Sequence record: OK905446.1
Reading direction: 5' to 3' (one strand)
Length of the DNA stretch: 64,000 nt
Positions 1-64,000 of the stretch are shown here, piece after piece (within the stretch, counting starts at the first letter, position 1; every line of letters begins with the position of its first letter). The position numbers and the translations under genes were made by a program. The notes under the pieces are model-generated. The model was given only the letters and a program-made list of their open reading frames with translations. It was not told the DNA's origin and did no database searches.

Positions 1-26
1 AACAGAAAAATTGAGAGTGGCATAGT

Positions 27-440
27 ATGATCATCGAAACTATCAAAGCAACACGTCTACAAGCACGTAAAGACCGTAACAACGCAGTGGCATCCGTTCT
101 GGGTGTTATCATGGGTGAACTTGACCGTCGTCAGAAGCACGATGACGAATCTTGTATCAAAGTAATCTCTAGCGCGATTGACAACAACAAACTAGCACTT
201 GAGCACGCTCAAGGCGACCACGTTGACATTCTTAACAAAGAAAACGCTGTGCTTGAGTCTCTATTACCTGCGAAAATCTCAGACTCTGAACTAGATACGT
301 TCGTTTCTGAATTCGTTCTTGAATCTGGTTCTGACTCTATGCGTGACATGGGTAAACTGATGGGTGCTTTGAAAGCAACTGGTAAAGTTTTCGATGGTGG
401 CAAAGCGTCTGCTCTATTCAAACTAGCAATCGGTCTGTAA
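27..440 (+). CDS. GatB/YqeY-domain protein (putative tRNA-binding)
   Basis: 137 aa helical protein with YqeY-type segments (ARKDRN..VLGVIMGE, E..VLESLLP..ISDSEL, MRDMGKLMG, DGGKAS). Confidence 0.75.
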   Translation: MIIETIKATRLQARKDRNNAVASVLGVIMGELDRRQKHDDESCIKVISSAIDNNKLALEHAQGDHVDILNKENAVLESLLPAKISDSELDTFVSEFVLESGSDSMRDMGKLMGALKATGKVFDGGKASALFKLAIGL

Positions 441-441
441 T

Positions 442-606
442 ATGCAGACTGATTACATTAAATACAAAGTAGTGACGCATAACAATTCAAAAACTTTTGA
501 AGAAGAAGTGCAGCAACTACTTAACGAGGGATGGGAACTGCATGGCTCTTTGCAAGTCGACCGGTTCTACCTCTACCAATCACTAATAAAAACGGGGTTA
601 GACTAA
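442..606 (+). CDS. small hypothetical protein, 54 aa (DUF1737-like)
   Basis: Not in ORF track; MQTDYIKYKVVTHNNSKTFEEEVQQLLNEGWELHGSLQ...; fills the gap between neighbours, TAATG coupling to next gene. Confidence 0.65.
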   Translation: MQTDYIKYKVVTHNNSKTFEEEVQQLLNEGWELHGSLQVDRFYLYQSLIKTGLD

Positions 607-776
607 TGGCACATTGTGTTGTATGTAAACAGCCAATTAAAGAAGGCGATGTCACTATCGACACGCCACAAGGCACTGTACACGCAGGTCAATGTCAGCA
701 ACATCTTGCCGAAATGGCGATGTCTGAATCTGGCGGTGATCAGCAGCTAGTTGAAACACAACTTCTAAACGGGTAA
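606..776 (+). CDS. T4 UvsY.-2-like small protein
   Basis: ATG at 606 overlapping upstream stop; CVVCKQPI...TPQGTVHAGQC...SES...QLVETQLL resembles T4 uvsY.-2 and lies next to uvsW as in T4. Confidence 0.75.
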   Translation: MAHCVVCKQPIKEGDVTIDTPQGTVHAGQCQQHLAEMAMSESGGDQQLVETQLLNG

Positions 777-780
777 AGAT

Positions 781-891
781 ATGAGCAGAGATCGCAAACG
801 AGATCGAGGGTTCTTCGATTGGTTATTTTATCCAATTGAATTATTGTTTGAGATAATCGGTGCGATTCTCTCGGCAATCTTTTCTGACTAA
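781..891 (+). CDS. 36-aa putative membrane peptide
   Basis: MSRDRKRDRGFFDWLFYPIELLFEIIGAILSAIFSD; basic N-terminus plus hydrophobic helix, ends just before terminator. Confidence 0.45.
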   Translation: MSRDRKRDRGFFDWLFYPIELLFEIIGAILSAIFSD

Positions 892-892
892 T

Positions 893-920
893 AAAAAAGG
901 GAGCTAATTGCTCCCTTTTT
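893..920. terminator. bidirectional intrinsic terminator
   Basis: AAAAAAGGGAGC-taatt-GCTCCCTTTTT between convergent genes. Confidence 0.85.
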
Positions 921-925
921 CGTAT

Positions 926-2449
926 CTATGCGGCAAGGTCTACTTTCTTAACTGCATATTTGAACTCTTCTTGGTTGTAAAGCTCAATACGCTGCATCCC
1001 ATGCTTCATCGTATAATTTACGTGTGTATACGGCTTCTTAGCGTTCGCACGTTTCGGCTTGATTGCTAAGTTGTCGATAATATCAAACAGCTTCGCAGTA
1101 ACTTTCGAACCGTGTTTACGTAGAATACGACCAATCGACTGCAAGTTGATGATCTTACTCTTCGTTGGGTGAGCGAAGATTACGTTGTGAAGTTTCTTGA
1201 TACTGATACCAGTCGAGAATACACCATACGACGCGACGATAATCGCACCATCAATGTCTTCTGCAATCTTCTTCACATGCGTGCGGTCATCGGTTTTAGT
1301 CTCACCTGATACGTAGAACACTTTCTCAGGGTCATAAACTTTCTTCAATGCTTCGTACAGCAACTTACCATGCTTGATGTTCTTAAACAGCAATAGCGTG
1401 TTTTCGCCTTTCTTGGCACTTAGATGATGCGCAAGCTTGATCAAATAACGATTTCGCTGCTTGTTCTCAAGAATGAATTTCATTTCTTCTTGATATGAAC
1501 TGCCTTTCATTTCATCACGCAGTGGCTGTGGATATTCGAGCATTAAGCAGTTGATCTTCAGATCAGTTACTTGTCCCTCTTCCATTAGCTGTGCAGTTGA
1601 AACAGGTCGGAAAATATCACCGAATGAACCCACATACTGTAGAATATTCGCTTTACCGTCTCTAAGTGAGCCAGTCAATCCGATTTTGTATTCACAGTTG
1701 GTCATTTTCTTGATAATGCCGTCTAATGACTTACCCGTTGCTAAGTGACATTCATCGACTAGCAACATACCAAACTGATCAAACCATGCTTTGTCTTGCT
1801 TAACAGCCGACTGCCATGTTGAAACGACAATGTTACAATCACCGATTGCATCACGGTCAACACCACCGCGAATCTGATAAATATCGCCATGTTCGAATAA
1901 ACGATAATCTAAGAAGTCATCACGCATTTGCTGAACAAGTGCAGTGGTCGGTACGATAATCAATACTTTCTGACACTCGTGATTCTCTAAGAACCATTTG
2001 GTCAATAATGACTGAATCAACGATTTACCGGCTGATGTTGGTAGATTTAATAGACTATGCTGATGGTTGATGCCATGAAACACTGAGTCCATTTGATACC
2101 AGTATGGGCTAATCTTATTGCTACCGCCGTAAATATCAAGCGACGCAACCCATGCTTCAAAATCTTCGCGAGTGATTTTCTCAACTGGATCAATCATCGG
2201 GTCAGTTTCAATCGAATACATCATGTTTGATGCGAACGCTCTAGCTTGTCCGACTAAACCATATGGCAAGAAACCTTGATAAGTCATTAGTCGAATCTTA
2301 CCATCCCATATGCCCATTTTAAATTTAGGGTTGAATTTGTACCCGTCAGTCAGAAATGAAAAGTAGTCAATCATTTCATGAGTAATGCTTGGCTCTGCTA
2401 CGACTCTCGCATAACTCTCATCGAAGTACTCAATTTTAATATCTGCCAT
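926..2449 (-). CDS. uvsW: UvsW SF2 DNA helicase
   Basis: Walker A LPTSAGKS, DECH box, motif VI QSIGRILR; 507 aa; T4 synteny. Confidence 0.95.
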   Translation of the reverse strand: MADIKIEYFDESYARVVAEPSITHEMIDYFSFLTDGYKFNPKFKMGIWDGKIRLMTYQGFLPYGLVGQARAFASNMMYSIETDPMIDPVEKITREDFEAWVASLDIYGGSNKISPYWYQMDSVFHGINHQHSLLNLPTSAGKSLIQSLLTKWFLENHECQKVLIIVPTTALVQQMRDDFLDYRLFEHGDIYQIRGGVDRDAIGDCNIVVSTWQSAVKQDKAWFDQFGMLLVDECHLATGKSLDGIIKKMTNCEYKIGLTGSLRDGKANILQYVGSFGDIFRPVSTAQLMEEGQVTDLKINCLMLEYPQPLRDEMKGSSYQEEMKFILENKQRNRYLIKLAHHLSAKKGENTLLLFKNIKHGKLLYEALKKVYDPEKVFYVSGETKTDDRTHVKKIAEDIDGAIIVASYGVFSTGISIKKLHNVIFAHPTKSKIINLQSIGRILRKHGSKVTAKLFDIIDNLAIKPKRANAKKPYTHVNYTMKHGMQRIELYNQEEFKYAVKKVDLAA

Positions 2450-2474
2450 GTTTTTCTCTCTATGCGAGTTTTGT

Positions 2475-2499
2475 CTAAATATGTATAACTGTATTTATA
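2475..2499. promoter_or_regulatory. back-to-back T4-type late promoters
   Basis: CTAAATA on + (2475-2481) and TATAAATA on - (2492-2499) between divergent genes. Confidence 0.7.
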
Positions 2500-2512
2500 G
2501 GGGTCTAAAAAC

Positions 2513-2719
2513 ATGACACGAGCCGAAATGATGTCGCAGTTGGACAAGGGTTGTCTTAAATTCGAACGCGACGGTCGAAAATATCACGGAACATTGTGTA
2601 AACATTATTTACCTGTACTAGAAACAAATCGCGAAGAAATGCGAAAAAATGAAAAGTCTACCGATACGGTAACTTTCTTCGACTTGAACGACAATGTATG
2701 GGTAACGATTAAGGTCTAA
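2513..2719 (+). CDS. small SH3-like (DUF2693/WYL_2-like) protein
   Basis: 68 aa; KFERDGRKYHGTL...LP...VTFFDLNDNVW pattern; family call tentative. Confidence 0.5.
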   Translation: MTRAEMMSQLDKGCLKFERDGRKYHGTLCKHYLPVLETNREEMRKNEKSTDTVTFFDLNDNVWVTIKV

Positions 2720-2727
2720 GGGAAATT

Positions 2728-3240
2728 ATGATTACTGAATATCTGAAGAAACAAACCAAACGTGGCGTAGCTGAATTCGCATTGAAGCACTACGACATTG
2801 AACTCGACAATGCACTTACTAAAAGCAAGATGATCGAAGAGCTAATGTCTAACGAAATTGTTAGCAAATCTGGTGTTCCGCTAGAATGCACTGTAATCGA
2901 GTCTAAGACGACATGCGATCTAGTCGATGAATCAGACGCGATTCCAATTAAAGACGCTGAGATTGCGGCTGAAGTCGATTTAACCGCAATTAAACTAGAT
3001 TGTCCGCTAGGTGACGAAGATCTAGTGATTGTAATCGAAGACGAGTTCAAGCCTAAGTGGATGCCTACTTATCGTCGAGGTGATGAAATGTACCAACCGC
3101 TTTCGGCTGATATTATCCATGACTGGCATATCGGTCGACGCGATTCGCATGATCTGAAAACTATTGAACACTGGGTTAAACTTCGCGGTCAATTACTAGT
3201 CCATGAACGCCAATCAAACAGCTTTACTTATCTGAGGTAA
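2728..3240 (+). CDS. inh: Inh-like prohead protease inhibitor/minor head protein (paralogue 1)
   Basis: N-terminal EFALKHYDIELDNALTKSKMIEEL and C-terminal HWVKLRGQLLVHERQSNSFTYL match T4 Inh ends. Confidence 0.7.
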   Translation: MITEYLKKQTKRGVAEFALKHYDIELDNALTKSKMIEELMSNEIVSKSGVPLECTVIESKTTCDLVDESDAIPIKDAEIAAEVDLTAIKLDCPLGDEDLVIVIEDEFKPKWMPTYRRGDEMYQPLSADIIHDWHIGRRDSHDLKTIEHWVKLRGQLLVHERQSNSFTYLR

Positions 3241-3244
3241 TAAC

Positions 3245-3733
3245 ATGTTTCGATTCAACGAATATGAGAACACTCTATACGGTGTTCATATCAGTCTTTC
3301 AATTGACGAGGAATGGGGGAATCACAATCTAGGCAAGATGATACCTGAACCTGAGATTGACAAGCTACTTGATACTAAACCGAAGCATAAATGGAAAATT
3401 GCACCGAATGCTGCTAAGTATCAGACGTTGCTTTTCAACATCGACTCTAGTCGTATTGTGTTCAAAAACACAGTTTATCAAGTTGCATATCTAGGTAATA
3501 TTCACCCACCGAAAGAAGTCGGTAAGCCAGAGACGGGGTATAAGTTTGCGGTCAAGAAAGCCATCTATCACTCACACCCGAGTACTGAGCTTTACACTGG
3601 TAAAAACCCGAAAGATCCGAAGCTGAATGATACAATTGCACTAGTGTGGTGGTTTCAAAGTGGGACAATCGTGTTTGATTTGTGGAAGCACAGCGAATAT
3701 GATGAAAAACTTGCAAAATGGCGCAAAAAGTAA
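3245..3733 (+). CDS. hypothetical protein, 162 aa
   Basis: Long ORF with RBS, co-oriented in operon. Confidence 0.7.
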   Translation: MFRFNEYENTLYGVHISLSIDEEWGNHNLGKMIPEPEIDKLLDTKPKHKWKIAPNAAKYQTLLFNIDSSRIVFKNTVYQVAYLGNIHPPKEVGKPETGYKFAVKKAIYHSHPSTELYTGKNPKDPKLNDTIALVWWFQSGTIVFDLWKHSEYDEKLAKWRKK

Positions 3734-3762
3734 TTGACATTGATATTGTCTTAGCCTAAACT
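3734..3762 (+). promoter_or_regulatory. sigma70-type early promoter
   Basis: TTGACA-17 nt-TAAACT. Confidence 0.7.
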
Positions 3763-3794
3763 TGTTTTCGTTGAGACAATATAGAGAGCACATT

Positions 3795-4070
3795 ATGACT
3801 ATTCTTGAAAAAGCATTTGCTGAATACAACGCAGAACAAGTTTCTGCGCCTGAAGTCAGAACTGAGCTTTTCACGCCTTGCGGTGTGAGATTCACAACTG
3901 AACCAATGTATAACACTGCCACTGGTATGCACGATTGCATTATGTATGTATTCGACACCGGCGAACAGATTATTGTTGACGATGAACTTGATAGCTTCCA
4001 TGAAGCTTATGTGCAATACTGCAATGAGCAGTTCAGTGAACTACAAGTTCCCGTTGAAAAACCACTTTAA
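3795..4070 (+). CDS. hypothetical early protein
   Basis: Start moved to MTILEK (RBS GAGAG, ATTATG context); acidic. Confidence 0.7.
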   Translation: MTILEKAFAEYNAEQVSAPEVRTELFTPCGVRFTTEPMYNTATGMHDCIMYVFDTGEQIIVDDELDSFHEAYVQYCNEQFSELQVPVEKPL

Positions 4071-4086
4071 ATGAGAGAAATATATC

Positions 4087-4713
4087 ATGACTAACATTGA
4101 AATCGTACGCAAAGCACTTGCAAACAATGAAACACTAAAACGCAGTGTATTTCGTCAAGCTGTTCACGATCTTCTAGAGAAGCGTGAACTAACAGTAGCT
4201 GAAATAGTGTACGCATTGAACGGCGGGGAATACAACGAAACTCTACGTCGTCGAGTTCAATCAAACGTACAAAGCTCAGATAAGGTTATCGTTTGTCGAT
4301 TTGAGAAATTCGGTAGTCGCGAAGTTTACGTTTACACGCTAAACACTAAAGGTCGTCTAGCAATCGACATCCCTAAACGCAAATCACCTCGCAAGCCTAT
4401 TCAAGGTTTTGAGAAACTACTGACTCGTGCGTTGAATCGTGGTCTCGGTCTGTCCGTTGCCGTTGCAGGTCAGCAAGCAATTGATGCGTTTAAAGCTCTA
4501 GAAACAAAACAGCAAATTCGTTACTTGACTTCTATTGCTCTACGTGACAATGCTCGTGAGATTCTAGATATTGTCAGCAAATCAAATCTACCGAAAGAAG
4601 AGCTTGAGAAAATCAATGTTACAAAATTGGTTCGTGATAATGCAACATATGTGATTGCAAAAGTGAACAAATCAAGTGCATTTTTCAACAACATCAAAGC
4701 AATCTACGGTTAA
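4087..4713 (+). CDS. hypothetical basic protein, possible winged-helix DNA binding
   Basis: 208 aa; LLEKRELTVAEIVYAL...VQSNVQS...YVYTL is wHTH-like (tentative). Confidence 0.65.
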   Translation: MTNIEIVRKALANNETLKRSVFRQAVHDLLEKRELTVAEIVYALNGGEYNETLRRRVQSNVQSSDKVIVCRFEKFGSREVYVYTLNTKGRLAIDIPKRKSPRKPIQGFEKLLTRALNRGLGLSVAVAGQQAIDAFKALETKQQIRYLTSIALRDNAREILDIVSKSNLPKEELEKINVTKLVRDNATYVIAKVNKSSAFFNNIKAIYG

Positions 4714-4725
4714 TTTAACCGCATT

Positions 4726-4752
4726 AAAGGGTGACTTCGGTCGCCCTTTTTT
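4726..4752 (+). terminator. intrinsic terminator, UUCG loop
   Basis: AGGGTGAC-TTCG-GTCGCCCTTTTTT. Confidence 0.85.
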
Positions 4753-4761
4753 CGTTTCTGT

Positions 4762-4768
4762 CTAAATA
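4762..4768 (+). promoter_or_regulatory. late promoter
   Basis: CTAAATA about 25 nt upstream of 4794 ORF. Confidence 0.65.
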
Positions 4769-4793
4769 TAATAAACAATAAGGGGTTAAAACT

Positions 4794-5387
4794 ATGATTG
4801 AATTTTTAACAGAAATGGACAAAGCGAAAAAAAGCGGACGTTGGGCGCAATTTCAAGCAATGACCGCAGGTTCGAAGGGAGAGGTTAAAAAACGTCTGCA
4901 ACGAAAAGGTGGGTTCTGGGGTACATTTGCGGGCTTAATTGCTGGTGCAACGGCTTCAGGTGAATTGAAAAAGCACAATCGTTCTCTTGAAGATCATAAA
5001 CTAAGAATGGAAAAGTCAGCCGTTGATACGATTCACAGCTTGAACATTCTAAAAGATGCGATTGAGCTTGATAGACCGCGTGAAGAAGTCATGGCAGCAG
5101 CTAAGAGACTGAAGCTTGACAACATGACGATGAAGAAATACGCCGCTGAAATGATTCGCGTCGTTGATGAGTACAAGCGTGTTCACGATGATGACAAGAA
5201 AGCAGGTGCACTACGATTCAATGATCGCGAGTACGACCGACATGATTTTCGCGAAATCTATCATCACTTGAACATGATTGAAGACAGCACGTTTTACGTC
5301 GATAAAGCAGCTTCCGCAGCAATGACAGGCGATACTCAATTCGCAGTACGAATGATCAGAAACATTACCAACGAGGCAAGACGATGA
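4794..5387 (+). CDS. putative internal head protein, 197 aa
   Basis: Late promoter; N-terminal MIEFLTE resembles T4 capsid-targeting/gp21-cleaved leader. Confidence 0.6.
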   Translation: MIEFLTEMDKAKKSGRWAQFQAMTAGSKGEVKKRLQRKGGFWGTFAGLIAGATASGELKKHNRSLEDHKLRMEKSAVDTIHSLNILKDAIELDRPREEVMAAAKRLKLDNMTMKKYAAEMIRVVDEYKRVHDDDKKAGALRFNDREYDRHDFREIYHHLNMIEDSTFYVDKAASAAMTGDTQFAVRMIRNITNEARR

Positions 5388-6364
5388 ACATGATTTTTGA
5401 ACGTGCGACGTTGAAAACTCGCAAAGGTAGCGCGATTAAACGCAGCAAATGGGGCGTGGGTAAAGACATCGGGGGTTCATTATATGTTCACGTTGACTAC
5501 GTACCAGACGAGTTCAAGCAAATGGTTGCTGATGCTCGTACGCAAGTTTCTATTGCTAATGCACAATTCACACCGAATATCGTACGCATTGACTACAAGA
5601 AAGGCGGGGTAGCGTTCTATGACTCAGTTGAATTTGATACTGTCCAAGAACCTGCGGCTGGTTTAATGGTTACTTACAAAGACGGTGCTGTTTCTAAGCC
5701 ACGTCAAGTAAATCAGATCTGGCACCACAAATGGCTGTGGGTTGGCGATGATTATCGCGGGTTCAACACTACTCAGTCTTATGACCGTTCGGCCCAATGG
5801 CTAGATCATGACGACATCCCATTTGCTAAAATCGGCAATAAGAAGACGTGGTCTGAATGGCTAACATCGGTAAACTTGAGTGAATCTAGTATGTTCTCTG
5901 AATCTATGGACAAGCCTGCTAAAGTAATGTATCCGAAAGGTGATGACCCGAAAGGTGACAAAAAGCCAATTGAAGGTCTATTTCAGATTGGTCAACAAAC
6001 ATATCGCGTTATTCTAGTCCCGCACGATATTAATTGGGGTGATAATGGCGAGTTGTTCAATTTCAATCCACCAGAGTCGGTTGGCGGTGTTGAAGTGCAT
6101 TTCCAAGTTAGACACATGGGAAGTTGGACTAATGATTTAACCGCTTCTGAAAACCCGCTTCAAGTATTCGCTACTGTAGTCAACGAAACGGTTAAATTCG
6201 CAACGACATACAACTGTAATACAATTGCGACATCAATCAAAGATGGGAATGAGAAGCGAGTTAGATTGTACAAGCGTCTATTTCAACGATATGGTAGCAA
6301 GCATGGGTACAAGCCTTCGTTTGAAACTCAAGGCGATGTAACTATGTTCACGCTCAACAAATAA
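5384..6364 (+). CDS. putative two-domain internal head protein, 326 aa
   Basis: ATGA overlap with upstream gene; MNMIFE leader and central NLSE-SSMFSE linker resemble prohead protease sites. Confidence 0.6.
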   Translation: MNMIFERATLKTRKGSAIKRSKWGVGKDIGGSLYVHVDYVPDEFKQMVADARTQVSIANAQFTPNIVRIDYKKGGVAFYDSVEFDTVQEPAAGLMVTYKDGAVSKPRQVNQIWHHKWLWVGDDYRGFNTTQSYDRSAQWLDHDDIPFAKIGNKKTWSEWLTSVNLSESSMFSESMDKPAKVMYPKGDDPKGDKKPIEGLFQIGQQTYRVILVPHDINWGDNGELFNFNPPESVGGVEVHFQVRHMGSWTNDLTASENPLQVFATVVNETVKFATTYNCNTIATSIKDGNEKRVRLYKRLFQRYGSKHGYKPSFETQGDVTMFTLNK

Positions 6365-6366
6365 AC

Positions 6367-6392
6367 AAAAGCGCATTAATTTGCGCTTTTTT
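6367..6392 (+). terminator. intrinsic terminator
   Basis: AAAAGCGCA-ttaatt-TGCGCTTTTTT. Confidence 0.8.
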
Positions 6393-6403
6393 GTTTTTAC
6401 CTA

Positions 6404-6432
6404 TTGACACTTTCACCATAAAGTCGTATTAT
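6404..6432 (+). promoter_or_regulatory. sigma70-type early promoter
   Basis: TTGACA-17 nt-TATTAT. Confidence 0.75.
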
Positions 6433-6473
6433 CTCTACATCGAAACGACATCGACTAACTGAGAGAGAATATT

Positions 6474-7652
6474 ATGACTAACCAATTCGAAAACACGTAC
6501 ACAATCCGTTCTATCTTCATGAACGAGTTCGAAGCTCGTGTTGCATCCACTAACAAAATTGCAAAGCGTCTAAACGTTGCTGAAATCGAATCTGAATTCG
6601 GTGAAGTTTACTCAGTAGTTCGTGTAGTAAACGGTCAAAAAGAGCGTGAATACTACGTTGACGTTACAATTCGCGGTGAATACCCATCAAACAAAGGTTG
6701 GTCATTCTTGACTCAACTTGATCACGCTACAAATCTTGTTCGTTCAAACAACGAAACAAATCACCGTCATCTTCTTGGCGATACTACATGCGATCACTGC
6801 AACTCAAATCGTCAGCGTAACGTGACTTACGTTATTCAAAACGAAGAGACAAAAGAAGAGATTCGCGTGGGTGGTTCATGTCTGAAATACTACTTGCCTA
6901 CTAAATCAATCGACTCACTAGCTACATTCTACGTCGCAATTTCGGAATTCGGTGAAGAAGATTCATGGGGTCGTGGTTCTTCGAAACCCTCATACAATGC
7001 CCTTCAGATTGTTTCTTGGGCTGCTATGTATGTTGAGCATAACGGTTCATATCACGGCGGTGGCATCACTCGTCAGTGGGTAATGAACATGATCAACGCA
7101 CAGACAAAAGAAATGCGCGAAGAGCGTGATGCAATGCTTGATGAATACAACTACGACAAGTGTGAAGAGCAAGCAAAAGAAATCCTAGAGTGGGTTGCTA
7201 ATCAAGAAGCAACTAACGATTTCATGCACAATGTAATCGCGTCTTGCACTGCACCGTTCGTTGAGTACAAACAAACTGGCTTCATTGCCGCAGCTATCGT
7301 TGCTTACAACAAAGCAAAAGAGCGTGAGATTCTAGCTAAACTAGAAGCAGAGCGTAAAGCTGATCTACCAGAGTCTGATCACGTTGGAACTGTTAAGAAG
7401 CGTGAAAACTTCACTGTGACTCTTGAGAAAACAATCGTTACTGAAGGTTACTACGGCGACACATTCATTCACCGCTTCCGTGATGAGCAAAACAACCTAA
7501 TTATCTGGTTCGGCACTAAACGCCTACGCAACAACGACAACGACAAGATCGAATCGGGTGAGACTGTTACGATTAAAGCTACTGTAAAAGAGCACAGCGA
7601 GTTTCGTGACGAAAAACAGACAATCGTACAGCGTGTAGCGTTCGTCGCTTAG
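6474..7652 (+). CDS. conserved phage protein with CxxC motif and C-terminal OB-fold-like domain
   Basis: 392 aa; CDHC...VGGSCL; C-terminal HVGTVKKRENFTVT...FRDEQNNLIIW...ATVKEHSEFRDEKQTIVQR. Confidence 0.7.
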   Translation: MTNQFENTYTIRSIFMNEFEARVASTNKIAKRLNVAEIESEFGEVYSVVRVVNGQKEREYYVDVTIRGEYPSNKGWSFLTQLDHATNLVRSNNETNHRHLLGDTTCDHCNSNRQRNVTYVIQNEETKEEIRVGGSCLKYYLPTKSIDSLATFYVAISEFGEEDSWGRGSSKPSYNALQIVSWAAMYVEHNGSYHGGGITRQWVMNMINAQTKEMREERDAMLDEYNYDKCEEQAKEILEWVANQEATNDFMHNVIASCTAPFVEYKQTGFIAAAIVAYNKAKEREILAKLEAERKADLPESDHVGTVKKRENFTVTLEKTIVTEGYYGDTFIHRFRDEQNNLIIWFGTKRLRNNDNDKIESGETVTIKATVKEHSEFRDEKQTIVQRVAFVA

Positions 7653-7680
7653 AATCGCACACAGAGCGTCGTATAGACCT

Positions 7681-7710
7681 AAAAAAAGCCCGCTAATTAG
7701 CGGGCTTTTT
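7681..7710. terminator. bidirectional intrinsic terminator
   Basis: AAAAAAAGCCCGC-taatta-GCGGGCTTTTT between convergent genes. Confidence 0.85.
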
Positions 7711-7711
7711 G

Positions 7712-8041
7712 TTATGGTGTGACCGGCACGTCCCAATTGATGCGGAAGAAGCGACTATTCGTATGTTCACGACATAGAGTAGTTGTACCGTCGACCGCGT
7801 TTGCTAGAACGTCTAGACATTCCTGAGAAAGACCTGTGATGTCAGTAATAGGGCCCGCTGAAATAGCAGCGTCTAACTGTTCATACGTTTGCTTGTCGAT
7901 GATGATGTATAATTCACCTGCGTGATTTAGAACCGCAGTGTCAATGTCATCGTACGCGCTTTTCGCTGCGTCAGCAGCCGCGACAGACGCAGAATCAACC
8001 GAGACTGAAAGATCCAAATCTGTATGGATTGGTGTTGTCAT
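7712..8041 (-). CDS. small acidic late protein with Inh/Hoc-like C-terminal motif
   Basis: 109 aa; GTTTLCREHTNSRFFRIN resembles upstream GKVLVRETRNSQFITIQ. Confidence 0.6.
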   Translation of the reverse strand: MTTPIHTDLDLSVSVDSASVAAADAAKSAYDDIDTAVLNHAGELYIIIDKQTYEQLDAAISAGPITDITGLSQECLDVLANAVDGTTTLCREHTNSRFFRINWDVPVTP

Positions 8042-8053
8042 TGGAGTAACCTC

Positions 8054-8548
8054 TTATTGTATTGTGATAAATTGACTATTGCGTGTCTCACGCACTAGAA
8101 CCTTGCCGTCTTTTTCGACGTAGTGCAAGATTGTTTTAACCAATCGAAGGTCTGATGCAATCACACTTTCAATCGCTGCTTGACCAGATAGAATTGCCTT
8201 CGCAGACGAAACCGCCGAGTCGGTTGCAACCATGAAACGCTCAAATCCACGCTTAAATGGTAGAGGGAGTGGCTCGAACGAATCGTCTTTAGGTAGCTCG
8301 ACTTTAACTTCGGTTGTGATAGCGTCAGTCAACGCTTCCGGTTCAGCAATTTCAGGCGTTTCTTCAACAAGAAGTTCTTCCCATGGGAGCTGTTTCAGCG
8401 GCGTTTTTTCTTCAGCGGCTTCAATAAGTGCTTTAGTCATAGCACCTTTCGATTTACGACGATCAAGTTCAATGCCGTAAAATTCTTGCGCAAACTCATC
8501 TAGTTCTGTTTTAGTTAGTGAATCTGCATGTGTTTTTAATTGACTCAT
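8054..8548 (-). CDS. inh: Inh-like prohead protease inhibitor/minor head protein (paralogue 2)
   Basis: ELDEFAQEFYGIELDRRKSK and ILHYVEKDGKVLVRETRNSQFITIQ closely match T4 Inh. Confidence 0.8.
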   Translation of the reverse strand: MSQLKTHADSLTKTELDEFAQEFYGIELDRRKSKGAMTKALIEAAEEKTPLKQLPWEELLVEETPEIAEPEALTDAITTEVKVELPKDDSFEPLPLPFKRGFERFMVATDSAVSSAKAILSGQAAIESVIASDLRLVKTILHYVEKDGKVLVRETRNSQFITIQ

Positions 8549-8578
8549 TGTGAATCTCCAAATTTATTCATTCATTTA

Positions 8579-8618
8579 TATTTAGACCATTGACATCTAT
8601 TATTTAGTCTTGTATTCT
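8579..8618. promoter_or_regulatory. late promoter (-) and sigma70 promoter (+)
   Basis: CTAAATA on - at 8579-8585; TTGACA-17-TATTCT on + at 8590-8618. Confidence 0.65.
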
Positions 8619-8642
8619 ATAGGTATACAAAGGAGAAGCGAA

Positions 8643-9722
8643 ATGAAAAAATACATTGTTGGTGGGGCTGTACGAGACTCGATTCTGAAACATGTCGATG
8701 GGTGGTCTCAATTCCCGAACGACATTGATTATGTTGTGACGAATTGCACGCATGAACAAATGAAAATGATGTACGGTGAACCCATCGGGGCAGATTTTCC
8801 TGTGTGGTTAGACAAACAAGGCAATGAAGTTGCACTTGCGCGTGTTGAGAGAAGTACTGGTGGCAAAACAACTGACTTTACGTTCACAACCGATGGTGTG
8901 ACTTTAGAAGATGATTTATCGCGTCGAGATCTGACTATCAACTCAATGGCAATCCCAGACATGACGCCAAACAGCTTGTTTATGTGGGGTTCGACTGAGG
9001 ATGTCATCGACCCGTACGGCGGTCTAGGCGACTTGAGAAACAAGATTCTTCGACACACGACTGAAGCATTTGCTGAAGACCCTTTACGTGTTCTACGAGT
9101 TGCACGTTTATTTGCGCGTTACTACAGCATGGGATTCAAAGTAGCCGAAGAAACGTTCGAACTTTGCAAGAAAATGGTATCTGATGGTATGCTCGACAAT
9201 CTACCGAAAGAACGTGTGTGGCTAGAGACTCAAAAGGCATTATCAGAAAAAGACGCACACATGTATTTTGCATTTTTAGGTCGTGTGGGATTTTGTTCTG
9301 TTCCGAGTATCAGAGAGTTGATGGGGCTGAAACACTTCAAGACATTACCATTTGAAGTTGATAAAGACGTTTTGTTAATGGCTAAGTGGGCTGCATTCGA
9401 TCATCGAAATCGCTACACTGCAAAATTTGGCGCAACGAAACAATACGACAAGACAACTGAGATCTTGCTAACGTTGAACACGTCGCAAGCATTAGACGAG
9501 TCAATCATAACAACGCTTGAATATCTGGGTGCTTACAAGCAAGGGCTGCCATTCAAAGTCGCTCTTACACAAGTAAGTGATGAACTTGCTCGTAAAGTAA
9601 TGACAGACTTGTTAGTGAAGACACGCAATATAAAAGTAGATGTTGAACCGGGACCTGCATATGGTGCTGCATTGCATGATGCGCGTGTAGCAATTGCCTA
9701 CGATTATTTGCATAGTCTATAA
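8643..9722 (+). CDS. cca: tRNA nucleotidyltransferase (CCA-adding enzyme)
   Basis: YIVGGAVRD, DIDYVV, LEDDLSRRDLTINSMA, DPYGGLGDL, EDPLRVLRVAR motifs; start at MKKY. Confidence 0.95.
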   Translation: MKKYIVGGAVRDSILKHVDGWSQFPNDIDYVVTNCTHEQMKMMYGEPIGADFPVWLDKQGNEVALARVERSTGGKTTDFTFTTDGVTLEDDLSRRDLTINSMAIPDMTPNSLFMWGSTEDVIDPYGGLGDLRNKILRHTTEAFAEDPLRVLRVARLFARYYSMGFKVAEETFELCKKMVSDGMLDNLPKERVWLETQKALSEKDAHMYFAFLGRVGFCSVPSIRELMGLKHFKTLPFEVDKDVLLMAKWAAFDHRNRYTAKFGATKQYDKTTEILLTLNTSQALDESIITTLEYLGAYKQGLPFKVALTQVSDELARKVMTDLLVKTRNIKVDVEPGPAYGAALHDARVAIAYDYLHSL

Positions 9723-9726
9723 ACGC

Positions 9727-9752
9727 AAAAAGGGACTCCGAAGAGTCCCTTT
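9727..9752. terminator. bidirectional terminator downstream of gp23
   Basis: AAAAGGGACTC-cgaa-GAGTCCCTTTT. Confidence 0.85.
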
Positions 9753-9773
9753 TGTTTGTCTGTTTCGCTAGTC

Positions 9774-11321
9774 TTATAGACCTTTAACGAATACGCGACG
9801 GAAGTAAGCGTTTTTGCCCATTGAAGCAGCAACTGGAGCGCCGTTACCCACTTTAGCGTGAGTTGCGTTCGGATCTGCGAATGGGTTAACTTGCACACCG
9901 TAACGAGTCTTGAACCCGATTACTGGTTGGAAGTTGCGGCTGTCTGAACCACGTAGTGGAGTCAGCGGTACGTATGGTGAGTAGAACACACCTGCGTCCA
10001 TTTCAGTGCTACCTTTGAAACCAACTGTGAAGTAATCGTTCACTGCGTATTGGTCGATGTACACTTTGAAGCGACCACCTAGAACACCCGCGAACACAGT
10101 TTGATTTGTGTCAGTGTTCATTGAACCGTTTTGCATACCTTGTGCAGCAGGGCCAACAAGAGTATCAGTCATTGATAGTGCCGAAACTACGTTGCGTGAT
10201 GCAATGATGAAGTTACCGTTACCACGACCAGTTTGACGACCGATTTCGTTCGCTTCTTTTTCGATTTGGATCAATAGAGCTTTGTAAGCTTCACCTGCCC
10301 AACGAGCGCCTTTCACGTCTACAGCGTCTGAGAAGTCAAACACACCAGCAGCACCAGCGCCTTGAGTCCAACCAGACTTACCGATTTGAGCTTGAGAGTT
10401 AACTAGGTTAACGATTTCGCGGTTAAGCTCAACCATAACTTCGTTAGCAAGAATGCCGCTCAGTTCAGCGTCAGCGTCTAGACCGTGTACAGCACGTAGG
10501 TCTTGTGCAAGCTCGATTGAGTATTGAGCTTTCAATTGACGTGATTTCGCTTCAACAACCTGTTTGTCGATGCGGAATGACATTTCGTTCCACTCGTTGT
10601 TGCTTGAACCGTTGAATGATTCTTGCAATTCAGCCTGTGAAGTTGCCATACCTGCGTCGATTTCAACAACTAGACCGCTTGAGATAGCAGTAGTGTATTC
10701 GTCAACTGTCATTGCACCTGCTACAGCTACAGTCACAGCACCAAGTGCTAGGAAGTAACGTACAGAGTCAGCGTCGCCACCCACAGAAGCTACTACAGCT
10801 TTGTATGGAGTGCCGTCAGTTGCTGCACCAGTGTCTGGTAGGTCTGCGATAGTGCTTGCAGCCGCTTGACCAGAGAATGAAGTGTCAGCTTGACGAGTTG
10901 GGTGGAATGCTTCAACGCCAGTTAGCGGATCTTTACCGTAGATTGAGCGAAGTGTAAACACTTGGCTAGTAGGGCCAGTCATTGGCTGAACACCAGCAAT
11001 ATCGAATGCGATAAGCTGTGGAATAGCACGACGAACCATACCCATTACGGTAGGACCGATGTTAGTTACTGCACCTGAAGTAACGCCTTGAGCGATATTC
11101 GCAGGATCGTAACCGTGGTCACCGTTAACTACAGCTTCGTTAAGACCAGAGTTGAATGCTTCAACTAGCTGTGGGTCACGATACATTGGGTCGTTGTTGA
11201 TGTCGCGATCTTGGTTTTCAAAGATTTTCGACATGATTTTTTGCTTAGTTGCAGTTGCAATCTCTGGCATGTCTGCGCCTTCTGCTTCAAGCAAGTCTTT
11301 CCATTTTTCAGTTAGGTTCAT
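9774..11321 (-). CDS. gp23: major capsid protein
   Basis: 515 aa; GPTVMGMVRRAIPQLIAFDIAGVQPMTGPT, EMSFRIDKQVVEAKSRQLKAQYSIELAQDLRAVHGLDADAEL. Confidence 0.98.
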   Translation of the reverse strand: MNLTEKWKDLLEAEGADMPEIATATKQKIMSKIFENQDRDINNDPMYRDPQLVEAFNSGLNEAVVNGDHGYDPANIAQGVTSGAVTNIGPTVMGMVRRAIPQLIAFDIAGVQPMTGPTSQVFTLRSIYGKDPLTGVEAFHPTRQADTSFSGQAAASTIADLPDTGAATDGTPYKAVVASVGGDADSVRYFLALGAVTVAVAGAMTVDEYTTAISSGLVVEIDAGMATSQAELQESFNGSSNNEWNEMSFRIDKQVVEAKSRQLKAQYSIELAQDLRAVHGLDADAELSGILANEVMVELNREIVNLVNSQAQIGKSGWTQGAGAAGVFDFSDAVDVKGARWAGEAYKALLIQIEKEANEIGRQTGRGNGNFIIASRNVVSALSMTDTLVGPAAQGMQNGSMNTDTNQTVFAGVLGGRFKVYIDQYAVNDYFTVGFKGSTEMDAGVFYSPYVPLTPLRGSDSRNFQPVIGFKTRYGVQVNPFADPNATHAKVGNGAPVAASMGKNAYFRRVFVKGL

Positions 11322-11359
11322 TTGAATGATTCCTTAATTAATTCTAAAATTTACAAAAG

Positions 11360-11367
11360 TATTTATA
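11360..11367 (-). promoter_or_regulatory. late promoter for gp23
   Basis: TATAAATA. Confidence 0.85.
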
Positions 11368-11391
11368 TAACGCGAAATTGCGTTTTATTGC

Positions 11392-12243
11392 TTATCGAGT
11401 AGAACGAGCAGCGTTTAGATATGCAGCCATTGAAGGTACTGCGGATTCTTTCATTTCTTTGTCGTCTTTCTTCTCAGCGTCTTCTTCACCGTCTTTTTTA
11501 TCAGCCGGCTTCTTGTCGTCTGGCATATCTTCTTTTTCAGCAAGTTTGATACCAGAAGCGAACTTGATAACACTATTTAGATTGTCTTCAAAGTTCTCAT
11601 CGAATCGAATTGATTCTGCTAGGTCAGACACTTTCTCTTTTTGAGATTCAGCCATGCCCGCAGTAACACGTTCGATGATGATGTTTTTTTCTACGTAGTT
11701 AGCGTATTCTTTGTGTTGGCGATTTTCGACAACAACTGCGTCTAGGCGACCTTCAAGATCTTGAATGTTTTCTTCAAGAGCTTCGATCATGTCGATCTTG
11801 TCGTCTGGGCAGTGAACGTTGTTCTCGATGAATACATTTTTCATGCCTTCCATCAAGCCGTCGAACATAGAAACTTTAAGACCGTTTTCAACCGCTAGTT
11901 TGTTTTCAGCCATCCAAGCTTCAACAACGTGGTCAAGATACGAATCAAGTTTGTTCGCCATTTGTTCTGCTAGATGTTCGCCGTATTTTTCAGCAGCTTC
12001 ATTTAGCTCTTCTTTGTGTTCGTTGATTACTGCTTCAGCCTTTTCAGCAGCTTCAGCAATGTGTGCTTCCGCAAGCTCAACGGCTTTAGTTTTAATTACA
12101 CTTTCGAAAACAGTGCTGAACTTATTACGAACATCTTCGGAAAGTTCAACCGATTCAAAAATGCCATCCAAAGCAGTAGTGATTTTAGTATCGTCTTTCG
12201 ATACCGCTTCAAGTAGTTGCTCTTTGATTTGCATCTTCTTCAA
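11392..12243 (-). CDS. gp22: prohead core scaffold protein
   Basis: LDSYLDHVVEAWMAENKLAVENGLK...MFDGLMEGMKNVF; synteny. Confidence 0.93.
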   Translation of the reverse strand: MKKMQIKEQLLEAVSKDDTKITTALDGIFESVELSEDVRNKFSTVFESVIKTKAVELAEAHIAEAAEKAEAVINEHKEELNEAAEKYGEHLAEQMANKLDSYLDHVVEAWMAENKLAVENGLKVSMFDGLMEGMKNVFIENNVHCPDDKIDMIEALEENIQDLEGRLDAVVVENRQHKEYANYVEKNIIIERVTAGMAESQKEKVSDLAESIRFDENFEDNLNSVIKFASGIKLAEKEDMPDDKKPADKKDGEEDAEKKDDKEMKESAVPSMAAYLNAARSTR

Positions 12244-12263
12244 TTCCTTAAATATGTTTTATA

Positions 12264-12271
12264 TATTTATA
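12264..12271 (-). promoter_or_regulatory. late promoter for gp22
   Basis: TATAAATA. Confidence 0.8.
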
Positions 12272-12908
12272 AGAGAGTTTTTAACGTTTCCGCTAGTTTC
12301 GCAAACTCAGCGTCATTACTTTCGGTAATTTCTTCTGTTTTTACTGGTTTAGCAGCTTCATTTGACTCAGTTACTGGTTTAACGTATGCAGCAGGCGCAC
12401 TTGGACCCCACACTACATCTACACCAACTGTAAGACGAAAGTCTTGTACTTCGTTGATTCCGTCAACTTGTTTAACTGAACCAAGACCTCGTGAACTCAC
12501 ACCCGGTACCCAACCGCCTTCGATTAGACCGCGAACGATTTGTCCCTTCGGAGTATTTAGTACGATTGCTTTACCCATTACGTTATCGCCATCCCACCAC
12601 AACTCAGTAATTCGAATTGCAGCTTCAGCAGGATCGACGTTTGAACGGCTAGGGTGATTAAGCTCGCCTAACGCTTGATTCGTCTTGACTTGCTCTTGAA
12701 TGTATTTAGATACGGCATTTTCCATGACTTTTTTCGGATATCTGCGACCATTACGGTTCACGACATTCGATTGCATGAAAATCCCTTCAATATACAAGTC
12801 ACCGCCCTTTTCGGCAGGCATTTTAGCTTCAACAAGAGGTTTTTCGCCTGTTTCGGAAGTAGCAAAACTCGATACGCCCCAGTCTTCAATTAATAGTTGT
12901 AATTCCAT
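12267..12908 (-). CDS. gp21: prohead protease
   Basis: YIEGIFMQSNVVNRNGRRYPK, LGELNHP, GVSSRGLGS. Confidence 0.95.
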   Translation of the reverse strand: MELQLLIEDWGVSSFATSETGEKPLVEAKMPAEKGGDLYIEGIFMQSNVVNRNGRRYPKKVMENAVSKYIQEQVKTNQALGELNHPSRSNVDPAEAAIRITELWWDGDNVMGKAIVLNTPKGQIVRGLIEGGWVPGVSSRGLGSVKQVDGINEVQDFRLTVGVDVVWGPSAPAAYVKPVTESNEAAKPVKTEEITESNDAEFAKLAETLKTLL

Positions 12909-12910
12909 AA

Positions 12911-13396
12911 TTAAAGTCCTAGTTGTTTGCGTTTTTTAAGCGATTTTTTACGCTTCTTATTCGCAATGCGTTTACCCGAAACGTCGCGCTTGCGAGTTCT
13001 AGCTGCTTTACGAGCAGTTTTAACACGCTTCGACTTACTTAGACCTGTTGTTTGTGTTGCTTTTCGTTTGCGCGTCTCACGGTCTTTTTGACGTTTAATC
13101 AGTGGACCGCCCATTTTTTGACGACCCACAGATACGCTTTTAACCATGCGTTCGTTCAGATTGAACTTTTCGCAAACTTCTTCAAATGATAATCCGTCTT
13201 CAAGAGAACTAATCGCATCAAGTACAACATTCACCGAGTTTGTAATCTCAGCGTTGCTATGAACCCCAATGTCTTCAGCTTCGGCAAATGCCTTGATCGT
13301 GTCGCTAATATCTTGACGGTCTAAGTGACCGTCAAGTACTGCTTCAACCAAGTCTTCTACCATCTTATCTTGAACGGCTTCGGAAATGAACTTCAT
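12911..13396 (-). CDS. gp68: prohead core protein
   Basis: Basic C-terminus KRQKDRETRKRKATQTTGLSKSKR; synteny. Confidence 0.85.
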   Translation of the reverse strand: MKFISEAVQDKMVEDLVEAVLDGHLDRQDISDTIKAFAEAEDIGVHSNAEITNSVNVVLDAISSLEDGLSFEEVCEKFNLNERMVKSVSVGRQKMGGPLIKRQKDRETRKRKATQTTGLSKSKRVKTARKAARTRKRDVSGKRIANKKRKKSLKKRKQLGL

Positions 13397-13563
13397 TAGT
13401 CCTCCTGATTGATTTCACCGTCTACTTTGATTGAACGACCAAGTTCTTGCTTCATGTCGTCAATGCGAGCCGCTACACGTTGCCCGATTTCTTGGCGGAA
13501 TTGCGCTTCAAAATCTGCTAGTTTACCGTCGCGTGCCGCTGCTACCATTGTTTCTAAGCCCAT
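13396..13563 (-). CDS. gp67: prohead core protein, 55 aa
   Basis: Not in ORF track; MGLETMVAAARDGKLADFEAQFRQEIGQRVAARIDDMKQELGRSI; position between gp20 and gp68. Confidence 0.8.
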   Translation of the reverse strand: MGLETMVAAARDGKLADFEAQFRQEIGQRVAARIDDMKQELGRSIKVDGEINQED

Positions 13564-13576
13564 AATGTGCTACCTC

Positions 13577-15124
13577 TTAAAATCCGTGATCGTCTTGTTG
13601 GAATCGTGGGTTTGTCTCTTCTTCATCAATTTCATTCTGCATTGCAGTGATTTGATCGTCAGACAAACGTAAAATGTTCTTCTGAATGTATTTATGACTG
13701 TAATATTTACCGGCATATTCTTGCAGGTCTCGCATTGCATTCATACGACTATTTAGTATCTCTAATTCTTTCGATTCCTCGAAATACGAATCTTGGTTGA
13801 ATACTACATAGATTTTTTCGTAGTTAGCATCCCACTCTTCCTCAGTAATGATGTTATTAACAATCAACTGATGTTTAAGAGGGTCAGTAATTACAGTTTC
13901 AAATTTAGTTTGCAAACGTTTTACGAATTTAGTAAACTTCAATTCATCACGAGTAATTTCAGCGCCCTGACCGAAGTTAATACCACCCGTCTGATCTTCA
14001 GACGCCGCACGCGAGGTTGGAATACGCATTGCTTTATACAGCTTGCGGTTGAAGTACAGAACGTCTTCAATATCGCCTAGTGATTGACCGCCAGGCAGCG
14101 TGCTTACTTCAGTACCTTTCGAGCCTTCACGACGCGGTAGGTAGTAGTCTTCAAGCATCGACATTGCGTTAGTCGTGTTCTTAACTTGACCAGTAGTTGT
14201 ATCGTAAACTACACGGTTTTTAACGTTTTGCATGATGCCATTTACGTATTGCTGCGCTTTTTGAGTAGGTAAGTTACCAACGTCAACATAGAATACACGA
14301 CGTTCTGGCGCACGAGCTAGACGATAGATTACCAGCGCATCTTCTAGCATCTTCAACTGGTTTGCAGGCTTGATCGCACGATCAAGATAGCCGATAATAT
14401 ACGGATCGTCTGCACAACCACGCATTAGCCCACTGTGAGCAAATACGATTGCATCTTTAGGAATTCTGAATGATGTTTGAGCACGGTTTGTTGCGCTCAT
14501 CCATGACGGCATTTTGTAATCAGACTGCTTATACACGTAGTATTCAAGCGTGCCTTTTACGATTTCAACACCTTCAATTGTTTCTTTCTGAATCTCGCGA
14601 ACCAACTCCATTTTCATCGGGTTGAGTGGGCGCAATTCAATAATGTTGTTATCTTTATCTAAGATCTTGTGGAAATAGATTCGTGAGTCAACATACCACT
14701 TTCTGAACCACTTGTAACCATGCTTACGCATTTGAAGCAAGCCGACAACTCGGTCGAATTCTTCATTGATCTTTGTCTTGATATTTTCTGAGAAGTCTGT
14801 ATTATCTAAGTTCAGCCATACAACTTCTTTATCGTTTTCATAAACGATTGCTTCATCGACGATTTCTTGAATAGCATCATCGACTTCGTGATATTCTGCT
14901 AGTGCGCGGTATCCCTTGATCAGTTCTTTAACTGAAACAGTACCTTCACCTTGAATGTCTGAGGGAATCGCAGCATGACCAAGTTGAGGTGCTAATAAGT
15001 TAGTATGAATCTCTTTAGCACCATCTACGTTATCTGGCGCAGAGAACGAACGAACTGGATTTTTCTCAATCTGTTGGATGTCCTGCTCTTCTTCTTTTGT
15101 CCAGAACTTCATAAATTCTAACAT
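13577..15124 (-). CDS. gp20: portal vertex protein
   Basis: YRLARAPERRVFYVDVGNLP, EDYYLPRREGSKGTEVSTLPGG. Confidence 0.97.
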   Translation of the reverse strand: MLEFMKFWTKEEEQDIQQIEKNPVRSFSAPDNVDGAKEIHTNLLAPQLGHAAIPSDIQGEGTVSVKELIKGYRALAEYHEVDDAIQEIVDEAIVYENDKEVVWLNLDNTDFSENIKTKINEEFDRVVGLLQMRKHGYKWFRKWYVDSRIYFHKILDKDNNIIELRPLNPMKMELVREIQKETIEGVEIVKGTLEYYVYKQSDYKMPSWMSATNRAQTSFRIPKDAIVFAHSGLMRGCADDPYIIGYLDRAIKPANQLKMLEDALVIYRLARAPERRVFYVDVGNLPTQKAQQYVNGIMQNVKNRVVYDTTTGQVKNTTNAMSMLEDYYLPRREGSKGTEVSTLPGGQSLGDIEDVLYFNRKLYKAMRIPTSRAASEDQTGGINFGQGAEITRDELKFTKFVKRLQTKFETVITDPLKHQLIVNNIITEEEWDANYEKIYVVFNQDSYFEESKELEILNSRMNAMRDLQEYAGKYYSHKYIQKNILRLSDDQITAMQNEIDEEETNPRFQQDDHGF

Positions 15125-15162
15125 ATTTTACCTCAATAAAGGGGCTTGCGCCCCTAAAGTTC

Positions 15163-15663
15163 TTAATCTAATGTGAAGTAGTCTAGGCTGAATGTAACTT
15201 CAAACGTTTCGATTTCGTTGTTTGAGTCCCAGTCAAGCGCAATTTCGCCTACCACAGTCGGGAAAATCCCGTAAACAGTCGCCGTAGTCGTCGGATCGCC
15301 GTTACGGTCTAACTGAGTGATTGTACCAGTACGTTTGTACTGATCTGGCGTCTCACCAGAAATGTCTTTGCCTAAGCCTACAGCACGAGCTTGCCATGCC
15401 ATAATTGCTTTTCGAATGTCATGAGTTTCATCGTTGTACACAGTCACGTTCCAGTCGTCGAACGTGCGGTCTCCCGCAATGTTGTACTTACGGTTTTGGT
15501 ATGAAACTTCTAGCTTCTCAACACTGCCCGGTGGCATTGAAGAGGCGCGACATTGAAACTTAAAGTTCTGTCCCAGATACGGAATCTCAACTTCGAACAA
15601 GTTCGGACGAGCGAAATCACCGTTACTGAAAGCTCTTTTAATGTTGTCTACATTAAGTGCCAT
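15163..15663 (-). CDS. gp19: tail tube protein
   Basis: DFARPNLFEVEIP, AGDRTFDDWNVTVYND, EIALDWDSNNEIETFEVTF. Confidence 0.95.
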   Translation of the reverse strand: MALNVDNIKRAFSNGDFARPNLFEVEIPYLGQNFKFQCRASSMPPGSVEKLEVSYQNRKYNIAGDRTFDDWNVTVYNDETHDIRKAIMAWQARAVGLGKDISGETPDQYKRTGTITQLDRNGDPTTTATVYGIFPTVVGEIALDWDSNNEIETFEVTFSLDYFTLD

Positions 15664-15678
15664 TTTCTTCTTACCTTT

Positions 15679-15703
15679 TATTTATAGGGGCTGAAAAGCC
15701 CCT
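15679..15703 (-). promoter_or_regulatory. late promoter for gp19 plus hairpin after gp18
   Basis: TATAAATA at 15679-15686; AGGGGC-tgaaaa-GCCCCT hairpin. Confidence 0.75.
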
Positions 15704-15714
15704 TGTGATTGCTC

Positions 15715-17730
15715 TTAGCCGATGATTTCTGCGAAGTCAGCGTCAGTTGACGTTGCTACGAAGTTCAGCGTAATGAAGTTGATTGACTTAGCAGGTTTCA
15801 CGTAGATACTTGCTACAAACTCGTTTCTGTCGATGACAGAACCTGGGTTGTTAGTCTCATCACACACAACGCGGAAGTCGTACACGCCGCCTAGATCTTG
15901 AATGTTAGTCAAGTATGCGTCGATTTCTGATTTGAAGCTTGAGCGTGTGAACTCATCGTTCAATTCAAATAGACGGTACTTAGCAGAATCAGAGATCGCT
16001 TTCTTCAGCAAGTTAAACAGACGACGCACGTTAATGCGGTCAAATGCACTTGCTTGTTGTGTAGCAGTCTTATCACCGTACAGTACGAAGCCTTGTCCTG
16101 CAAAGCCCACTACTGGGTTAATACCGATTTGGTATAGCGCGTCACGATGAGCACGACGTAGATCAACTGCAAGACGATTCACACCCTTGATCTGACCACG
16201 GTTGAAGCCCGCAGGCGACATCCAAGGTTGAGATACTTGGTCAGTGTACGCACATAGACCAGCAATATCACCCGCTAGTGGTACCCAGCGATTACGGTCG
16301 TTGTACTTGTCGTACTGATACTTATAGTTGCCGTCGATTACCGCGTAAGTTGTGCTTACGTTCAAGTTGTCTACGACTGGCTGACCGTTAGTTGGGTCAA
16401 TACCTGTACGCCATCCCTGAATGTTAGCAACTGCAACGTGTGCTTGCTTGTTAACGATCATTGACTGAGGTGGAGATACGAATACCACACAGTCTTGACG
16501 AACGTTACCAACTGAGTCGATTGCGTATTTCTGAACAGTTGAAGCGATTGAAACTTCTTCAGCAGCAGCGTTACCCGCAATGATCAAGTTCGCGTAAAGA
16601 ACTTCTGGGTCAGATAGCATGTCTAGACCGAATAGCCAGTCGTCAGCACCTGCGTTAGCGTCGTAACCACCACCGAAGTTGTATGCACCTGATTCAGCTT
16701 TCCAACCCTCTGCGATTGCAGTGATGTAAGCAGAACCGCTATTTTCAAAGAACTCGTCGATGAAGATAGATTGACCGTTAACGTCTTTGTCACCTGCGCT
16801 AGTTGAAACGATGAACGCTTCTTCAACTTCACCCGATACGCGAACAACTACAGCGTATTGATTGCTGTTTGCTGGACCGAATGTGAAGTAACTATTCAGG
16901 TTGATTGAACGTGTGCCACCATCTGGGTAGATTGGCAGTTCAACGTCACCTAGTGTATGACCCGCTGCAAACGCGAATGCAGTTTGGTAGTCAGCGTAGT
17001 TGATGATCTCTACTGAGATTGCATCACCGAAGTCACCTACGTAACGAGCAGACAGACGAGGGAAAGCTTGCTTCTCGATAAGATCAGCATATTTCAAGTC
17101 ACCGCCTTCAGTTTCGATTGCTGTCAGCGCATCAAAAGCAAGCTCGATATTAGGGAAGTAAACTGAACCCTTGTCGATGATTTCAATGTTCGTTAGAGCA
17201 ATGTCACCTTGTGTTGGTTGAAGCGTCACTGTACCTACACCTGGGTAGTTACCGTCAGCTTTTGCAGCAGCAACGATCTCAGCCGATGGCAAGAAAATCT
17301 TCGATGCAGCGTTGTTGTTTCCTGCGTCAACTTCAAGAACCACGCCTTTCTCAGTAAGTGTACCCACGCCTGAGTAAGTGATAGTGATTTCATCACCAAC
17401 AACACAACCGTTTGAAGCACCAATCGTGTATTCTACTGCGTTGTAAAGCGGAGTCGCGTTCTGTGCAGAAGATTCATCACAGATACGAACCAAACGCAGG
17501 TCATTACCGTACTTCAAGAAGTTGTTTGCAGTCATGAATGAAGCTGCGGTATAGTCGTTTGGACGACCGAAAATAGTAACCAAGTCAGACTCTGAAGTTA
17601 CCTGAGTGATGCTGTAAGCTGGACCCCACTCAAATTTCCCCACCATTGCTGCACGACCCGTTGCCGCACGACCAATAGCACTTGCAAGGTTAATCTCTTT
17701 ATTTTCGATGCCCGGAGATAAAAGAGTCAT
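15715..17730 (-). CDS. gp18: tail sheath protein
   Basis: LLSPGIENKEI, VGKFEWGP, WMSPAGFNRGQI, FDRINVRRLF. Confidence 0.97.
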   Translation of the reverse strand: MTLLSPGIENKEINLASAIGRAATGRAAMVGKFEWGPAYSITQVTSESDLVTIFGRPNDYTAASFMTANNFLKYGNDLRLVRICDESSAQNATPLYNAVEYTIGASNGCVVGDEITITYSGVGTLTEKGVVLEVDAGNNNAASKIFLPSAEIVAAAKADGNYPGVGTVTLQPTQGDIALTNIEIIDKGSVYFPNIELAFDALTAIETEGGDLKYADLIEKQAFPRLSARYVGDFGDAISVEIINYADYQTAFAFAAGHTLGDVELPIYPDGGTRSINLNSYFTFGPANSNQYAVVVRVSGEVEEAFIVSTSAGDKDVNGQSIFIDEFFENSGSAYITAIAEGWKAESGAYNFGGGYDANAGADDWLFGLDMLSDPEVLYANLIIAGNAAAEEVSIASTVQKYAIDSVGNVRQDCVVFVSPPQSMIVNKQAHVAVANIQGWRTGIDPTNGQPVVDNLNVSTTYAVIDGNYKYQYDKYNDRNRWVPLAGDIAGLCAYTDQVSQPWMSPAGFNRGQIKGVNRLAVDLRRAHRDALYQIGINPVVGFAGQGFVLYGDKTATQQASAFDRINVRRLFNLLKKAISDSAKYRLFELNDEFTRSSFKSEIDAYLTNIQDLGGVYDFRVVCDETNNPGSVIDRNEFVASIYVKPAKSINFITLNFVATSTDADFAEIIG

Positions 17731-17767
17731 TTATTTTTCCTTACCATTAAGTTGTTTGTTCATTCAA

Positions 17768-17775
17768 TATTTATA
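17768..17775 (-). promoter_or_regulatory. late promoter for gp18
   Basis: TATAAATA. Confidence 0.8.
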
Positions 17776-17776
17776 A

Positions 17777-20081
<2,305 letters not shown>

Positions 20082-20191
20082 ACGTTCCTCTCTAAAACGC
20101 TCTGTGAGCGTCTTTACAATAATATGAGTACAAACACTCAATACAATAGACAAACGCTGCGTACGAGCTGCACACAGCGTTCAATAAGCGA

Positions 20192-20740
20192 TTAAGCGTC
20201 AGTGTCACCGCGCAATGAGATTGATGCCGTCTCATTTGCTGCCGCAGCACCTGCTTCGATTGTACGACGAATCCAAACTGCACGCTGTTCACCGGCTGCT
20301 AAGTTGCCGATGTCAAGACCATTTGCAAAGTCAGAATGCGCACCGAATACAACCGCTGCCAGATCACCACCAGAATCGACTTCATCATCGAGTAGAATCA
20401 ATGAATCATCGCCGTTTTCAGCTACTGGATCTAGACCGATTTCAATCAACGAATCTGGCGATGCCGTATTCGCGAACATGAAAATCTTCGCGTCGTATAA
20501 TGTCAACGTCGCGTGAGTGTTTTGTACGTAAATCAAACGATACTCAACACGACCAGAAGCCGCTTCCGCTGATGGTACCGCGTCAAAAAGATCGTGTAAT
20601 GCACCTGAAACCAACTCGGTAGAGCTAATGCCACCACCTAGTGAATCAATTTCAAGGTCGTGCGTGTTGCCATTACCCGGTCCCGCTGCAACGACGTGCA
20701 GACTTTTGTTAAATTTTAAATCACCTGTTACGATAGGCAT
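20192..20740 (-). CDS. hypothetical late virion-associated protein, 182 aa
   Basis: Acidic beta-rich ORF between gp15 and gp16 with its own late promoter; SLGG..S, LFDAV...E...GRVEYR, AVWIRR motifs. Confidence 0.7.
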   Translation of the reverse strand: MPIVTGDLKFNKSLHVVAAGPGNGNTHDLEIDSLGGGISSTELVSGALHDLFDAVPSAEAASGRVEYRLIYVQNTHATLTLYDAKIFMFANTASPDSLIEIGLDPVAENGDDSLILLDDEVDSGGDLAAVVFGAHSDFANGLDIGNLAAGEQRAVWIRRTIEAGAAAANETASISLRGDTDA

Positions 20741-20764
20741 TGTTATCTCTCCAAAAAGATAAGG

Positions 20765-20789
20765 ATGGTCTTCATATTTAGAAGACCAT
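20765..20789 (-). promoter_or_regulatory. 9-bp hairpin with late promoter core in the loop
   Basis: ATGGTCTTC-ATATTTA-GAAGACCAT; minus strand reads CTAAATA across the loop. Confidence 0.55.
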
Positions 20790-20794
20790 TCATA

Positions 20795-22105
20795 TTAGTT
20801 TTCAATGTTGTACGATATGTCGTTGAAGTTCCATGTTATTGCACCCGGAGCGTAGTAGATCTCGTAAGTACTTGTCACTTCTGAAGACATGTTGTAGTTA
20901 ATATCAGTCGTTGCTGATAGGTCTGAACGAACTGACCAATCTACATCAAGCGTATCTGATGTTTCCGCACGAACTGACCAATCAATTGAATTCACGATTT
21001 CAACATATATTCCAGAACCCCAGTCAATGTCGTTGATTGTCTCAACCGAACTACGAACTAACCAGTCGATGTCAAGTTCATTCGATGCAATTGGCGTAGT
21101 GCCCCAATCGGCTACATACGTCGCATCAATATCACTACGAATATCCCATGCTAGTGCATTTTCATTCGCAGCAAAATCACGAACTGACCAATCAATTGAC
21201 AAATCAGAATCAATCAATGAACGGGTTGCCCAATCGATCATTAATGTATCTGTAATGCTGAATCGACGATTCCAATTAATATCAAGCTCATCTGTGATGA
21301 TCTCACGAGTATTCCAAGTGATACCGTATAGACTATCAACGCTGTATCGCCATCCGAACGTAGTAAGCGATTCAACTTCTGAACGAACATTCCAAAGAAT
21401 ATCGTGCGTACTTGTAACTGGCTCACGCTCTGCATGAATGATAACTTGCTCTTCATCATTGAAATTCAAGTAAATTGTTCTAATTTCGCCAAATTGAGCA
21501 TTTGTAGGCGGGTATAACCAACCTTTCATGCGCAAGTTCAGCGTCCATTCGATGTGTCTCATATCACCCGCAGCACCTTCGAACGTAGTCTCGGGTGTTG
21601 CTGATTCTAAGATAATCGGAATGTCACGCTGATCTACTACAACCTCATTCTCATCAAGTTCTTTGATCATTGTGTTGAATTGAGGTTGAAAGTATGGCAG
21701 TATCTGTTCTATAATCTGAAATGCATCATCTTGATGTCGCGTATACACGCTCACTTCAAATTCGAAGTCGTAAGGGACAGGGTTGAATAACTTGTTCGAC
21801 TTTGGTCGGTCTCCCGTGTAGTCTCGCGTCAGCTTACGATTTGCAATGTTAGTTTTTCTCGTGGCGTCATACGTACACGAGACCATGTCCAAGCCAATTC
21901 TTGGTAGCATTGTAGCTACATTAGCCACACTGCCGTCGCCGTTAAGCTCTTGACTATTCAAAGAAGCAACAAAGTGCTCCTTTGATGAAACTGTTATTGG
22001 CACCTTTCTATACCCGTCTCCGCGAGACACGTATATGTTAGAGAACAAGTTTCCCATCAAGAGAACGTATTTTCGTAGCGATCTGTGATAGAAATACCCT
22101 TTCAC
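20795..22105 (-). CDS. gp15: tail sheath stabiliser/terminator with Trp-repeat C-terminal extension
   Basis: GYFYHRSLRKYVLLMGNLFSNI, PVPYDFEFEVSVYTR, QIIEQILPYFQP; about 200-aa repeat tail. Confidence 0.9.
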   Translation of the reverse strand: MKGYFYHRSLRKYVLLMGNLFSNIYVSRGDGYRKVPITVSSKEHFVASLNSQELNGDGSVANVATMLPRIGLDMVSCTYDATRKTNIANRKLTRDYTGDRPKSNKLFNPVPYDFEFEVSVYTRHQDDAFQIIEQILPYFQPQFNTMIKELDENEVVVDQRDIPIILESATPETTFEGAAGDMRHIEWTLNLRMKGWLYPPTNAQFGEIRTIYLNFNDEEQVIIHAEREPVTSTHDILWNVRSEVESLTTFGWRYSVDSLYGITWNTREIITDELDINWNRRFSITDTLMIDWATRSLIDSDLSIDWSVRDFAANENALAWDIRSDIDATYVADWGTTPIASNELDIDWLVRSSVETINDIDWGSGIYVEIVNSIDWSVRAETSDTLDVDWSVRSDLSATTDINYNMSSEVTSTYEIYYAPGAITWNFNDISYNIEN

Positions 22106-22114
22106 GATGCCCCC

Positions 22115-22951
22115 TTAAAAACTGTCGAATGGATTACTGTTATTTACATTAAAGCCAATCGTCGCTTGACGTGGGTCAGTCGGTTGAATATCACTACCGT
22201 GAGGAACAACTTGCTCGCCTTCGTAGAATTTATCAACTTCATCTTCGATTTGAGTGATTTCCTCGCCTTGCTCGATGCCAATATCCCATCGACCGTCAAG
22301 TGCATTGATTCTGTCAATATCAATCATTTCGTCAGTGTCTGAACCAAAGTTTAATAAGTCGTCGATTGAATCAATAACCGCGTCTGGCTTCTCAAGATTG
22401 ATTTCTTCACCAGAGTACACGAATTTAGTCATTTTCATCTTGCGCATTGGCAAGACGCCATTCATATACCACGGATCTTCTCTCTCAATCCAACTAATCT
22501 CAAATAGAGAATTAGCAAGAGGGAAGTAAATCAAATCACCCATTAACGGCTGTTTACCGTCACCTTGTTGCGCGAATAATTTCGGGTTGATACAAACATT
22601 CATTTCATCGTTAACTTGAAACCCAAATTTGCTGTACCAATCTCCGTCGCCATCCCAACCCTCAAACGACTCGACGTAAAGAGCCATTCTGAAGTTTTGA
22701 GTAAATTTACTCAAAGGATCTTCTCCGAATACAAGATCGACCTTTTCCATTTCTCTACGCAGATACACACACTCAACACCACGGTTGATGATTGCCTCTG
22801 CAACAAGCATGTCAGTTAGATTCTGCTCATTTGTATGTTTCACCCAATTGAAGTACGGGTTGACAAGATGCTCATCATAGATCTTGTCAAAACCCTTTTG
22901 ACTTTCCAATTTAGCGAACATACCACCTGAGTTAGTGTCGTATGCGCTCAT
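22115..22951 (-). CDS. gp14: neck protein
   Basis: LVAEAIINRGVECVYLRRE, DLVFGEDPLSKF, GDLIYFPLANSLFEI. Confidence 0.93.
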   Translation of the reverse strand: MSAYDTNSGGMFAKLESQKGFDKIYDEHLVNPYFNWVKHTNEQNLTDMLVAEAIINRGVECVYLRREMEKVDLVFGEDPLSKFTQNFRMALYVESFEGWDGDGDWYSKFGFQVNDEMNVCINPKLFAQQGDGKQPLMGDLIYFPLANSLFEISWIEREDPWYMNGVLPMRKMKMTKFVYSGEEINLEKPDAVIDSIDDLLNFGSDTDEMIDIDRINALDGRWDIGIEQGEEITQIEDEVDKFYEGEQVVPHGSDIQPTDPRQATIGFNVNNSNPFDSF

Positions 22952-22954
22952 AAA

Positions 22955-23878
22955 TCACCCCATGAATACACCAAGCGGAACAGTCAATGACATTAGCTCT
23001 TCGCGTAGCCTCTCTATTTCTTGAGTAGCTTCGTCGTAGATCTCTTTACCGTCAACTGTGATACCACCTGGCAATTGTAGACCTTGGTGTTTCTTCAAGA
23101 TCACGCCGTTCATTTGTTTAGTCATAGCAGTTGCCATGTCTTTAACCCAACGCACAGAATATGCATTCTGCTCGGCAAACTGATTAGGGTTACCGATTGT
23201 GTTGTTCTGGCGAAGTATGCTATACGGGTCATCCCAGCGTTCTTGAGCAGTTGTATCTTCATACGAACCGATTGTCGCTGCTTTGTTACCGATGATACCA
23301 GTCGCTGATTCAGATACTAGCAATGCGCTAGGAACAAATGCTTCAACTACAATCAAATCACCGACTCTCAAGTTTGCGTTCACGCGCAATTGTTTATTGA
23401 CGCCATTGTACCAATAGTCATATTCAGGCGAAAGTAAATCGCTCAACATGTTCTTGTATGACATCAAGTTCCAATAATCGCTAAGACTACCCTGACCTAG
23501 CATACCTTGATGATATGAGTTACACGAACCAGCACCGGGACCGCCTGCAAGCCCCTGCAAGAAGTCACTAAACCAAGAGTATGTCGCGTTACCATCTAGA
23601 GTGAAGAACGTACTTTCAGCACGCAAGATTTTAGTAATTGCAGTTGCTGGAATATCTAAATTGATGATACCAGTCTGTGCTTGCTCTTCAGTCAGCGAAA
23701 TGATAGAATATGTCTTATTCACGCCGTCTGGATGATATTCAATGTAAAGTTCTAGCGCACGTGAAATACAGTCGTATACCTGATCTTCAGATACTTCAAC
23801 GTTGACAATAGGCGCACCAAGGCGCCTTAAAATCAAGTCTTTCATTTCACGAGGCGATGTAGCGTTATACGCTTGCAT
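22955..23878 (-). CDS. gp13: neck protein
   Basis: LILRRLGAPIVNVEV, LQLPGGITVDG, EIERLREEL. Confidence 0.93.
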   Translation of the reverse strand: MQAYNATSPREMKDLILRRLGAPIVNVEVSEDQVYDCISRALELYIEYHPDGVNKTYSIISLTEEQAQTGIINLDIPATAITKILRAESTFFTLDGNATYSWFSDFLQGLAGGPGAGSCNSYHQGMLGQGSLSDYWNLMSYKNMLSDLLSPEYDYWYNGVNKQLRVNANLRVGDLIVVEAFVPSALLVSESATGIIGNKAATIGSYEDTTAQERWDDPYSILRQNNTIGNPNQFAEQNAYSVRWVKDMATAMTKQMNGVILKKHQGLQLPGGITVDGKEIYDEATQEIERLREELMSLTVPLGVFMG

Positions 23879-23890
23879 AGTTGCCCCCTA

Positions 23891-25573
23891 TTAAAGTTTC
23901 ATAACAAATGATTCGTGTTCAATTGTTACCGCATCATCTGTATGAGCGTAGATACGAATCTCTGACAGATCGTGAAGATCTGCAATCGCTGGGATTGTAA
24001 CTGGTGTAACAACACCCGCACGTAGTGTACGTGTTGATTCAAACGATTCGTTGCTCATGTCATCATGAAGAATATCAATACGAATAGTCACAGTCGTCGC
24101 AGTAGGTGAAACCATAATCCAGTTGATTACAAGAGGCTTCTTGAAGTCAAGACCTTCACGAGTAATTACACCACCAGTAAATGTGAAACCAGTTGTATCA
24201 GAAACTGAGTTGAACAAACTAAACACGTCAGTAGGCGTAGTAGGCATAGCAACCGTTGCGGGCGTGTCTGATGTGATAAGTGCATAGTCTGCACGAGCTT
24301 CAAGCTCAAGAACACGAGCCCGCAAAGTACCAACCTCATCATCTGATTGACCGACTACAGTCAATAGACCATCAACATCCGATTGAGCAGAATCGATCAA
24401 CCCGCGGTTTTCTTGAATGCTGTACCATGCTGTGAATTCAACCGGACTATCGCGATCACCCAGACTCGCTTCAAGCGAAGTGACTCTGTATGAGATTGTG
24501 CCGGTCTCTGCGTCAGTAGCCCCAAGACGACTCCATAAGTTCGAAATATCGGTGTTAAACGTCGATAGACGAGCTTTAACCGTACCCGCATATACATCAC
24601 CCACTGAGTAAGAGCCAATATCGGCTGAAATGTCAGTCGTTGCTTGTACGTTAATACCAACTTGAGTGTTTGTATCTGAAATTGATTGCTCATTTGCAGT
24701 AACACGGTCGATCAGGCCAGTTGTAGGTGCTTCAACTTCTTGTTGCAGCAATGCAATGTCTGAAGTATTATCGCTAACTGCGCTTTCAGCGTCGTCAAGA
24801 CGCAAGTAAATCGAACGACCCGGGTCTGCGTCAACTGCATCACCAATTTCATCACGAATATCTGAAATCGCACCTACTTGTGAATTCTGCTCAAGATCAT
24901 ACAAGCGACCGTTAATAGTCAATGGGATCGCGTTCTCACCAATTTCAGCATTGATAGTCGCAGTTTTGTTGTACAGATCTTCGATTTGATATTTCATACC
25001 AGTCGGGTTTGTACTTGGCGACAAGTTACCGTTCACGTCATAGTTACGGTCATTACCAATGCGACGTTTGATGAAATACAAATCTTTTCGAATTGTATCG
25101 TTGTTCTCAACGTCGTTAGGAATGTCGTTGACATTTCGAGTGCCAATATCAGCTTCGATGTCTTCTACTGTACGATGTAGACCAGTAGCGATAACATCAA
25201 CTGTACTAGCAACACCAACGTTTGTTTGAAGATCGCTAAACTGATTCTCAAGAACGTCAATATCGAACTCATTTTGAGTTACACGAGCACCAAGGTTAGC
25301 GTCACCGCCACCCGTTAATTCGTTAACAGTATCAACTAATTCTTCAATAGCTGCTTGTTGTGATTTTGTGTTGTTGTGAGAGTTTAGAACGTTTTCTTGA
25401 ATCTGTACTCCTGCGCGGTTTAACACACCGTCAGAAACAGTGTCACCAGAAGCACCGTTGATGCTTTCGCCATTCTTAGCCCAGTTAATTCGAGTTTGAT
25501 CGGGACGTTGAGAAGGATCTGGTTGACCATTTACATATCTAAGCTCTGCTATGATAGGCTTTTGAATTGTCAT
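23891..25573 (-). CDS. wac: fibritin (neck whiskers)
   Basis: N-terminal YVNGQP...RINWAKNGESINGA...GVLNRAGVQIQEN, segmented coiled coil; synteny. Confidence 0.85.
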   Translation of the reverse strand: MTIQKPIIAELRYVNGQPDPSQRPDQTRINWAKNGESINGASGDTVSDGVLNRAGVQIQENVLNSHNNTKSQQAAIEELVDTVNELTGGGDANLGARVTQNEFDIDVLENQFSDLQTNVGVASTVDVIATGLHRTVEDIEADIGTRNVNDIPNDVENNDTIRKDLYFIKRRIGNDRNYDVNGNLSPSTNPTGMKYQIEDLYNKTATINAEIGENAIPLTINGRLYDLEQNSQVGAISDIRDEIGDAVDADPGRSIYLRLDDAESAVSDNTSDIALLQQEVEAPTTGLIDRVTANEQSISDTNTQVGINVQATTDISADIGSYSVGDVYAGTVKARLSTFNTDISNLWSRLGATDAETGTISYRVTSLEASLGDRDSPVEFTAWYSIQENRGLIDSAQSDVDGLLTVVGQSDDEVGTLRARVLELEARADYALITSDTPATVAMPTTPTDVFSLFNSVSDTTGFTFTGGVITREGLDFKKPLVINWIMVSPTATTVTIRIDILHDDMSNESFESTRTLRAGVVTPVTIPAIADLHDLSEIRIYAHTDDAVTIEHESFVMKL

Positions 25574-25612
25574 TTTTGTTCCCTTGTATTGTAAATGAAC
25601 ATAGCTTACTAC

Positions 25613-25620
25613 TATTTATA
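25613..25620 (-). promoter_or_regulatory. late promoter for wac
   Basis: TATAAATA. Confidence 0.8.
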
Positions 25621-25711
25621 GCAATACAAAGGATCAAGGAGGGATTGTCTTTATGCGTTAATAATAGCAGTTACATTCACGGGTTTAAACAAGTATTTAA
25701 TACTAATAATA

Positions 25712-25797
25712 CTAATATCTCTAAGTTCACTAAAACCCCTAATACTACTAAGATGATGCGGAATTTTTCCGCCTCTTTCCATTCTGCCGCTTCGCTC
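25712..25797 (-). repeat. 86-bp dispersed element, copy 1 (inverted relative to 52046-52131)
   Basis: Reverse complement matches 52046-52131 with 2 mismatches. Confidence 0.95.
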
Positions 25798-25800
25798 ATA

Positions 25801-25830
25801 CAAAAAAGGGTGAGAAATAAATCTCACCCG
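25801..25830 (-). terminator. intrinsic terminator after short tail fibre genes
   Basis: Minus strand GGGTGAGA-tttatt-TCTCACCCTTTTTTG. Confidence 0.8.
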
Positions 25831-25869
25831 TTTATTCATATTGACTTTCAAGCTATACTATGATTGTCT

Positions 25870-27291
25870 TTATGCAGTTCTTTCCCACATGTAAACAGTG
25901 TAGTACGGCTGAATGTTGTTGTGCGCTTGGTTGCCACCAACTGGTGACGTGTAATACAAGTAGTTATCTCGGTCAGTCTTACGAGAACCCGGGTTATTAC
26001 GCCCGTACTGATAAGCTACACCGAATCCCACACCGTTGCCGTCGTGATGTTCACCCCAACCCGCGTGTTTGTGAGACGGGATTGTTGCTTCAGTTAGAGT
26101 AACTTCATACTCACCGCCAGTTTGACGAATGTTGAATGTTCTGCCGCCATATGACCCCTCTGAAACAAGAACTCTACCTTGTGCTAAACGAGTCCATGTC
26201 CCGCCAAATAATGTTGCAGGTGATGTTGACACAAGAGACATGTAAACTGCACCGACTGGATACATGTTCAGCATAGCTCTAGATGCAATCAAACCATTCT
26301 GCATTAATTGAGTGCCAGAAACTGACTGAATGTTATTTACTTTCAGCGTTCCATTTATTGTACCGCCAGGTGCACCAATCTTTTCATTATTCAGCTTGTA
26401 TCCCATAGCTGCACTAAGTGCTTGTAATGGGTCATTGGTTGTTAAGTTGTTTGCAATCTTTGCAACACCTACGCGAGAACTATTCGCGCTGAATAAACTC
26501 AACGTGCCAACTGTCACTGCGTGATCGTTTGATGAACGAGCATTCGCAACTGTTGCGTCTGGAAGATAAAAACCAGCTTTTCGAGTTGTTGTTGCTGTTC
26601 TGAAGTTAAAACGATACGGCGAAATTGCAAGATTGTCTTCACTCACTGAAGTACTGTTAACTTCTGTTCCGTTTGCTAAACGAATCAAACCTTTCGTAGA
26701 TTCCGAAGCGTCTGATGCTGTAGTGTTAGCCCATACATCGAGCATTTGCTTGACTCGCTGAGGAGTCATTGCTACAGTTGACGATAATGAGCCTGTTGTA
26801 GTAGCTTGTGCTGATGTCGCTAGACGCACAGCACCCGGTGCAGATTCAGTCGCATAGAAGCGGTTGTTCAATGCATAGTTCAACGTCTTCAGCGTGAATG
26901 CGTGACTCTGTGCTGCTTCGACTGGCGCAGACGGTGAAACTGTATCAATCGTAGTTTCAGTGATCAATTTAACGAAACCAAACTGAACTTCAGTTGCAGT
27001 TGCGTGATTTTCCATCCAGTAATTCAGTGCGTACGGTGTGACCGCGCTCGTGTCATTCGCTGGGTTTGAAACTGCCGTTTCGTCGCTTAGTAATGTAATA
27101 CCTGCGACGGTCGTCGATGCGACTGGATAATCTGGGATTGGTGACAGCGCATGTTCTTGAATCAATTCAAGGCATGTCTGAAGATCGTCATTGCCGCCAG
27201 TCTGCCCTTCAAAGGCAGTACCAGCAACTTCGACTGTAACCGTACCCGCATCATCAATCACGTGGTTGAAAATTTGAGTTCCTTTACTCAT
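25870..27291 (-). CDS. gp12: short tail fibre, paralogue B
   Basis: PVASTTVAGITLLS, ASESTKGLIRLA repeats, YPVGAVYMS collar, HKH metal motif, GGNQAHNNIQPY. Confidence 0.85.
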   Translation of the reverse strand: MSKGTQIFNHVIDDAGTVTVEVAGTAFEGQTGGNDDLQTCLELIQEHALSPIPDYPVASTTVAGITLLSDETAVSNPANDTSAVTPYALNYWMENHATATEVQFGFVKLITETTIDTVSPSAPVEAAQSHAFTLKTLNYALNNRFYATESAPGAVRLATSAQATTTGSLSSTVAMTPQRVKQMLDVWANTTASDASESTKGLIRLANGTEVNSTSVSEDNLAISPYRFNFRTATTTRKAGFYLPDATVANARSSNDHAVTVGTLSLFSANSSRVGVAKIANNLTTNDPLQALSAAMGYKLNNEKIGAPGGTINGTLKVNNIQSVSGTQLMQNGLIASRAMLNMYPVGAVYMSLVSTSPATLFGGTWTRLAQGRVLVSEGSYGGRTFNIRQTGGEYEVTLTEATIPSHKHAGWGEHHDGNGVGFGVAYQYGRNNPGSRKTDRDNYLYYTSPVGGNQAHNNIQPYYTVYMWERTA

Positions 27292-28826
27292 TTAACTCGT
27301 CTCCAAATATAAACGGCGTAGAATGGCATCATATTTTCATGAGCCTGATTCCCTCCGACTGGTGATGTGTAGTACATGTAGTTATCATGGTCAGTAGCAC
27401 CCATGCCCACATTATTTCTTGAACCTGTATAGCCGAATGGCCAGTAGTCAACATAGCTATATTGAGTACATTTGTAAGTTACACCGTATGGGTTACGAAT
27501 CTCGTCGTATTTGATACATTGTGATTTAGAACCCGTGTATGCTTCACCCCAACTAGCATGACTATGTTTGGGCAATTGCGATTCCGTTAGTTTTACTCTG
27601 CTATCATTTCGAGTAGAACCGGCTGAGAAATAACGCTTACGAAGACCATCATTCCCTGTCCCTTCACCCATCATCGTCTGACCGCCAGTGATTCGATACC
27701 ATATCCCACCGAAAATCGTATTCGGATCGACGTTTGCAGTACAATGGAAAATACTACCAATTGGGCGACCTGCTAGACCAATTTTTCCATCTAACTGATC
27801 ATTCGGGAACATTTCTCTGTTCTCAGTTACATTGACATAATACGTACCGTTATAGTTCGTTTGTTTTTGTCTAGTAACTAGTTTACTGATGATATTGTCA
27901 CACTGAAGTGTTCCGGTAATCGTACCACCAGTAGGTCCCAATTTGTCTGCTAGATCGTACCCTAGTGCTGCGCTTGTTACTTGCGTGCTATCATTCAAGT
28001 ACGTAGCAGGTAATTGAAAGAATCCGTGATTGTCAGACGTACCTAATAAATTGTCTATCGTGTTTGGGGTGATTGCGTATTCATTTGCATCACTTGCGTT
28101 TCTATCATAGTTGTTTTGAGTTAGCTTAAACGCGCCTCGCTTTGCTTTAGCTGCCGAGACATAATTCAAGCCTTTCACGCTGATTGCGATTGATGCATCT
28201 GATTTGTTAGAATCACCGGGACCAACTGTTCTTAGAACACCCTTCAATGATTCAGTTGCTTGAGACCATGGGTTCGGAATCTCAGTCTTGATTAAGTTCC
28301 ACGTTCTCATCGGTGAAATGAATCGGTTTGGTGCGTATGACAGTGATTCAGCAAGCGTTGCAAATTGCGAAAACCCACGAGACTGATCAGTTGTGTCATC
28401 GTCAAGTGCGTTTCTGACTGTCATCATTTCTTCTAATCGACGATATGATAGCAATCGACTTGCGTCTGATGATGCATAAGTCCGAGTCAAATCAATTGTG
28501 CGTAGTTCTTGTAAGTTACCTAACTGAGTATCCGTTGCTGGCGATACAAACTGATCAACCCCGTCAAGAGTCTCAGGTGTAAGCACAGTTAGCAGATCGT
28601 CTAGTGCATTTGCCTCGACTTGAGTTGAATATTCAACCGCCCCTAGCTCAGTTGAAGTCGCATAAGGGAGTGGTGGCAATTCAGCTAACGCACTTGGGTC
28701 GATTTGCTCTAAGATACTCTGTACGTCACCGCCCGACTCAAAAGCTGCGCCAGGCGATACGAACGGTTGCAGGTAAACATATTGTGCCTCGTCACTAACG
28801 TGCGTGAATATGTTTGTTCCTGACAT
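27288..28826 (-). CDS. gp12: short tail fibre, paralogue A
   Basis: NIFTHVSDEAQYV N-terminus, ATESLKGVLR repeats, collar domain, HSH motif, GGNQAHENMMPF. Confidence 0.85.
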   Translation of the reverse strand: MSGTNIFTHVSDEAQYVYLQPFVSPGAAFESGGDVQSILEQIDPSALAELPPLPYATSTELGAVEYSTQVEANALDDLLTVLTPETLDGVDQFVSPATDTQLGNLQELRTIDLTRTYASSDASRLLSYRRLEEMMTVRNALDDDTTDQSRGFSQFATLAESLSYAPNRFISPMRTWNLIKTEIPNPWSQATESLKGVLRTVGPGDSNKSDASIAISVKGLNYVSAAKAKRGAFKLTQNNYDRNASDANEYAITPNTIDNLLGTSDNHGFFQLPATYLNDSTQVTSAALGYDLADKLGPTGGTITGTLQCDNIISKLVTRQKQTNYNGTYYVNVTENREMFPNDQLDGKIGLAGRPIGSIFHCTANVDPNTIFGGIWYRITGGQTMMGEGTGNDGLRKRYFSAGSTRNDSRVKLTESQLPKHSHASWGEAYTGSKSQCIKYDEIRNPYGVTYKCTQYSYVDYWPFGYTGSRNNVGMGATDHDNYMYYTSPVGGNQAHENMMPFYAVYIWRRVK

Positions 28827-29530
28827 TATGCAATCCTTCTATAGTAATAAACTGTATCTGGGAATGTTAGTGTGTCTGTGTAATACAGTTCCCACTCACC
28901 GTAACCTAAGCTCTTCTGACCGTCTGATGTACCCGTCACAACGCTTTGAGCTTGAATCCCTGTTGGACTACCCTCAGGGTCTAAAATGTCTGTGAGCGTC
29001 GATGTGTACGCTGTATTGTGCGGTCTAGAACTACGGTGTTTCAAAAGAAACGTGTTCGACGGTGCAACGTGGTCTGTTGGTACAGTATCAAACAATGCCG
29101 ATGCGTGAAGAGCCGTGAAGACCTTTTCTGCAATGTCGTTGTCTGAATCACCGACGTTAAGTTGAACTGATACACCATACAAGCTGATGTTATCTACGCC
29201 TGATGTTCCGCTATACGTGATTGTTTCATTGAACTGGTTCGTGTTGAACGGGTTCGTTGCGTCTGATGAAGCAATAATCGTACCTACTGGCATGATTGCT
29301 GCCATTGCAAGCTGCATGATAGCAGCTTGAACGTTTGGATCCCACGCACCCTCTTGAATCTCATCAATTGTCGAGTCGCCCAACACCGCGCCGCGGAAGT
29401 TGAAGCGATCACCCGGGAACAAGCCCGAGTCATCAATTGATGTTTGATCGAAGATTTTCATGCGAGAATCATTGCTCCACACTCGTGACGCATGTCTTGC
29501 TTTAGTTGTCATTATGCAGTCCTTAACCAA
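28826..29530 (-). CDS. gp11: baseplate wedge subunit/short fibre connector
   Basis: Synteny between gp10 and gp12; MPVGTII...LGYGEW...YYYRRIA. Confidence 0.8.
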   Translation of the reverse strand: MVKDCIMTTKARHASRVWSNDSRMKIFDQTSIDDSGLFPGDRFNFRGAVLGDSTIDEIQEGAWDPNVQAAIMQLAMAAIMPVGTIIASSDATNPFNTNQFNETITYSGTSGVDNISLYGVSVQLNVGDSDNDIAEKVFTALHASALFDTVPTDHVAPSNTFLLKHRSSRPHNTAYTSTLTDILDPEGSPTGIQAQSVVTGTSDGQKSLGYGEWELYYTDTLTFPDTVYYYRRIA

Positions 29531-31758
29531 GTGTATGCAGTGATGTACGGTTGAGTTACGTCAACTGCTTGTGCTACCTGACCGTGGTTGACTTTGATTG
29601 GCTCTTCTTTGTAGTAAGCCAGAGGAACGGTGTTCTCTGGGTCACCTAGACAGCCATTCAAGTTAATATCACCACCCGCTGTTGCTGAACGCGCAACTAA
29701 GCTATATTGCTCAGTCGTGTTACCGATGTCGCGCTCTGCTTCATTGTTGTAGTTGGGGTTTGTAGTACTTATCAGTTCTGGGATGTTAGCTTTAGTCAGC
29801 GTAACACCAATTGAACCACCAGTACCACCCGCTTGAACAATGTTTTCGTTGTTATTGTTTCGATGGAATTTACCGTCATCATTCGGGTTCCAGCCAACGA
29901 TTGTACGACCGGGACCGTAACGAACCCAAGTACCAAATCCCATGTAATCGGCTGGGTTATTCGGGTTGTTTGCATTCGTGTAAACTGAACCAATCGGGAA
30001 GATACTTTCAAACAATGAAATCAACGTACCACCCGGTGCGAATGTTTCAGGGTCTGGTAGTACTTCAGTAACTGCCGCACTTGGGTTTAGTGGGTCAGTG
30101 TACAGAATTTTGTTGAAGCGTCGAACGTCTGCCCAGTCGTCACGAGATACGAAGATCTCACGAGTTCTTTCTTGCAGGTTATCGTCGCCTTCATCCCATG
30201 AAAGAAGCGTACCGATTACGTTATCGTACCAACGAACTGTCACGATGTCGCTATCGCTTAGTGCTTCAGCAAAAACTAGCGTATTCCAGCGACCTTGAGC
30301 ATCTTGAATGTAGTCGAAATCGTAATCGCCGCCACTTTGACTATCACCGTTACCGGCTGTGTTGGCACGTGTCAACTGAGTACCGTTCACAAGAACTTCT
30401 AGCGTTTCTGTGTTGAATTGTGTATACTCTGGGAAACCGAAGTCTACTAGCTCAACTGTCATATCAGGAACAAATTCTTTCTTGACAATAGCACCCGGTG
30501 ACTCTTCGACCCCATAGTTGTTTTCGTCAATTAGTCTAATCGACTTCAAAACATAGCTGCTACGGAAACTCGATACGTCACTCAAGTAAGTAACCATTGC
30601 AATCGGGTCGTTTTCGTTGGCAGGTAGACGCAAGCGAATAGTTCTGCCGTCTAACGGTGCCAAATCATCGTTTGTCAATTGTTTCCAACGACTATCAACT
30701 GTCAGGTCTGTATAGCCCGCTGCTGAAGTATGGGAAATCAAACATTCAAACGTTTGAGAGAACCCGCCATGATCTTGAGTTACAATATCACCAACTGAAT
30801 ATGCGGTTGAGCCAGCGTGGTCTACGTAATCTGGGAAATCTGCAAATTCAGCCCAGTTGTTCTCTTGCCATGTACCAATGCTGTTATGCTCGACAATACA
30901 TTGCCACACACGGTCGTCGCGACCTGTAACTGCATCACCTCGAACTAAATCACCTACATAGTACGTTTCAGGGTTATTAGCAACCCATGCATCAACTGTA
31001 TGTAACGGTACTGAACCGTAGTCGCTGAAGTCGTTTAAATCTGTACCGAAGTACAGCAAGTTACCACGACGATAAACTTCAACCGCTGCTTGGTTGTATA
31101 TACCACCGTTTAGCTCAAGTGACATGTTAAAGTCACGCTGATCTTGACGTGAAATCAATGCACGACGCAAAACACTAGGAACATCACCAAATGTCAAACC
31201 GTTTACGTATTTCTGAGCAACGTATTCCCAGTGGCGTGGTGGCGTGAAAACTAGTTCTAAGTCTTGGTATGCATTGCTGAATTCAGCACCTGAACCCAAT
31301 TCGTTTTGTGCTGCGCCTGCTACACGTTTAATCGAGTCTTTAGGGTCCGGGTAGATTGTTACAAGCTGTTTATCCCATGTCCCTTTAACGTCACGAACTC
31401 GAATAGCTTTGCCGTAGTCTGCTTCTTCTACACCTGCTGGTAGATATACGTTCACTGAACCAAGAGACGTGTCGACCGTCCATGACTCACCGAAGCTTGC
31501 ATATAGCTCAGGACCCTGACCATCGCCGTTCTCGTCGAAATACAGTTCAGCGTTAGCAGGGTTGTACGATGAATCACCGTTCAGATATGTAGAAGCAAAT
31601 TTCCAAGTGCGCCAAGCACCGGCAGCATATAGTCTGCTACCGTCGCCTAAATGACTGTATATTTCGTCGAAATTGTCGCGAGTCTTGATGCCACCTTGTC
31701 GTAGGTAATCACCAGTACCGTCGTCAACAATTTGCCCGACGTTGATCGTCTGTTTCAT
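29512..31758 (-). CDS. gp10: baseplate wedge subunit/tail pin
   Basis: MKQTINVGQIVDDGTGDYLRQGG, FPIGSVYTNANNPNNPADYMGFGTW, VTQPYITAYTWLRTA. Confidence 0.93.
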   Translation of the reverse strand: MKQTINVGQIVDDGTGDYLRQGGIKTRDNFDEIYSHLGDGSRLYAAGAWRTWKFASTYLNGDSSYNPANAELYFDENGDGQGPELYASFGESWTVDTSLGSVNVYLPAGVEEADYGKAIRVRDVKGTWDKQLVTIYPDPKDSIKRVAGAAQNELGSGAEFSNAYQDLELVFTPPRHWEYVAQKYVNGLTFGDVPSVLRRALISRQDQRDFNMSLELNGGIYNQAAVEVYRRGNLLYFGTDLNDFSDYGSVPLHTVDAWVANNPETYYVGDLVRGDAVTGRDDRVWQCIVEHNSIGTWQENNWAEFADFPDYVDHAGSTAYSVGDIVTQDHGGFSQTFECLISHTSAAGYTDLTVDSRWKQLTNDDLAPLDGRTIRLRLPANENDPIAMVTYLSDVSSFRSSYVLKSIRLIDENNYGVEESPGAIVKKEFVPDMTVELVDFGFPEYTQFNTETLEVLVNGTQLTRANTAGNGDSQSGGDYDFDYIQDAQGRWNTLVFAEALSDSDIVTVRWYDNVIGTLLSWDEGDDNLQERTREIFVSRDDWADVRRFNKILYTDPLNPSAAVTEVLPDPETFAPGGTLISLFESIFPIGSVYTNANNPNNPADYMGFGTWVRYGPGRTIVGWNPNDDGKFHRNNNNENIVQAGGTGGSIGVTLTKANIPELISTTNPNYNNEAERDIGNTTEQYSLVARSATAGGDINLNGCLGDPENTVPLAYYKEEPIKVNHGQVAQAVDVTQPYITAYTWLRTA

Positions 31759-31767
31759 TATTGTCCC

Positions 31768-32736
31768 TTACGATAGTCTGATTGTTTCGATAGATTTGAT
31801 AGCAATTGAAACGTTGTCATCATTAGAAGTGATGTCAAGTACAATAACACCATTGTCAACTCTAGGCTCAATCAGAATCAAGTTACCAAAATCTTTGTCT
31901 GTATTGATTACTGAGTATTCATCAATATAAACGTCTGTTACATTATTTAGCAGCAACAATTCCGAAGACATACGACGAGTAACCGCACCGCCTTGTAGTG
32001 GGTCGCTGTTCTCTGCATATACCATCAATTTACATGCTGCATATGATAGTACGTCAAAGAGCGGCATTGTAACTGTCACTGTATCTGGGATTGAGTAAAT
32101 CGTGTCGTTTACTGGCGCGCCAAAGTCACCTACTAGTGGGTTGATCTTGATACCCCATTGTGGCGTCCCTGCTAGACCTGTACCATCGTCGATTACTGTA
32201 CAAACAATATGACAGCGATTCGTACGAACGATTTGTGTGCCGTTTAGCTCAGAAGCACCTACGATAGCATCACCCGCCGATGGTGAAATTACAATCGGGT
32301 TTGTATCTAGCGTCGCAGTAGTGTTTTGAAATTCAATTCGCTCACCGCGTTTTGCCATACCCGCAGTCGTTCCGATTTTAGGCAAGTTCAGCGTCATTGA
32401 TGCACCGCCACCTAGTGCTGATGTATCAATGTCGTATTTCCCGCCTGTCACGATAGAAGTAAGCAAGTTTGTGTTGTTCGGTCCACCAGAACCACCCGCG
32501 GTTGAACTTGGAGGAATTCTGTTCCAATACCCACCTGCATGTGGTCGAGGTGCGTTGTCGTTGTATGCAGGGATATAGTTTTCACCTGCTTCAGTCAATT
32601 CAAAGTCTGAATTGATGTGGTAGAACTCGTCTGAGTTATCACGCAGCTTGTTACCACCGTTGTGAATTGTATCACCAGTACCAACCGAACCCGCAGTACC
32701 AGTTTCTAATCTTTGTCGTCCCATCTTAATCTCCAA
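31768..32736 (-). CDS. gp9: baseplate wedge long-tail-fibre connector
   Basis: GSVGTGDTIHNGGNKL N-terminus; C-terminal IAIKSIETIR. Confidence 0.88.
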   Translation of the reverse strand: MEIKMGRQRLETGTAGSVGTGDTIHNGGNKLRDNSDEFYHINSDFELTEAGENYIPAYNDNAPRPHAGGYWNRIPPSSTAGGSGGPNNTNLLTSIVTGGKYDIDTSALGGGASMTLNLPKIGTTAGMAKRGERIEFQNTTATLDTNPIVISPSAGDAIVGASELNGTQIVRTNRCHIVCTVIDDGTGLAGTPQWGIKINPLVGDFGAPVNDTIYSIPDTVTVTMPLFDVLSYAACKLMVYAENSDPLQGGAVTRRMSSELLLLNNVTDVYIDEYSVINTDKDFGNLILIEPRVDNGVIVLDITSNDDNVSIAIKSIETIRLS

Positions 32737-32780
32737 GAAAGGCGCGATCTTCGCGCCTAATGAGTTATTTACTGTATTTA

Positions 32781-33812
32781 TTAGAAGTTGTAGATCAAGT
32801 TGAACTCTTCTACTTGGTCGAGCGTCTTACGAATCGGCTGTCGGTTTTCCATATAGATTACCTGACCAGTGCCGGCTTGAATCTGATATGGGTCATAGCG
32901 TGTTTCAGTCGCTTTCGTGTCTTCAGTCGCACCTTCTTCTCGAACTAGTAACGGGTTTTGAACTATCGAAATTTGACGATAGCCCTGATTCCCGGGTCCG
33001 AACAAGTGAATGAAGTCAGAACCTGCTAGTTTAGCTCTGAATCGAAGCTGAACTGCACCGACACTGAAAATCGTCTCGTCGTAGTTCTCGTTGAAAACGA
33101 TGTTCTGATCAAGACCCCAAGCCACGCGATTTTCAATGATGTCTTCTGGGAACGGACATACGATGTATTCTTGCGTTACGTTCGTCAGAACTTCGTTCGG
33201 CGGAATCGTGTACAAGTATTCCCAAATGTAGCCATCACCTGTTTCAATCGCGTTGCCTGTACCGTGAGGGATGTTCTCTTGGTTGCCAGGTGATGAAGGC
33301 GCTAGCCATTCCCCGCCAACCGCCACACAGTCGTCTTTGTTTGTCACTGTTGCAATCGAACATGTACCGCGAATGTTAGTGTTATTCGGGTCTGTTTCAG
33401 GGATGTCAATGCAGCGATAAACCATGTAACCGTTCAACGCGCTCGGGTGACTGTTGACAGACATTGTGTTAACTGTTACGATGTCCCCGAACGTAAAACG
33501 AAGCGAGTTATTCAAATCAGGGTCGCCCCAATCCTTACGAGGGATTACAGGGCGAAGCTGTGCTTTTGGTATCTTGATCAGACCTAGCGCACGAGCCCAA
33601 ACGTCAGCTTTACCGTCTGGGCTATCGTTAGGATAAGGTGGCGCGAAGTTTATTTCATCTTCGCGATCTGACCATGGTTCATTACGACCGAACATAAGGT
33701 AAATTGTGTTCTTGTCGTCTTCATCACCTACGTTTTCGTAGAAGTTCATCAAGTTATTAACTCGATATTCTGTTGTGATTGTTGATCTGTAAATTTTTGC
33801 CACTTTATTCAC
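32781..33812 (-). CDS. gp8: baseplate wedge subunit
   Basis: IYRSTITTEYRVNNLMNF, FAPPYPND, VIPRKDWGD, GDGYIWEYLYTIP. Confidence 0.93.
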   Translation of the reverse strand: MNKVAKIYRSTITTEYRVNNLMNFYENVGDEDDKNTIYLMFGRNEPWSDREDEINFAPPYPNDSPDGKADVWARALGLIKIPKAQLRPVIPRKDWGDPDLNNSLRFTFGDIVTVNTMSVNSHPSALNGYMVYRCIDIPETDPNNTNIRGTCSIATVTNKDDCVAVGGEWLAPSSPGNQENIPHGTGNAIETGDGYIWEYLYTIPPNEVLTNVTQEYIVCPFPEDIIENRVAWGLDQNIVFNENYDETIFSVGAVQLRFRAKLAGSDFIHLFGPGNQGYRQISIVQNPLLVREEGATEDTKATETRYDPYQIQAGTGQVIYMENRQPIRKTLDQVEEFNLIYNF

Positions 33813-36800
33813 CTATTTGTTTTTGAGTCGGCGTTTCTGGGTCATATGGGTTACCAACATTGTCTTTCAGTCTGTACTCAACATCTTCGTACATATCTGA
33901 AATACTCATTGCGGCAGTTGACCAGTCAAACATGAATGCTGGCGCACGTTCGTATGGAGTCATGCTCCATTGAATTGAGCCGTTCGCATCTGCCGGTTGA
34001 ACTTTCGCAGTTGGGTTGTAATCTGGGTTAAGCACGCGCTGTTTCCCTCCCCAAATGTCGTTAATATCACCCGTGTCTGTCTCTATATATCGTTGCTCGT
34101 CAATCACAACTGATTCATCAAGTGCAATCACTCGCTCGTTGCTCCAGTAATCGTTGTATTCGGTTACTGTGACCCCTTGCGTGTTGTTGATTCTGTCGTG
34201 AATTACGTGATCAAGCGGGTCTTCAAGTGCTAACGGGTGTGGTTTCAATTGAAGCTCACCAAACGAGTTATACACACGCTCATCACTGAAATTCAGCAAT
34301 GATGTTTCTTCAGTGAAATTCAAACCAATGCCGTTGTCGTAACGAACTAATCTGAACGAATCCACGATTGTTTCATGGTGTTCAACTGAGATACCATGAT
34401 TGATCAGAACTGTTAGCAACGTGATTCCCAAGAAGCCGAAGCCGATTGGGTGTACAAAACGGATTACGTCGTCTTTGTATTGGCTTAATTGCAATTCAGA
34501 ACGCAATTTCATGACGTAGTAAGTTTTGCTTCGATCTAGGAACTCATTTGAGTCATAGTCGATTCGCTCACCTTGTACGCGAGTAATTGCAGTAGCTGCA
34601 AACTCGATTCCGTCAATAGACAATGCATCACCGATATTAAGCTCACCGATTAGGTTGTTCAGGGTCAATTTCCAGTAACGCTTACCCTCAATGTAGTAAC
34701 GGTCGATGTATGTCACGTCTGCGTTACCCGTTTCTGAGTATATACGTCGACCAACAATATCATCTGTTACATCATTAGAGTTTACAACAATCGCGTATTC
34801 GAATGTGTTTAGAGATTCAATTTCAATCTCAACACTTTCATTGTACAGCAACTTAAACAAGAATTTGTACGAATCAAGAATACCCTTCGTGCTGTAGAAG
34901 TCTGCGCGTCTTGCTAAGAAGAACTTCACAACTGCATCACGTTTTTCAGGCTCTAAAATTCGATTACGCTCGTATACTAGCTTGTGAAGATACTCAGTGT
35001 AATGATCATCAAGCGGGTTTTTGCTGTTTAGCAAGTTGTATACGTTGTTGTATGCTGTTCCGTCGCCTTTACTGATGAAATCTAAGTAGTGCTTCGCGAA
35101 ACTCTTGTAGAATCCGTCTGCATCTAAGTAGTTTTCTGGCATCATTTTGTAAACCAATGGCGTCAACGTTGGATCTAACATAGTTGTTGGGTCTTCTGCT
35201 GGCGGCTCAATGATAACAGGCGTATAGTTAGAAAGACTTGCCGTGATTACGCGACGTTCAGGCGACCAACGAATCGGCGCTGTGATGTCTACGCGATACG
35301 GGAATCTGTAGTACCCAACCACTTTGTTGTCGTTCTTGGTGTGAATAATCGCACCTGCTGAATAGCCGTTAAATCCGAAAATAGTCAGATTCGGCGCTTC
35401 GAACATGTATTCGCCTTCGTTGAATGTTTCTTTCCAACGAACTGATTCAAGATCTGAAAAATCATGACGGAAGATTGACTCTTTCTTGTAGTACATGATT
35501 TCGTTTGCCCACGATTTCCAGTCGCGTGTTTCTGCACGCTGCATCCAGTTAAAATGCGCTGCACCGTAGTAATCTTGTGGTTTATAATCCCACGTGTCGC
35601 CGTCTTTTGTTGCAATGATTTGAGTCATTGGCTTAACGTAAGTCGTGAAGAACGGCTTAGTGAACATGCGAACCGCTTCGTCAACTTCGTCGTTGTCTGC
35701 AACTAAGTACGGGTCGTCGATTGTGCCGTAACGATCACCCGGCTGTGAGTGATAGTTACCCGGTGCACCGCTTGACTCTTGACGATTGTCATAAGCAGGG
35801 TTGCCTTCTTCACCATAGTTCCTAGTCAAATCGTGACCTACGATTAAGTGAGTATTGTCGCGAGAAATAACCGAACGTTCATTCAATAGTTCTCGTTCTT
35901 CTGGAATGTTTCCGTATACACGTTCCCACTCTAAGTTCTCATACCCAATTACAATCGCGCCGTTCATAATAGCAACACGATTTAGACGATATACGCCACG
36001 AATTTCATTCGGGTCTGATGTGCCGATTCTCTTGCCATTTCCGTCGTGTTCCCACTCGCCAATGACTAGGGCGTACATGTTTCCATCCTGATAGTCGATG
36101 CCTTGTTCTGGGTCATCGAAGTACTGAATTTTCTTAACACACACGTCAGCGGTGTTTTCATCAAATGCAGGACGGCTAACATCGTTCAATACAATTGGTT
36201 CAGCAAAATACACTGGCTCGTTGTCTACAATACCCGTCGTTTCAAATATACGCTCACCGTAAAGATCAGATAGAACTTCATCGAATATTCGAGGGATTCT
36301 ATTGTTATGCCACACATATGTGTTGCCATGAGTAACAACCGTCATTACGTCATCAACGCCAAATGCATCTGCTTTGTGACGAACTTGTGGTGGTAGAATC
36401 GCAAGATCTTTGAAACGCTCAACGTCAAATCCGAAGCCTAGATCGAAGTCTAGCTTATCGAACGTCAAGTCAACCGAGGCATGACTGTATTCCGTACCGT
36501 TATCGTGCGAGTAATCAACGTCAGTAGACGCAACGCCTTGAATAAGGTAATCATACCCTAGCAAGTAACTGAACGTGTTAGACTGCTTACAGATACAATC
36601 ATACACTGGGCTACCAAGACGTGAGTTTGTTGCTCTGTATGTCTGCCAAGTCTGACCGCCGTCATTCGATACTTTACAAACTTCCTGCCAACGCTCGAAT
36701 GCATAAATCACGTCATCAATAACTGATGGGATTACGCGACTGTTACTCTGACACACAGACGGCACTTTCCCGTAGTTCGCACTGAACCCTGGATTGGTTA

Positions 36801-37302
36801 CAAACCAATATGCGGCTGAATCTGCGTTGAACATGTTAGGGTCAAATTCAAACCCTGGTCGTACTAAGGTTGCTTGAAGCTGGTTACGGCTGTTAAGATA
36901 CTGGTCGTTGTCATTATTCAAACGCGCTTCTATGAATGAAGACGCAGGTGTGAATTCAGACTGAGTGGTTATATCGTAATCATTCGTTTCTGATGTGTAA
37001 CCAACGTCAGATTCAATCCATTCGCTTGGCTCAAACCCTTTGTATACTGAGCGAACGCGCCATTGATAGTAACGCACAGATTCGTTGATGTCAGTGAATA
37101 GTCGTGTTTCAGCCGTAAACGGGTTTGGGTATAGCGGTTGATATGACTGAGACGGCAAGAATGAGACATTGACCGCTGAACGAACATGAATTTCGTAGCG
37201 GAAGTTTTCACCCACGGTCGTCCACGAAAGTTCAGCATAGTTTCGCGTCAATTTGTCGATTGACACCTCCATAATCGGAGGTGCCTGTAAAATATTTGCC
37301 AT
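33805..37302 (-). CDS. gp7: baseplate wedge initiator
   Basis: 1165 aa; DFYSTKGILDSYKFLFKLLYNESVEI, DVIRFVHPIGFGF. Confidence 0.92.
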   Translation of the reverse strand: MANILQAPPIMEVSIDKLTRNYAELSWTTVGENFRYEIHVRSAVNVSFLPSQSYQPLYPNPFTAETRLFTDINESVRYYQWRVRSVYKGFEPSEWIESDVGYTSETNDYDITTQSEFTPASSFIEARLNNDNDQYLNSRNQLQATLVRPGFEFDPNMFNADSAAYWFVTNPGFSANYGKVPSVCQSNSRVIPSVIDDVIYAFERWQEVCKVSNDGGQTWQTYRATNSRLGSPVYDCICKQSNTFSYLLGYDYLIQGVASTDVDYSHDNGTEYSHASVDLTFDKLDFDLGFGFDVERFKDLAILPPQVRHKADAFGVDDVMTVVTHGNTYVWHNNRIPRIFDEVLSDLYGERIFETTGIVDNEPVYFAEPIVLNDVSRPAFDENTADVCVKKIQYFDDPEQGIDYQDGNMYALVIGEWEHDGNGKRIGTSDPNEIRGVYRLNRVAIMNGAIVIGYENLEWERVYGNIPEERELLNERSVISRDNTHLIVGHDLTRNYGEEGNPAYDNRQESSGAPGNYHSQPGDRYGTIDDPYLVADNDEVDEAVRMFTKPFFTTYVKPMTQIIATKDGDTWDYKPQDYYGAAHFNWMQRAETRDWKSWANEIMYYKKESIFRHDFSDLESVRWKETFNEGEYMFEAPNLTIFGFNGYSAGAIIHTKNDNKVVGYYRFPYRVDITAPIRWSPERRVITASLSNYTPVIIEPPAEDPTTMLDPTLTPLVYKMMPENYLDADGFYKSFAKHYLDFISKGDGTAYNNVYNLLNSKNPLDDHYTEYLHKLVYERNRILEPEKRDAVVKFFLARRADFYSTKGILDSYKFLFKLLYNESVEIEIESLNTFEYAIVVNSNDVTDDIVGRRIYSETGNADVTYIDRYYIEGKRYWKLTLNNLIGELNIGDALSIDGIEFAATAITRVQGERIDYDSNEFLDRSKTYYVMKLRSELQLSQYKDDVIRFVHPIGFGFLGITLLTVLINHGISVEHHETIVDSFRLVRYDNGIGLNFTEETSLLNFSDERVYNSFGELQLKPHPLALEDPLDHVIHDRINNTQGVTVTEYNDYWSNERVIALDESVVIDEQRYIETDTGDINDIWGGKQRVLNPDYNPTAKVQPADANGSIQWSMTPYERAPAFMFDWSTAAMSISDMYEDVEYRLKDNVGNPYDPETPTQKQIGE

Positions 37303-39260
37303 TAAGAAATACCCTCTAGAACGATGTCAGTGTATTGAGGACGTAGCTCGTTCTCATATACAATCAAGCTACCGTCGTCTGTGTATATATTCGCACGTGT
37401 TGGCGTTGATGAAAGAATCAAATTACCAGTGACATCCCAATCTGCTGAGTTGATGCCTAAGTTGATGAAGTCATAGTCCATCAAGCCCGATGCATAGTTG
37501 ATTGTACCAACACGGTAGTATAAACTACGGCTGCCGATGATCTCACGATCAAAGTCGTTTGCAGTATATGCACCAGTCGGTAGACCAGTTTCAGGGTCAA
37601 TAGGTGCTGTAATATCACCTGCCGCAAATGGACCCAGAAGAACAGTACCGATGTCTTCTTGAGTCGGCGCAGTACGCGCTTCTGTAGTTCGAATCTGAAC
37701 CGTATAACCTTTCGGTGTGAATGTGATGTCTTCTGATTTCACCGAAGCTGGTGTAATCGGGTTCAAGAAACTGTAACCACTCATCGGCGTCTGTGCAAAG
37801 TTAGTCAATTCACGAATCAAGCTGATGTCACAGCGTGAACCTAGGATTGATGCGTGCGCGTCATCAACGTAGCTCAACATCTTCGAAACGTGAAACGATG
37901 CGTTGAAAATTTCAACTTCGTTGTAGTAGTAATCAGAAATCGCGTTGATGATCTGAGCTTTCAGATAGTCCGCACCCTCTGCTAGAGATCCAGTACGATA
38001 GTTAACACGTAGATTGTGTTTAACGTACAAGTATTCTGGGTCAACTACTTTAGGCGTTACCGTGACAATGTTGAATTCTTTCAGATATTCTTCAATGTCG
38101 TTTCGTGCGACTTGCGGTAGTGTCAAACCTAGCTTTGGCTTGATTGAAATGAACACATACCCAGGTTTGTCTGAACTACCGAATGCCTGAACTGCTTGCA
38201 CGATATTACCGAACTTCTGAGAAACGAAAGTTTCATAGTCAAGCTTAGTAACACAGCGTCGTTGCGATTCACGGAAAATCGGTGCTAGTTCGCGAATACG
38301 CTCTGTGCCTTCAGCGTAACCGCCGCCGATTGAACCAACGAAGTTTTCATCGTCATTTGGGTTGTCGTCGATGTTCTTATCATCTAACTGGAAGTTAGGG
38401 ATGTCATCTGCCCATGTGAAACGTTGTGAGCCGTTAGCTACTGGTCCCGATGTCTTGACGTATTGAACACGAATACGCTGACCTTCGATTGGGCGTAGAC
38501 CACCGATATAACCCGGGTTGTATGCGCCTGCGTTTTCAGTAAAGTCAGTCAATTCACCTTCACCGAAATACACTTCAGTGTAGCCGTCTACTGTTTCGCG
38601 CAAGTAGAACACATTCGAACCACCTGTCACGTTTACAATTGATTTGTCTGTCCAGTTTGTCCATTCTGCGTTATCTACGAACACACGCACGTAGTTGCGA
38701 TCTAAATCTGGGTCTTTAATCGTAATCGCTTCTGTTTCGCTGAAAAGCGTCTCATAACGACCTAACGTGCCTTGAACTAAGTCAATCTGATCTTGATATA
38801 CAAGCGGACTAGCTGGGTTTAGTGGGTCTTGCTTCGCACCGATCAAGATGTGAGGTTCCCACACGATGTAGCTGTAGTAATAAACGCCGTCAACGTCAGC
38901 ACTAAATCGAGTACCCGTACCTAGAGTAATCTCAACTGGGTTTTCAGCGTGATACGCTTTGATTCCGATTGTGTGCGTTGCTGCCGAAAGAGAGCTTGGT
39001 GCATAACCCATATCTTGCGCGTGCTGAACCACACTGCTATGTTTTTGTGCAGTGCGAATAAATCCCTCGAATAGTGCTGCATTCGAGTAGTGCTGAAGAT
39101 ACATTGTATTGTATGCAAGCAAATCTGTTAGTACGTTCAGACGACTTCCTTTGAAATCGTAATCCTTGAACTCGTCTTGACCTTTCAAATACTGAATAAG
39201 GTCTTGTTTGATTGTTTCAAACGAGCCAGAACTAACAGGTAAATTCGAGTTAGTTGCCAT
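37302..39260 (-). CDS. gp6: baseplate wedge subunit
   Basis: FKDYDFKGSRLNVLTDLLAYNT, RESQRRCVTKLDYETFV. Confidence 0.95.
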   Translation of the reverse strand: MATNSNLPVSSGSFETIKQDLIQYLKGQDEFKDYDFKGSRLNVLTDLLAYNTMYLQHYSNAALFEGFIRTAQKHSSVVQHAQDMGYAPSSLSAATHTIGIKAYHAENPVEITLGTGTRFSADVDGVYYYSYIVWEPHILIGAKQDPLNPASPLVYQDQIDLVQGTLGRYETLFSETEAITIKDPDLDRNYVRVFVDNAEWTNWTDKSIVNVTGGSNVFYLRETVDGYTEVYFGEGELTDFTENAGAYNPGYIGGLRPIEGQRIRVQYVKTSGPVANGSQRFTWADDIPNFQLDDKNIDDNPNDDENFVGSIGGGYAEGTERIRELAPIFRESQRRCVTKLDYETFVSQKFGNIVQAVQAFGSSDKPGYVFISIKPKLGLTLPQVARNDIEEYLKEFNIVTVTPKVVDPEYLYVKHNLRVNYRTGSLAEGADYLKAQIINAISDYYYNEVEIFNASFHVSKMLSYVDDAHASILGSRCDISLIRELTNFAQTPMSGYSFLNPITPASVKSEDITFTPKGYTVQIRTTEARTAPTQEDIGTVLLGPFAAGDITAPIDPETGLPTGAYTANDFDREIIGSRSLYYRVGTINYASGLMDYDFINLGINSADWDVTGNLILSSTPTRANIYTDDGSLIVYENELRPQYTDIVLEGIS

Positions 39261-39314
39261 GTTATTCCCCTGTTGGTAAAATTATGTAAATTTCGTTTCT
39301 TATATTTAATGCAC

Positions 39315-39340
39315 AAAAAAGCCCGCTCAATGGCGGGCTG
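39315..39340 (-). terminator. intrinsic terminator after gp25
   Basis: Minus strand AGCCCGC-cattga-GCGGGCTTTTTTTG. Confidence 0.8.
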
Positions 39341-39343
39341 ATG

Positions 39344-39763
39344 TTATAAACGATTCACTAGACTCGTTTTTAATGCAAACAATCGGTCGAAGTTCGTTCT
39401 TAAATGATACTGAACCACAATTTCATATGTGTTTCGGTCATAGAGCGGTAAGACCTCAATCTTTTGAATCACAACACGCGGCTCCCATTTTGAAATCGCG
39501 TTCTCAATACTGTATTTGATAGCAAACGCACTTGCAGGCGAAATATTCTCAAACAACTGATTGCTTATGTCACACCCAAACTCTGGGTTGAAAGGTCTTT
39601 CGCCTTTCTTTGTGCTCACAATCCCGATGATTGATTCTTGTATTGCCTTTAAGTCGTATGATGCGCTCAAGTCATTGTTAACAACACTCTTGCTGAAATT
39701 TGCTGGGATGTCGCTGTAGTAGTAACTCCCGGGCTTTAGAGTGTTCAACTCTGCAATTGCCAT
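39344..39763 (-). CDS. gp25: baseplate wedge subunit
   Basis: YSDIPANF, AIQESIIGIVSTKKGERPFNPEFGC, WEPRV. Confidence 0.95.
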   Translation of the reverse strand: MAIAELNTLKPGSYYYSDIPANFSKSVVNNDLSASYDLKAIQESIIGIVSTKKGERPFNPEFGCDISNQLFENISPASAFAIKYSIENAISKWEPRVVIQKIEVLPLYDRNTYEIVVQYHLRTNFDRLFALKTSLVNRL

Positions 39764-39785
39764 AGTTTTCTCCGAATTTTAAATT

Positions 39786-39793
39786 TATTTATA
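39786..39793 (-). promoter_or_regulatory. late promoter for gp25
   Basis: TATAAATA. Confidence 0.75.
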
Positions 39794-39801
39794 GAAAAGT
39801 G

Positions 39802-39915
39802 TTGACAGGGGTGTGCGTTTTGCCTATTATGTACTCCTCAGCGCAACGAAGCGCACAAACAAAATGAGAAATTTGTGAAAAACAACTTGACGAACTGAAG
39901 AACATAACGTATCAT
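39802..39915 (+). promoter_or_regulatory. tandem sigma70 promoters
   Basis: TTGACA-17-TATTAT (39802-39830) and TTGACG-17-TATCAT (39887-39915). Confidence 0.75.
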
Positions 39916-39947
39916 CTACTTCGTCAACTTAACTAAGAGAGCAAAAC

Positions 39948-40823
39948 ATGTTTAAAAATATCGCTAAACTCCTTTCAGTAGCAGCACTGGGCTTCGCACT
40001 AACTGGTTGTGGTACTCCTGCTGAAATCCCGACTGGCTTCGTTGGTAAGATTCAGACGAAAGACGGTTTCGACTTGAAACAAGAACCTCGTCAACCATCT
40101 AAGTTCCGTCTTGATTGGGCATGGCGCTACCCAGATCGTCTAGTACTTCTTGACGTATCTGACAGCTTCTACACCATGAAGTTCGACACGTTCATGCCAA
40201 AAGATGAACTGATGCTGAAGTACAACGTCGAAATGACGATGACAGTCGATCCGAAGAAATACAACTTCGTGTTTGCGAAAGTTCCGTTCAAATCGCAGAC
40301 TGATCAGCTAGGCGTGATTTCACAACAAGACGTGTTCTCTCGATATGCACGTGCTAAGTTAAACACGGTCATCCCGTCAATTCTTGCTGAATACAGCATT
40401 TCAGAAGTGGCATCGACTCGTGAAAAACTGAACACGTTCGTAATGCAACGTCTGAACCAAGAACTGTCAGATACTCCGTTCGTGCTTAAAGTCGTAGGTA
40501 TCACTGATGTTGTGTACCCACCAACAATCACTAAAGCACAAGAAGCATCGGCAGAGCGTCGTCAACAAGAAGACACTGTTAAAGCACAACGTAAGCTAGA
40601 CTTACTACAGATTTCAACACGTGAAGAAGTTTCAAAACGTGAGCGTGAAATCGAGCTTTACGAAGCTGAAACTAAAAAGCTAGTAGCTGACAAGCTGATG
40701 AACAACAACGTACGATTCCTTGAAGAGCAAAAAACTCTACGTGAGCTTGCGAAATCAAATAACAAAGTGTTCGTACCAACTGAAATGCTTGACAAAATCG
40801 CAGTACAAACTCCGATTAAGTAA
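39948..40823 (+). CDS. SPFH/band-7 (prohibitin-like) lipoprotein
   Basis: Signal peptide with lipobox LTGC; IPTGFVGKI, beta-rich domain then coiled coil, VVYPPTITKAQE. Confidence 0.8.
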   Translation: MFKNIAKLLSVAALGFALTGCGTPAEIPTGFVGKIQTKDGFDLKQEPRQPSKFRLDWAWRYPDRLVLLDVSDSFYTMKFDTFMPKDELMLKYNVEMTMTVDPKKYNFVFAKVPFKSQTDQLGVISQQDVFSRYARAKLNTVIPSILAEYSISEVASTREKLNTFVMQRLNQELSDTPFVLKVVGITDVVYPPTITKAQEASAERRQQEDTVKAQRKLDLLQISTREEVSKREREIELYEAETKKLVADKLMNNNVRFLEEQKTLRELAKSNNKVFVPTEMLDKIAVQTPIK

Positions 40824-40836
40824 TACAACAAACATT

Positions 40837-40863
40837 AGGGCAGCATAGTGCTGCCCTTTTTTA
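40837..40863 (+). terminator. intrinsic terminator
   Basis: AGGGCAGCA-tag-TGCTGCCCTTTTTT. Confidence 0.75.
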
Positions 40864-40876
40864 AAAGGAAAAATAC

Positions 40877-41245
40877 ATGGAATTTTTATTAGCTATCGCA
40901 CCTGTAGTAGGCATCTTCGTTATTGTATTACTTGCTCTACTAATTGTTTTCATCATGTCAAAGATATTCAAGTATGATGTGAAACTACCATACGGCAAAA
41001 TCATTCTAGCTACGCTAGTTCTGACTACGATTGTAAGTGGCTACAAAGTCTTCACTTCGCCAATCACACGCCCGACTGTAAACGAAGCTGTGAACGATAC
41101 TGCACGATATGAAGTCGATCCGATGATTAAACTCGAAGCGCCAAAAGCAAACGACAATTCATTCAAATCTGAAGAAGTTGATGTAACAACTCTGAAAAGC
41201 GAAGATAAAATCAAAGAACACGCTGCAAATTCAGTTACGAACTAA
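40877..41245 (+). CDS. hypothetical membrane protein
   Basis: Two hydrophobic segments; AAGGA RBS. Confidence 0.7.
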   Translation: MEFLLAIAPVVGIFVIVLLALLIVFIMSKIFKYDVKLPYGKIILATLVLTTIVSGYKVFTSPITRPTVNEAVNDTARYEVDPMIKLEAPKANDNSFKSEEVDVTTLKSEDKIKEHAANSVTN

Positions 41246-41531
41246 CAACCTTCCCCGCACCACCTGCAACCGTATCGCCACATGTTAGCGTGTCACCGAT
41301 ACGGATTGCATTACTCCCCTCGATAAACACTTTCGGACTGTATGTTGCTGCGCTACCTGCGTGGCAATCATACGGTTTTACTGTGTTACAGTGCGTCACA
41401 TGAACTAAGTTCGCTACTGATAACGCTGGTTTCCCTTGTACTGATACTTTCCCACTGCCGCCCGTCACGATAGTTGGTGGATATGTGCCATGACCTGTTG
41501 TCGGTTCATCTGCACCTGCTAATGCTGGCAT
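41235..41531 (-). CDS. gp5.4: PAAR-repeat spike tip
   Basis: TTGHGTYPPT, VQGKPA, HVTHC, AIRIGDTLTCGDTV. Confidence 0.92.
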   Translation of the reverse strand: MPALAGADEPTTGHGTYPPTIVTGGSGKVSVQGKPALSVANLVHVTHCNTVKPYDCHAGSAATYSPKVFIEGSNAIRIGDTLTCGDTVAGGAGKVVSS

Positions 41532-41532
41532 A

Positions 41533-42015
41533 TTATGCTCCTGCTGCTATGTAATCTCTAAGTTGCTGCGCCCACGTATCCCACTTACCTTTAACTGTCT
41601 GTGTGAACGTCTCGACAAGCTGCCGATCTTCAATCACACCTGGCAATAAAGGGTCTTCATACTGATAATTCACAGTAACTTCGTAGAAATAATCAGTAGA
41701 CAACGGGCTTGGCGCTTCGAAACGATACACATGACCATGAATCGGATTGGCAGGCAAGTCTTCAAACCTGCTCACTTCATGATAACTATTGTCTCGTGTA
41801 TCGCGATATTTTAAACCACTTGGTCCCAAATCAAACGAGTCTTGATACTGCCCGTGATAACGAGCACCAACAACTGTGATGCCGTTATTAACTCGATAAT
41901 CTGTTATGTTGATGTCAACAAGAGTTTCTCCGAGATCAAGAACGGCAGAGAACGTCACATCGACGTTCTCACCTTCTGCTATCTCTTCTAACTCAATTGG
42001 TAGAATACTAGCCAT
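41533..42015 (-). CDS. gp5.1: gp5.1-like baseplate-region protein
   Basis: ASILPIELEEIAEG, YHGQYQDSF, KYR, W..WAQQLRDYI; synteny. Confidence 0.8.
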   Translation of the reverse strand: MASILPIELEEIAEGENVDVTFSAVLDLGETLVDINITDYRVNNGITVVGARYHGQYQDSFDLGPSGLKYRDTRDNSYHEVSRFEDLPANPIHGHVYRFEAPSPLSTDYFYEVTVNYQYEDPLLPGVIEDRQLVETFTQTVKGKWDTWAQQLRDYIAAGA

Positions 42016-42019
42016 TCAA

Positions 42020-43237
42020 TTACCCTAGGCTTACTGTTGAGCCATCTAGTGCAGCCGCGCCAGCTAAGTTCAACGTTGCACCGCCACCATCATCACTAAT
42101 CGAAGCTGCTGAACGTGTATATGATGAGCTAACGCTTTCAGAAACTGAACCACCGACTGTAAGAGTGTAATTACCGCTAATATGCTGCGTGTAATCGCCC
42201 GTAACAGTGCTTTGAACGTTTCCGCCCACACTTTGTTGAACATTACCGTCGACCGTCTGTGTGACGTTCTGATGCACTGTTTGCGTGACATCTTGATCGA
42301 CTGTCTGAGTTACATTCATTTCGACGTGTTGATCCACATTCCCTTTGACATGTTGCTTCAAGTCGCCGTCGATCTGTTGAGTTACGTTTTGTTGACAGTA
42401 GAACGTAGCATCACCAACAACTGTAATATTCAAGTTGCCTTTGATGTACACATTCTGATTCATTTGAACAATTTCAAAATCATCACCAACGATTTTCGTA
42501 ACTCGACTGCCGTCGGGGTGAATCTCTTCAAATGTACCCGTTCTGTGATACGTGTGAAGACGTTCAGCACCTGCCGTGTCATCTATTTCATGCACATGCC
42601 CAGATTCAGATTCACGAACGTGATTGAATGGATATTGAGCAGCATACGGTGTTGGCTTCTCATCGTATTTCACACCCTCTGCATCATACCCAGCAAGCGG
42701 TATTTGCTTCTCTTCGGCATTCCGTTTAAGACCTATGATAGAGTGAGGTCGATAAACGTATGGCGCGTCGCCACTATCAAAAGCTTGCTGAGACTGTGAT
42801 TCGTCGTACACATCGGGGTCAACGTCATTACGAGCTAGACGGTTTGTATCTGGCTCATTGAGCTTATCAGCTAACGGATATTTTTCATTCGGGTCATTAA
42901 ACCCAATACTACCATTCGCTACTTCTTCTGGTATGCCAGGCAATACTCCCATGGCAACTGCATCTTGACGCAATTTGTCACGAAAGAATCCAAAAACCCA
43001 TGTGCCTTCAACGACACCAATCGGCGCGTTGCCAATGCCATTCATTGCTGCATTATCAAGAGACTGCATGGGATGAACCCAAAGCAGTTCTTCAGTTCGA
43101 ATACCCTGATCTGAACTTTTCTTATCAGGGTGCAGACCTATCATGCGAACTTTAATTCTGCCTAATTTGAGTGGGTCAGTAGTTCGATCTTCAACTACGC
43201 CAGTCCACCACTCAAACCCATCTAATCCCATAAACAT
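42020..43237 (-). CDS. gp5: baseplate central spike without lysozyme domain
   Basis: WWTGVVEDR...LGRIKVR OB-fold, YPFNHVRESESGH, 8-residue VxGN repeats; 405 aa. Confidence 0.93.
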   Translation of the reverse strand: MFMGLDGFEWWTGVVEDRTTDPLKLGRIKVRMIGLHPDKKSSDQGIRTEELLWVHPMQSLDNAAMNGIGNAPIGVVEGTWVFGFFRDKLRQDAVAMGVLPGIPEEVANGSIGFNDPNEKYPLADKLNEPDTNRLARNDVDPDVYDESQSQQAFDSGDAPYVYRPHSIIGLKRNAEEKQIPLAGYDAEGVKYDEKPTPYAAQYPFNHVRESESGHVHEIDDTAGAERLHTYHRTGTFEEIHPDGSRVTKIVGDDFEIVQMNQNVYIKGNLNITVVGDATFYCQQNVTQQIDGDLKQHVKGNVDQHVEMNVTQTVDQDVTQTVHQNVTQTVDGNVQQSVGGNVQSTVTGDYTQHISGNYTLTVGGSVSESVSSSYTRSAASISDDGGGATLNLAGAAALDGSTVSLG

Positions 43238-44508
43238 TATTTGTTGCTCCCCGCAATTGCTATATTCACTGATGAATCACTCGAAAGCTCAAGAGTCGTT
43301 ATGAATGCATTTGGCTCTACACGATGTTTAAGCTCATGAACAATCCAACGACCTGACGCATCTAAACTAGAATGATTCTCACCCGTTACAGCGTGATAGT
43401 CCATGAACACGACATCACCCACAGTGATATTTGTATTTCCCGGGATTTCGACAATGATCTGCTTCGCTTTCAGATAAGTCTCTTCCATTAGAGATACGCC
43501 ATGAATAGACCCAAGCGGGTGTTTATTATCATGCTCGTAAAACCCATCGTTTGGCAATAACTGAATGCTATTCAATGGCTGTTCAGTCTCAGGTACTTCA
43601 CTTGCAAATTCAAGATTATCGGTATACATGTGAGCACGTTCATTGAGTATGCCAACTTGAGCTATGTAGTCGCTTCGACGAACGTCTTTTGTTGTCAATT
43701 TCTTTCGAATTAAACTATGAGAATATGTCCTAGACCCAAATAATCCACTAGAAATCTCATGCATGTTAGATTGTTCTTTCACCACAACTCGCAATGCTGT
43801 GATTGTGTTTGTGTTGCCTGATGTCCATTTACCATCACCAGTATCAGCACCCTTGCGAATTATGTATTCGTACTCTTTTGAACGAATTGTACCAAGAGAC
43901 GCGAACTTAACTGAATCTCGGTCTTCGTAGAACAAGAATTTACAGCTATTGTTCACGTCTGTGCTTGCGTGATCGACAATGCTCTTAATGATGTCATAAG
44001 GCTTGCCGATTTTTGTGACGAAATCTCTTTGATACAACGATGTTTCGATGTCGTACACGGGAGCTTCATCGCCTAAATTATCAAGAATTGACTTGATGAT
44101 GTTCGATATACTAGTTTTGTTAAACACGTACGGGCGCTTAACATAATCGTTCAACGTAATCAAGTTGTTTGTGAAACGTACTAATACAGATTCAAATCCA
44201 CCTGTTCTAGCTGGCATTCTTGATATGCCTGTAGCACGGAACGATTTTTGATATACTCGATTTGCTTGCTCCCCGACATACGACGCAAACTCAACGTCGA
44301 TAGCTTCAAATCCCGTCATGCGAATCGTGTCAACGACACCAATCGAATCTTTGAACATGAACATGCCAGAAACCAACCCATTAAGTGATTCATAAATTTC
44401 CATGTGAGTGATTTCATTCTCCACAGTCGCGGAGAAATCTAGACCACGAATATGAATCTTGCTAACCACAAAGTTCTCAACTGGGTTAGCGGAGCGCATT
44501 TCAAACAT
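43237..44508 (-). CDS. gp27: baseplate hub protein
   Basis: ITHMEIYESLNGLVSGMFMFKDS, PGNTNITVGDVV, WIVHELKH resemble T4 gp27. Confidence 0.75.
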   Translation of the reverse strand: MFEMRSANPVENFVVSKIHIRGLDFSATVENEITHMEIYESLNGLVSGMFMFKDSIGVVDTIRMTGFEAIDVEFASYVGEQANRVYQKSFRATGISRMPARTGGFESVLVRFTNNLITLNDYVKRPYVFNKTSISNIIKSILDNLGDEAPVYDIETSLYQRDFVTKIGKPYDIIKSIVDHASTDVNNSCKFLFYEDRDSVKFASLGTIRSKEYEYIIRKGADTGDGKWTSGNTNTITALRVVVKEQSNMHEISSGLFGSRTYSHSLIRKKLTTKDVRRSDYIAQVGILNERAHMYTDNLEFASEVPETEQPLNSIQLLPNDGFYEHDNKHPLGSIHGVSLMEETYLKAKQIIVEIPGNTNITVGDVVFMDYHAVTGENHSSLDASGRWIVHELKHRVEPNAFITTLELSSDSSVNIAIAGSNK

Positions 44509-44509
44509 T

Positions 44510-45088
44510 TTATACCCCTGATAATTTCATAAATGTGCTAATGTATGTGCTTACATCATCGGTAGACAATACATTAATCACTCGACTTTCTTCGTTTCGG
44601 TTGAACTCATATTCATCAACTGAAACTGGAATCATTACGCCATGATAAAGAATTTCTCGATGATCTTCTTGACCTTCTTCAGGCGCGTTATTGTTCCAAT
44701 CAAATTCGTTGTACCAGTTTCGTGGGTTTTCTGGGTCTTCGACCATATCAAACCACCAACGACCTTGCTCATCTACATGGTGATGAACTTGCTCATTGCC
44801 ACCGATATATTGATAACGATAAATAGCGTTCTCAGAAACGGTTTCGTTGGGCTGAACCCAATCATAAAACGGGTCAACTCTTTGATTTAAAAGCATAATC
44901 ATCCAATACAGCGACGTATCACCGTACAGTTCATATGCAATCTGTTCGGGGCGATAGTCGCCCCTAATTTTATACTGAATCAGCGTGTAAGACGGGATGA
45001 TCTGCTTGTGATAGTAATTCAAATTTTTGAATATGTTAGCCGTCTCAACACCTTGATATTCAGTCTTGTCAAATATCGCGAAAATCAT
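44510..45088 (-). CDS. gp53: baseplate wedge protein (LysM-like)
   Basis: YRPEQIAYELYGDTSLYWMIMLLN...DPFYDW. Confidence 0.93.
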   Translation of the reverse strand: MIFAIFDKTEYQGVETANIFKNLNYYHKQIIPSYTLIQYKIRGDYRPEQIAYELYGDTSLYWMIMLLNQRVDPFYDWVQPNETVSENAIYRYQYIGGNEQVHHHVDEQGRWWFDMVEDPENPRNWYNEFDWNNNAPEEGQEDHREILYHGVMIPVSVDEYEFNRNEESRVINVLSTDDVSTYISTFMKLSGV

Positions 45089-46233
45089 TAGAATAAGCTC
45101 CCAATATCACCAAAGAATGAACCCGAATCATTGCTGTTGCCGCTTGCAGTAGTCGTACCGTTATCGTAACCACGAACGCTACTTGCTTGATCTCGCTCGT
45201 ACATTGCACGATCCATAGGGATAAGTTCGCTGAATGTAATCTCAAGCTCGATGCCTGCCGGGTCACCTGCTGTGCCTCTGAAAGTTCGCCAGTATTGATC
45301 TGGTGTTCTGTTCAATTTAACTGAAGTGATACCCGCGGGACCGAAAACGAATCGTGGCGTGTATCTTGCTGCGTCAACATCTGACACTTCTTCAATCATC
45401 CACACAGGTGGCGTTTTCAACAACGTCGCATATTTTGCAAAACCATTCGCAAAACCAGAGCCTAGATTTGCAGTGCCAGTATCTAATAGCTGTGATGAAA
45501 TCTGACCTTTAACTGGCAGCGACAAGCGATAAAACGTCTTGATAATCTCACCAACAATCTTCAACTCATCGAGTGATTTTGGGTGAAATTGATACATCAA
45601 AGTTTGTTGACGTTGCGCGGTACCCTTGTATGCCGTGACAGTAACGTTATCAGTAACGACGCTGCTGTTTTTCTCAAGCTGACCGGCTGCATTCGATTGA
45701 ATGAACGAACGTTTAATCTGTGCCAACGTCGCACCTGCTGCTGTAGCAACGGCTTTCTTACCCGCTTCAACACCCTGAGATACAGTATCTGCACCTGCCG
45801 CGGTAGCTGCTGCCGCTAAGAAATCATTAAGAACAGACGTTGGTGTTTTGTCGTATTCGTGTGAAACTTCTTCAATTAGGTTAGGAGCATACAATGCCAT
45901 AGTTGCCATCAACTCGCTCGGGATCTCAGCCGCTTGCTTTGATTCTTTCGACGAAGCAGTGAATGATTGTCGCATATCCGTGTAATGTTGCTTAGTTGTA
46001 CTCGCCAAGTCATATGCACGAAATATGAAGAAGTTCGAGTGACCAGAACGTGCGCCTAAATTTGGCGGATATGTCAATGCCACAATATTAGACGTGCTTA
46101 CTCGCCCTTGGTCGGTCTCTTGAGTAATTTCTGATGTGCTGCTTTCAACTCCGCCACTATCAGTAACAGCCAACACACGGTCAAGCGTATCACTCTGTTT
46201 GCCGCTAAGACCTATGTAACCAAATAGTCCCAT
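45088..46233 (-). CDS. gp48: baseplate tail tube cap
   Basis: R..MYQFHPKS.DE...V.EIIKTF, PPVW, FGPAGITSV, IELEITFSE. Confidence 0.85.
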   Translation of the reverse strand: MGLFGYIGLSGKQSDTLDRVLAVTDSGGVESSTSEITQETDQGRVSTSNIVALTYPPNLGARSGHSNFFIFRAYDLASTTKQHYTDMRQSFTASSKESKQAAEIPSELMATMALYAPNLIEEVSHEYDKTPTSVLNDFLAAAATAAGADTVSQGVEAGKKAVATAAGATLAQIKRSFIQSNAAGQLEKNSSVVTDNVTVTAYKGTAQRQQTLMYQFHPKSLDELKIVGEIIKTFYRLSLPVKGQISSQLLDTGTANLGSGFANGFAKYATLLKTPPVWMIEEVSDVDAARYTPRFVFGPAGITSVKLNRTPDQYWRTFRGTAGDPAGIELEITFSELIPMDRAMYERDQASSVRGYDNGTTTASGNSNDSGSFFGDIGSLF

Positions 46234-46259
46234 GTTAGTTTCTCCTTAAAATATATCTG

Positions 46260-46281
46260 TATTTAGACGCGATACTAAATA
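46260..46281. promoter_or_regulatory. divergent late promoters
   Basis: CTAAATA on - (46260-46266) and on + (46275-46281). Confidence 0.7.
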
Positions 46282-46298
46282 TAAGAAAGGAGGCGTTT

Positions 46299-46754
46299 AT
46301 GGCATATTCTGGCAAATACGTTCCAACAAACAAATCAAAGTACAAAGGCAATTATCAGAAGATCGAGTACCGAAGCTCATGGGAATTGTCTTTCATGCGC
46401 TGGTGTGACAACAACCCGCATGTTGTTCGTTGGAATTCTGAAGAAATCGTTATACCTTACGTTAGCTCGGCTGATGGGGGTAAAAAACGTAGATATTTCA
46501 TGGACTTTTTTGTAGAACTATCTGACGGAAGAAAGTTCATTTTTGAAATCAAACCACACAAAGAAACGATCCCACCTGAGAAGCCACAGCGGCTGACTGA
46601 GAAGGCAAAAAAGAGACTCTTGCACGAGGTTTACACATACAGAGTAAATCAAGACAAATGGACTGCTGCGATTAAATTTGCGAAGCAAAAGGGATGGACG
46701 TTTCGAGTGTTAACCGAACACGGTCTTAGAAAATTAATAGGACTTAGAGTATGA
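46299..46754 (+). CDS. gp4: head completion protein (TnsA-like nuclease fold)
   Basis: MAYSGKY.PTNKSKYKG, YRSSWE, WNSEEIVIPY, RRYFMDF, EIKP. Confidence 0.95.
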   Translation: MAYSGKYVPTNKSKYKGNYQKIEYRSSWELSFMRWCDNNPHVVRWNSEEIVIPYVSSADGGKKRRYFMDFFVELSDGRKFIFEIKPHKETIPPEKPQRLTEKAKKRLLHEVYTYRVNQDKWTAAIKFAKQKGWTFRVLTEHGLRKLIGLRV

Positions 46755-47155
46755 TTAGTGATTATCTAGATGATGCATGGATTGATGAACGAGCATATCA
46801 TGTACCCGAGGCGGATTTAGCCGTTACTCTTGAGTACGCAAAAGAGAACGGGGTAAATAAGACTGCTGGTCTTTCATCTGAACAAGCACTTGAAATGTGG
46901 GCAAATGATGATTATAAAAATTATCAAATAGCTAGACGTGCAGAATATATGCACACCGAAGAATATAAAGAAAAGATCAGCAATGCAAATCGCGGGAAGA
47001 CTCGTTCAGAGAAATCTAAGGCTGCATATCGAAAGGCGGCTAGTTCTAGACCGAAGTCGGCTTGCCCACATTGTGGTAAGCTATACGCAAAGCCAAATAT
47101 GGCTCAACACGAGCCTAGTTGTAGACGAAAACACAGCGAGGTAGAACATGGCTAG
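46751..47155 (+). CDS. NUMOD3/zinc-finger protein, homing-endonuclease-related
   Basis: EEYKEKISNANRGKTRSEKSK (NUMOD3-like) and CPHCGK...H...C; no GIY-YIG/HNH motif seen. Confidence 0.6.
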   Translation: MISDYLDDAWIDERAYHVPEADLAVTLEYAKENGVNKTAGLSSEQALEMWANDDYKNYQIARRAEYMHTEEYKEKISNANRGKTRSEKSKAAYRKAASSRPKSACPHCGKLYAKPNMAQHEPSCRRKHSEVEHG

Positions 47156-47744
47156 AACAGATAGATCACCGAAGAAAAAAGAGAGTCTTCTTGCCAGCTT
47201 TCAAGCTCAAACTCATGAGCTTGGTCGTACTCCAATTGCAAAGAATCAGCGAAAATCACTAGCGTGGTTTAAAAAGCGAGTTCATGACGCAATTCGTAGT
47301 CGAAAAGTGCAAGTTCCACACAAAGGCAACATGTATGTTTTCGCGTACGACGCAAAGACCAAACATCAATTACCGTATTGGGATAAGTTCCCATGTATCA
47401 TATGCTTGGGGCAACAAAAGGGATATATGCTTGGTTTGAACTTGCATTACATCCCGCCCAAAGATCGCGAGAAATTTTTAACTACATTACTAAGATTCGC
47501 AAACACGAAAACAGTTAGCAACTCCACGAAGCTTATGATTGACTGGGGTCGAGTGAAAAACATTAAATTCAGTAAACATATGGTGAAATTGTACATTCTA
47601 AAGCGTATCAAAGGTTCGCTTGAAGAAGTTAAACCACATGACTGGTACAACGTTATTCACATGCCATTGCAACAATTCGTTGCCAAAAATGGTCGCAACA
47701 TTTCTGCTGTTCGTGCGTACGATGATCGTTATAGAAGGAGATAA
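47148..47744 (+). CDS. gp2: DNA end protector protein
   Basis: YVFAYDAKTKHQLPYWDKFP, GLNLHYIPP. Confidence 0.93.
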   Translation: MARTDRSPKKKESLLASFQAQTHELGRTPIAKNQRKSLAWFKKRVHDAIRSRKVQVPHKGNMYVFAYDAKTKHQLPYWDKFPCIICLGQQKGYMLGLNLHYIPPKDREKFLTTLLRFANTKTVSNSTKLMIDWGRVKNIKFSKHMVKLYILKRIKGSLEEVKPHDWYNVIHMPLQQFVAKNGRNISAVRAYDDRYRRR

Positions 47745-47747
47745 CGA

Positions 47748-48494
47748 ATGGCAATCGGAATAGATGTTAAGAAGTTCTTATCTCACATCACGAAGAACGA
47801 CTTAGCAAGACAAAACTTGTATGCGGTGCGATTTGCATCGCTGCAAGATACAGCAAAGCAAGTCATGAATACCGGCGAATCATTCTTGAACGCCGATTTC
47901 AGTGACATTAAGGGTGTCGGTGTGCAAGATGCCCTTGCTTCAACTGCTTCGCTATTCGGATCTGGGTTTGAGTTTGAACGAAATATAGGGATGATGGTTA
48001 AATCAGTCAACATCCCAGGTTCGTCGTACGAAACAGACGTTGATAAGACACGTCGCAGACCTCATCACGTAGTCAAAGCAAAGACCGATGAGACGGTCAC
48101 TATGTCGTTGTATTTGTCACCAACTCACCCAGAGCGTAAGATGCTGCTAGGTTGGTTTAAGCAAATCTACGCGAATGATTCAGCACAAGTTGGATTCTTC
48201 GCTAACTATGCTCGTACAATCGAGATCTACACGTACGACCGAAATGCAGACATGGTAACAATGACCAGTCTTAAAAATGCGTTTCCGATTCGTGTTGGTG
48301 GGGTTCAACTAGGTTACGAAAACAACAACGCGGTCGCTGAATTTGAAGTTGAATTTGTGTATGAAAGTGCATCATATATGACTGAAGATTTATCAAGCAC
48401 AGTCTCGGATGCGTTGGGTATCACTCAGAACTTCGAGAAAACATATAACAGCTTTTTCAATACAGGCACTGAATTGATTTCAGGTCTATTCTAA
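47748..48494 (+). CDS. gp54: baseplate tail tube initiator
   Basis: DLARQNLYAV, VKSVNIPG, AFPIRVGGVQLGYENNNAVAEFEVEFVY. Confidence 0.85.
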   Translation: MAIGIDVKKFLSHITKNDLARQNLYAVRFASLQDTAKQVMNTGESFLNADFSDIKGVGVQDALASTASLFGSGFEFERNIGMMVKSVNIPGSSYETDVDKTRRRPHHVVKAKTDETVTMSLYLSPTHPERKMLLGWFKQIYANDSAQVGFFANYARTIEIYTYDRNADMVTMTSLKNAFPIRVGGVQLGYENNNAVAEFEVEFVYESASYMTEDLSSTVSDALGITQNFEKTYNSFFNTGTELISGLF

Positions 48495-48504
48495 GGTAAA
48501 CATC

Positions 48505-49353
48505 ATGACCAAAACATTTGATATTAGCGTACTAGCTGCGCCACAATATACTGTAAAACTACCATCAACTGGTGAAGAAATTAAACTGCGTGCAATGCTT
48601 GCAAAAGAGCACAAAGCATTGCTAATCGCGAATGAATCCGATGAAAAGATAGACGCAATCGAACAATGTCTTGAAAACTGTATTGTTTCTGACATCAACA
48701 TGGACGAACTGACTGTTGGTGATGCTGAATATCTGTTCTTGCACATGTACATGAACAGCAATGGTGTGACTAGCATTCAAGCCGAATACAACTGCTGTGC
48801 AGATAAGCCAGAAGAAGAGCTTCAGAAACTTTCTCAAGAGGAAGAAGCAGAGCTTGAAAAATCTGCCGATGACATCTTCGCTGAGATCATGAATCAATCA
48901 GACGAAGAAGCAATCGAATCTGTGTTTGCACCAGAAAAACATTTGTGTGGTGAACGAATTACAACAAACATCGACTTGAAATCTGCATTCGTACCGGAAT
49001 ATAAAGGCGAAGACTTTGTTAAAGTCAACCCTCGCGTTGTAATCAAGTTGCAACACCCAACTATTCGCGTTTACGAGAACAACGACCCGAATACACCACA
49101 AGGGTTGTTCAACATTGCAGTTGCTGCGATTAAAGAAGTTCACGTTGGCGATACTGTGTACACCAAAGAAGAATTGGAAGCTCAGAATCAACTAGTCAAC
49201 ATCATGGGCGAACTCGACACGGCAGCATTCAAGAAAGTTCAAACGTTTGTTGATTCTGTACCGCGTGTGACATCACACATCGACGTTAAATGTCCGAAGT
49301 GTGGCAACCACGAGAAAGTAACCCTACGAGGCATCGAAGATTTTTTCGTATAA
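48505..49353 (+). CDS. gp26: baseplate hub assembly protein
   Basis: VKLPSTGEEIKLR, two Cys clusters, CPKCG...LRGIEDFF. Confidence 0.88.
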   Translation: MTKTFDISVLAAPQYTVKLPSTGEEIKLRAMLAKEHKALLIANESDEKIDAIEQCLENCIVSDINMDELTVGDAEYLFLHMYMNSNGVTSIQAEYNCCADKPEEELQKLSQEEEAELEKSADDIFAEIMNQSDEEAIESVFAPEKHLCGERITTNIDLKSAFVPEYKGEDFVKVNPRVVIKLQHPTIRVYENNDPNTPQGLFNIAVAAIKEVHVGDTVYTKEELEAQNQLVNIMGELDTAAFKKVQTFVDSVPRVTSHIDVKCPKCGNHEKVTLRGIEDFFV

Positions 49354-49520
49354 TGCTCGGTAGATACTCACTTGAAGAGTATTACAAGGAAAATTTTGCC
49401 ATGATCACTCATGGCAATTTCTCTCTTCACGATTTAGAAACAATGGTTCTATTCGAGCGTGAAATCTATGCCGCACAGCTTATACATTACATCCAAGAAA
49501 AGAATAAGGAACAACAATAA
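49353..49520 (+). CDS. gp51: gp51-like C-terminal module (standalone or frameshift fusion)
   Basis: EEYYKENFAMITHGNFSLHDLETMVLFEREIY resembles C-terminus of T4 gp51; TAATG overlap; upstream T TTT TTC heptamer. Confidence 0.8.
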   Translation: MLGRYSLEEYYKENFAMITHGNFSLHDLETMVLFEREIYAAQLIHYIQEKNKEQQ

Positions 49521-51478
49521 TGGCGGCTGACGACAAGAAGATGAATGAGATAATCGGAAGATTAGATCATATCATTCTTCAACAAGAAGACCGACCTGAA
49601 GTTTATACGATGCAGCGCGTGGCTCGTCATATCAGTAACATTGATATTACAACCACGTCGATGCTCGAAACTATGCAGTCGGTGTTTAAAACAAATGAAA
49701 AAGCAGTAGCACAGCAAAAAGGTCTGTTTCAGCGTGTTATTGAAAACTTTGATCAGACATCTAATAAAGTTCGTGCTGCGATCATATCACTTACTGATGT
49801 TATCAAAACGACGTTAGACTTTAAAGGCCATCTGAATCGAATCAACCGCGGCATTCAAGAAATGCACTTGACTGCAAAAATGCAGTTCGCACGTATGCAG
49901 GAGGGGTTTACTCGTTGGTTTGAACGTCTGATTTTCAGAGTCAATGACATGAAGCGCGTCATAGGGCTTCAGAAGACGGCTGCTGATGATTTGAATAGTT
50001 TCTTGACGAACGGTGCGGGTAACAACTCGCCGCTTACTGTGGGCTTTATAAGCGCGTTGTACAAGAAGATATTTGCGTATCAAGTTGTAACCGAAACACG
50101 AAATCGTAAAACTGAACTTCATCGTTACAAAGAGAACATGAAAGTTCAGCGCAACCAAGCAAAAGACTTGAAGCGAATTGCCACACATCTGGTCGGTCAG
50201 AAATTAGGTTGGATTGCTAAAGTATTCAAACTGTTTGGTGCATTTGTCACGTTTCTTGGCGGACAAGCAATACTTCTATCAACATCGTTAGCCAATGCTT
50301 CTATGGCAGCATCAAAATTCGGCGCACTAGGACGTATAGCATCAACGATCTTGCTCGGATTTGGTAAATTCGGTAAAGGAACGGGTAACATAATTCAAGC
50401 TCTAGCAACTGACATGTCAGGTACTGTTAAAGGCTGGATGATGTTCGTCGTGAAAAGACTGTTCTTAGGTCTAGGCCGAATGATCGGCATTATGCTAAAC
50501 CCAGTTGCGTTGATTGGTATGCTTGCAGGTTATGGTATTTACAAGCTATTCGAAGAAGAAATTGACCGAATTTTCGTAGCACTGAAAAGCATATTCTCAG
50601 ACCCCGAAAAACGAGCCGCATTGTTTGCAATGGTCTCGAATTGGTTTAATGGCGTAATTCAGAGCATTTCGAACTGGTTTGGCGGTGTCGGTGAGAGTAT
50701 TGAAGAAGCAATACCTGAAGGTGCAGTCGAAGGCGTAGTTGCTGGCTTCCAGAAGCTAACTTCGTTTGTTCAGAAAGCATTCAATATGTACGTGAACGCG
50801 ATTAACAGCGTGATTGCAAGTTTCTTGTCTATCCCTGACTCGTTCAGATTGCTTATGTTATCAATTCAGAACTTGATGTTAAACATCAAAGAAATGGCTG
50901 GTAGCATTATCGACTGGATCCCAGGTGTTGATAGACCAGAAATGCTAGGCAAAGACAAGCTATCGGCTGAACGAGGGAAGCTAGATGCCGACAAGTCAGA
51001 AGTTAACGCTAGACTGACTGAACGCTATCAAACTAACTACCTAGGGAAAGCTGGGGATGCAATCGCAGACGGTGCTAAGAACGCAGCACAGAGCGTTGTA
51101 GACGGTGCTAAGGGTGTGATGGATGCAGTTAAAGATCCAGCTAAACGTCTTGCGTCATCTGCCGAAACACTTGACAGATTCTTAGCTGCTGAAGTTGAGA
51201 AGAAGCAAATGGAAGAAGACGCCATTGTTGCTGCTGAGAGACAACGTATGATCGACGAAGGGATTATCAAGCCATTCCAAGAGATCAAGCGTTCAGTAAT
51301 CTTAGAAGCAGTCGCAGCGCGTGAAGCAGCATTCAGAGCAGCACAGCAATCGAAAGAAGTCGGTTCGAACTTTGTTAACAACGCTGTAAGCACAGTTCAG
51401 AATACAACGAACTTCACCAGACCATTAACTACAGGTGGCGAAGCTAAGATGCCAACTACAAGAGGTACGTTCAACTAA
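49520..51478 (+). CDS. gp29: tape measure/baseplate hub protein
   Basis: 652 aa helical protein with central hydrophobic segments; follows gp26/gp51. Confidence 0.75.
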   Translation: MAADDKKMNEIIGRLDHIILQQEDRPEVYTMQRVARHISNIDITTTSMLETMQSVFKTNEKAVAQQKGLFQRVIENFDQTSNKVRAAIISLTDVIKTTLDFKGHLNRINRGIQEMHLTAKMQFARMQEGFTRWFERLIFRVNDMKRVIGLQKTAADDLNSFLTNGAGNNSPLTVGFISALYKKIFAYQVVTETRNRKTELHRYKENMKVQRNQAKDLKRIATHLVGQKLGWIAKVFKLFGAFVTFLGGQAILLSTSLANASMAASKFGALGRIASTILLGFGKFGKGTGNIIQALATDMSGTVKGWMMFVVKRLFLGLGRMIGIMLNPVALIGMLAGYGIYKLFEEEIDRIFVALKSIFSDPEKRAALFAMVSNWFNGVIQSISNWFGGVGESIEEAIPEGAVEGVVAGFQKLTSFVQKAFNMYVNAINSVIASFLSIPDSFRLLMLSIQNLMLNIKEMAGSIIDWIPGVDRPEMLGKDKLSAERGKLDADKSEVNARLTERYQTNYLGKAGDAIADGAKNAAQSVVDGAKGVMDAVKDPAKRLASSAETLDRFLAAEVEKKQMEEDAIVAAERQRMIDEGIIKPFQEIKRSVILEAVAAREAAFRAAQQSKEVGSNFVNNAVSTVQNTTNFTRPLTTGGEAKMPTTRGTFN

Positions 51479-52008
51479 TGAAAAACTTGACGATGAAGAA
51501 TAACTTCCGAATCGACATACCAGACAACGGGGCAACGGAAACGTTTCAGTGGCAGATTCAAACTGCCACGATCCCGAGTGTTAATATGGAAATTGCAAGT
51601 ATAAGTCGTGGTTCAAAGTACGCCAAACTAGCTAACAACAACATAGCAGGTTCAGGCACTTCGTACGATGACTTATCAATTCAGTTTCTAGTCGATGAAG
51701 AAATGAGGACTTACGCTGAGTTATACAAGTGGTTAATCACTATGAATAACCCTATTGGTCCCAGTAACAGTGATGGTAAAGTTCCAGTAACTCTATTGCT
51801 ACATGTTCTAGACAATAACAAAGAAAAGACTGTTGCTACGTATCGCTTTATCAATGCGTTCCCGAAGTCATTAAGTGCAATCGAATGGAACTACACAGAA
51901 TCAGGTGACGTTGAAACAGTTACATGTGATGTTGAGTTTGAATACGCCTACTTTGAAATGGTTCATAAAGTAGATGGCAAAGAAGTAACAATCACACCCA
52001 TCGGCTAA
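51478..52008 (+). CDS. gp3: tail tube terminator
   Basis: NNFRIDIPD, QTATIPSV, YDDLSIQFLVDEEMRTYAELYKW, FINAFPKSLS. Confidence 0.92.
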   Translation: MKNLTMKNNFRIDIPDNGATETFQWQIQTATIPSVNMEIASISRGSKYAKLANNNIAGSGTSYDDLSIQFLVDEEMRTYAELYKWLITMNNPIGPSNSDGKVPVTLLLHVLDNNKEKTVATYRFINAFPKSLSAIEWNYTESGDVETVTCDVEFEYAYFEMVHKVDGKEVTITPIG

Positions 52009-52010
52009 AT

Positions 52011-52032
52011 TAAGCCCCTTCGGGGCTTTTTT
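52011..52032 (+). terminator. intrinsic terminator, UUCG loop
   Basis: AAGCCCC-TTCG-GGGCTTTTTTG. Confidence 0.85.
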
Positions 52033-52045
52033 GTATCTGAATCTA

Positions 52046-52131
52046 GAGCGAAGCGGCAGAATGGAAAGAGGCGGAAAAATTCCGCATCATCTTAGTAGTA
52101 TTAGTAGTTTTAGTGAACTTAGAGATATTAG
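52046..52131 (+). repeat. 86-bp dispersed element, copy 2, with 9-bp TAG iterons continuing to about 52155
   Basis: Inverted copy of 25712-25797; TAG at 52093, 52102, 52111, 52120, 52129, 52138, 52147. Confidence 0.95.
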
Positions 52132-52228
52132 AAAAATTAGAGAAACTAGTGTAATCCCCACTTGTTTAGAATACGCCATTTTCATCGTATAATCGAGATA
52201 CGAAACAACTATTGACTGGTAACTCATT

Positions 52229-52867
52229 ATGATAATAGGAATCAATGGGCAGAAGCGATCTGGCAAAGATACAGTCGCTGACATCCTGAAAGAATCTCAT
52301 AGTGATAATGCTTATGTTTACAAATTTGCAGACCCGATTAAAGAGGGATTGTACATTGGACTAAAAGAATACGGCTATGAGTACGCAGACATCGACGGGC
52401 AGAATGACTTTGATAGAGAAATCCCGACATTCACTTTCGATGAAGCTGTAGAACTTGTATTAACCTGCTGTGAATATGCAAACGTAGACGCTGATTATGA
52501 TTATGTCTACTACTCTCTGCTGCCTCACACGACACTTTTCAGCATCCGTGACTTACTACAAATGACTGGCACTGATGTTGCTCGTTCGCTTGATGATCAG
52601 CACTGGATCAATTATGCACGCAATAAATACAATGAGCTAGTGTTTAACAATCCCGAATTGGTGTTTATAATAACGGATGTTCGTTTTGAAAACGAATTGC
52701 ATTTAGTACAAGAGCTTGGTGGCACGATGCTTCAAGTAACCAGAAACGGTTCGCTTGCATCTAATCACATTAGCGATACTGAGTTGGGTCATATTAGCGA
52801 CGCAATTCAAATAGACAATAACGGTTCTCTTGAAGAACTGCATGAAAAAATCAACAATTTATTTTAA
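52229..52867 (+). CDS. gp1: deoxynucleoside monophosphate kinase
   Basis: IIGINGQKRSGKDT P-loop, FADPIK, RDLLQMTGTD, IITDVRFENE. Confidence 0.93.
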   Translation: MIIGINGQKRSGKDTVADILKESHSDNAYVYKFADPIKEGLYIGLKEYGYEYADIDGQNDFDREIPTFTFDEAVELVLTCCEYANVDADYDYVYYSLLPHTTLFSIRDLLQMTGTDVARSLDDQHWINYARNKYNELVFNNPELVFIITDVRFENELHLVQELGGTMLQVTRNGSLASNHISDTELGHISDAIQIDNNGSLEELHEKINNLF

Positions 52868-52876
52868 GGTGAAGAA

Positions 52877-53140
52877 ATGTCACAACAAACTCCAGAACAA
52901 GTAATCGAGCAGAAAGAAGCAGTAATCAAAGATCTTAAAGTTCGTACCTTTGACCTACAAGAAGCTCTTCAAGCTGAACGTAACTCATTCGGTCAATTCG
53001 TAGGTGTACTAGCGCAACTACTAGATTTCGATCAAGAAAAAGCAAGTTCTCTTCAGAACTACGTTGACGAAATCGCTTACCTAACTGGCAAAGCTGAACG
53101 ACCTGTTGAGGTCGAAGCTGTAGAAGAAGAAGCTGAATAA
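52877..53140 (+). CDS. gp57A: tail fibre chaperone
   Basis: Short acidic coiled coil LKVRTFD; synteny gp1-57A-57B. Confidence 0.75.
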   Translation: MSQQTPEQVIEQKEAVIKDLKVRTFDLQEALQAERNSFGQFVGVLAQLLDFDQEKASSLQNYVDEIAYLTGKAERPVEVEAVEEEAE

Positions 53141-53595
53141 TGAAACTATCTAAGTTCCTTGAGAGTCAGGGAACTTACGTTGGTATCAGATTAGACGAAG
53201 CGAGTAAGCAAGAGCTTGTTCGATTGCAACAAACGCTTCGTTTAAAAAATCCGTTAGATCCAGATAAATTTCACGTGACTGTGCTTTATAGTCGTAAGCA
53301 AATTGATGTGCCTGTAGTAGATACCACTTTCGTTGCCACTGTCGAACAAATTGACTGTTGGAAAACGCAAGACGGTAAGCACGCTGTCGTTGCTAAGATG
53401 TCATGTCCTGCTCTTGTAGCGCGTCACGAAGACCTTATCTCTATCGGTGGTACTCACGACTACCCTGACTATCAACCGCACGTCACGTTATCGTATGACG
53501 ACGCTATCACACCGATGTCCGTTAACACTGAAGTTCGTCTTGTTAATGAATATCTCGAACCACTAGACCTAGATTGGGTTGAAAATAATGACTGA
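53140..53595 (+). CDS. acb1: 2H phosphodiesterase, gp57B/Acb1 anti-CBASS family
   Basis: Two HxT motifs (FHVTVLYSR, PHVTLSYD), GTYV, THDYPDYQPH, EPLDLDW. Confidence 0.88.
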   Translation: MKLSKFLESQGTYVGIRLDEASKQELVRLQQTLRLKNPLDPDKFHVTVLYSRKQIDVPVVDTTFVATVEQIDCWKTQDGKHAVVAKMSCPALVARHEDLISIGGTHDYPDYQPHVTLSYDDAITPMSVNTEVRLVNEYLEPLDLDWVENND

Positions 53596-53842
53596 CTTAT
53601 CTACTGAAGCAGTACTGCGAAAGTATCAAGAAGACCCTGAATCACTGAACTCCGATGAAAACGTCGTTCTATTGACGTACGTAGTTGGTTTGCAGACCGA
53701 TCAGATTACTTTGCTTAAAGAGAACAACAAACTTTACGACAAAGCTATTCTTGAGCTTCAACAAGCAGTTTCGCAACTTCAAATCAAGCACGCTGCGCTT
53801 GAACGAGGCGAGACTGAAAGCGGTATTATCATCTCCGCTTAA
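53588..53842 (+). CDS. hypothetical coiled-coil protein
   Basis: ORF overlapping gp57B stop; heptad pattern. Confidence 0.65.
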   Translation: MTDLSTEAVLRKYQEDPESLNSDENVVLLTYVVGLQTDQITLLKENNKLYDKAILELQQAVSQLQIKHAALERGETESGIIISA

Positions 53843-53859
53843 AAACTTTAAAAAAGTTG

Positions 53860-53981
53860 TTGACTTCATCTGAAAAGGATGTAGAATGTATTTCATCGAG
53901 TCGAGAGACAGAAAACAAAATCTTAACTCGATGAAATACTTGAAAAAAAGATGTTGACTTTCGCTGAAAAGCTGATAAGAT
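53860..53981 (+). promoter_or_regulatory. tandem sigma70 promoters with A-tract UP elements
   Basis: TTGACT-16-TAGAAT (53860-53887) and TTGACT-16-TAAGAT (53954-53981). Confidence 0.75.
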
Positions 53982-53989
53982 TAACACAG

Positions 53990-54097
53990 TTGATTAAGCG
54001 AGCTAGAGTTCATCGTTCTCGCCTCTTCATTGAAGATGAACAACTTGATTAAACAGACTAGACTCATCGTTTCTGTCTCTTTGCTGAAGATGAGTAA
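53990..54097 (+). ncRNA. two tandem 53-55 nt H-type pseudoknot repeats
   Basis: Direct repeats with compensatory changes in both stems. Confidence 0.7.
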
Positions 54098-54247
54098 TAT
54101 TTTAAATGTGCGCTAGCCGCAATGAATACATAGGGGCAGTTAAGTTCTGCTGAGCAGCGAGAAGTCTTAGCGGACTAACTCACGAACAAAAACTAGCTGA
54201 GTTAAAATTCGCTCAGTCGGCGTGCAAGTAGCGCACATTTAAAATAT
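54097..54247 (+). ncRNA. structured RNA closed by perfect 19-bp stem
   Basis: ATATTTTAAATGTGCGCTA (54097-54115) pairs with 54229-54247. Confidence 0.55.
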
Positions 54248-54262
54248 CGAGAGTACATTGGT

Positions 54263-54385
54263 CGAGTGTTGGTGTAGTGGCAGCACACGTAGCATACTGT
54301 AATCAGACATGATTATATTCAGCAACCAATTTACGCATATCATAGGGAGATCGTGGGAACAGTTCGATTCTGTTACACTCGACCA
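54263..54385 (+). tRNA. interrupted tRNA-Pro(AGG)-like gene, 49-nt insert at 28/29
   Basis: C1:G72, A73, CCA, D and T arms; removing 54290-54338 restores CGATC/GATCG stem with loop ATAGGGA. Confidence 0.7.
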
Positions 54386-54418
54386 ATGTCCTCTCACTAA
54401 CAAAGCGAGGTGAGCAAT

Positions 54419-54574
54419 TTGATTGTCTATCTTCTCGCACTAGTATTCATAGTTCTATTTGCCTTGGACATTGAAGAAGAAAAGGTGCGTAATCATACTT
54501 TTACGCTAATCACATGCGAACGGGTCATTAATCCCGTAATTAAAGCGCACGATATTGGGTTGTGTTGTGATTAG
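54419..54574 (+). CDS. possible 51-aa membrane peptide (TTG start)
   Basis: GAGGTG RBS; MIVYLLALVFIVLFALDIEEEK... Confidence 0.35.
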   Translation: MIVYLLALVFIVLFALDIEEEKVRNHTFTLITCERVINPVIKAHDIGLCCD

Positions 54575-54657
54575 CTAAGGCAATATAAAACAAGGATTAC
54601 TGGTTCTTGCGTAGGGAATTACCGTTAGGTCTGCGCAAGAACTCGAAAACATATTGA

Positions 54658-54782
54658 TGCGGGTTGGTGTAGTGGTTAGCACACGTAGCAAAAAAACTGA
54701 TTCTGATAAGAATCTGTACGGCAATCAATTCGCATATCATTCATAAGATCGTGACGCAGGTTCGAATCCTGCACCCGCATCA
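54658..54782 (+). tRNA. interrupted tRNA-Met(CAU)-like gene, 50-nt insert at 28/29
   Basis: TGCGGGT/ACCCGCA acceptor, D and T arms; removing 54686-54735 gives CGATC/GATCG stem with 8-nt loop ATTCATAA; no encoded CCA. Confidence 0.6.
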
Positions 54783-54797
54783 ATATGTTTTTACAAC

Positions 54798-54918
54798 GGA
54801 GAGTTAGCTCAGTCTGGTAGAGCAAAAGAATGTTAAAGAATTCTGATAAGCATTCATGCTGCAAACCCTAACTAGGTAAATCTTTTTGTCGGTGGTTCAA
54901 ATCCACCACTCTCCACCA
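54798..54918 (+). ncRNA. tRNA-shaped RNA with 51-nt anticodon loop
   Basis: GGAGAGT/ACTCTCC-A-CCA, canonical D and T arms, AAAGA/TCTTT stem enclosing hairpin + CTGCAAA. Confidence 0.7.
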
Positions 54919-54931
54919 CTTTCGAGGTTTT

Positions 54932-55300
54932 ATGAATAAGTTTGATGACATAAACGACGAGCTAGATTGTATTTTGCATCGTTGTGAGATTGTAAAGCGC
55001 AATCTTAGAAAATATTGCTCATTCGCTGTTGAAATGCAGTATCGACTTATGATAAACTTCATCGGCATGGGTTGCTATCAACAAGTACTGCCTGTGTTAG
55101 ATAATCTCAACTATCACCCTGACACTAGTCAGCTTGATTGCCTAGAGATTAGACGGACGATTAAAGAATTGTTGCTCTGTGCAGATAAACTTGATTTTCT
55201 ACACCAACAAGACATGTTTCATCAAGTGAAGACATCTGCGCTTATAGCAGAAGAAGCAAACATCTTTGCTGCCAAAGTAGGTCGATTTCTTGAGAGATAA
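54932..55300 (+). CDS. hypothetical protein, 122 aa
   Basis: GAGGT RBS; fills the space between RNA genes. Confidence 0.65.
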   Translation: MNKFDDINDELDCILHRCEIVKRNLRKYCSFAVEMQYRLMINFIGMGCYQQVLPVLDNLNYHPDTSQLDCLEIRRTIKELLLCADKLDFLHQQDMFHQVKTSALIAEEANIFAAKVGRFLER

Positions 55301-55301
55301 T

Positions 55302-55379
55302 GGCCCGTTAGCTTAACTGGTAAAAGCAGTCGGCTCATAACCGAAAGATAGTTGGGTTCGAGTCCCACGCGGGTCACCA
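55302..55379 (+). tRNA. tRNA with CAU anticodon (Ile2 or elongator Met)
   Basis: Cloverleaf, loop CTCATAA, CCA; GGCCC acceptor resembles Ile2 type. Confidence 0.85.
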
Positions 55380-55401
55380 GTTAAAATAATGAAAAAAGTT
55401 C

Positions 55402-55430
55402 TTGACTTTGTTTTCGTGTAAGCCGATAAT
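55402..55430 (+). promoter_or_regulatory. sigma70-type promoter
   Basis: A-tract, TTGACT-17-GATAAT. Confidence 0.65.
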
Positions 55431-55464
55431 ACTTACATCGAAACGAAACATAGAAGAGAACATT

Positions 55465-55704
55465 ATGACTGACACTAAAATCAAAGCAACTGTTACTTTT
55501 GAGAGCCGTTCTGGTAAAATCATCGAACAGTTTGGTTACGGTGATACTCGCGAAGAAGCATTGAAATACGCTTCTCGTAAGGGTTTTGAAAACATCACTG
55601 TTCGTTTTGAAAACGAGACTTTTGAAGATGTCATTGATACTCGTACTGAAGATGAAATCAAAGCTGAACATACAGCGTGGGCTAAACTTCATTACGGCAA
55701 ATAA
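55465..55704 (+). CDS. hypothetical early protein, 79 aa
   Basis: Start at MTDTKIK after GAGAAC-ATTATG. Confidence 0.7.
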   Translation: MTDTKIKATVTFESRSGKIIEQFGYGDTREEALKYASRKGFENITVRFENETFEDVIDTRTEDEIKAEHTAWAKLHYGK

Positions 55705-55707
55705 TTA

Positions 55708-55947
55708 TGGCGGGGCTAGGTGCTCTGTGTGCAGTGTATGCCGAACATTAGTATAGTCGCAGACTCGCTATCTACGACGGTGCTGAATCACTCGGACTTG
55801 TCGAGAAAAAACATGTGAGAGGTCGAACTCTCATGTGTTGAAATAAAGACAATGAATTTGATATGCTGATAGGCTCTTACTTCGAAACTCTTATCGGGTT
55901 GACGATGTGTTGCGCCAGTAGGGAGTTCGATTCTCCCACCCGTCCAC
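55708..55947 (+). ncRNA. about 240-nt RNA with tRNA-like acceptor/T arm (tmRNA-like features)
   Basis: GGCGGG/CCCGTC stem, T arm GGGAG-TTCGATT-CTCCC, internal hairpins. Confidence 0.55.
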
Positions 55948-55957
55948 GGAGAATATT

Positions 55958-56167
55958 ATGGGTAAAACGTATACTGATATTGCTAAACGCTATCAGCGCA
56001 AAGGTGAAGATATTCCGCATTGGCTTGCCAAAAAGCTGAAGCAAGGTCAACATGGTGTTTGTGCTGGGTTTCGATGGGGTAATTCTCGTAGAAGCAAATC
56101 GCGTGATAGGCAAATGTTCAGTCAAATCGAACGCAGTCAGTTGAAGCGTAAGAGAGGTATGATATGA
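55958..56167 (+). CDS. small basic hypothetical protein
   Basis: GGAGA RBS; 69 aa Lys/Arg-rich. Confidence 0.65.
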   Translation: MGKTYTDIAKRYQRKGEDIPHWLAKKLKQGQHGVCAGFRWGNSRRSKSRDRQMFSQIERSQLKRKRGMI

Positions 56168-56688
56168 ATGTTCCGTTGAAATTTGCTCAAGCGTTCTCAA
56201 AAGAAGAGCGTGCCGCAATGTCACCTGAAGAACGTTCGAGACTTCGCTCGATATACAACAACAAGTACAATGACTATATTGAAAAGTATGTCAACGTGTA
56301 CACACGCAAAGATTTTCGACGTGAGCGTTGTTGGGTTATCCTAGCTCGTTGTAAAAAGACGGGTAAGATCATGGGTGAGATTGAGAACAGTTTCAACATG
56401 GGATGGTCGACTGAACGTGTTCGAGTAATTCGTCCGTATCTTGGGTATGACTTTCAAGCTTCTAAACGCTTCTCTAAAGCAGCGTACAATAAAGCTTGTT
56501 CAGACTATATCGCTAACTACGATAAGCGCGTAAAAGAGCTTAGAGAGCGATACAGCAACACTCACGACGTGTTTATCGCTCGTGTGGGTAGTCAGACTTG
56601 TCCGATTTCAATTGATTGGGATACGTTCTACAAAGAAAAGAACAAACGCAACTTTGAATGGCGAAATTTGAAGTTCAAAGTTAAATAA
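56164..56688 (+). CDS. hypothetical protein, 174 aa
   Basis: ATGA overlap with upstream ORF; GAGG RBS. Confidence 0.7.
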   Translation: MNVPLKFAQAFSKEERAAMSPEERSRLRSIYNNKYNDYIEKYVNVYTRKDFRRERCWVILARCKKTGKIMGEIENSFNMGWSTERVRVIRPYLGYDFQASKRFSKAAYNKACSDYIANYDKRVKELRERYSNTHDVFIARVGSQTCPISIDWDTFYKEKNKRNFEWRNLKFKVK

Positions 56689-56693
56689 TTTAC

Positions 56694-56809
56694 AGTCGGG
56701 TAGCTCAGTGGTAGAGCACGAAGAATGATACTGTCAAGTATCGCTCCAGCACTCTTTCAATTGCCTGTTAAGCACGTGGTCGCTGGTTCGAATCCAGCCC
56801 CGACTGCCA
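56694..56809 (+). tRNA. interrupted tRNA-Asn(GUU), 41-nt insert at 28/29
   Basis: Removing 56721-56761 gives perfect cloverleaf CGTGC-CTGTTAA-GCACG, G73, CCA. Confidence 0.8.
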
Positions 56810-56834
56810 TTTTCAAAACATAGTGAGGTACAAC

Positions 56835-57068
56835 ATGAGTAATTTCAATATCAATAAAACATTGCTTACTCCGAAACAACTGCGCGGTCTGTCAGACGAG
56901 CGTCTTAATGAATATCGCAAATCGTTTCGTAAACCTCTTGGCTTCTTGAAGCATCTGAATGACACGAATGAGTTGACTGAAGATCAGCACAAGAAGTTTG
57001 TACAGCTTAACAAGCATTACAACGATGAAATTCTAGTTGAAATGAATAAGCGAAAACACCTAGGCTGA
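56835..57068 (+). CDS. hypothetical protein, 77 aa
   Basis: GAGGT RBS before MSNFNINK. Confidence 0.65.
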   Translation: MSNFNINKTLLTPKQLRGLSDERLNEYRKSFRKPLGFLKHLNDTNELTEDQHKKFVQLNKHYNDEILVEMNKRKHLG

Positions 57069-57342
57069 TAGAAAGATCGCAGAAAGTTGAAATTTTTTTC
57101 AATTTTCTGCGAAAATACCGCAAATCGTCAAAATTGGTGTTATAAGTACTATTATACAAACAAAAACAATTTTTATTTTTTGCAAGAGAGCATTCAATGA
57201 CACATTCGATTACACATTCATCTGAGACATTACGCAGCGATTTTCTGCGCTCAGAATTCGTGTATCTAGCGAATCCGTGTGCAAAACAAAACTGGGATTC
57301 CCTCTTGTAGTCCGATAGTATAACATAGAAGTATACTTGAGG

Positions 57343-57365
57343 ACGCAAATAGCGTCCTTTTTTTA
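57343..57365 (+). terminator. intrinsic terminator
   Basis: AGGACGC-aaata-GCGTCCTTTTTTT. Confidence 0.8.
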
Positions 57366-57450
57366 TTATCTGAAGAAAAAGAAAATAATTTGAAAATTTT
57401 GTTTATCGTACTTTGATTGCAGAGTATCATAAACAAAGTTAAAGAACAAA

Positions 57451-57524
57451 CGGATCGTGGCGTAAAGGTAGCGTGCGTGCTTTGGGAGCATGTGGTGAGA
57501 GTTCGAGTCTCTCCGATCCGACCA
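57451..57524 (+). tRNA. tRNA-Pro(UGG)
   Basis: Cloverleaf, C1:G72, loop TTTGGGA, CCA. Confidence 0.92.
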
Positions 57525-57531
57525 ATTTAAT

Positions 57532-57607
57532 GCCCTGTTAGCTCAATTGGAAGAGCAGTGCCCTACGAAGGCAAAGGTTGTGAGTTCGAATCTCTCACGG
57601 GGTGCCA
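57532..57607 (+). tRNA. tRNA-Arg(ACG)
   Basis: Loop CTACGAA, CCA. Confidence 0.9.
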
Positions 57608-57754
57608 TTTGATACGCTTAGGACCGTATCTTGCTAAGTACTGTCGAGACGATAGAATTTAGCAAACTTTTCACTAAAAAGTGTTTAAGATGTCTTGATC
57701 TAGTGTTAAGATTAACACATAGAAATGAAAACGTTAAGTTCTTCAAAATAATTT

Positions 57755-57876
57755 AAAAAAGATGTTTACAACGATGAAAACATCATGTACAATAAAGAAA
57801 AGCGAATTAACATTCAAAACTGAATGAAAAGTTTTTCAAAAAAGATGTTTACAACGATGAAAACATCATGTACAAT
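57755..57876 (+). repeat. duplicated 39-bp promoter unit, 83-bp period
   Basis: AAAAAAGATGTTTACAACGATGAAAACATCATGTACAAT at 57755 and 57838 (TTTACA-17-TACAAT). Confidence 0.9.
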
Positions 57877-57908
57877 GAAGAAGAACGAAATAACGCAAAA
57901 CGAATAAT

Positions 57909-57985
57909 GCGCATGTAGCCCAATTGGCAGAGGCACTGGTCTTAGAAGCCAGAAGTTAAGAGTTCGACTCTCTTCATGCGTACCA
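57909..57985 (+). tRNA. tRNA-Leu(UAG), short variable loop
   Basis: Loop CTTAGAA, CCA. Confidence 0.9.
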
Positions 57986-58037
57986 AACATGTAGTCTGTA
58001 TGCGATAGCTGACTTAAAACATAAATCTTCGCACATT

Positions 58038-58112
58038 GCACCCTTAGCTTATCAGGAAAAGCGGCGGATTGAAGTCCCGCAGTGCTCGGTTCGATTCCGA
58101 GAGGGTGCACCA
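58038..58112 (+). tRNA. tRNA-Phe(GAA)
   Basis: Loop TTGAAGT, CCA. Confidence 0.88.
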
Positions 58113-58118
58113 GATTCT

Positions 58119-58193
58119 GGGTCGTTCGTATAACGGTAGTACATCTGGCTTTTAACCAGATCGGTGTGAGTTCGAATCTCATGCGACCCACCA
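58119..58193 (+). tRNA. tRNA-Lys(UUU) copy 1
   Basis: Loop CTTTTAA, CCA. Confidence 0.92.
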
Positions 58194-58204
58194 GATTTTA
58201 TAAT

Positions 58205-58281
58205 GCGTCGGTAGCTCATCATGGAAGAGCAGGGAGCTTTTAACTCTCAGGTGTCTGGTTCGAGTCCAGGGCGGCGTACCA
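58205..58281 (+). tRNA. tRNA-Lys(UUU) copy 2
   Basis: Loop CTTTTAA, different body from copy 1, CCA. Confidence 0.9.
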
Positions 58282-58344
58282 AATTTAGATACATTGTGTA
58301 TCGCTTTGCGAGTTAATTAGCTTGCAAATCAATATACAATTAAT

Positions 58345-58418
58345 GCTCTGTTCGACTATCGGTAGGTCATGTCACTTTCAATGACAAGAGACGGGTTCGA
58401 CTCCCGTACAGAGTACCA
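58345..58418 (+). tRNA. tRNA-Glu(UUC)
   Basis: Loop CTTTCAA, CCA. Confidence 0.92.
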
Positions 58419-58483
58419 ATTTAACTTGATAGCGTAGCACCTTTCGCTGTAGAGATACAGCACTTGATAATAAAGGATACGTT

Positions 58484-58855
58484 ATGAAAGAATGTTCTAC
58501 TTGCAAGTCAATGAAGCCATTGACTGAGTATTACAAAAGAAGCGATACTAAAAGCGGGATTGAAGGGAGTTGTAAAACTTGCTGCAACGCTAAGGTATAT
58601 GAGGCTAGAGAAGCTTTTAAAGTCAAGTGTGTTGAGTACATGGGCGGCGAATGTCAGTCTTGTGGATACAATAGATGCATATCAGCTTTGGAGTTTCATC
58701 ATAAAGACCCTTCTCAAAAAGACTTTGAGATAAACAAAGGTCGTATGACTAGTTTTAAAAACGCTCAGAATGAATTAAATAAGTGTGTGATGCTTTGTTC
58801 AAATTGTCACAAAGAAGCACACGCTGGTATACTAGATATTGGATCGTTAGGCTAA
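58484..58855 (+). CDS. HNH endonuclease with zinc-binding motifs
   Basis: CSTC...CKTC, CQSCGY...LEFHH...E...C.MLCSNCHKEAH. Confidence 0.88.
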   Translation: MKECSTCKSMKPLTEYYKRSDTKSGIEGSCKTCCNAKVYEAREAFKVKCVEYMGGECQSCGYNRCISALEFHHKDPSQKDFEINKGRMTSFKNAQNELNKCVMLCSNCHKEAHAGILDIGSLG

Positions 58856-58926
58856 CGGTAAGCCGGCGGGCTGTAACCCCGTGTCCCGTGAGGGAATTCT
58901 AGGTTCGAATCCTAGGCGATCCACCA
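58841..58926 (+). tRNA. tRNA-Tyr(GUA)
   Basis: Loop CTGTAAC, long variable arm, CCA; 5' end overlaps HNH stop. Confidence 0.9.
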
Positions 58927-58931
58927 ATTTT

Positions 58932-59021
58932 AGCTTGCATACTGCAATTTAACTTACTCTATTGATCGCTCGGCGGGTATAGCCCAGACAGCGATAAACA
59001 GACCAAAGAACGCAAGCTGTA
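58932..59021 (+). ncRNA. ACAGCAA-family structured RNA (variant ACTGCAA)
   Basis: AGCTTGC/GCAAGCT stem, ATACTGCAAT, 3' CTGTA. Confidence 0.55.
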
Positions 59022-59040
59022 ATTTTTAAGAGAAGGTAAT

Positions 59041-59226
59041 ATGAAAGCATTATTTGCACTTGTATTAGCAGTAAGTTTGTCAGCTTGTAGTTCAGGCATT
59101 TCAGTAACGGATATTTCGACTCGTGCTGATAAAGATACAAACGGATGCATCGTCAAGGTTGACGAAAAGGCAGAAGGGACTTTCATCTATCAATCAGATT
59201 CTTGTCTGATTCAATTTACGAAATAA
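59041..59226 (+). CDS. small lipoprotein
   Basis: Signal peptide with lipobox LSAC; AAGG RBS. Confidence 0.75.
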   Translation: MKALFALVLAVSLSACSSGISVTDISTRADKDTNGCIVKVDEKAEGTFIYQSDSCLIQFTK

Positions 59227-59227
59227 T

Positions 59228-59302
59228 TGCGAGTAAGAGTACTGGGAACTCACTAGTCTCATAAGCTAGTTTAGGTCAGTTCAATTCTGGCACTCGCTTC
59301 CA
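59228..59302 (+). tRNA. tRNA-Met(CAU), probable initiator type
   Basis: U1:U72 mismatch, CTAGT-CTCATAA-GCTAG, CCA. Confidence 0.8.
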
Positions 59303-59308
59303 AACAAT

Positions 59309-59407
59309 GGAAGGCTTAGCCGAAAGATTCGGGGTAGCGGCAACGGTCTTGAAAACCGTCGGAGCATGGGAATGCTTGTTAGGGTTCGAATCCCTAGTCT
59401 TCCGCCA
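59309..59407 (+). tRNA. tRNA-Ser(UGA) with enlarged D-loop
   Basis: Loop CTTGAAA, long variable arm, G73, CCA; extra CCGAA/TTCGG hairpin in D arm. Confidence 0.85.
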
Positions 59408-59470
59408 ATTAGTTAACCGGGAAGTTTAGTCACTTAACCGATTAACAGTGCGCTGAAATGCGCACACTTT

Positions 59471-59544
59471 AGTCCCTTAGCTCAACGGTAGAGCTTGCGA
59501 CCGATAATCGCACGGTAAGAGTTCGATTCTCTTAGGGACTACCA
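59471..59544 (+). tRNA. tRNA-Ile(GAU)
   Basis: Loop CCGATAA (C33), CCA. Confidence 0.88.
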
Positions 59545-59591
59545 AATTTAGCGTGAGGATGACCACTGATTCAAGCCACCTCATTCGCGAT

Positions 59592-59665
59592 AGGGGCATG
59601 ATGTAAAGGCAGCATGACGGATTCCAAACCCGTTCGTTAGAGTTCGAATCTCTATGCCCCTGCCA
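59592..59665 (+). tRNA. tRNA-Trp(CCA)
   Basis: AGGGGC acceptor, loop TTCCAAA, G73. Confidence 0.92.
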
Positions 59666-59670
59666 GTTTA

Positions 59671-59730
59671 AGTAATCTTACAGCAAACAATACAAAACTT
59701 TTATTTGGAAAAAGCAAAAAGGATTACTGT
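59671..59730 (+). ncRNA. ACAGCAA-family RNA with anticodon-stem-loop-like cargo
   Basis: AGTAATCT/GGATTACT stem, TACAGCAAAC, hairpin CTTTT-ATTTGGA-AAAAG. Confidence 0.6.
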
Positions 59731-59739
59731 TTTATTCAA

Positions 59740-59814
59740 GGGTGTGTAACTCAGAGGCAGAGTAGTCGGCTGTTAACCGACAAGTCGAGATTTCGAAATT
59801 CTCCACGCCCGCCA
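59740..59814 (+). tRNA. tRNA-Asn(GUU) copy 1
   Basis: Loop CTGTTAA, G73, CCA. Confidence 0.88.
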
Positions 59815-59815
59815 C

Positions 59816-59891
59816 GCTTCATTAACTCAGTTGGTAGAGTGTCTGACTGTTAATCAGAGAGTCGTTGGTTCGAGTCCAACATGAAGCGCCA
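59816..59891 (+). tRNA. tRNA-Asn(GUU) copy 2
   Basis: Loop CTGTTAA, G73, CCA. Confidence 0.92.
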
Positions 59892-59960
59892 AATTCGGAG
59901 AGTCACTACCGTTAAGTGTGAACTTGAAAAAACAAAGCAACTAATTTAAGTTGTCTTTGG

Positions 59961-60036
59961 GGAGCCGAGGTGTAAAAGGTTGCATGTCTCCCTGTCACGG
60001 AGAAGGTAGCGGGTTCGAAACCCGTCGGTTCCGCCA
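59961..60036 (+). tRNA. tRNA-Asp(GUC)
   Basis: GGAGC acceptor, loop CTGTCAC, G73. Confidence 0.92.
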
Positions 60037-60055
60037 AAGATAATTTAAGAATAAT

Positions 60056-60129
60056 TGGGATATGGTGTAATGGCAGCACTGCGGATTTTGACTCCGCCAG
60101 TTAGAGTTCGAATCTCTATTTCCCAGCCA
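60056..60129 (+). tRNA. tRNA-Gln(UUG)
   Basis: U1:A72, loop TTTTGAC, G73. Confidence 0.9.
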
Positions 60130-60130
60130 A

Positions 60131-60219
60131 ATACCGAAGAGTGTTTTCAGCAAACAATTTACTAATATTCTTCTATGAAAAGAAATGTTTCGGGTTCGAC
60201 TCCCGTTTAGAGTTGGTAT
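60131..60219 (+). ncRNA. D-arm-less tRNA-like RNA with TTCAGCAAA motif
   Basis: ATACCGA/TTGGTAT stem, ASL TTCTT-CTATGAA-AAGAA, T arm CGGG-TTCGACT-CCCG. Confidence 0.55.
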
Positions 60220-60257
60220 CTCTAGTCCGGACGACGCAAGTAACGACACTCAGTATC

Positions 60258-60331
60258 GCCTCCATAGTTAAATGGTATAACACTTGACTTGTAATCATGT
60301 ATTCGGGGTTCGACTCCTCGTGGGGGCACCA
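60258..60331 (+). tRNA. tRNA-Thr(UGU)
   Basis: Loop CTTGTAA, CCA. Confidence 0.9.
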
Positions 60332-60356
60332 TTTTCTAAACAACTGTGAGAACAAC

Positions 60357-60566
60357 ATGAACTATATTTCAATATGGTGTGAATATGACATTGGTGGCTA
60401 TTTCGGTGGCAACAATAACGAAGATGCTTTTTCCGTTGATGAAAAACTATCTGATGAAGAAATTGAAGCAAAAGTTGCTGAATATATTTCTGACATTGTT
60501 GGTGAGCCGATTGAAGAACTTGAAGGTCTGTACGGCTGGGATCATATCTCAATCACACAGTTGTAA
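60357..60566 (+). CDS. small acidic hypothetical protein, 69 aa
   Basis: Start at MNYISIWCEY after GAGAAC; the track's 60297 start overlaps tRNA-Thr. Confidence 0.7.
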   Translation: MNYISIWCEYDIGGYFGGNNNEDAFSVDEKLSDEEIEAKVAEYISDIVGEPIEELEGLYGWDHISITQL

Positions 60567-60576
60567 AATAAATTAT

Positions 60577-60650
60577 GGGCCGTTAGCTTAATGGGAAAGC
60601 GCCTCACTTGCAATGAGGAAGATAGGGTTCGACTCCCTGCGTGTCCACCA
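60577..60650 (+). tRNA. tRNA-Ala(UGC)
   Basis: G3:U70, loop CTTGCAA, CCA; irregular acceptor. Confidence 0.8.
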
Positions 60651-60726
60651 AATTTCGATCACATGAGTGTAGAGTCTCTTTACTACCATCTTCTACGCAA
60701 TAGCTCATGGATCGAATTCTTTCAAC

Positions 60727-60802
60727 GTCCTCATAGCTCAATCGGAAGAGCAACGACCTTCTAAGTCGTGGGTTGTGGGTTCGAATCCCTCTGGGGATGC
60801 CA
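60727..60802 (+). tRNA. tRNA-Arg(UCU)
   Basis: Loop CTTCTAA, CCA. Confidence 0.92.
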
Positions 60803-60864
60803 AATTTAAGCTCTATCATGCGGCGAATGATACTTGCTTCGGCATATCACGAGCATGGTTTGAG

Positions 60865-61081
60865 AGACAATATACAGCAACAAATTAAAATTACTTAAAA
60901 AGAAGTGATGATCTTCACCTGGGCAGTGCTTCGGCGCAGCTTGAAAGGAAAGATTCTCTCTGCCTAGAAATAGTCAGATAGGCGCGTCGCTGAAACAGAC
61001 GATATTTGCTTGTTGTGAATAACAAGATAGTCAACTCCGATTCATGTCAAAGACGAAAAAACACTTCGGTATTGTCTGTAC
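60865..61081 (+). ncRNA. ACAGCAA-family RNA with about 190-nt multi-hairpin cargo
   Basis: AGACAATA/TATTGTCT stem, TACAGCAAC, 3' CTGTAC. Confidence 0.6.
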
Positions 61082-61218
61082 TTAATTCGTCGGAAACGAC
61101 ACTACAGCCGCAAGGCACGATATGCTAACTCAGTTAGCCGTGATATAGGATGTATCACGTGGCATTATTATGCACGTTTCTGGTTATCGTCATGTAAAAC
61201 ATACAAAACCAAGACTAT

Positions 61219-61294
61219 GGAGATGTAGCTCAAGTGGTAGAGCAATGGTCTCATAAGCCATTAGATCCGATTTCGAGTATCGGTGTCTCCACCA
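61219..61294 (+). tRNA. tRNA with CAU anticodon (probable elongator Met)
   Basis: Loop CTCATAA, CCA. Confidence 0.88.
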
Positions 61295-61400
61295 AATTCA
61301 ATCATGAGGGTATGCATGAAATCGTTGTATAAGAAGCTAACTAGCTTTTATCAATATCATAGCTATCACGGTACAAAACTGTGTAAGCGACATAAATCTC

Positions 61401-61607
61401 GTGGCAAGCTTAAACACAAGCTTAAATTCATTCAAAAAGGTTAAGAAGCATGACTACTTTACACTAAGCAAGGGCAACATTCGCGACAAAATTCGTGATG
61501 TTGAAAATCGTCTCGCAAAAGAGGCCAACCCGTTCTTTATAAGAACACTTACTGTAGAGCTTACGAATCTACGTGCAATACGTGATTTGTTCGACGCTTC
61601 AGATTGA
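61401..61607 (+). CDS. hypothetical protein, 68 aa (GTG start)
   Basis: ORF in inter-tRNA gap. Confidence 0.45.
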   Translation: MASLNTSLNSFKKVKKHDYFTLSKGNIRDKIRDVENRLAKEANPFFIRTLTVELTNLRAIRDLFDASD

Positions 61608-61611
61608 CAAT

Positions 61612-61685
61612 GCGGGTATGATGTAATGGTAGCATGACGTCCTTCCAAGTCGTTCGTCTCGGTTCGAGTCCGTGTACCCGCTCCA
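61612..61685 (+). tRNA. tRNA-Gly(UCC)
   Basis: GCGGG acceptor, U73, loop CTTCCAA. Confidence 0.92.
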
Positions 61686-61691
61686 AATTTT

Positions 61692-61765
61692 GGTCCCTTA
61701 GTATAATGGCAGTACGTCTCTTTTACACAGAGAAAGAAGTGGCTCGATTCCACTAGGGACTACCA
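61692..61765 (+). tRNA. tRNA-Val(UAC)
   Basis: Loop TTTACAC, CCA. Confidence 0.88.
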
Positions 61766-61787
61766 TTCTTATGATGAGAAATAAATT

Positions 61788-62027
61788 ATGACGCCTGTAT
61801 TACTTGAAACTCACGAATACGTAAATTCAAACCAAATTGAAAAACTGAAACGCATGGACAGACTTATGTTTGACTGTTGGCGTGCTGGTTATAAACGCGG
61901 TAAGATTTTAGAACGTGCTCTTGAAATTGAGTCTTCAACAACTTCTGATGACATCGAAATTTATTTCAAAAATATGTTTACAAGAGAGCTATCGCCTGAT
62001 AGTATCTACTTAAAGAAAACTGCATGA
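61788..62027 (+). CDS. hypothetical protein, 79 aa
   Basis: GAGA RBS; in inter-tRNA gap. Confidence 0.65.
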   Translation: MTPVLLETHEYVNSNQIEKLKRMDRLMFDCWRAGYKRGKILERALEIESSTTSDDIEIYFKNMFTRELSPDSIYLKKTA

Positions 62028-62105
62028 CGGAGTAGTGCTCCGACCGAATGACACACGCAAATGAGTCCGGTTGACAAACGTTATATGTCCCAAAGTGTAC
62101 TTTGG

Positions 62106-62183
62106 TGTGGCAGTGGGTGAAGTGGAAATACCTCCGGGTTGTGATTCCGGAAGATGCGGGTTCGATCCCCGTCTGTCACCCCA
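62106..62183 (+). tRNA. tRNA-His(GUG)
   Basis: Loop TTGTGAT, C73, CCA; position -1 is T rather than G. Confidence 0.88.
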
Positions 62184-62286
62184 AAGTGCATTTAGCGAAA
62201 AAAGCATTGTAGTAGCGCATGGGAATTCTGAATGCTTGAAATACCCATTAAGATCGCCAGTAGCTCATGCAATGCACTAACAATTT

Positions 62287-62360
62287 GCCCGAATCGTATA
62301 ATGGAAGTATGAGGGATTGCAAATCCCGCGGTCAGAGTTCGATTCTCTGTTCGGGCTCCA
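62287..62360 (+). tRNA. tRNA-Cys(GCA)
   Basis: Loop TTGCAAA, U73, CCA. Confidence 0.92.
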
Positions 62361-62376
62361 TTTTGAGAACTATATC

Positions 62377-62601
62377 ATGAAACCAGAAGTTAAAGAATAC
62401 TTAGACAGATCTGTTAAATTTTCAATTCGCTTGACTGAAGATAGCATTCGAAGAACTTCTGTGAAGTTGCATGAGCAAAAAGCTCACTTGCATGAATTGA
62501 GAAAGCAACTTGATTGTGAACATGAAATGGTTGCTGATAATAGCGGGTTTGAATTAATTACTGCAACATGCACTAAGTGCGGTTTGCAAGATCAGTATTA
62601 A
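62377..62601 (+). CDS. small protein with C-terminal Cys motif, 74 aa
   Basis: Start MKPEVKEY; CEH...CTKCG. Confidence 0.7.
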   Translation: MKPEVKEYLDRSVKFSIRLTEDSIRRTSVKLHEQKAHLHELRKQLDCEHEMVADNSGFELITATCTKCGLQDQY

Positions 62602-62803
62602 AGACGATGCACAAGTTGGATGTGCAAAGGGGTCGGTTATGGTTCAAGACTACGGTCTAAGAGGTTAATCGCTCGGAACTGAGCATGTTTGAGTTGCTAC
62701 TTGCGAGTAGTGATTAGTGCGTAAGAAGCCCGTAGCTAGTATAATGAGTTGATAACTCGGCAGCCTAGCAGTGTCGCCAACATCGACATAACGACACAGT
62801 AAT

Positions 62804-62880
62804 GCGCATGTGGTCCAATTGGCAGAGGCATGAGGTTTAAATTCTCAGGGATGGCGGTTCGAATCCGCCCATGCGTACCA
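62804..62880 (+). tRNA. tRNA-Leu(UAA), short variable loop
   Basis: Loop TTTAAAT, CCA. Confidence 0.88.
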
Positions 62881-62886
62881 AATTTC

Positions 62887-62963
62887 GCCCAACTAGTCCA
62901 ATAGGCAGAGGCGCTAGTTTCAAACACTAGATGATCCGAGTTCGAATCTCGGGTTGGGCACCA
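62887..62963 (+). tRNA. tRNA-Leu(CAA), short variable loop
   Basis: CTAGT-TTCAAAC-ACTAG, CCA. Confidence 0.88.
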
Positions 62964-63185
62964 AATTAACTTAGCAACGCGAATCGAAAGAGAGTGATTA
63001 GACCGTACGACACTATGGTCTTAAAAGAAGATATAGCTGAAAGGCTATGTGTAGACCTGCTAAGAGTCCCGTGGGTCGTTAAATTATCAAATGGGATCTG
63101 CGAAGCGCGTGGCACACGCTGGCAATAAGAGCAAATATGTGTCTGAGCATGAGAGCAGCATGCCACCGATTAAAAGTCGCTCAGT

Positions 63186-63193
63186 TATAAATA
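63186..63193 (+). promoter_or_regulatory. late promoter
   Basis: TATAAATA 25 nt upstream of 63219 ORF. Confidence 0.8.
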
Positions 63194-63218
63194 ATATAAA
63201 CTAACTGAGGGATAAGAC

Positions 63219-63398
63219 ATGAAATTAAAAACGTTTGATGAATATCACGACTTGACTGAGAAAGTTGAGAAGCGTGGTGACAAGTGGGTTGCTCTTTCAT
63301 CTAAAGGTCGTGTACTTGGTACACATGATACCGAGAAAGAAGCAAACGCACAGATCGCGGCTGTTGAAATTAGCAAAGCAGAACGTGGTAAGAAATAA
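63219..63398 (+). CDS. putative small internal head protein, 59 aa
   Basis: Not in ORF track; GAGG RBS; MKLKTFDEYHDLTE leader resembles T4 capsid targeting sequence. Confidence 0.7.
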   Translation: MKLKTFDEYHDLTEKVEKRGDKWVALSSKGRVLGTHDTEKEANAQIAAVEISKAERGKK

Positions 63399-63403
63399 TC
63401 TAC

Positions 63404-63492
63404 GGAGATATGGTCTAATGGTATGACAGCACCCTGCTAAGGTGTCGGACGTTAATAGCGTTCTCTGGGTTCGACTCCCAGTATCTCCGCCA
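63404..63492 (+). tRNA. tRNA-Ser(GCU)
   Basis: Loop CTGCTAA, long variable arm, G73. Confidence 0.92.
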
Positions 63493-63503
63493 AATTCGCA
63501 ATA

Positions 63504-63756
63504 AGACATTGTACAGCAACTATTACTAATCAAAGAAGCAAACTTTAATAGTAATGAGGCGCACTAGCTGCTTTCTCAGTGATGACGTGAGCCCGGCGCA
63601 TTCTCGTGGTAGGAAATGGCCATTAAGACGGTGTTCGTACTGTTAAACGAAATAGGTCTCATGCCGAATCATGGGTATTCTCTTGATGAGAAACATCGAG
63701 ATAGTCAATTGAGATTTAAGGAAAAGACGATAAAACAATTCTCGAATGTCTGTGTA
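63504..63756 (+). ncRNA. ACAGCAA-family RNA with about 225-nt cargo
   Basis: AGACATT/AATGTCT stem, GTACAGCAAC, 3' CTGTG. Confidence 0.6.
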
Positions 63757-63767
63757 TTGCACATCTA

Positions 63768-63794
63768 AACCTGCCTTGAGCAGGTTTTTTTGTT
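63768..63794 (+). terminator. intrinsic terminator ending the tRNA island
   Basis: AAACCTGC-cttga-GCAGGTTTTTTTG. Confidence 0.85.
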
Positions 63795-63844
63795 TATGGC
63801 GTTTGACAAATCGTGTAATCTGAGAATAAACAACGGGAGATCAC

Positions 63845-64000
63845 ATGTTGGTTAGTAATACAAAACGAGTTTCAATTTACAAGATGAAGCGTGTAGCTAG
63901 AATGCCTGATGCTGATGTATTCTTTCAAATGAGCCAATACGAGCATTTGAACAATAACAGCGTCAAGATTACCAATAAACTGACAGCATTCATCATACGA
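63845..64000 (+). CDS. hypothetical protein, truncated by window edge
   Basis: GGGAG RBS; MLVSNTKRVSIYKMK... open to end of window. Confidence 0.55.
   Translation, partial: MLVSNTKRVSIYKMKRVARMPDADVFFQMSQYEHLNNNSVKITNKLTAFIIR

What the first reader, a model, noticed from the sequence alone, without database searches (positions are those of the whole stretch)
58932..63756. Family of free-standing RNAs: closing stem + (T/A)AC(A/T)GCAA + variable cargo + CTGT
Seen four times between tRNAs (58932-59021, 59671-59730, 60865-61081, 63504-63756). Each starts AG, has a 7-8 bp stem of differing sequence (AGCTTGC, AGTAATCT, AGACAATA, AGACATT) with a matching 3' strand, the motif directly 3' of the 5' strand, and CT-GT at the end. 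The 3' CTGT(A) can alternatively pair with (T)ACAG. Cargo runs from about 30 to 225 nt, and one cargo is an anticodon-like hairpin (CTTTT-ATTTGGA-AAAAG). The same CAGCA-type motif occurs in the tRNA inserts. Inference: a modular RNA system with a common protein- or ligand-binding handle, such as a Ro60/Y-RNA-like scaffold, a ligase/circularisation signal or a preQ1-like aptamer, carrying different payloads.
Basis: partly seen in the sequence, partly recalled or inferred. Interest (0 to 1): 0.82.

Follow-up and report, generated by a model that had tools for sequence, protein, structure and literature searches.

The report
Y-RNA-like partners of a phage Ro60-like protein
The four small RNAs between the phage's tRNA genes are real members of a widespread, undescribed RNA family that is encoded next to a Ro60-like protein in hundreds of phages and some bacteria, and that closely resembles the enigmatic "Class I" RNAs of Dictyostelium.

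Summary
The window is Vibrio phage VS1, a KVP40-like phage. All four RNAs exist as described, and I found a fifth at 60138-60254. They share one handle: (A)AG, a 6-7 bp terminal stem, U-N-C-N-GCAA, a cargo of 30-230 nt, the second stem strand, then C-UG(N). The stem covaries between phages.

The same handle sits in the anticodon position of four tRNA-like genes (54.2-56.8 kb). There it is circularly permuted: a hairpin closed by C-UG(A/U)(U/C)AA-G.

The family is tied to one gene, a 480-aa DUF2828+DUF7788 protein. Its predicted fold matches Ro60 over its full length. In VS1 this gene lies 3.1 kb past the window end.
- Across 80 unrelated viral contigs, a covariance model gave 94 of 95 hits on the gene's strand, often 23-43 nt after its stop.
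- The link also holds in 17 bacterial contigs and in Listeria A511, Felix-O1-like and Campylobacter phages.
- Some cargos are permuted tRNA-like domains, as in the bacterial Y RNA YrlA.

Best reading: these are Y-RNA-like partners of a Ro60 paralogue. Binding itself is inferred, not shown.

The only Rfam family they hit is Dictyostelium Class I RNA, at 27-32 bits against a cut-off of 41.5. They share its AAG start, stem, motif and CUGU end. Whether this reflects homology is open.

The parts
58932..59021 (+). Free-standing RNA A (about 90 nt), 6 nt after tRNA-Tyr. Handle AG-CUUGC, A, UACUGCAA ... GCAAGC-UGU; the cargo is one GC-rich hairpin.
   Evidence: Sequence; pattern scans; model R1 scores 26.9 bits; orthologues in KVP40, nt-1 and VH7D score 26-28 bits; the minimum-energy fold closes the terminal stem.
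59671..59730 (+). Free-standing RNA B (about 60 nt), 6 nt after tRNA-Trp. AAG-UAAUC, U, UACAGCAA, A-rich cargo with one hairpin, GAUUAC-UGU. It is the archetype of the short form.
   Evidence: Rfam RF01414 (Dictyostelium Class I RNA) scores 31.8 bits over the full model. Compensatory stem changes in KVP40 and 1.081.O.
60138..60254 (+). AAG-AGUGUU, UUCAGCAA ... GACACUC-AGU. The cargo holds a T-arm-like CGGGUUCGACUCCCG and a D-arm-like hairpin.
   Evidence: Relaxed pattern scan; the fold closes the terminal stem; partial R1 hit at 60136-60188.
60865..61081 (+). Free-standing RNA C (about 215 nt). AG-ACAAUA, UACAGCAA, multi-hairpin cargo, UAUUGUC-UGU.
   Evidence: In an alignment of six phages the consensus fold has 51 pairs, 13 with compensatory changes, including the terminal stem. 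Homologues in 50 Vibrio phage records.
63504..63756 (+). Free-standing RNA D (about 250 nt), 12 nt after tRNA-Ser and the last element of the array. AAG-ACAUU, G, UACAGCAA ... AAUGUC-UGU. Its 3' module is paralogous to that of C (AUAGUCAA ... AAGACGA-AAAAC).
   Evidence: The cargo length varies from 150 to 272 nt between phages while the handle is kept.
54659..54783 (+). tRNA-like gene whose anticodon position holds the handle as a hairpin (54699-54724): GAUUC-UGAUAA-GAAUC, UG, UACGGCAA.
   Evidence: Hairpin-form scan: 14 hits on the + strand, 0 on the - strand, about 0.2 expected. Alignment with counterparts in other phages. The orthologous sequence is present in KVP40 (L001 2085-2110), upstream of the features annotated tRNA-Pseudo-5 and -4.
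54258..54388 (+). Paralogous tRNA-like gene with a variant hairpin handle (54299-54325): GUAAUC-AGACAU-GAUUAU, A, UUCAGCAA.
   Evidence: Alignment A6. The 1.081.O and 6E35.1a counterparts have the canonical C-UGACAA-G loop at the same columns.
54798..54915 (+). tRNA-like gene (Rfam tRNA 55.8 bits, with a 45-50 nt insert; not called by ARAGORN) carrying the hairpin handle at 54838-54864: GAAUU-CUGAUAAG-CAUUC, A, UGCUGCAA.
56694..56806 (+). tRNA-like gene (Rfam tRNA 48.4 bits, with an insert) carrying the hairpin handle at 56726-56752: UGAUAC-UGUCAA-GUAUCG, CU, CCAGCAC.
   Evidence: KVP40 annotates the orthologue as tRNA-Pseudo-3.

Best explanation
These are stable non-coding RNAs that act as Y-RNA-like partners of a phage-encoded Ro60 paralogue, the DUF2828+DUF7788 protein of about 480 aa. 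In VS1 that gene lies on the same strand 3.1 kb past the window end, at OK905446.1 128895-130346.

The RNAs are transcribed as part of the tRNA operon and cut out of it. Their constant part is a helix of about 6 bp. One end of the helix is an invariant G-C pair flanked by 5' (N)AA and 3' UG(N). At the other end the 5' strand runs into single-stranded U-N-C-N-G-C-A-A. This handle is the protein-binding site.

The variable part is the adaptor or payload. It may be a simple hairpin, a multi-hairpin domain, or a tRNA-like domain. As in Ro60-Y RNA particles, it would tether the ring protein to other factors or substrates, or gate access to it.

The handle works in two topologies. It can be the open terminal stem of a free RNA. 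It can also be a closed hairpin (loop UGAYAA) replacing the anticodon loop of a tRNA-shaped RNA.

Shown: the family, its covariation, its two topologies, its linkage to the gene, the Ro60-like fold, and the YrlA-like cargos.
Inferred: direct binding, and a role in RNA quality control or repair (or its subversion) during infection.
For: 1. The family is real. The terminal helix is 98-100% paired, with 5 of 6 pairs showing changes on both sides. Register-shift controls fall to 23-57% paired.

2. Linkage to the gene.
- 80 viral contigs were fetched through the protein alone. Model R1 gave 95 hits over the window plus 85 loci (about 1.4 Mb, all the sequence then in hand apart from L006; these 80 contigs make up most of it), 94 of them on the gene's strand.
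- 40 of 78 loci have a hit within 600 nt downstream of the gene; 18 of those start 23-43 nt after the stop.
- The pattern-based count is 49 on the gene's strand against 3 on the other. Shuffles give 4-11 for both strands together.
- In 17 bacterial or archaeal contigs there were 22 hits, 21 on the gene's strand and mostly adjacent to it.
- In cultured phages the RNAs sit next to the gene or in the adjoining tRNA array: Listeria A511, Escherichia phage momo (Felixounavirus) and Campylobacter CPX.
- Reciprocal test: of 80 loci seeded by an RNA pattern alone, 22 hold the gene in the short flank available, all on the same strand.

3. The protein.
- The AlphaFold model has pLDDT 79.5 and pTM 0.78.
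- Its five best PDB matches are all Ro60, over the full length (E 1e-7 to 5e-6, TM 0.47-0.59). The next matches cover only vWA domains.
- The MIDAS motif DVSGSM is invariant.
- PHROG 850 calls it 'RNA-binding protein'. Mycobacteriophage annotators call it 'Ro-like RNA binding protein'.

4. Cargo. L038 and L058 members carry T arm, closed acceptor hairpin and D arm in that order. These match YrlA model positions 24-84 at 38 bits.

5. Permuted handle in tRNA-like genes: 14 hits against 0 by strand, about 0.2 expected.

6. No other protein is a constant neighbour.
Against: - No binding, expression or end-mapping data exist for any phage member. Everything rests on sequence and genomic context.
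- 21 of 78 protein-seeded loci gave no R1 hit. R1 is blind to long cargos: it misses C and D in the window itself.
- 58 of 80 RNA-seeded loci do not show the gene within the few kb held. At least four of these are contigs already known to carry the gene elsewhere.
- The handle does not resemble the Ro60-binding helix of Y RNAs or YrlA.
- The protein does not hit Pfam TROVE, so this is a parallel system and not a Ro60/Y RNA orthologue.
- In the KVP40 group the RNAs lie 3-13 kb from the gene, so linkage there is looser.
- The stems in the training set were partly selected by a pattern that required pairing.
Confidence: 0.65

Rival explanations
1. The elements are processing or punctuation signals of the polycistronic tRNA transcript. 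In this view stem plus motif is recognised by a host RNase or by RNase P, and the excised pieces are by-products with no function of their own.
For: In the window they start 6-12 nt after a tRNA 3' end. 57 of 80 RNA-seeded loci have a tRNA within 1 kb on the same strand.
Against: Members sit directly beside the DUF2828 gene in contigs with no tRNA in about 15-21 kb (L041, L047, L051) and in bacterial genomes. Cargos are conserved and structured, with compensatory changes. Some cargos are elaborate tRNA-like domains. The handle also occurs inside tRNA-like genes, where no cut is needed.
Confidence: 0.07
2. The elements are cis-regulatory parts of the DUF2828 mRNA, for example a 3' UTR stabiliser, terminator or autoregulatory operator, and not trans-acting RNAs.
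For: In 18 loci the element begins 23-43 nt after the stop codon of the gene, on the same strand.
Against: In VS1/KVP40, momo and L038 there are 3-6 copies scattered through tRNA arrays, kilobases from the gene. In Chloroflexi, A511 and CPX they lie upstream of the gene. There is no U-tract terminator after CUG(N). The permuted copies inside tRNA-like genes cannot be UTR elements. Co-transcription with the protein gene is also the rule for bacterial Y RNAs (PMC4201824), so adjacency does not separate the two readings.
Confidence: 0.1
3. The handle is a ligation or circularisation signal. After excision the 3' ...C-UG(N) and 5' (N)AA-G... ends are joined (for example by RtcB) into the UGAYAA loop seen in the tRNA-like genes, giving circular RNAs.
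For: The open and hairpin forms are exact circular permutations of each other. Listeria A511 encodes a 'tRNA splicing ligase' 1.3 kb from the gene.
Against: No ligase is a constant neighbour. In Dictyostelium the look-alike RNAs are linear, with ends at AAG and CUGU according to RNA-seq (PMC7919456). Permutation is equally explained by a protein that reads the helix end whether or not the backbone is continuous.
Confidence: 0.1
4. The handle is a small-molecule aptamer (preQ1-like or other) or a self-cleaving ribozyme.
For: It has a short conserved single-stranded motif next to a helix.
Against: No riboswitch or ribozyme family is hit, even at E up to 10. There is no downstream expression platform or regulated gene. 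No que genes appear among the conserved neighbours. Only about 9 nucleotides are conserved outside the helix.
Confidence: 0.02

Closest known systems
Bacterial and phage Y RNAs (YrlA, Rfam RF02553) with Ro60/Rsr
   Same: - The RNA is encoded within a few kb of, and on the same strand as, a ring-plus-vWA protein.
- The 5' and 3' ends pair into a conserved handle.
- A variable module emerges from the handle. In several members it is the same permuted tRNA-like domain (T arm, closed acceptor stem, D arm) (PMC4201824).
- There are several RNAs per genome.
   Different: - The protein is a different family: Pfam DUF2828+DUF7788, with no significant TROVE hit. The relation to Ro60 is visible only by fold.
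- The handle is unrelated in sequence to the Ro60-binding helix.
- Scores against RF02553 are at most 38 bits against a cut-off of 69, and come from the cargo alone.
- Many cargos are not tRNA-like.
- The handle also exists as a closed hairpin inside unpermuted tRNA-shaped genes.
Dictyostelium Class I RNAs (Rfam RF01414; Aspegren 2004, Avesson 2011, Kjellin 2021 = PMC7919456)
   Same: - Start at (A)AG and end at CUGU, with the 5' G paired to that C.
- A 6-bp terminal stem that covaries.
- An unpaired motif directly 3' of the 5' strand. Dictyostelium has C-CUUACAGCAA; the phage has N-U-N-C-N-GCAA.
- C6, C9, A10 and A11 are invariant in both. The positions that vary in the phages (5 and 7) are not among the five the paper lists as near-invariant across Dictyostelia.
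- The remainder is variable, and the short form is about 60 nt.
- RF01414 is the only non-tRNA Rfam family these RNAs hit, and it does so in four independent members at 27.5-31.8 bits.
   Different: - The scores are below Rfam's gathering score of 41.5.
- The motif sits one nucleotide closer to the stem.
- The invariant U is at motif position 4 instead of 3. G8 is invariant in the phages.
- The fourth tail nucleotide is free (CUGU, CUGA or CUGG).
- There is no DUSE promoter. The genes lie in phage tRNA operons or beside the protein gene, and cargos reach 230 nt.
- The known direct binder in Dictyostelium is an RRM protein (CIBP/Rnp1A).
- A DUF2828 homologue in Dictyostelium was neither found nor excluded.
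Stable RNAs of unknown function in the T4 tRNA gene cluster (species 1 and 2, rnaC/rnaD); from my own knowledge, not tested here
   Same: They are small stable RNAs encoded among phage tRNA genes and released from the same precursor.
   Different: No sequence comparison was made. As far as I recall, T4 lacks a DUF2828 gene.

Membership tests
Dictyostelium Class I RNA (RF01414) | Score at or above Rfam's gathering threshold (41.5 bits) | tested here: not met
   31.8 bits for window 59672-59729. 30.8, 27.9 and 27.5 bits for L038 and L034 members. None is reported at the gathering threshold in the window or in 8 loci.
Dictyostelium Class I RNA (RF01414) | Conserved ends: start (A)AG, end CUGU, 5' G paired with the C of CUGU (PMC7919456) | tested here: met
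   G and C-U-G are invariant in 14 of 14 training sequences and near-invariant in the 33 further hits. The preceding base is A in over 90%. The fourth tail base varies outside the KVP40 group.
Dictyostelium Class I RNA (RF01414) | Short (6 bp) terminal stem conserved in structure, not sequence | tested here: met
   5 of 6 pairs show changes on both sides; 98.5-100% of cells are paired.
Dictyostelium Class I RNA (RF01414) | 11-nt motif CCUUACAGCAA next to the 5' stem strand, with near-invariant U3, C6, C9, A10 and A11 | tested here: inconclusive
   The phage consensus is N-U-N-C-A-G-C-A-A. C6, C9, A10 and A11 are invariant, and so is G8. The invariant U aligns with position 4, and the spacing to the stem is one nucleotide shorter (PMC7919456, PMC5054030).
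Dictyostelium Class I RNA (RF01414) | DUSE promoter about 60 nt upstream; dispersed eukaryotic genes; length 42-65 nt | tested here: not met
   These are phage genes inside tRNA operons or beside a protein gene. Only form B (about 60 nt) fits the length range; the others are 90-250 nt.
Dictyostelium Class I RNA (RF01414) | Bound by CIBP/Rnp1A; role in development | not testable with these tools
   No experimental data for the phage RNAs.
Y RNA / YrlA (RF02553) | Encoded near, and on the same strand as, a Ro60 orthologue | tested here: inconclusive
   The same-strand, adjacent linkage is very strong. The protein, however, is a Ro60-like paralogue (DUF2828/DUF7788) and not a TROVE-annotated Ro60.
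Y RNA / YrlA (RF02553) | Conserved Ro60-binding helix formed by the 5' and 3' ends (sequence as in the Rfam consensus) | tested here: not met
   The ends do pair, but the consensus differs from YrlA model positions 1-23 and 85-114. The alignment there is filled with non-pairs.
Y RNA / YrlA (RF02553) | tRNA-like module (T arm, acceptor stem closed by a loop, D arm) | tested here: met
   Met for some family members: L038 11910-12036, 12250-12380 and 12391-12535, and L058 12164-12304. In the window it is only partial (60138-60254). Otherwise the module is realised there as unpermuted tRNA-like genes carrying the hairpin handle.
Y RNA / YrlA (RF02553) | Score at or above the gathering threshold (69 bits) | tested here: not met
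   Best scores are 38 and 34.8 bits.
Ro60 / TROVE proteins (for the linked DUF2828 protein) | HEAT-repeat ring followed by a vWA domain with a MIDAS motif | tested here: met
   The top five Foldseek hits are Ro60 structures aligned over about 500-560 columns. DxSGS is invariant. The helical N-terminal two thirds hits designed armadillo repeats.
Ro60 / TROVE proteins (for the linked DUF2828 protein) | Sequence membership in Pfam TROVE (PF05731) | tested here: not met
   Only PF11443 and PF25043 pass. TROVE-annotated PDB chains reach E = 0.63, at the MIDAS region only.
preQ1 or other riboswitch | Match to a riboswitch covariance model, with a regulated gene downstream | tested here: not met
   No such hit at E up to 10. 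There is no consistent downstream gene.
tRNA (for the four insert-bearing genes at 54.2-56.8 kb) | Cloverleaf with a 7-nt anticodon loop | tested here: not met
   Acceptor, D and T arms are present (Rfam tRNA 55.8 and 48.4 bits for two of them). The anticodon position holds a 45-50 nt insert with the handle. ARAGORN calls none of them. KVP40 annotates several such insert-bearing genes as pseudo-tRNAs (tRNA-Pseudo-3, -4 and -5).

The most novel reading that the evidence does not exclude
Dictyostelium Class I RNAs and these phage and bacterial RNAs are one family. The shared handle is an ancient binding site for DUF2828-type Ro60 paralogues, which also exist in plants, fungi, Naegleria and other eukaryotes. 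On this reading Class I RNAs are the 'Y RNAs' of such a protein in dictyostelids, or the module was passed between phages or bacteria and bacterivorous amoebae. This would give a molecular function to an abundant RNA class that has been unexplained for 20 years and thought unique to Dictyostelia. It would also define a third branch of Ro/Y-type particles spanning viruses, bacteria and eukaryotes.
Probability: 0.3. Interest if true: 0.92.

Novelty: new variant of a known kind. Interest (0 to 1): 0.82.

Why it matters
Ro60-Y RNA particles are a paradigm for RNA quality control and an autoantigen system. Their bacterial relatives are tied to RNA repair.

This finding adds a parallel and apparently much more common phage version. 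It pairs a different ring-plus-vWA protein (710 cultured phage records, thousands of metagenomic proteins) with a different, very compact RNA handle and interchangeable cargos. It includes a neat circular permutation that places the handle in the anticodon position of tRNA-shaped RNAs.

Practical consequences:
- It explains the 'pseudo-tRNAs' and unannotated gaps in the tRNA arrays of KVP40-like, Felix-O1-like, A511-like and many marine phages.
- It gives a function to PHROG 850 / DUF2828.
- It supplies a defined RNA-protein pair to test in tractable hosts.
- The unexpected match to Dictyostelium Class I RNAs makes their function directly testable.

Tried and rejected
- **The 8-mer alone.** It is only about twice as frequent as chance, and ACAGCAA is not enriched at all. 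I dropped it as a signal by itself.
- **Alternative pairing of CUGU with ACAG.** No covariation.
- **gp57B upstream of the array as an RNA ligase.** It is Acb1, an anti-CBASS protein.
- **The RNaseH-like PF04308 gene next to the Ro-like gene as a constant partner.** It occurs only in the KVP40 group plus one other locus. No protein neighbour is universal.
- **R1 for long-cargo members.** It fails on C and D, so those rest on pattern scans and orthologue alignments.
- **A Dictyostelium DUF2828 protein.**
  - Two length-padded searches and one search with a fungal query found plant, fungal, Naegleria, Willaertia, mite and algal homologues, but no dictyostelid. This is not conclusive, because the lists are capped and word-based.
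  - DDB_G0281243, an uncharacterised Class I pull-down protein, could not be looked up, and the Avesson 2011 paper is not held.
- **RNA genes near eukaryotic DUF2828 genes.** Scanning 10 kb either side of the Naegleria and Linnemannia genes with R1 found nothing. That is expected if the eukaryotic RNA genes are dispersed.
- **Mycobacteriophage Lumos.** Only a weak hit in the 380-nt gap after the gene (13.8 bits). The model is trained on AT-rich sequences and may miss members in GC-rich phages.

Full report
**What the window is.** The 5 kb around the finding is 100% identical to Vibrio phage VS1 (OK905446.1) and 92% identical to KVP40. Both are T4-like Schizotequatroviruses. Positions 54.2-63.8 kb hold a + strand array of at least 29 tRNA genes interspersed with small ORFs.

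**The observation.**
- All four RNAs are present as described.
- A scan for the composite feature (stem of at least 6 bp, 0-2 nt, WACWGCAA, matching strand, TGT) returns only these four on the + strand of the 64 kb.
- A relaxed version returns five, all in the array. The new one is at 60138-60254. There are none on the other strand. Shuffles give a mean of 0.9 for both strands together, and the highest single shuffle also reached 5.
- The 8-mer alone is barely enriched, so the signal lies in the architecture, its clustering in the array, and its conservation.
- Syntenic copies in KVP40, nt-1, 1.081.O, 6E35.1a, F86 and VH7D keep the architecture while the stems change by compensatory substitutions.
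- RNA C has a conserved multi-hairpin cargo: 51 consensus pairs, 13 with compensatory changes.
- The invariant positions are the 5' G (preceded by A), U-x-C-x-G-C-A-A, and the 3' C-U-G.

**A first lead from Rfam.**
- Apart from tRNA, the only family that matches is RF01414, Dictyostelium Class I RNA. It scores 31.8 bits over the full model on RNA B.
- The published definition of Class I RNAs is: start AAG, 6-bp covarying stem, 11-nt motif CCUUACAGCAA beside the 5' strand, variable remainder, end CUGU with the C paired to the 5' G (PMC7919456; search pattern in PMC5054030).
- That is the same architecture. The score is below Rfam's cut-off of 41.5.

**The decisive context.**
- Downstream of the array, every KVP40-like phage has a gene of about 480 aa. 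It is annotated as hypothetical, DUF2828 or 'RNA-binding protein'.
- In VS1 it lies 3.1 kb beyond the window end, on the same strand.
- It carries Pfam DUF2828 and DUF7788.
- Its AlphaFold model (pLDDT 79.5) has Ro60 structures as its five best PDB matches, aligned over the full length. These are Thermus phage, Deinococcus, Xenopus and human Ro60. Only vWA domains follow.
- The MIDAS motif DVSGSM is invariant.
- At the sequence level it is not a TROVE protein.

**Testing the link to the gene.** I fetched 80 viral contigs through the protein alone; most share only 46-54% identity with the query.
- The composite pattern occurs 49 times on the gene's strand and 3 times on the other. Shuffles give 4-11 for both strands together.
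- I built a covariance model from 14 short members. Run over all the sequence then in hand apart from L006 (the window plus 85 loci, about 1.4 Mb, most of it these 80 contigs), it gives 95 hits, 94 on the gene's strand.
- In 40 of 78 loci a hit lies within 600 nt after the gene. In 18 of them it starts 23-43 nt after the stop.
- In 17 bacterial or archaeal genome contigs (Roseiflexaceae, cyanobacteria, Lentisphaeria, Johnsonella and others), 21 of 22 hits are on the gene's strand and most abut it.
- The protein occurs in 710 cultured phage records.
- In Listeria phage A511, Escherichia phage momo (Felix-O1-like) and Campylobacter phage CPX, the RNAs sit next to the gene or in the adjoining tRNA array.
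- Reciprocal test: 80 loci seeded by an RNA pattern alone include 22 with the gene in the short flank held, all on the same strand. 57 have a tRNA within 1 kb, always on the same strand.
- No other protein is a constant neighbour.

**The cargos.**
- Several members in other phages carry a T arm, then an acceptor stem closed by a loop, then a D arm. This is the permuted tRNA-like module that defines the bacterial Y RNA YrlA.
- Rfam's YrlA model matches that part at 38 and 34.8 bits, but not the handle.

**The tRNA inserts.**
- Four tRNA-like genes in the window (54258-54388, 54659-54783, 54798-54915 and 56694-56806) have counterparts in KVP40, nt-1, 1.081.O and 6E35.1a, some of them annotated there as pseudo-tRNAs. 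Two unrelated contigs carry similar genes.
- In the anticodon position they carry a 5-6 bp hairpin closed by C-UG(A/U)(U/C)AA-G, followed by N-U-N-C-N-GCA.
- The scan gives 14 hits on the + strand, none on the other, and about 0.2 expected.
- This is the free-standing handle with its 3' ...C-UG(N) and 5' (N)AA-G... ends joined. The helix length and the distance to the motif are the same.
- So the handle is one module used in two topologies. That is hard to reconcile with chance or with a mere processing signal.

**Interpretation.** The best-supported reading is a Ro60/Y-RNA-type particle built from a Ro60 paralogue and RNAs with a new handle.
- Shown: the family, its covariation, both topologies, the linkage, the fold and the YrlA-like cargos.
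- Inferred: direct binding of the handle by the protein, and a role in handling structured RNA or tRNA during infection.
- Rivals are weaker but not excluded. These are processing signals, cis-regulatory UTR elements, circularisation substrates and aptamers.
- The proposed CUGU/ACAG alternative pairing has no covariation support.

**Relation to what is known.**
- The phage RNAs fail the score thresholds of both RF01414 and RF02553, so I do not file them in either family.
- They work like Y RNAs and look like Class I RNAs.
- Annotators already call the protein 'Ro-like' or 'RNA-binding'.
- I found no description of the RNAs. Rfam 15 has no model for them. Only five papers in the library mention DUF2828, none in this context.

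**The Dictyostelium question.**
- DUF2828 proteins exist in plants, Mortierellomycota, Trichoderma, Naegleria, Willaertia, a mite and algae.
- I could neither find nor exclude one in Dictyostelium.
- One of the four proteins pulled down with a Class I RNA, DDB_G0281243, is uncharacterised.
- Homology between Class I RNAs and this family is therefore an open and testable possibility, which I put at about 0.3.

**Verdict.** The finding is a new variant of a known kind of system, it is widespread, and it carries an unexpected cross-kingdom resemblance.

Noticed in passing
window 55709-55952: An unannotated stretch between two small ORFs. It starts GGCGGGG and ends with a T arm plus acceptor-like tail (GGGAGUUCGAUUCUCCC-ACCCGUCCA). 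It looks like a tRNA- or tmRNA-like shell around an insert of about 170 nt. Neither ARAGORN nor Rfam calls it.
   Followed up: no
window 58486-58855: A small ORF with an HNH endonuclease signature (CxxC ... HH ... CH). It ends inside the 5' part of tRNA-Tyr (58841-58926). KVP40 lacks it at this site, while nt-1 and F86 have HNH genes elsewhere in the array. It is probably a mobile homing endonuclease.
   Followed up: partly
window 57745-57795 and 57828-57878: Two near-identical copies of AAAAAAGATGTTTACAACGATGAAAACATCATGTACAAT, a sigma-70-like TTTACA-N17-TACAAT, just upstream of tRNA-Leu. They are likely early promoters of the array.
   Followed up: no
window 60577-60647: A tRNA found by Rfam (46.3 bits) but not by ARAGORN. 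KVP40 annotates the orthologue as tRNA-Pseudo-1.
   Followed up: no
L001 538-993 (KVP40 gp57B, upstream of the tRNA array): Some records annotate this gene as RNA ligase or 2H phosphoesterase. It matches Pfam Acb1 (anti-CBASS) at E 1.7e-46.
   Followed up: partly
L006 4667-5215 (VS1, just after the Ro-like gene; outside the window): An RNaseH-like PF04308 protein sits directly downstream of the Ro-like gene. It is conserved there only in the KVP40 group and once, 4 kb away, in L058. It is a possible lineage-specific nuclease partner.
   Followed up: partly
L225 5851-7062 (Listeria phage A511): An RtcB-type 'tRNA splicing ligase' and an HD phosphohydrolase lie 0.6-1.3 kb downstream of the Ro-like gene. 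This recalls the rsr-yrlA-rtcB operons of bacteria.
   Followed up: no
L042 15748-16165, L038 8605-9054, L075 9472-9849, L070 15834-16188: Phage-encoded tmRNA genes lie in the same tRNA and Y-like RNA arrays of several marine phage contigs.
   Followed up: no
Mycobacteriophage LeBron gp53 (literature, PMC13148394): A protein annotated, like the cluster L homologues found, as 'Ro-like RNA-binding protein' (472 aa). It scored as cytotoxic (score 2 on the paper's 1-3 scale) when overexpressed in M. smegmatis. I did not align it to the VS1 protein. No partner RNA is mentioned.
   Followed up: no
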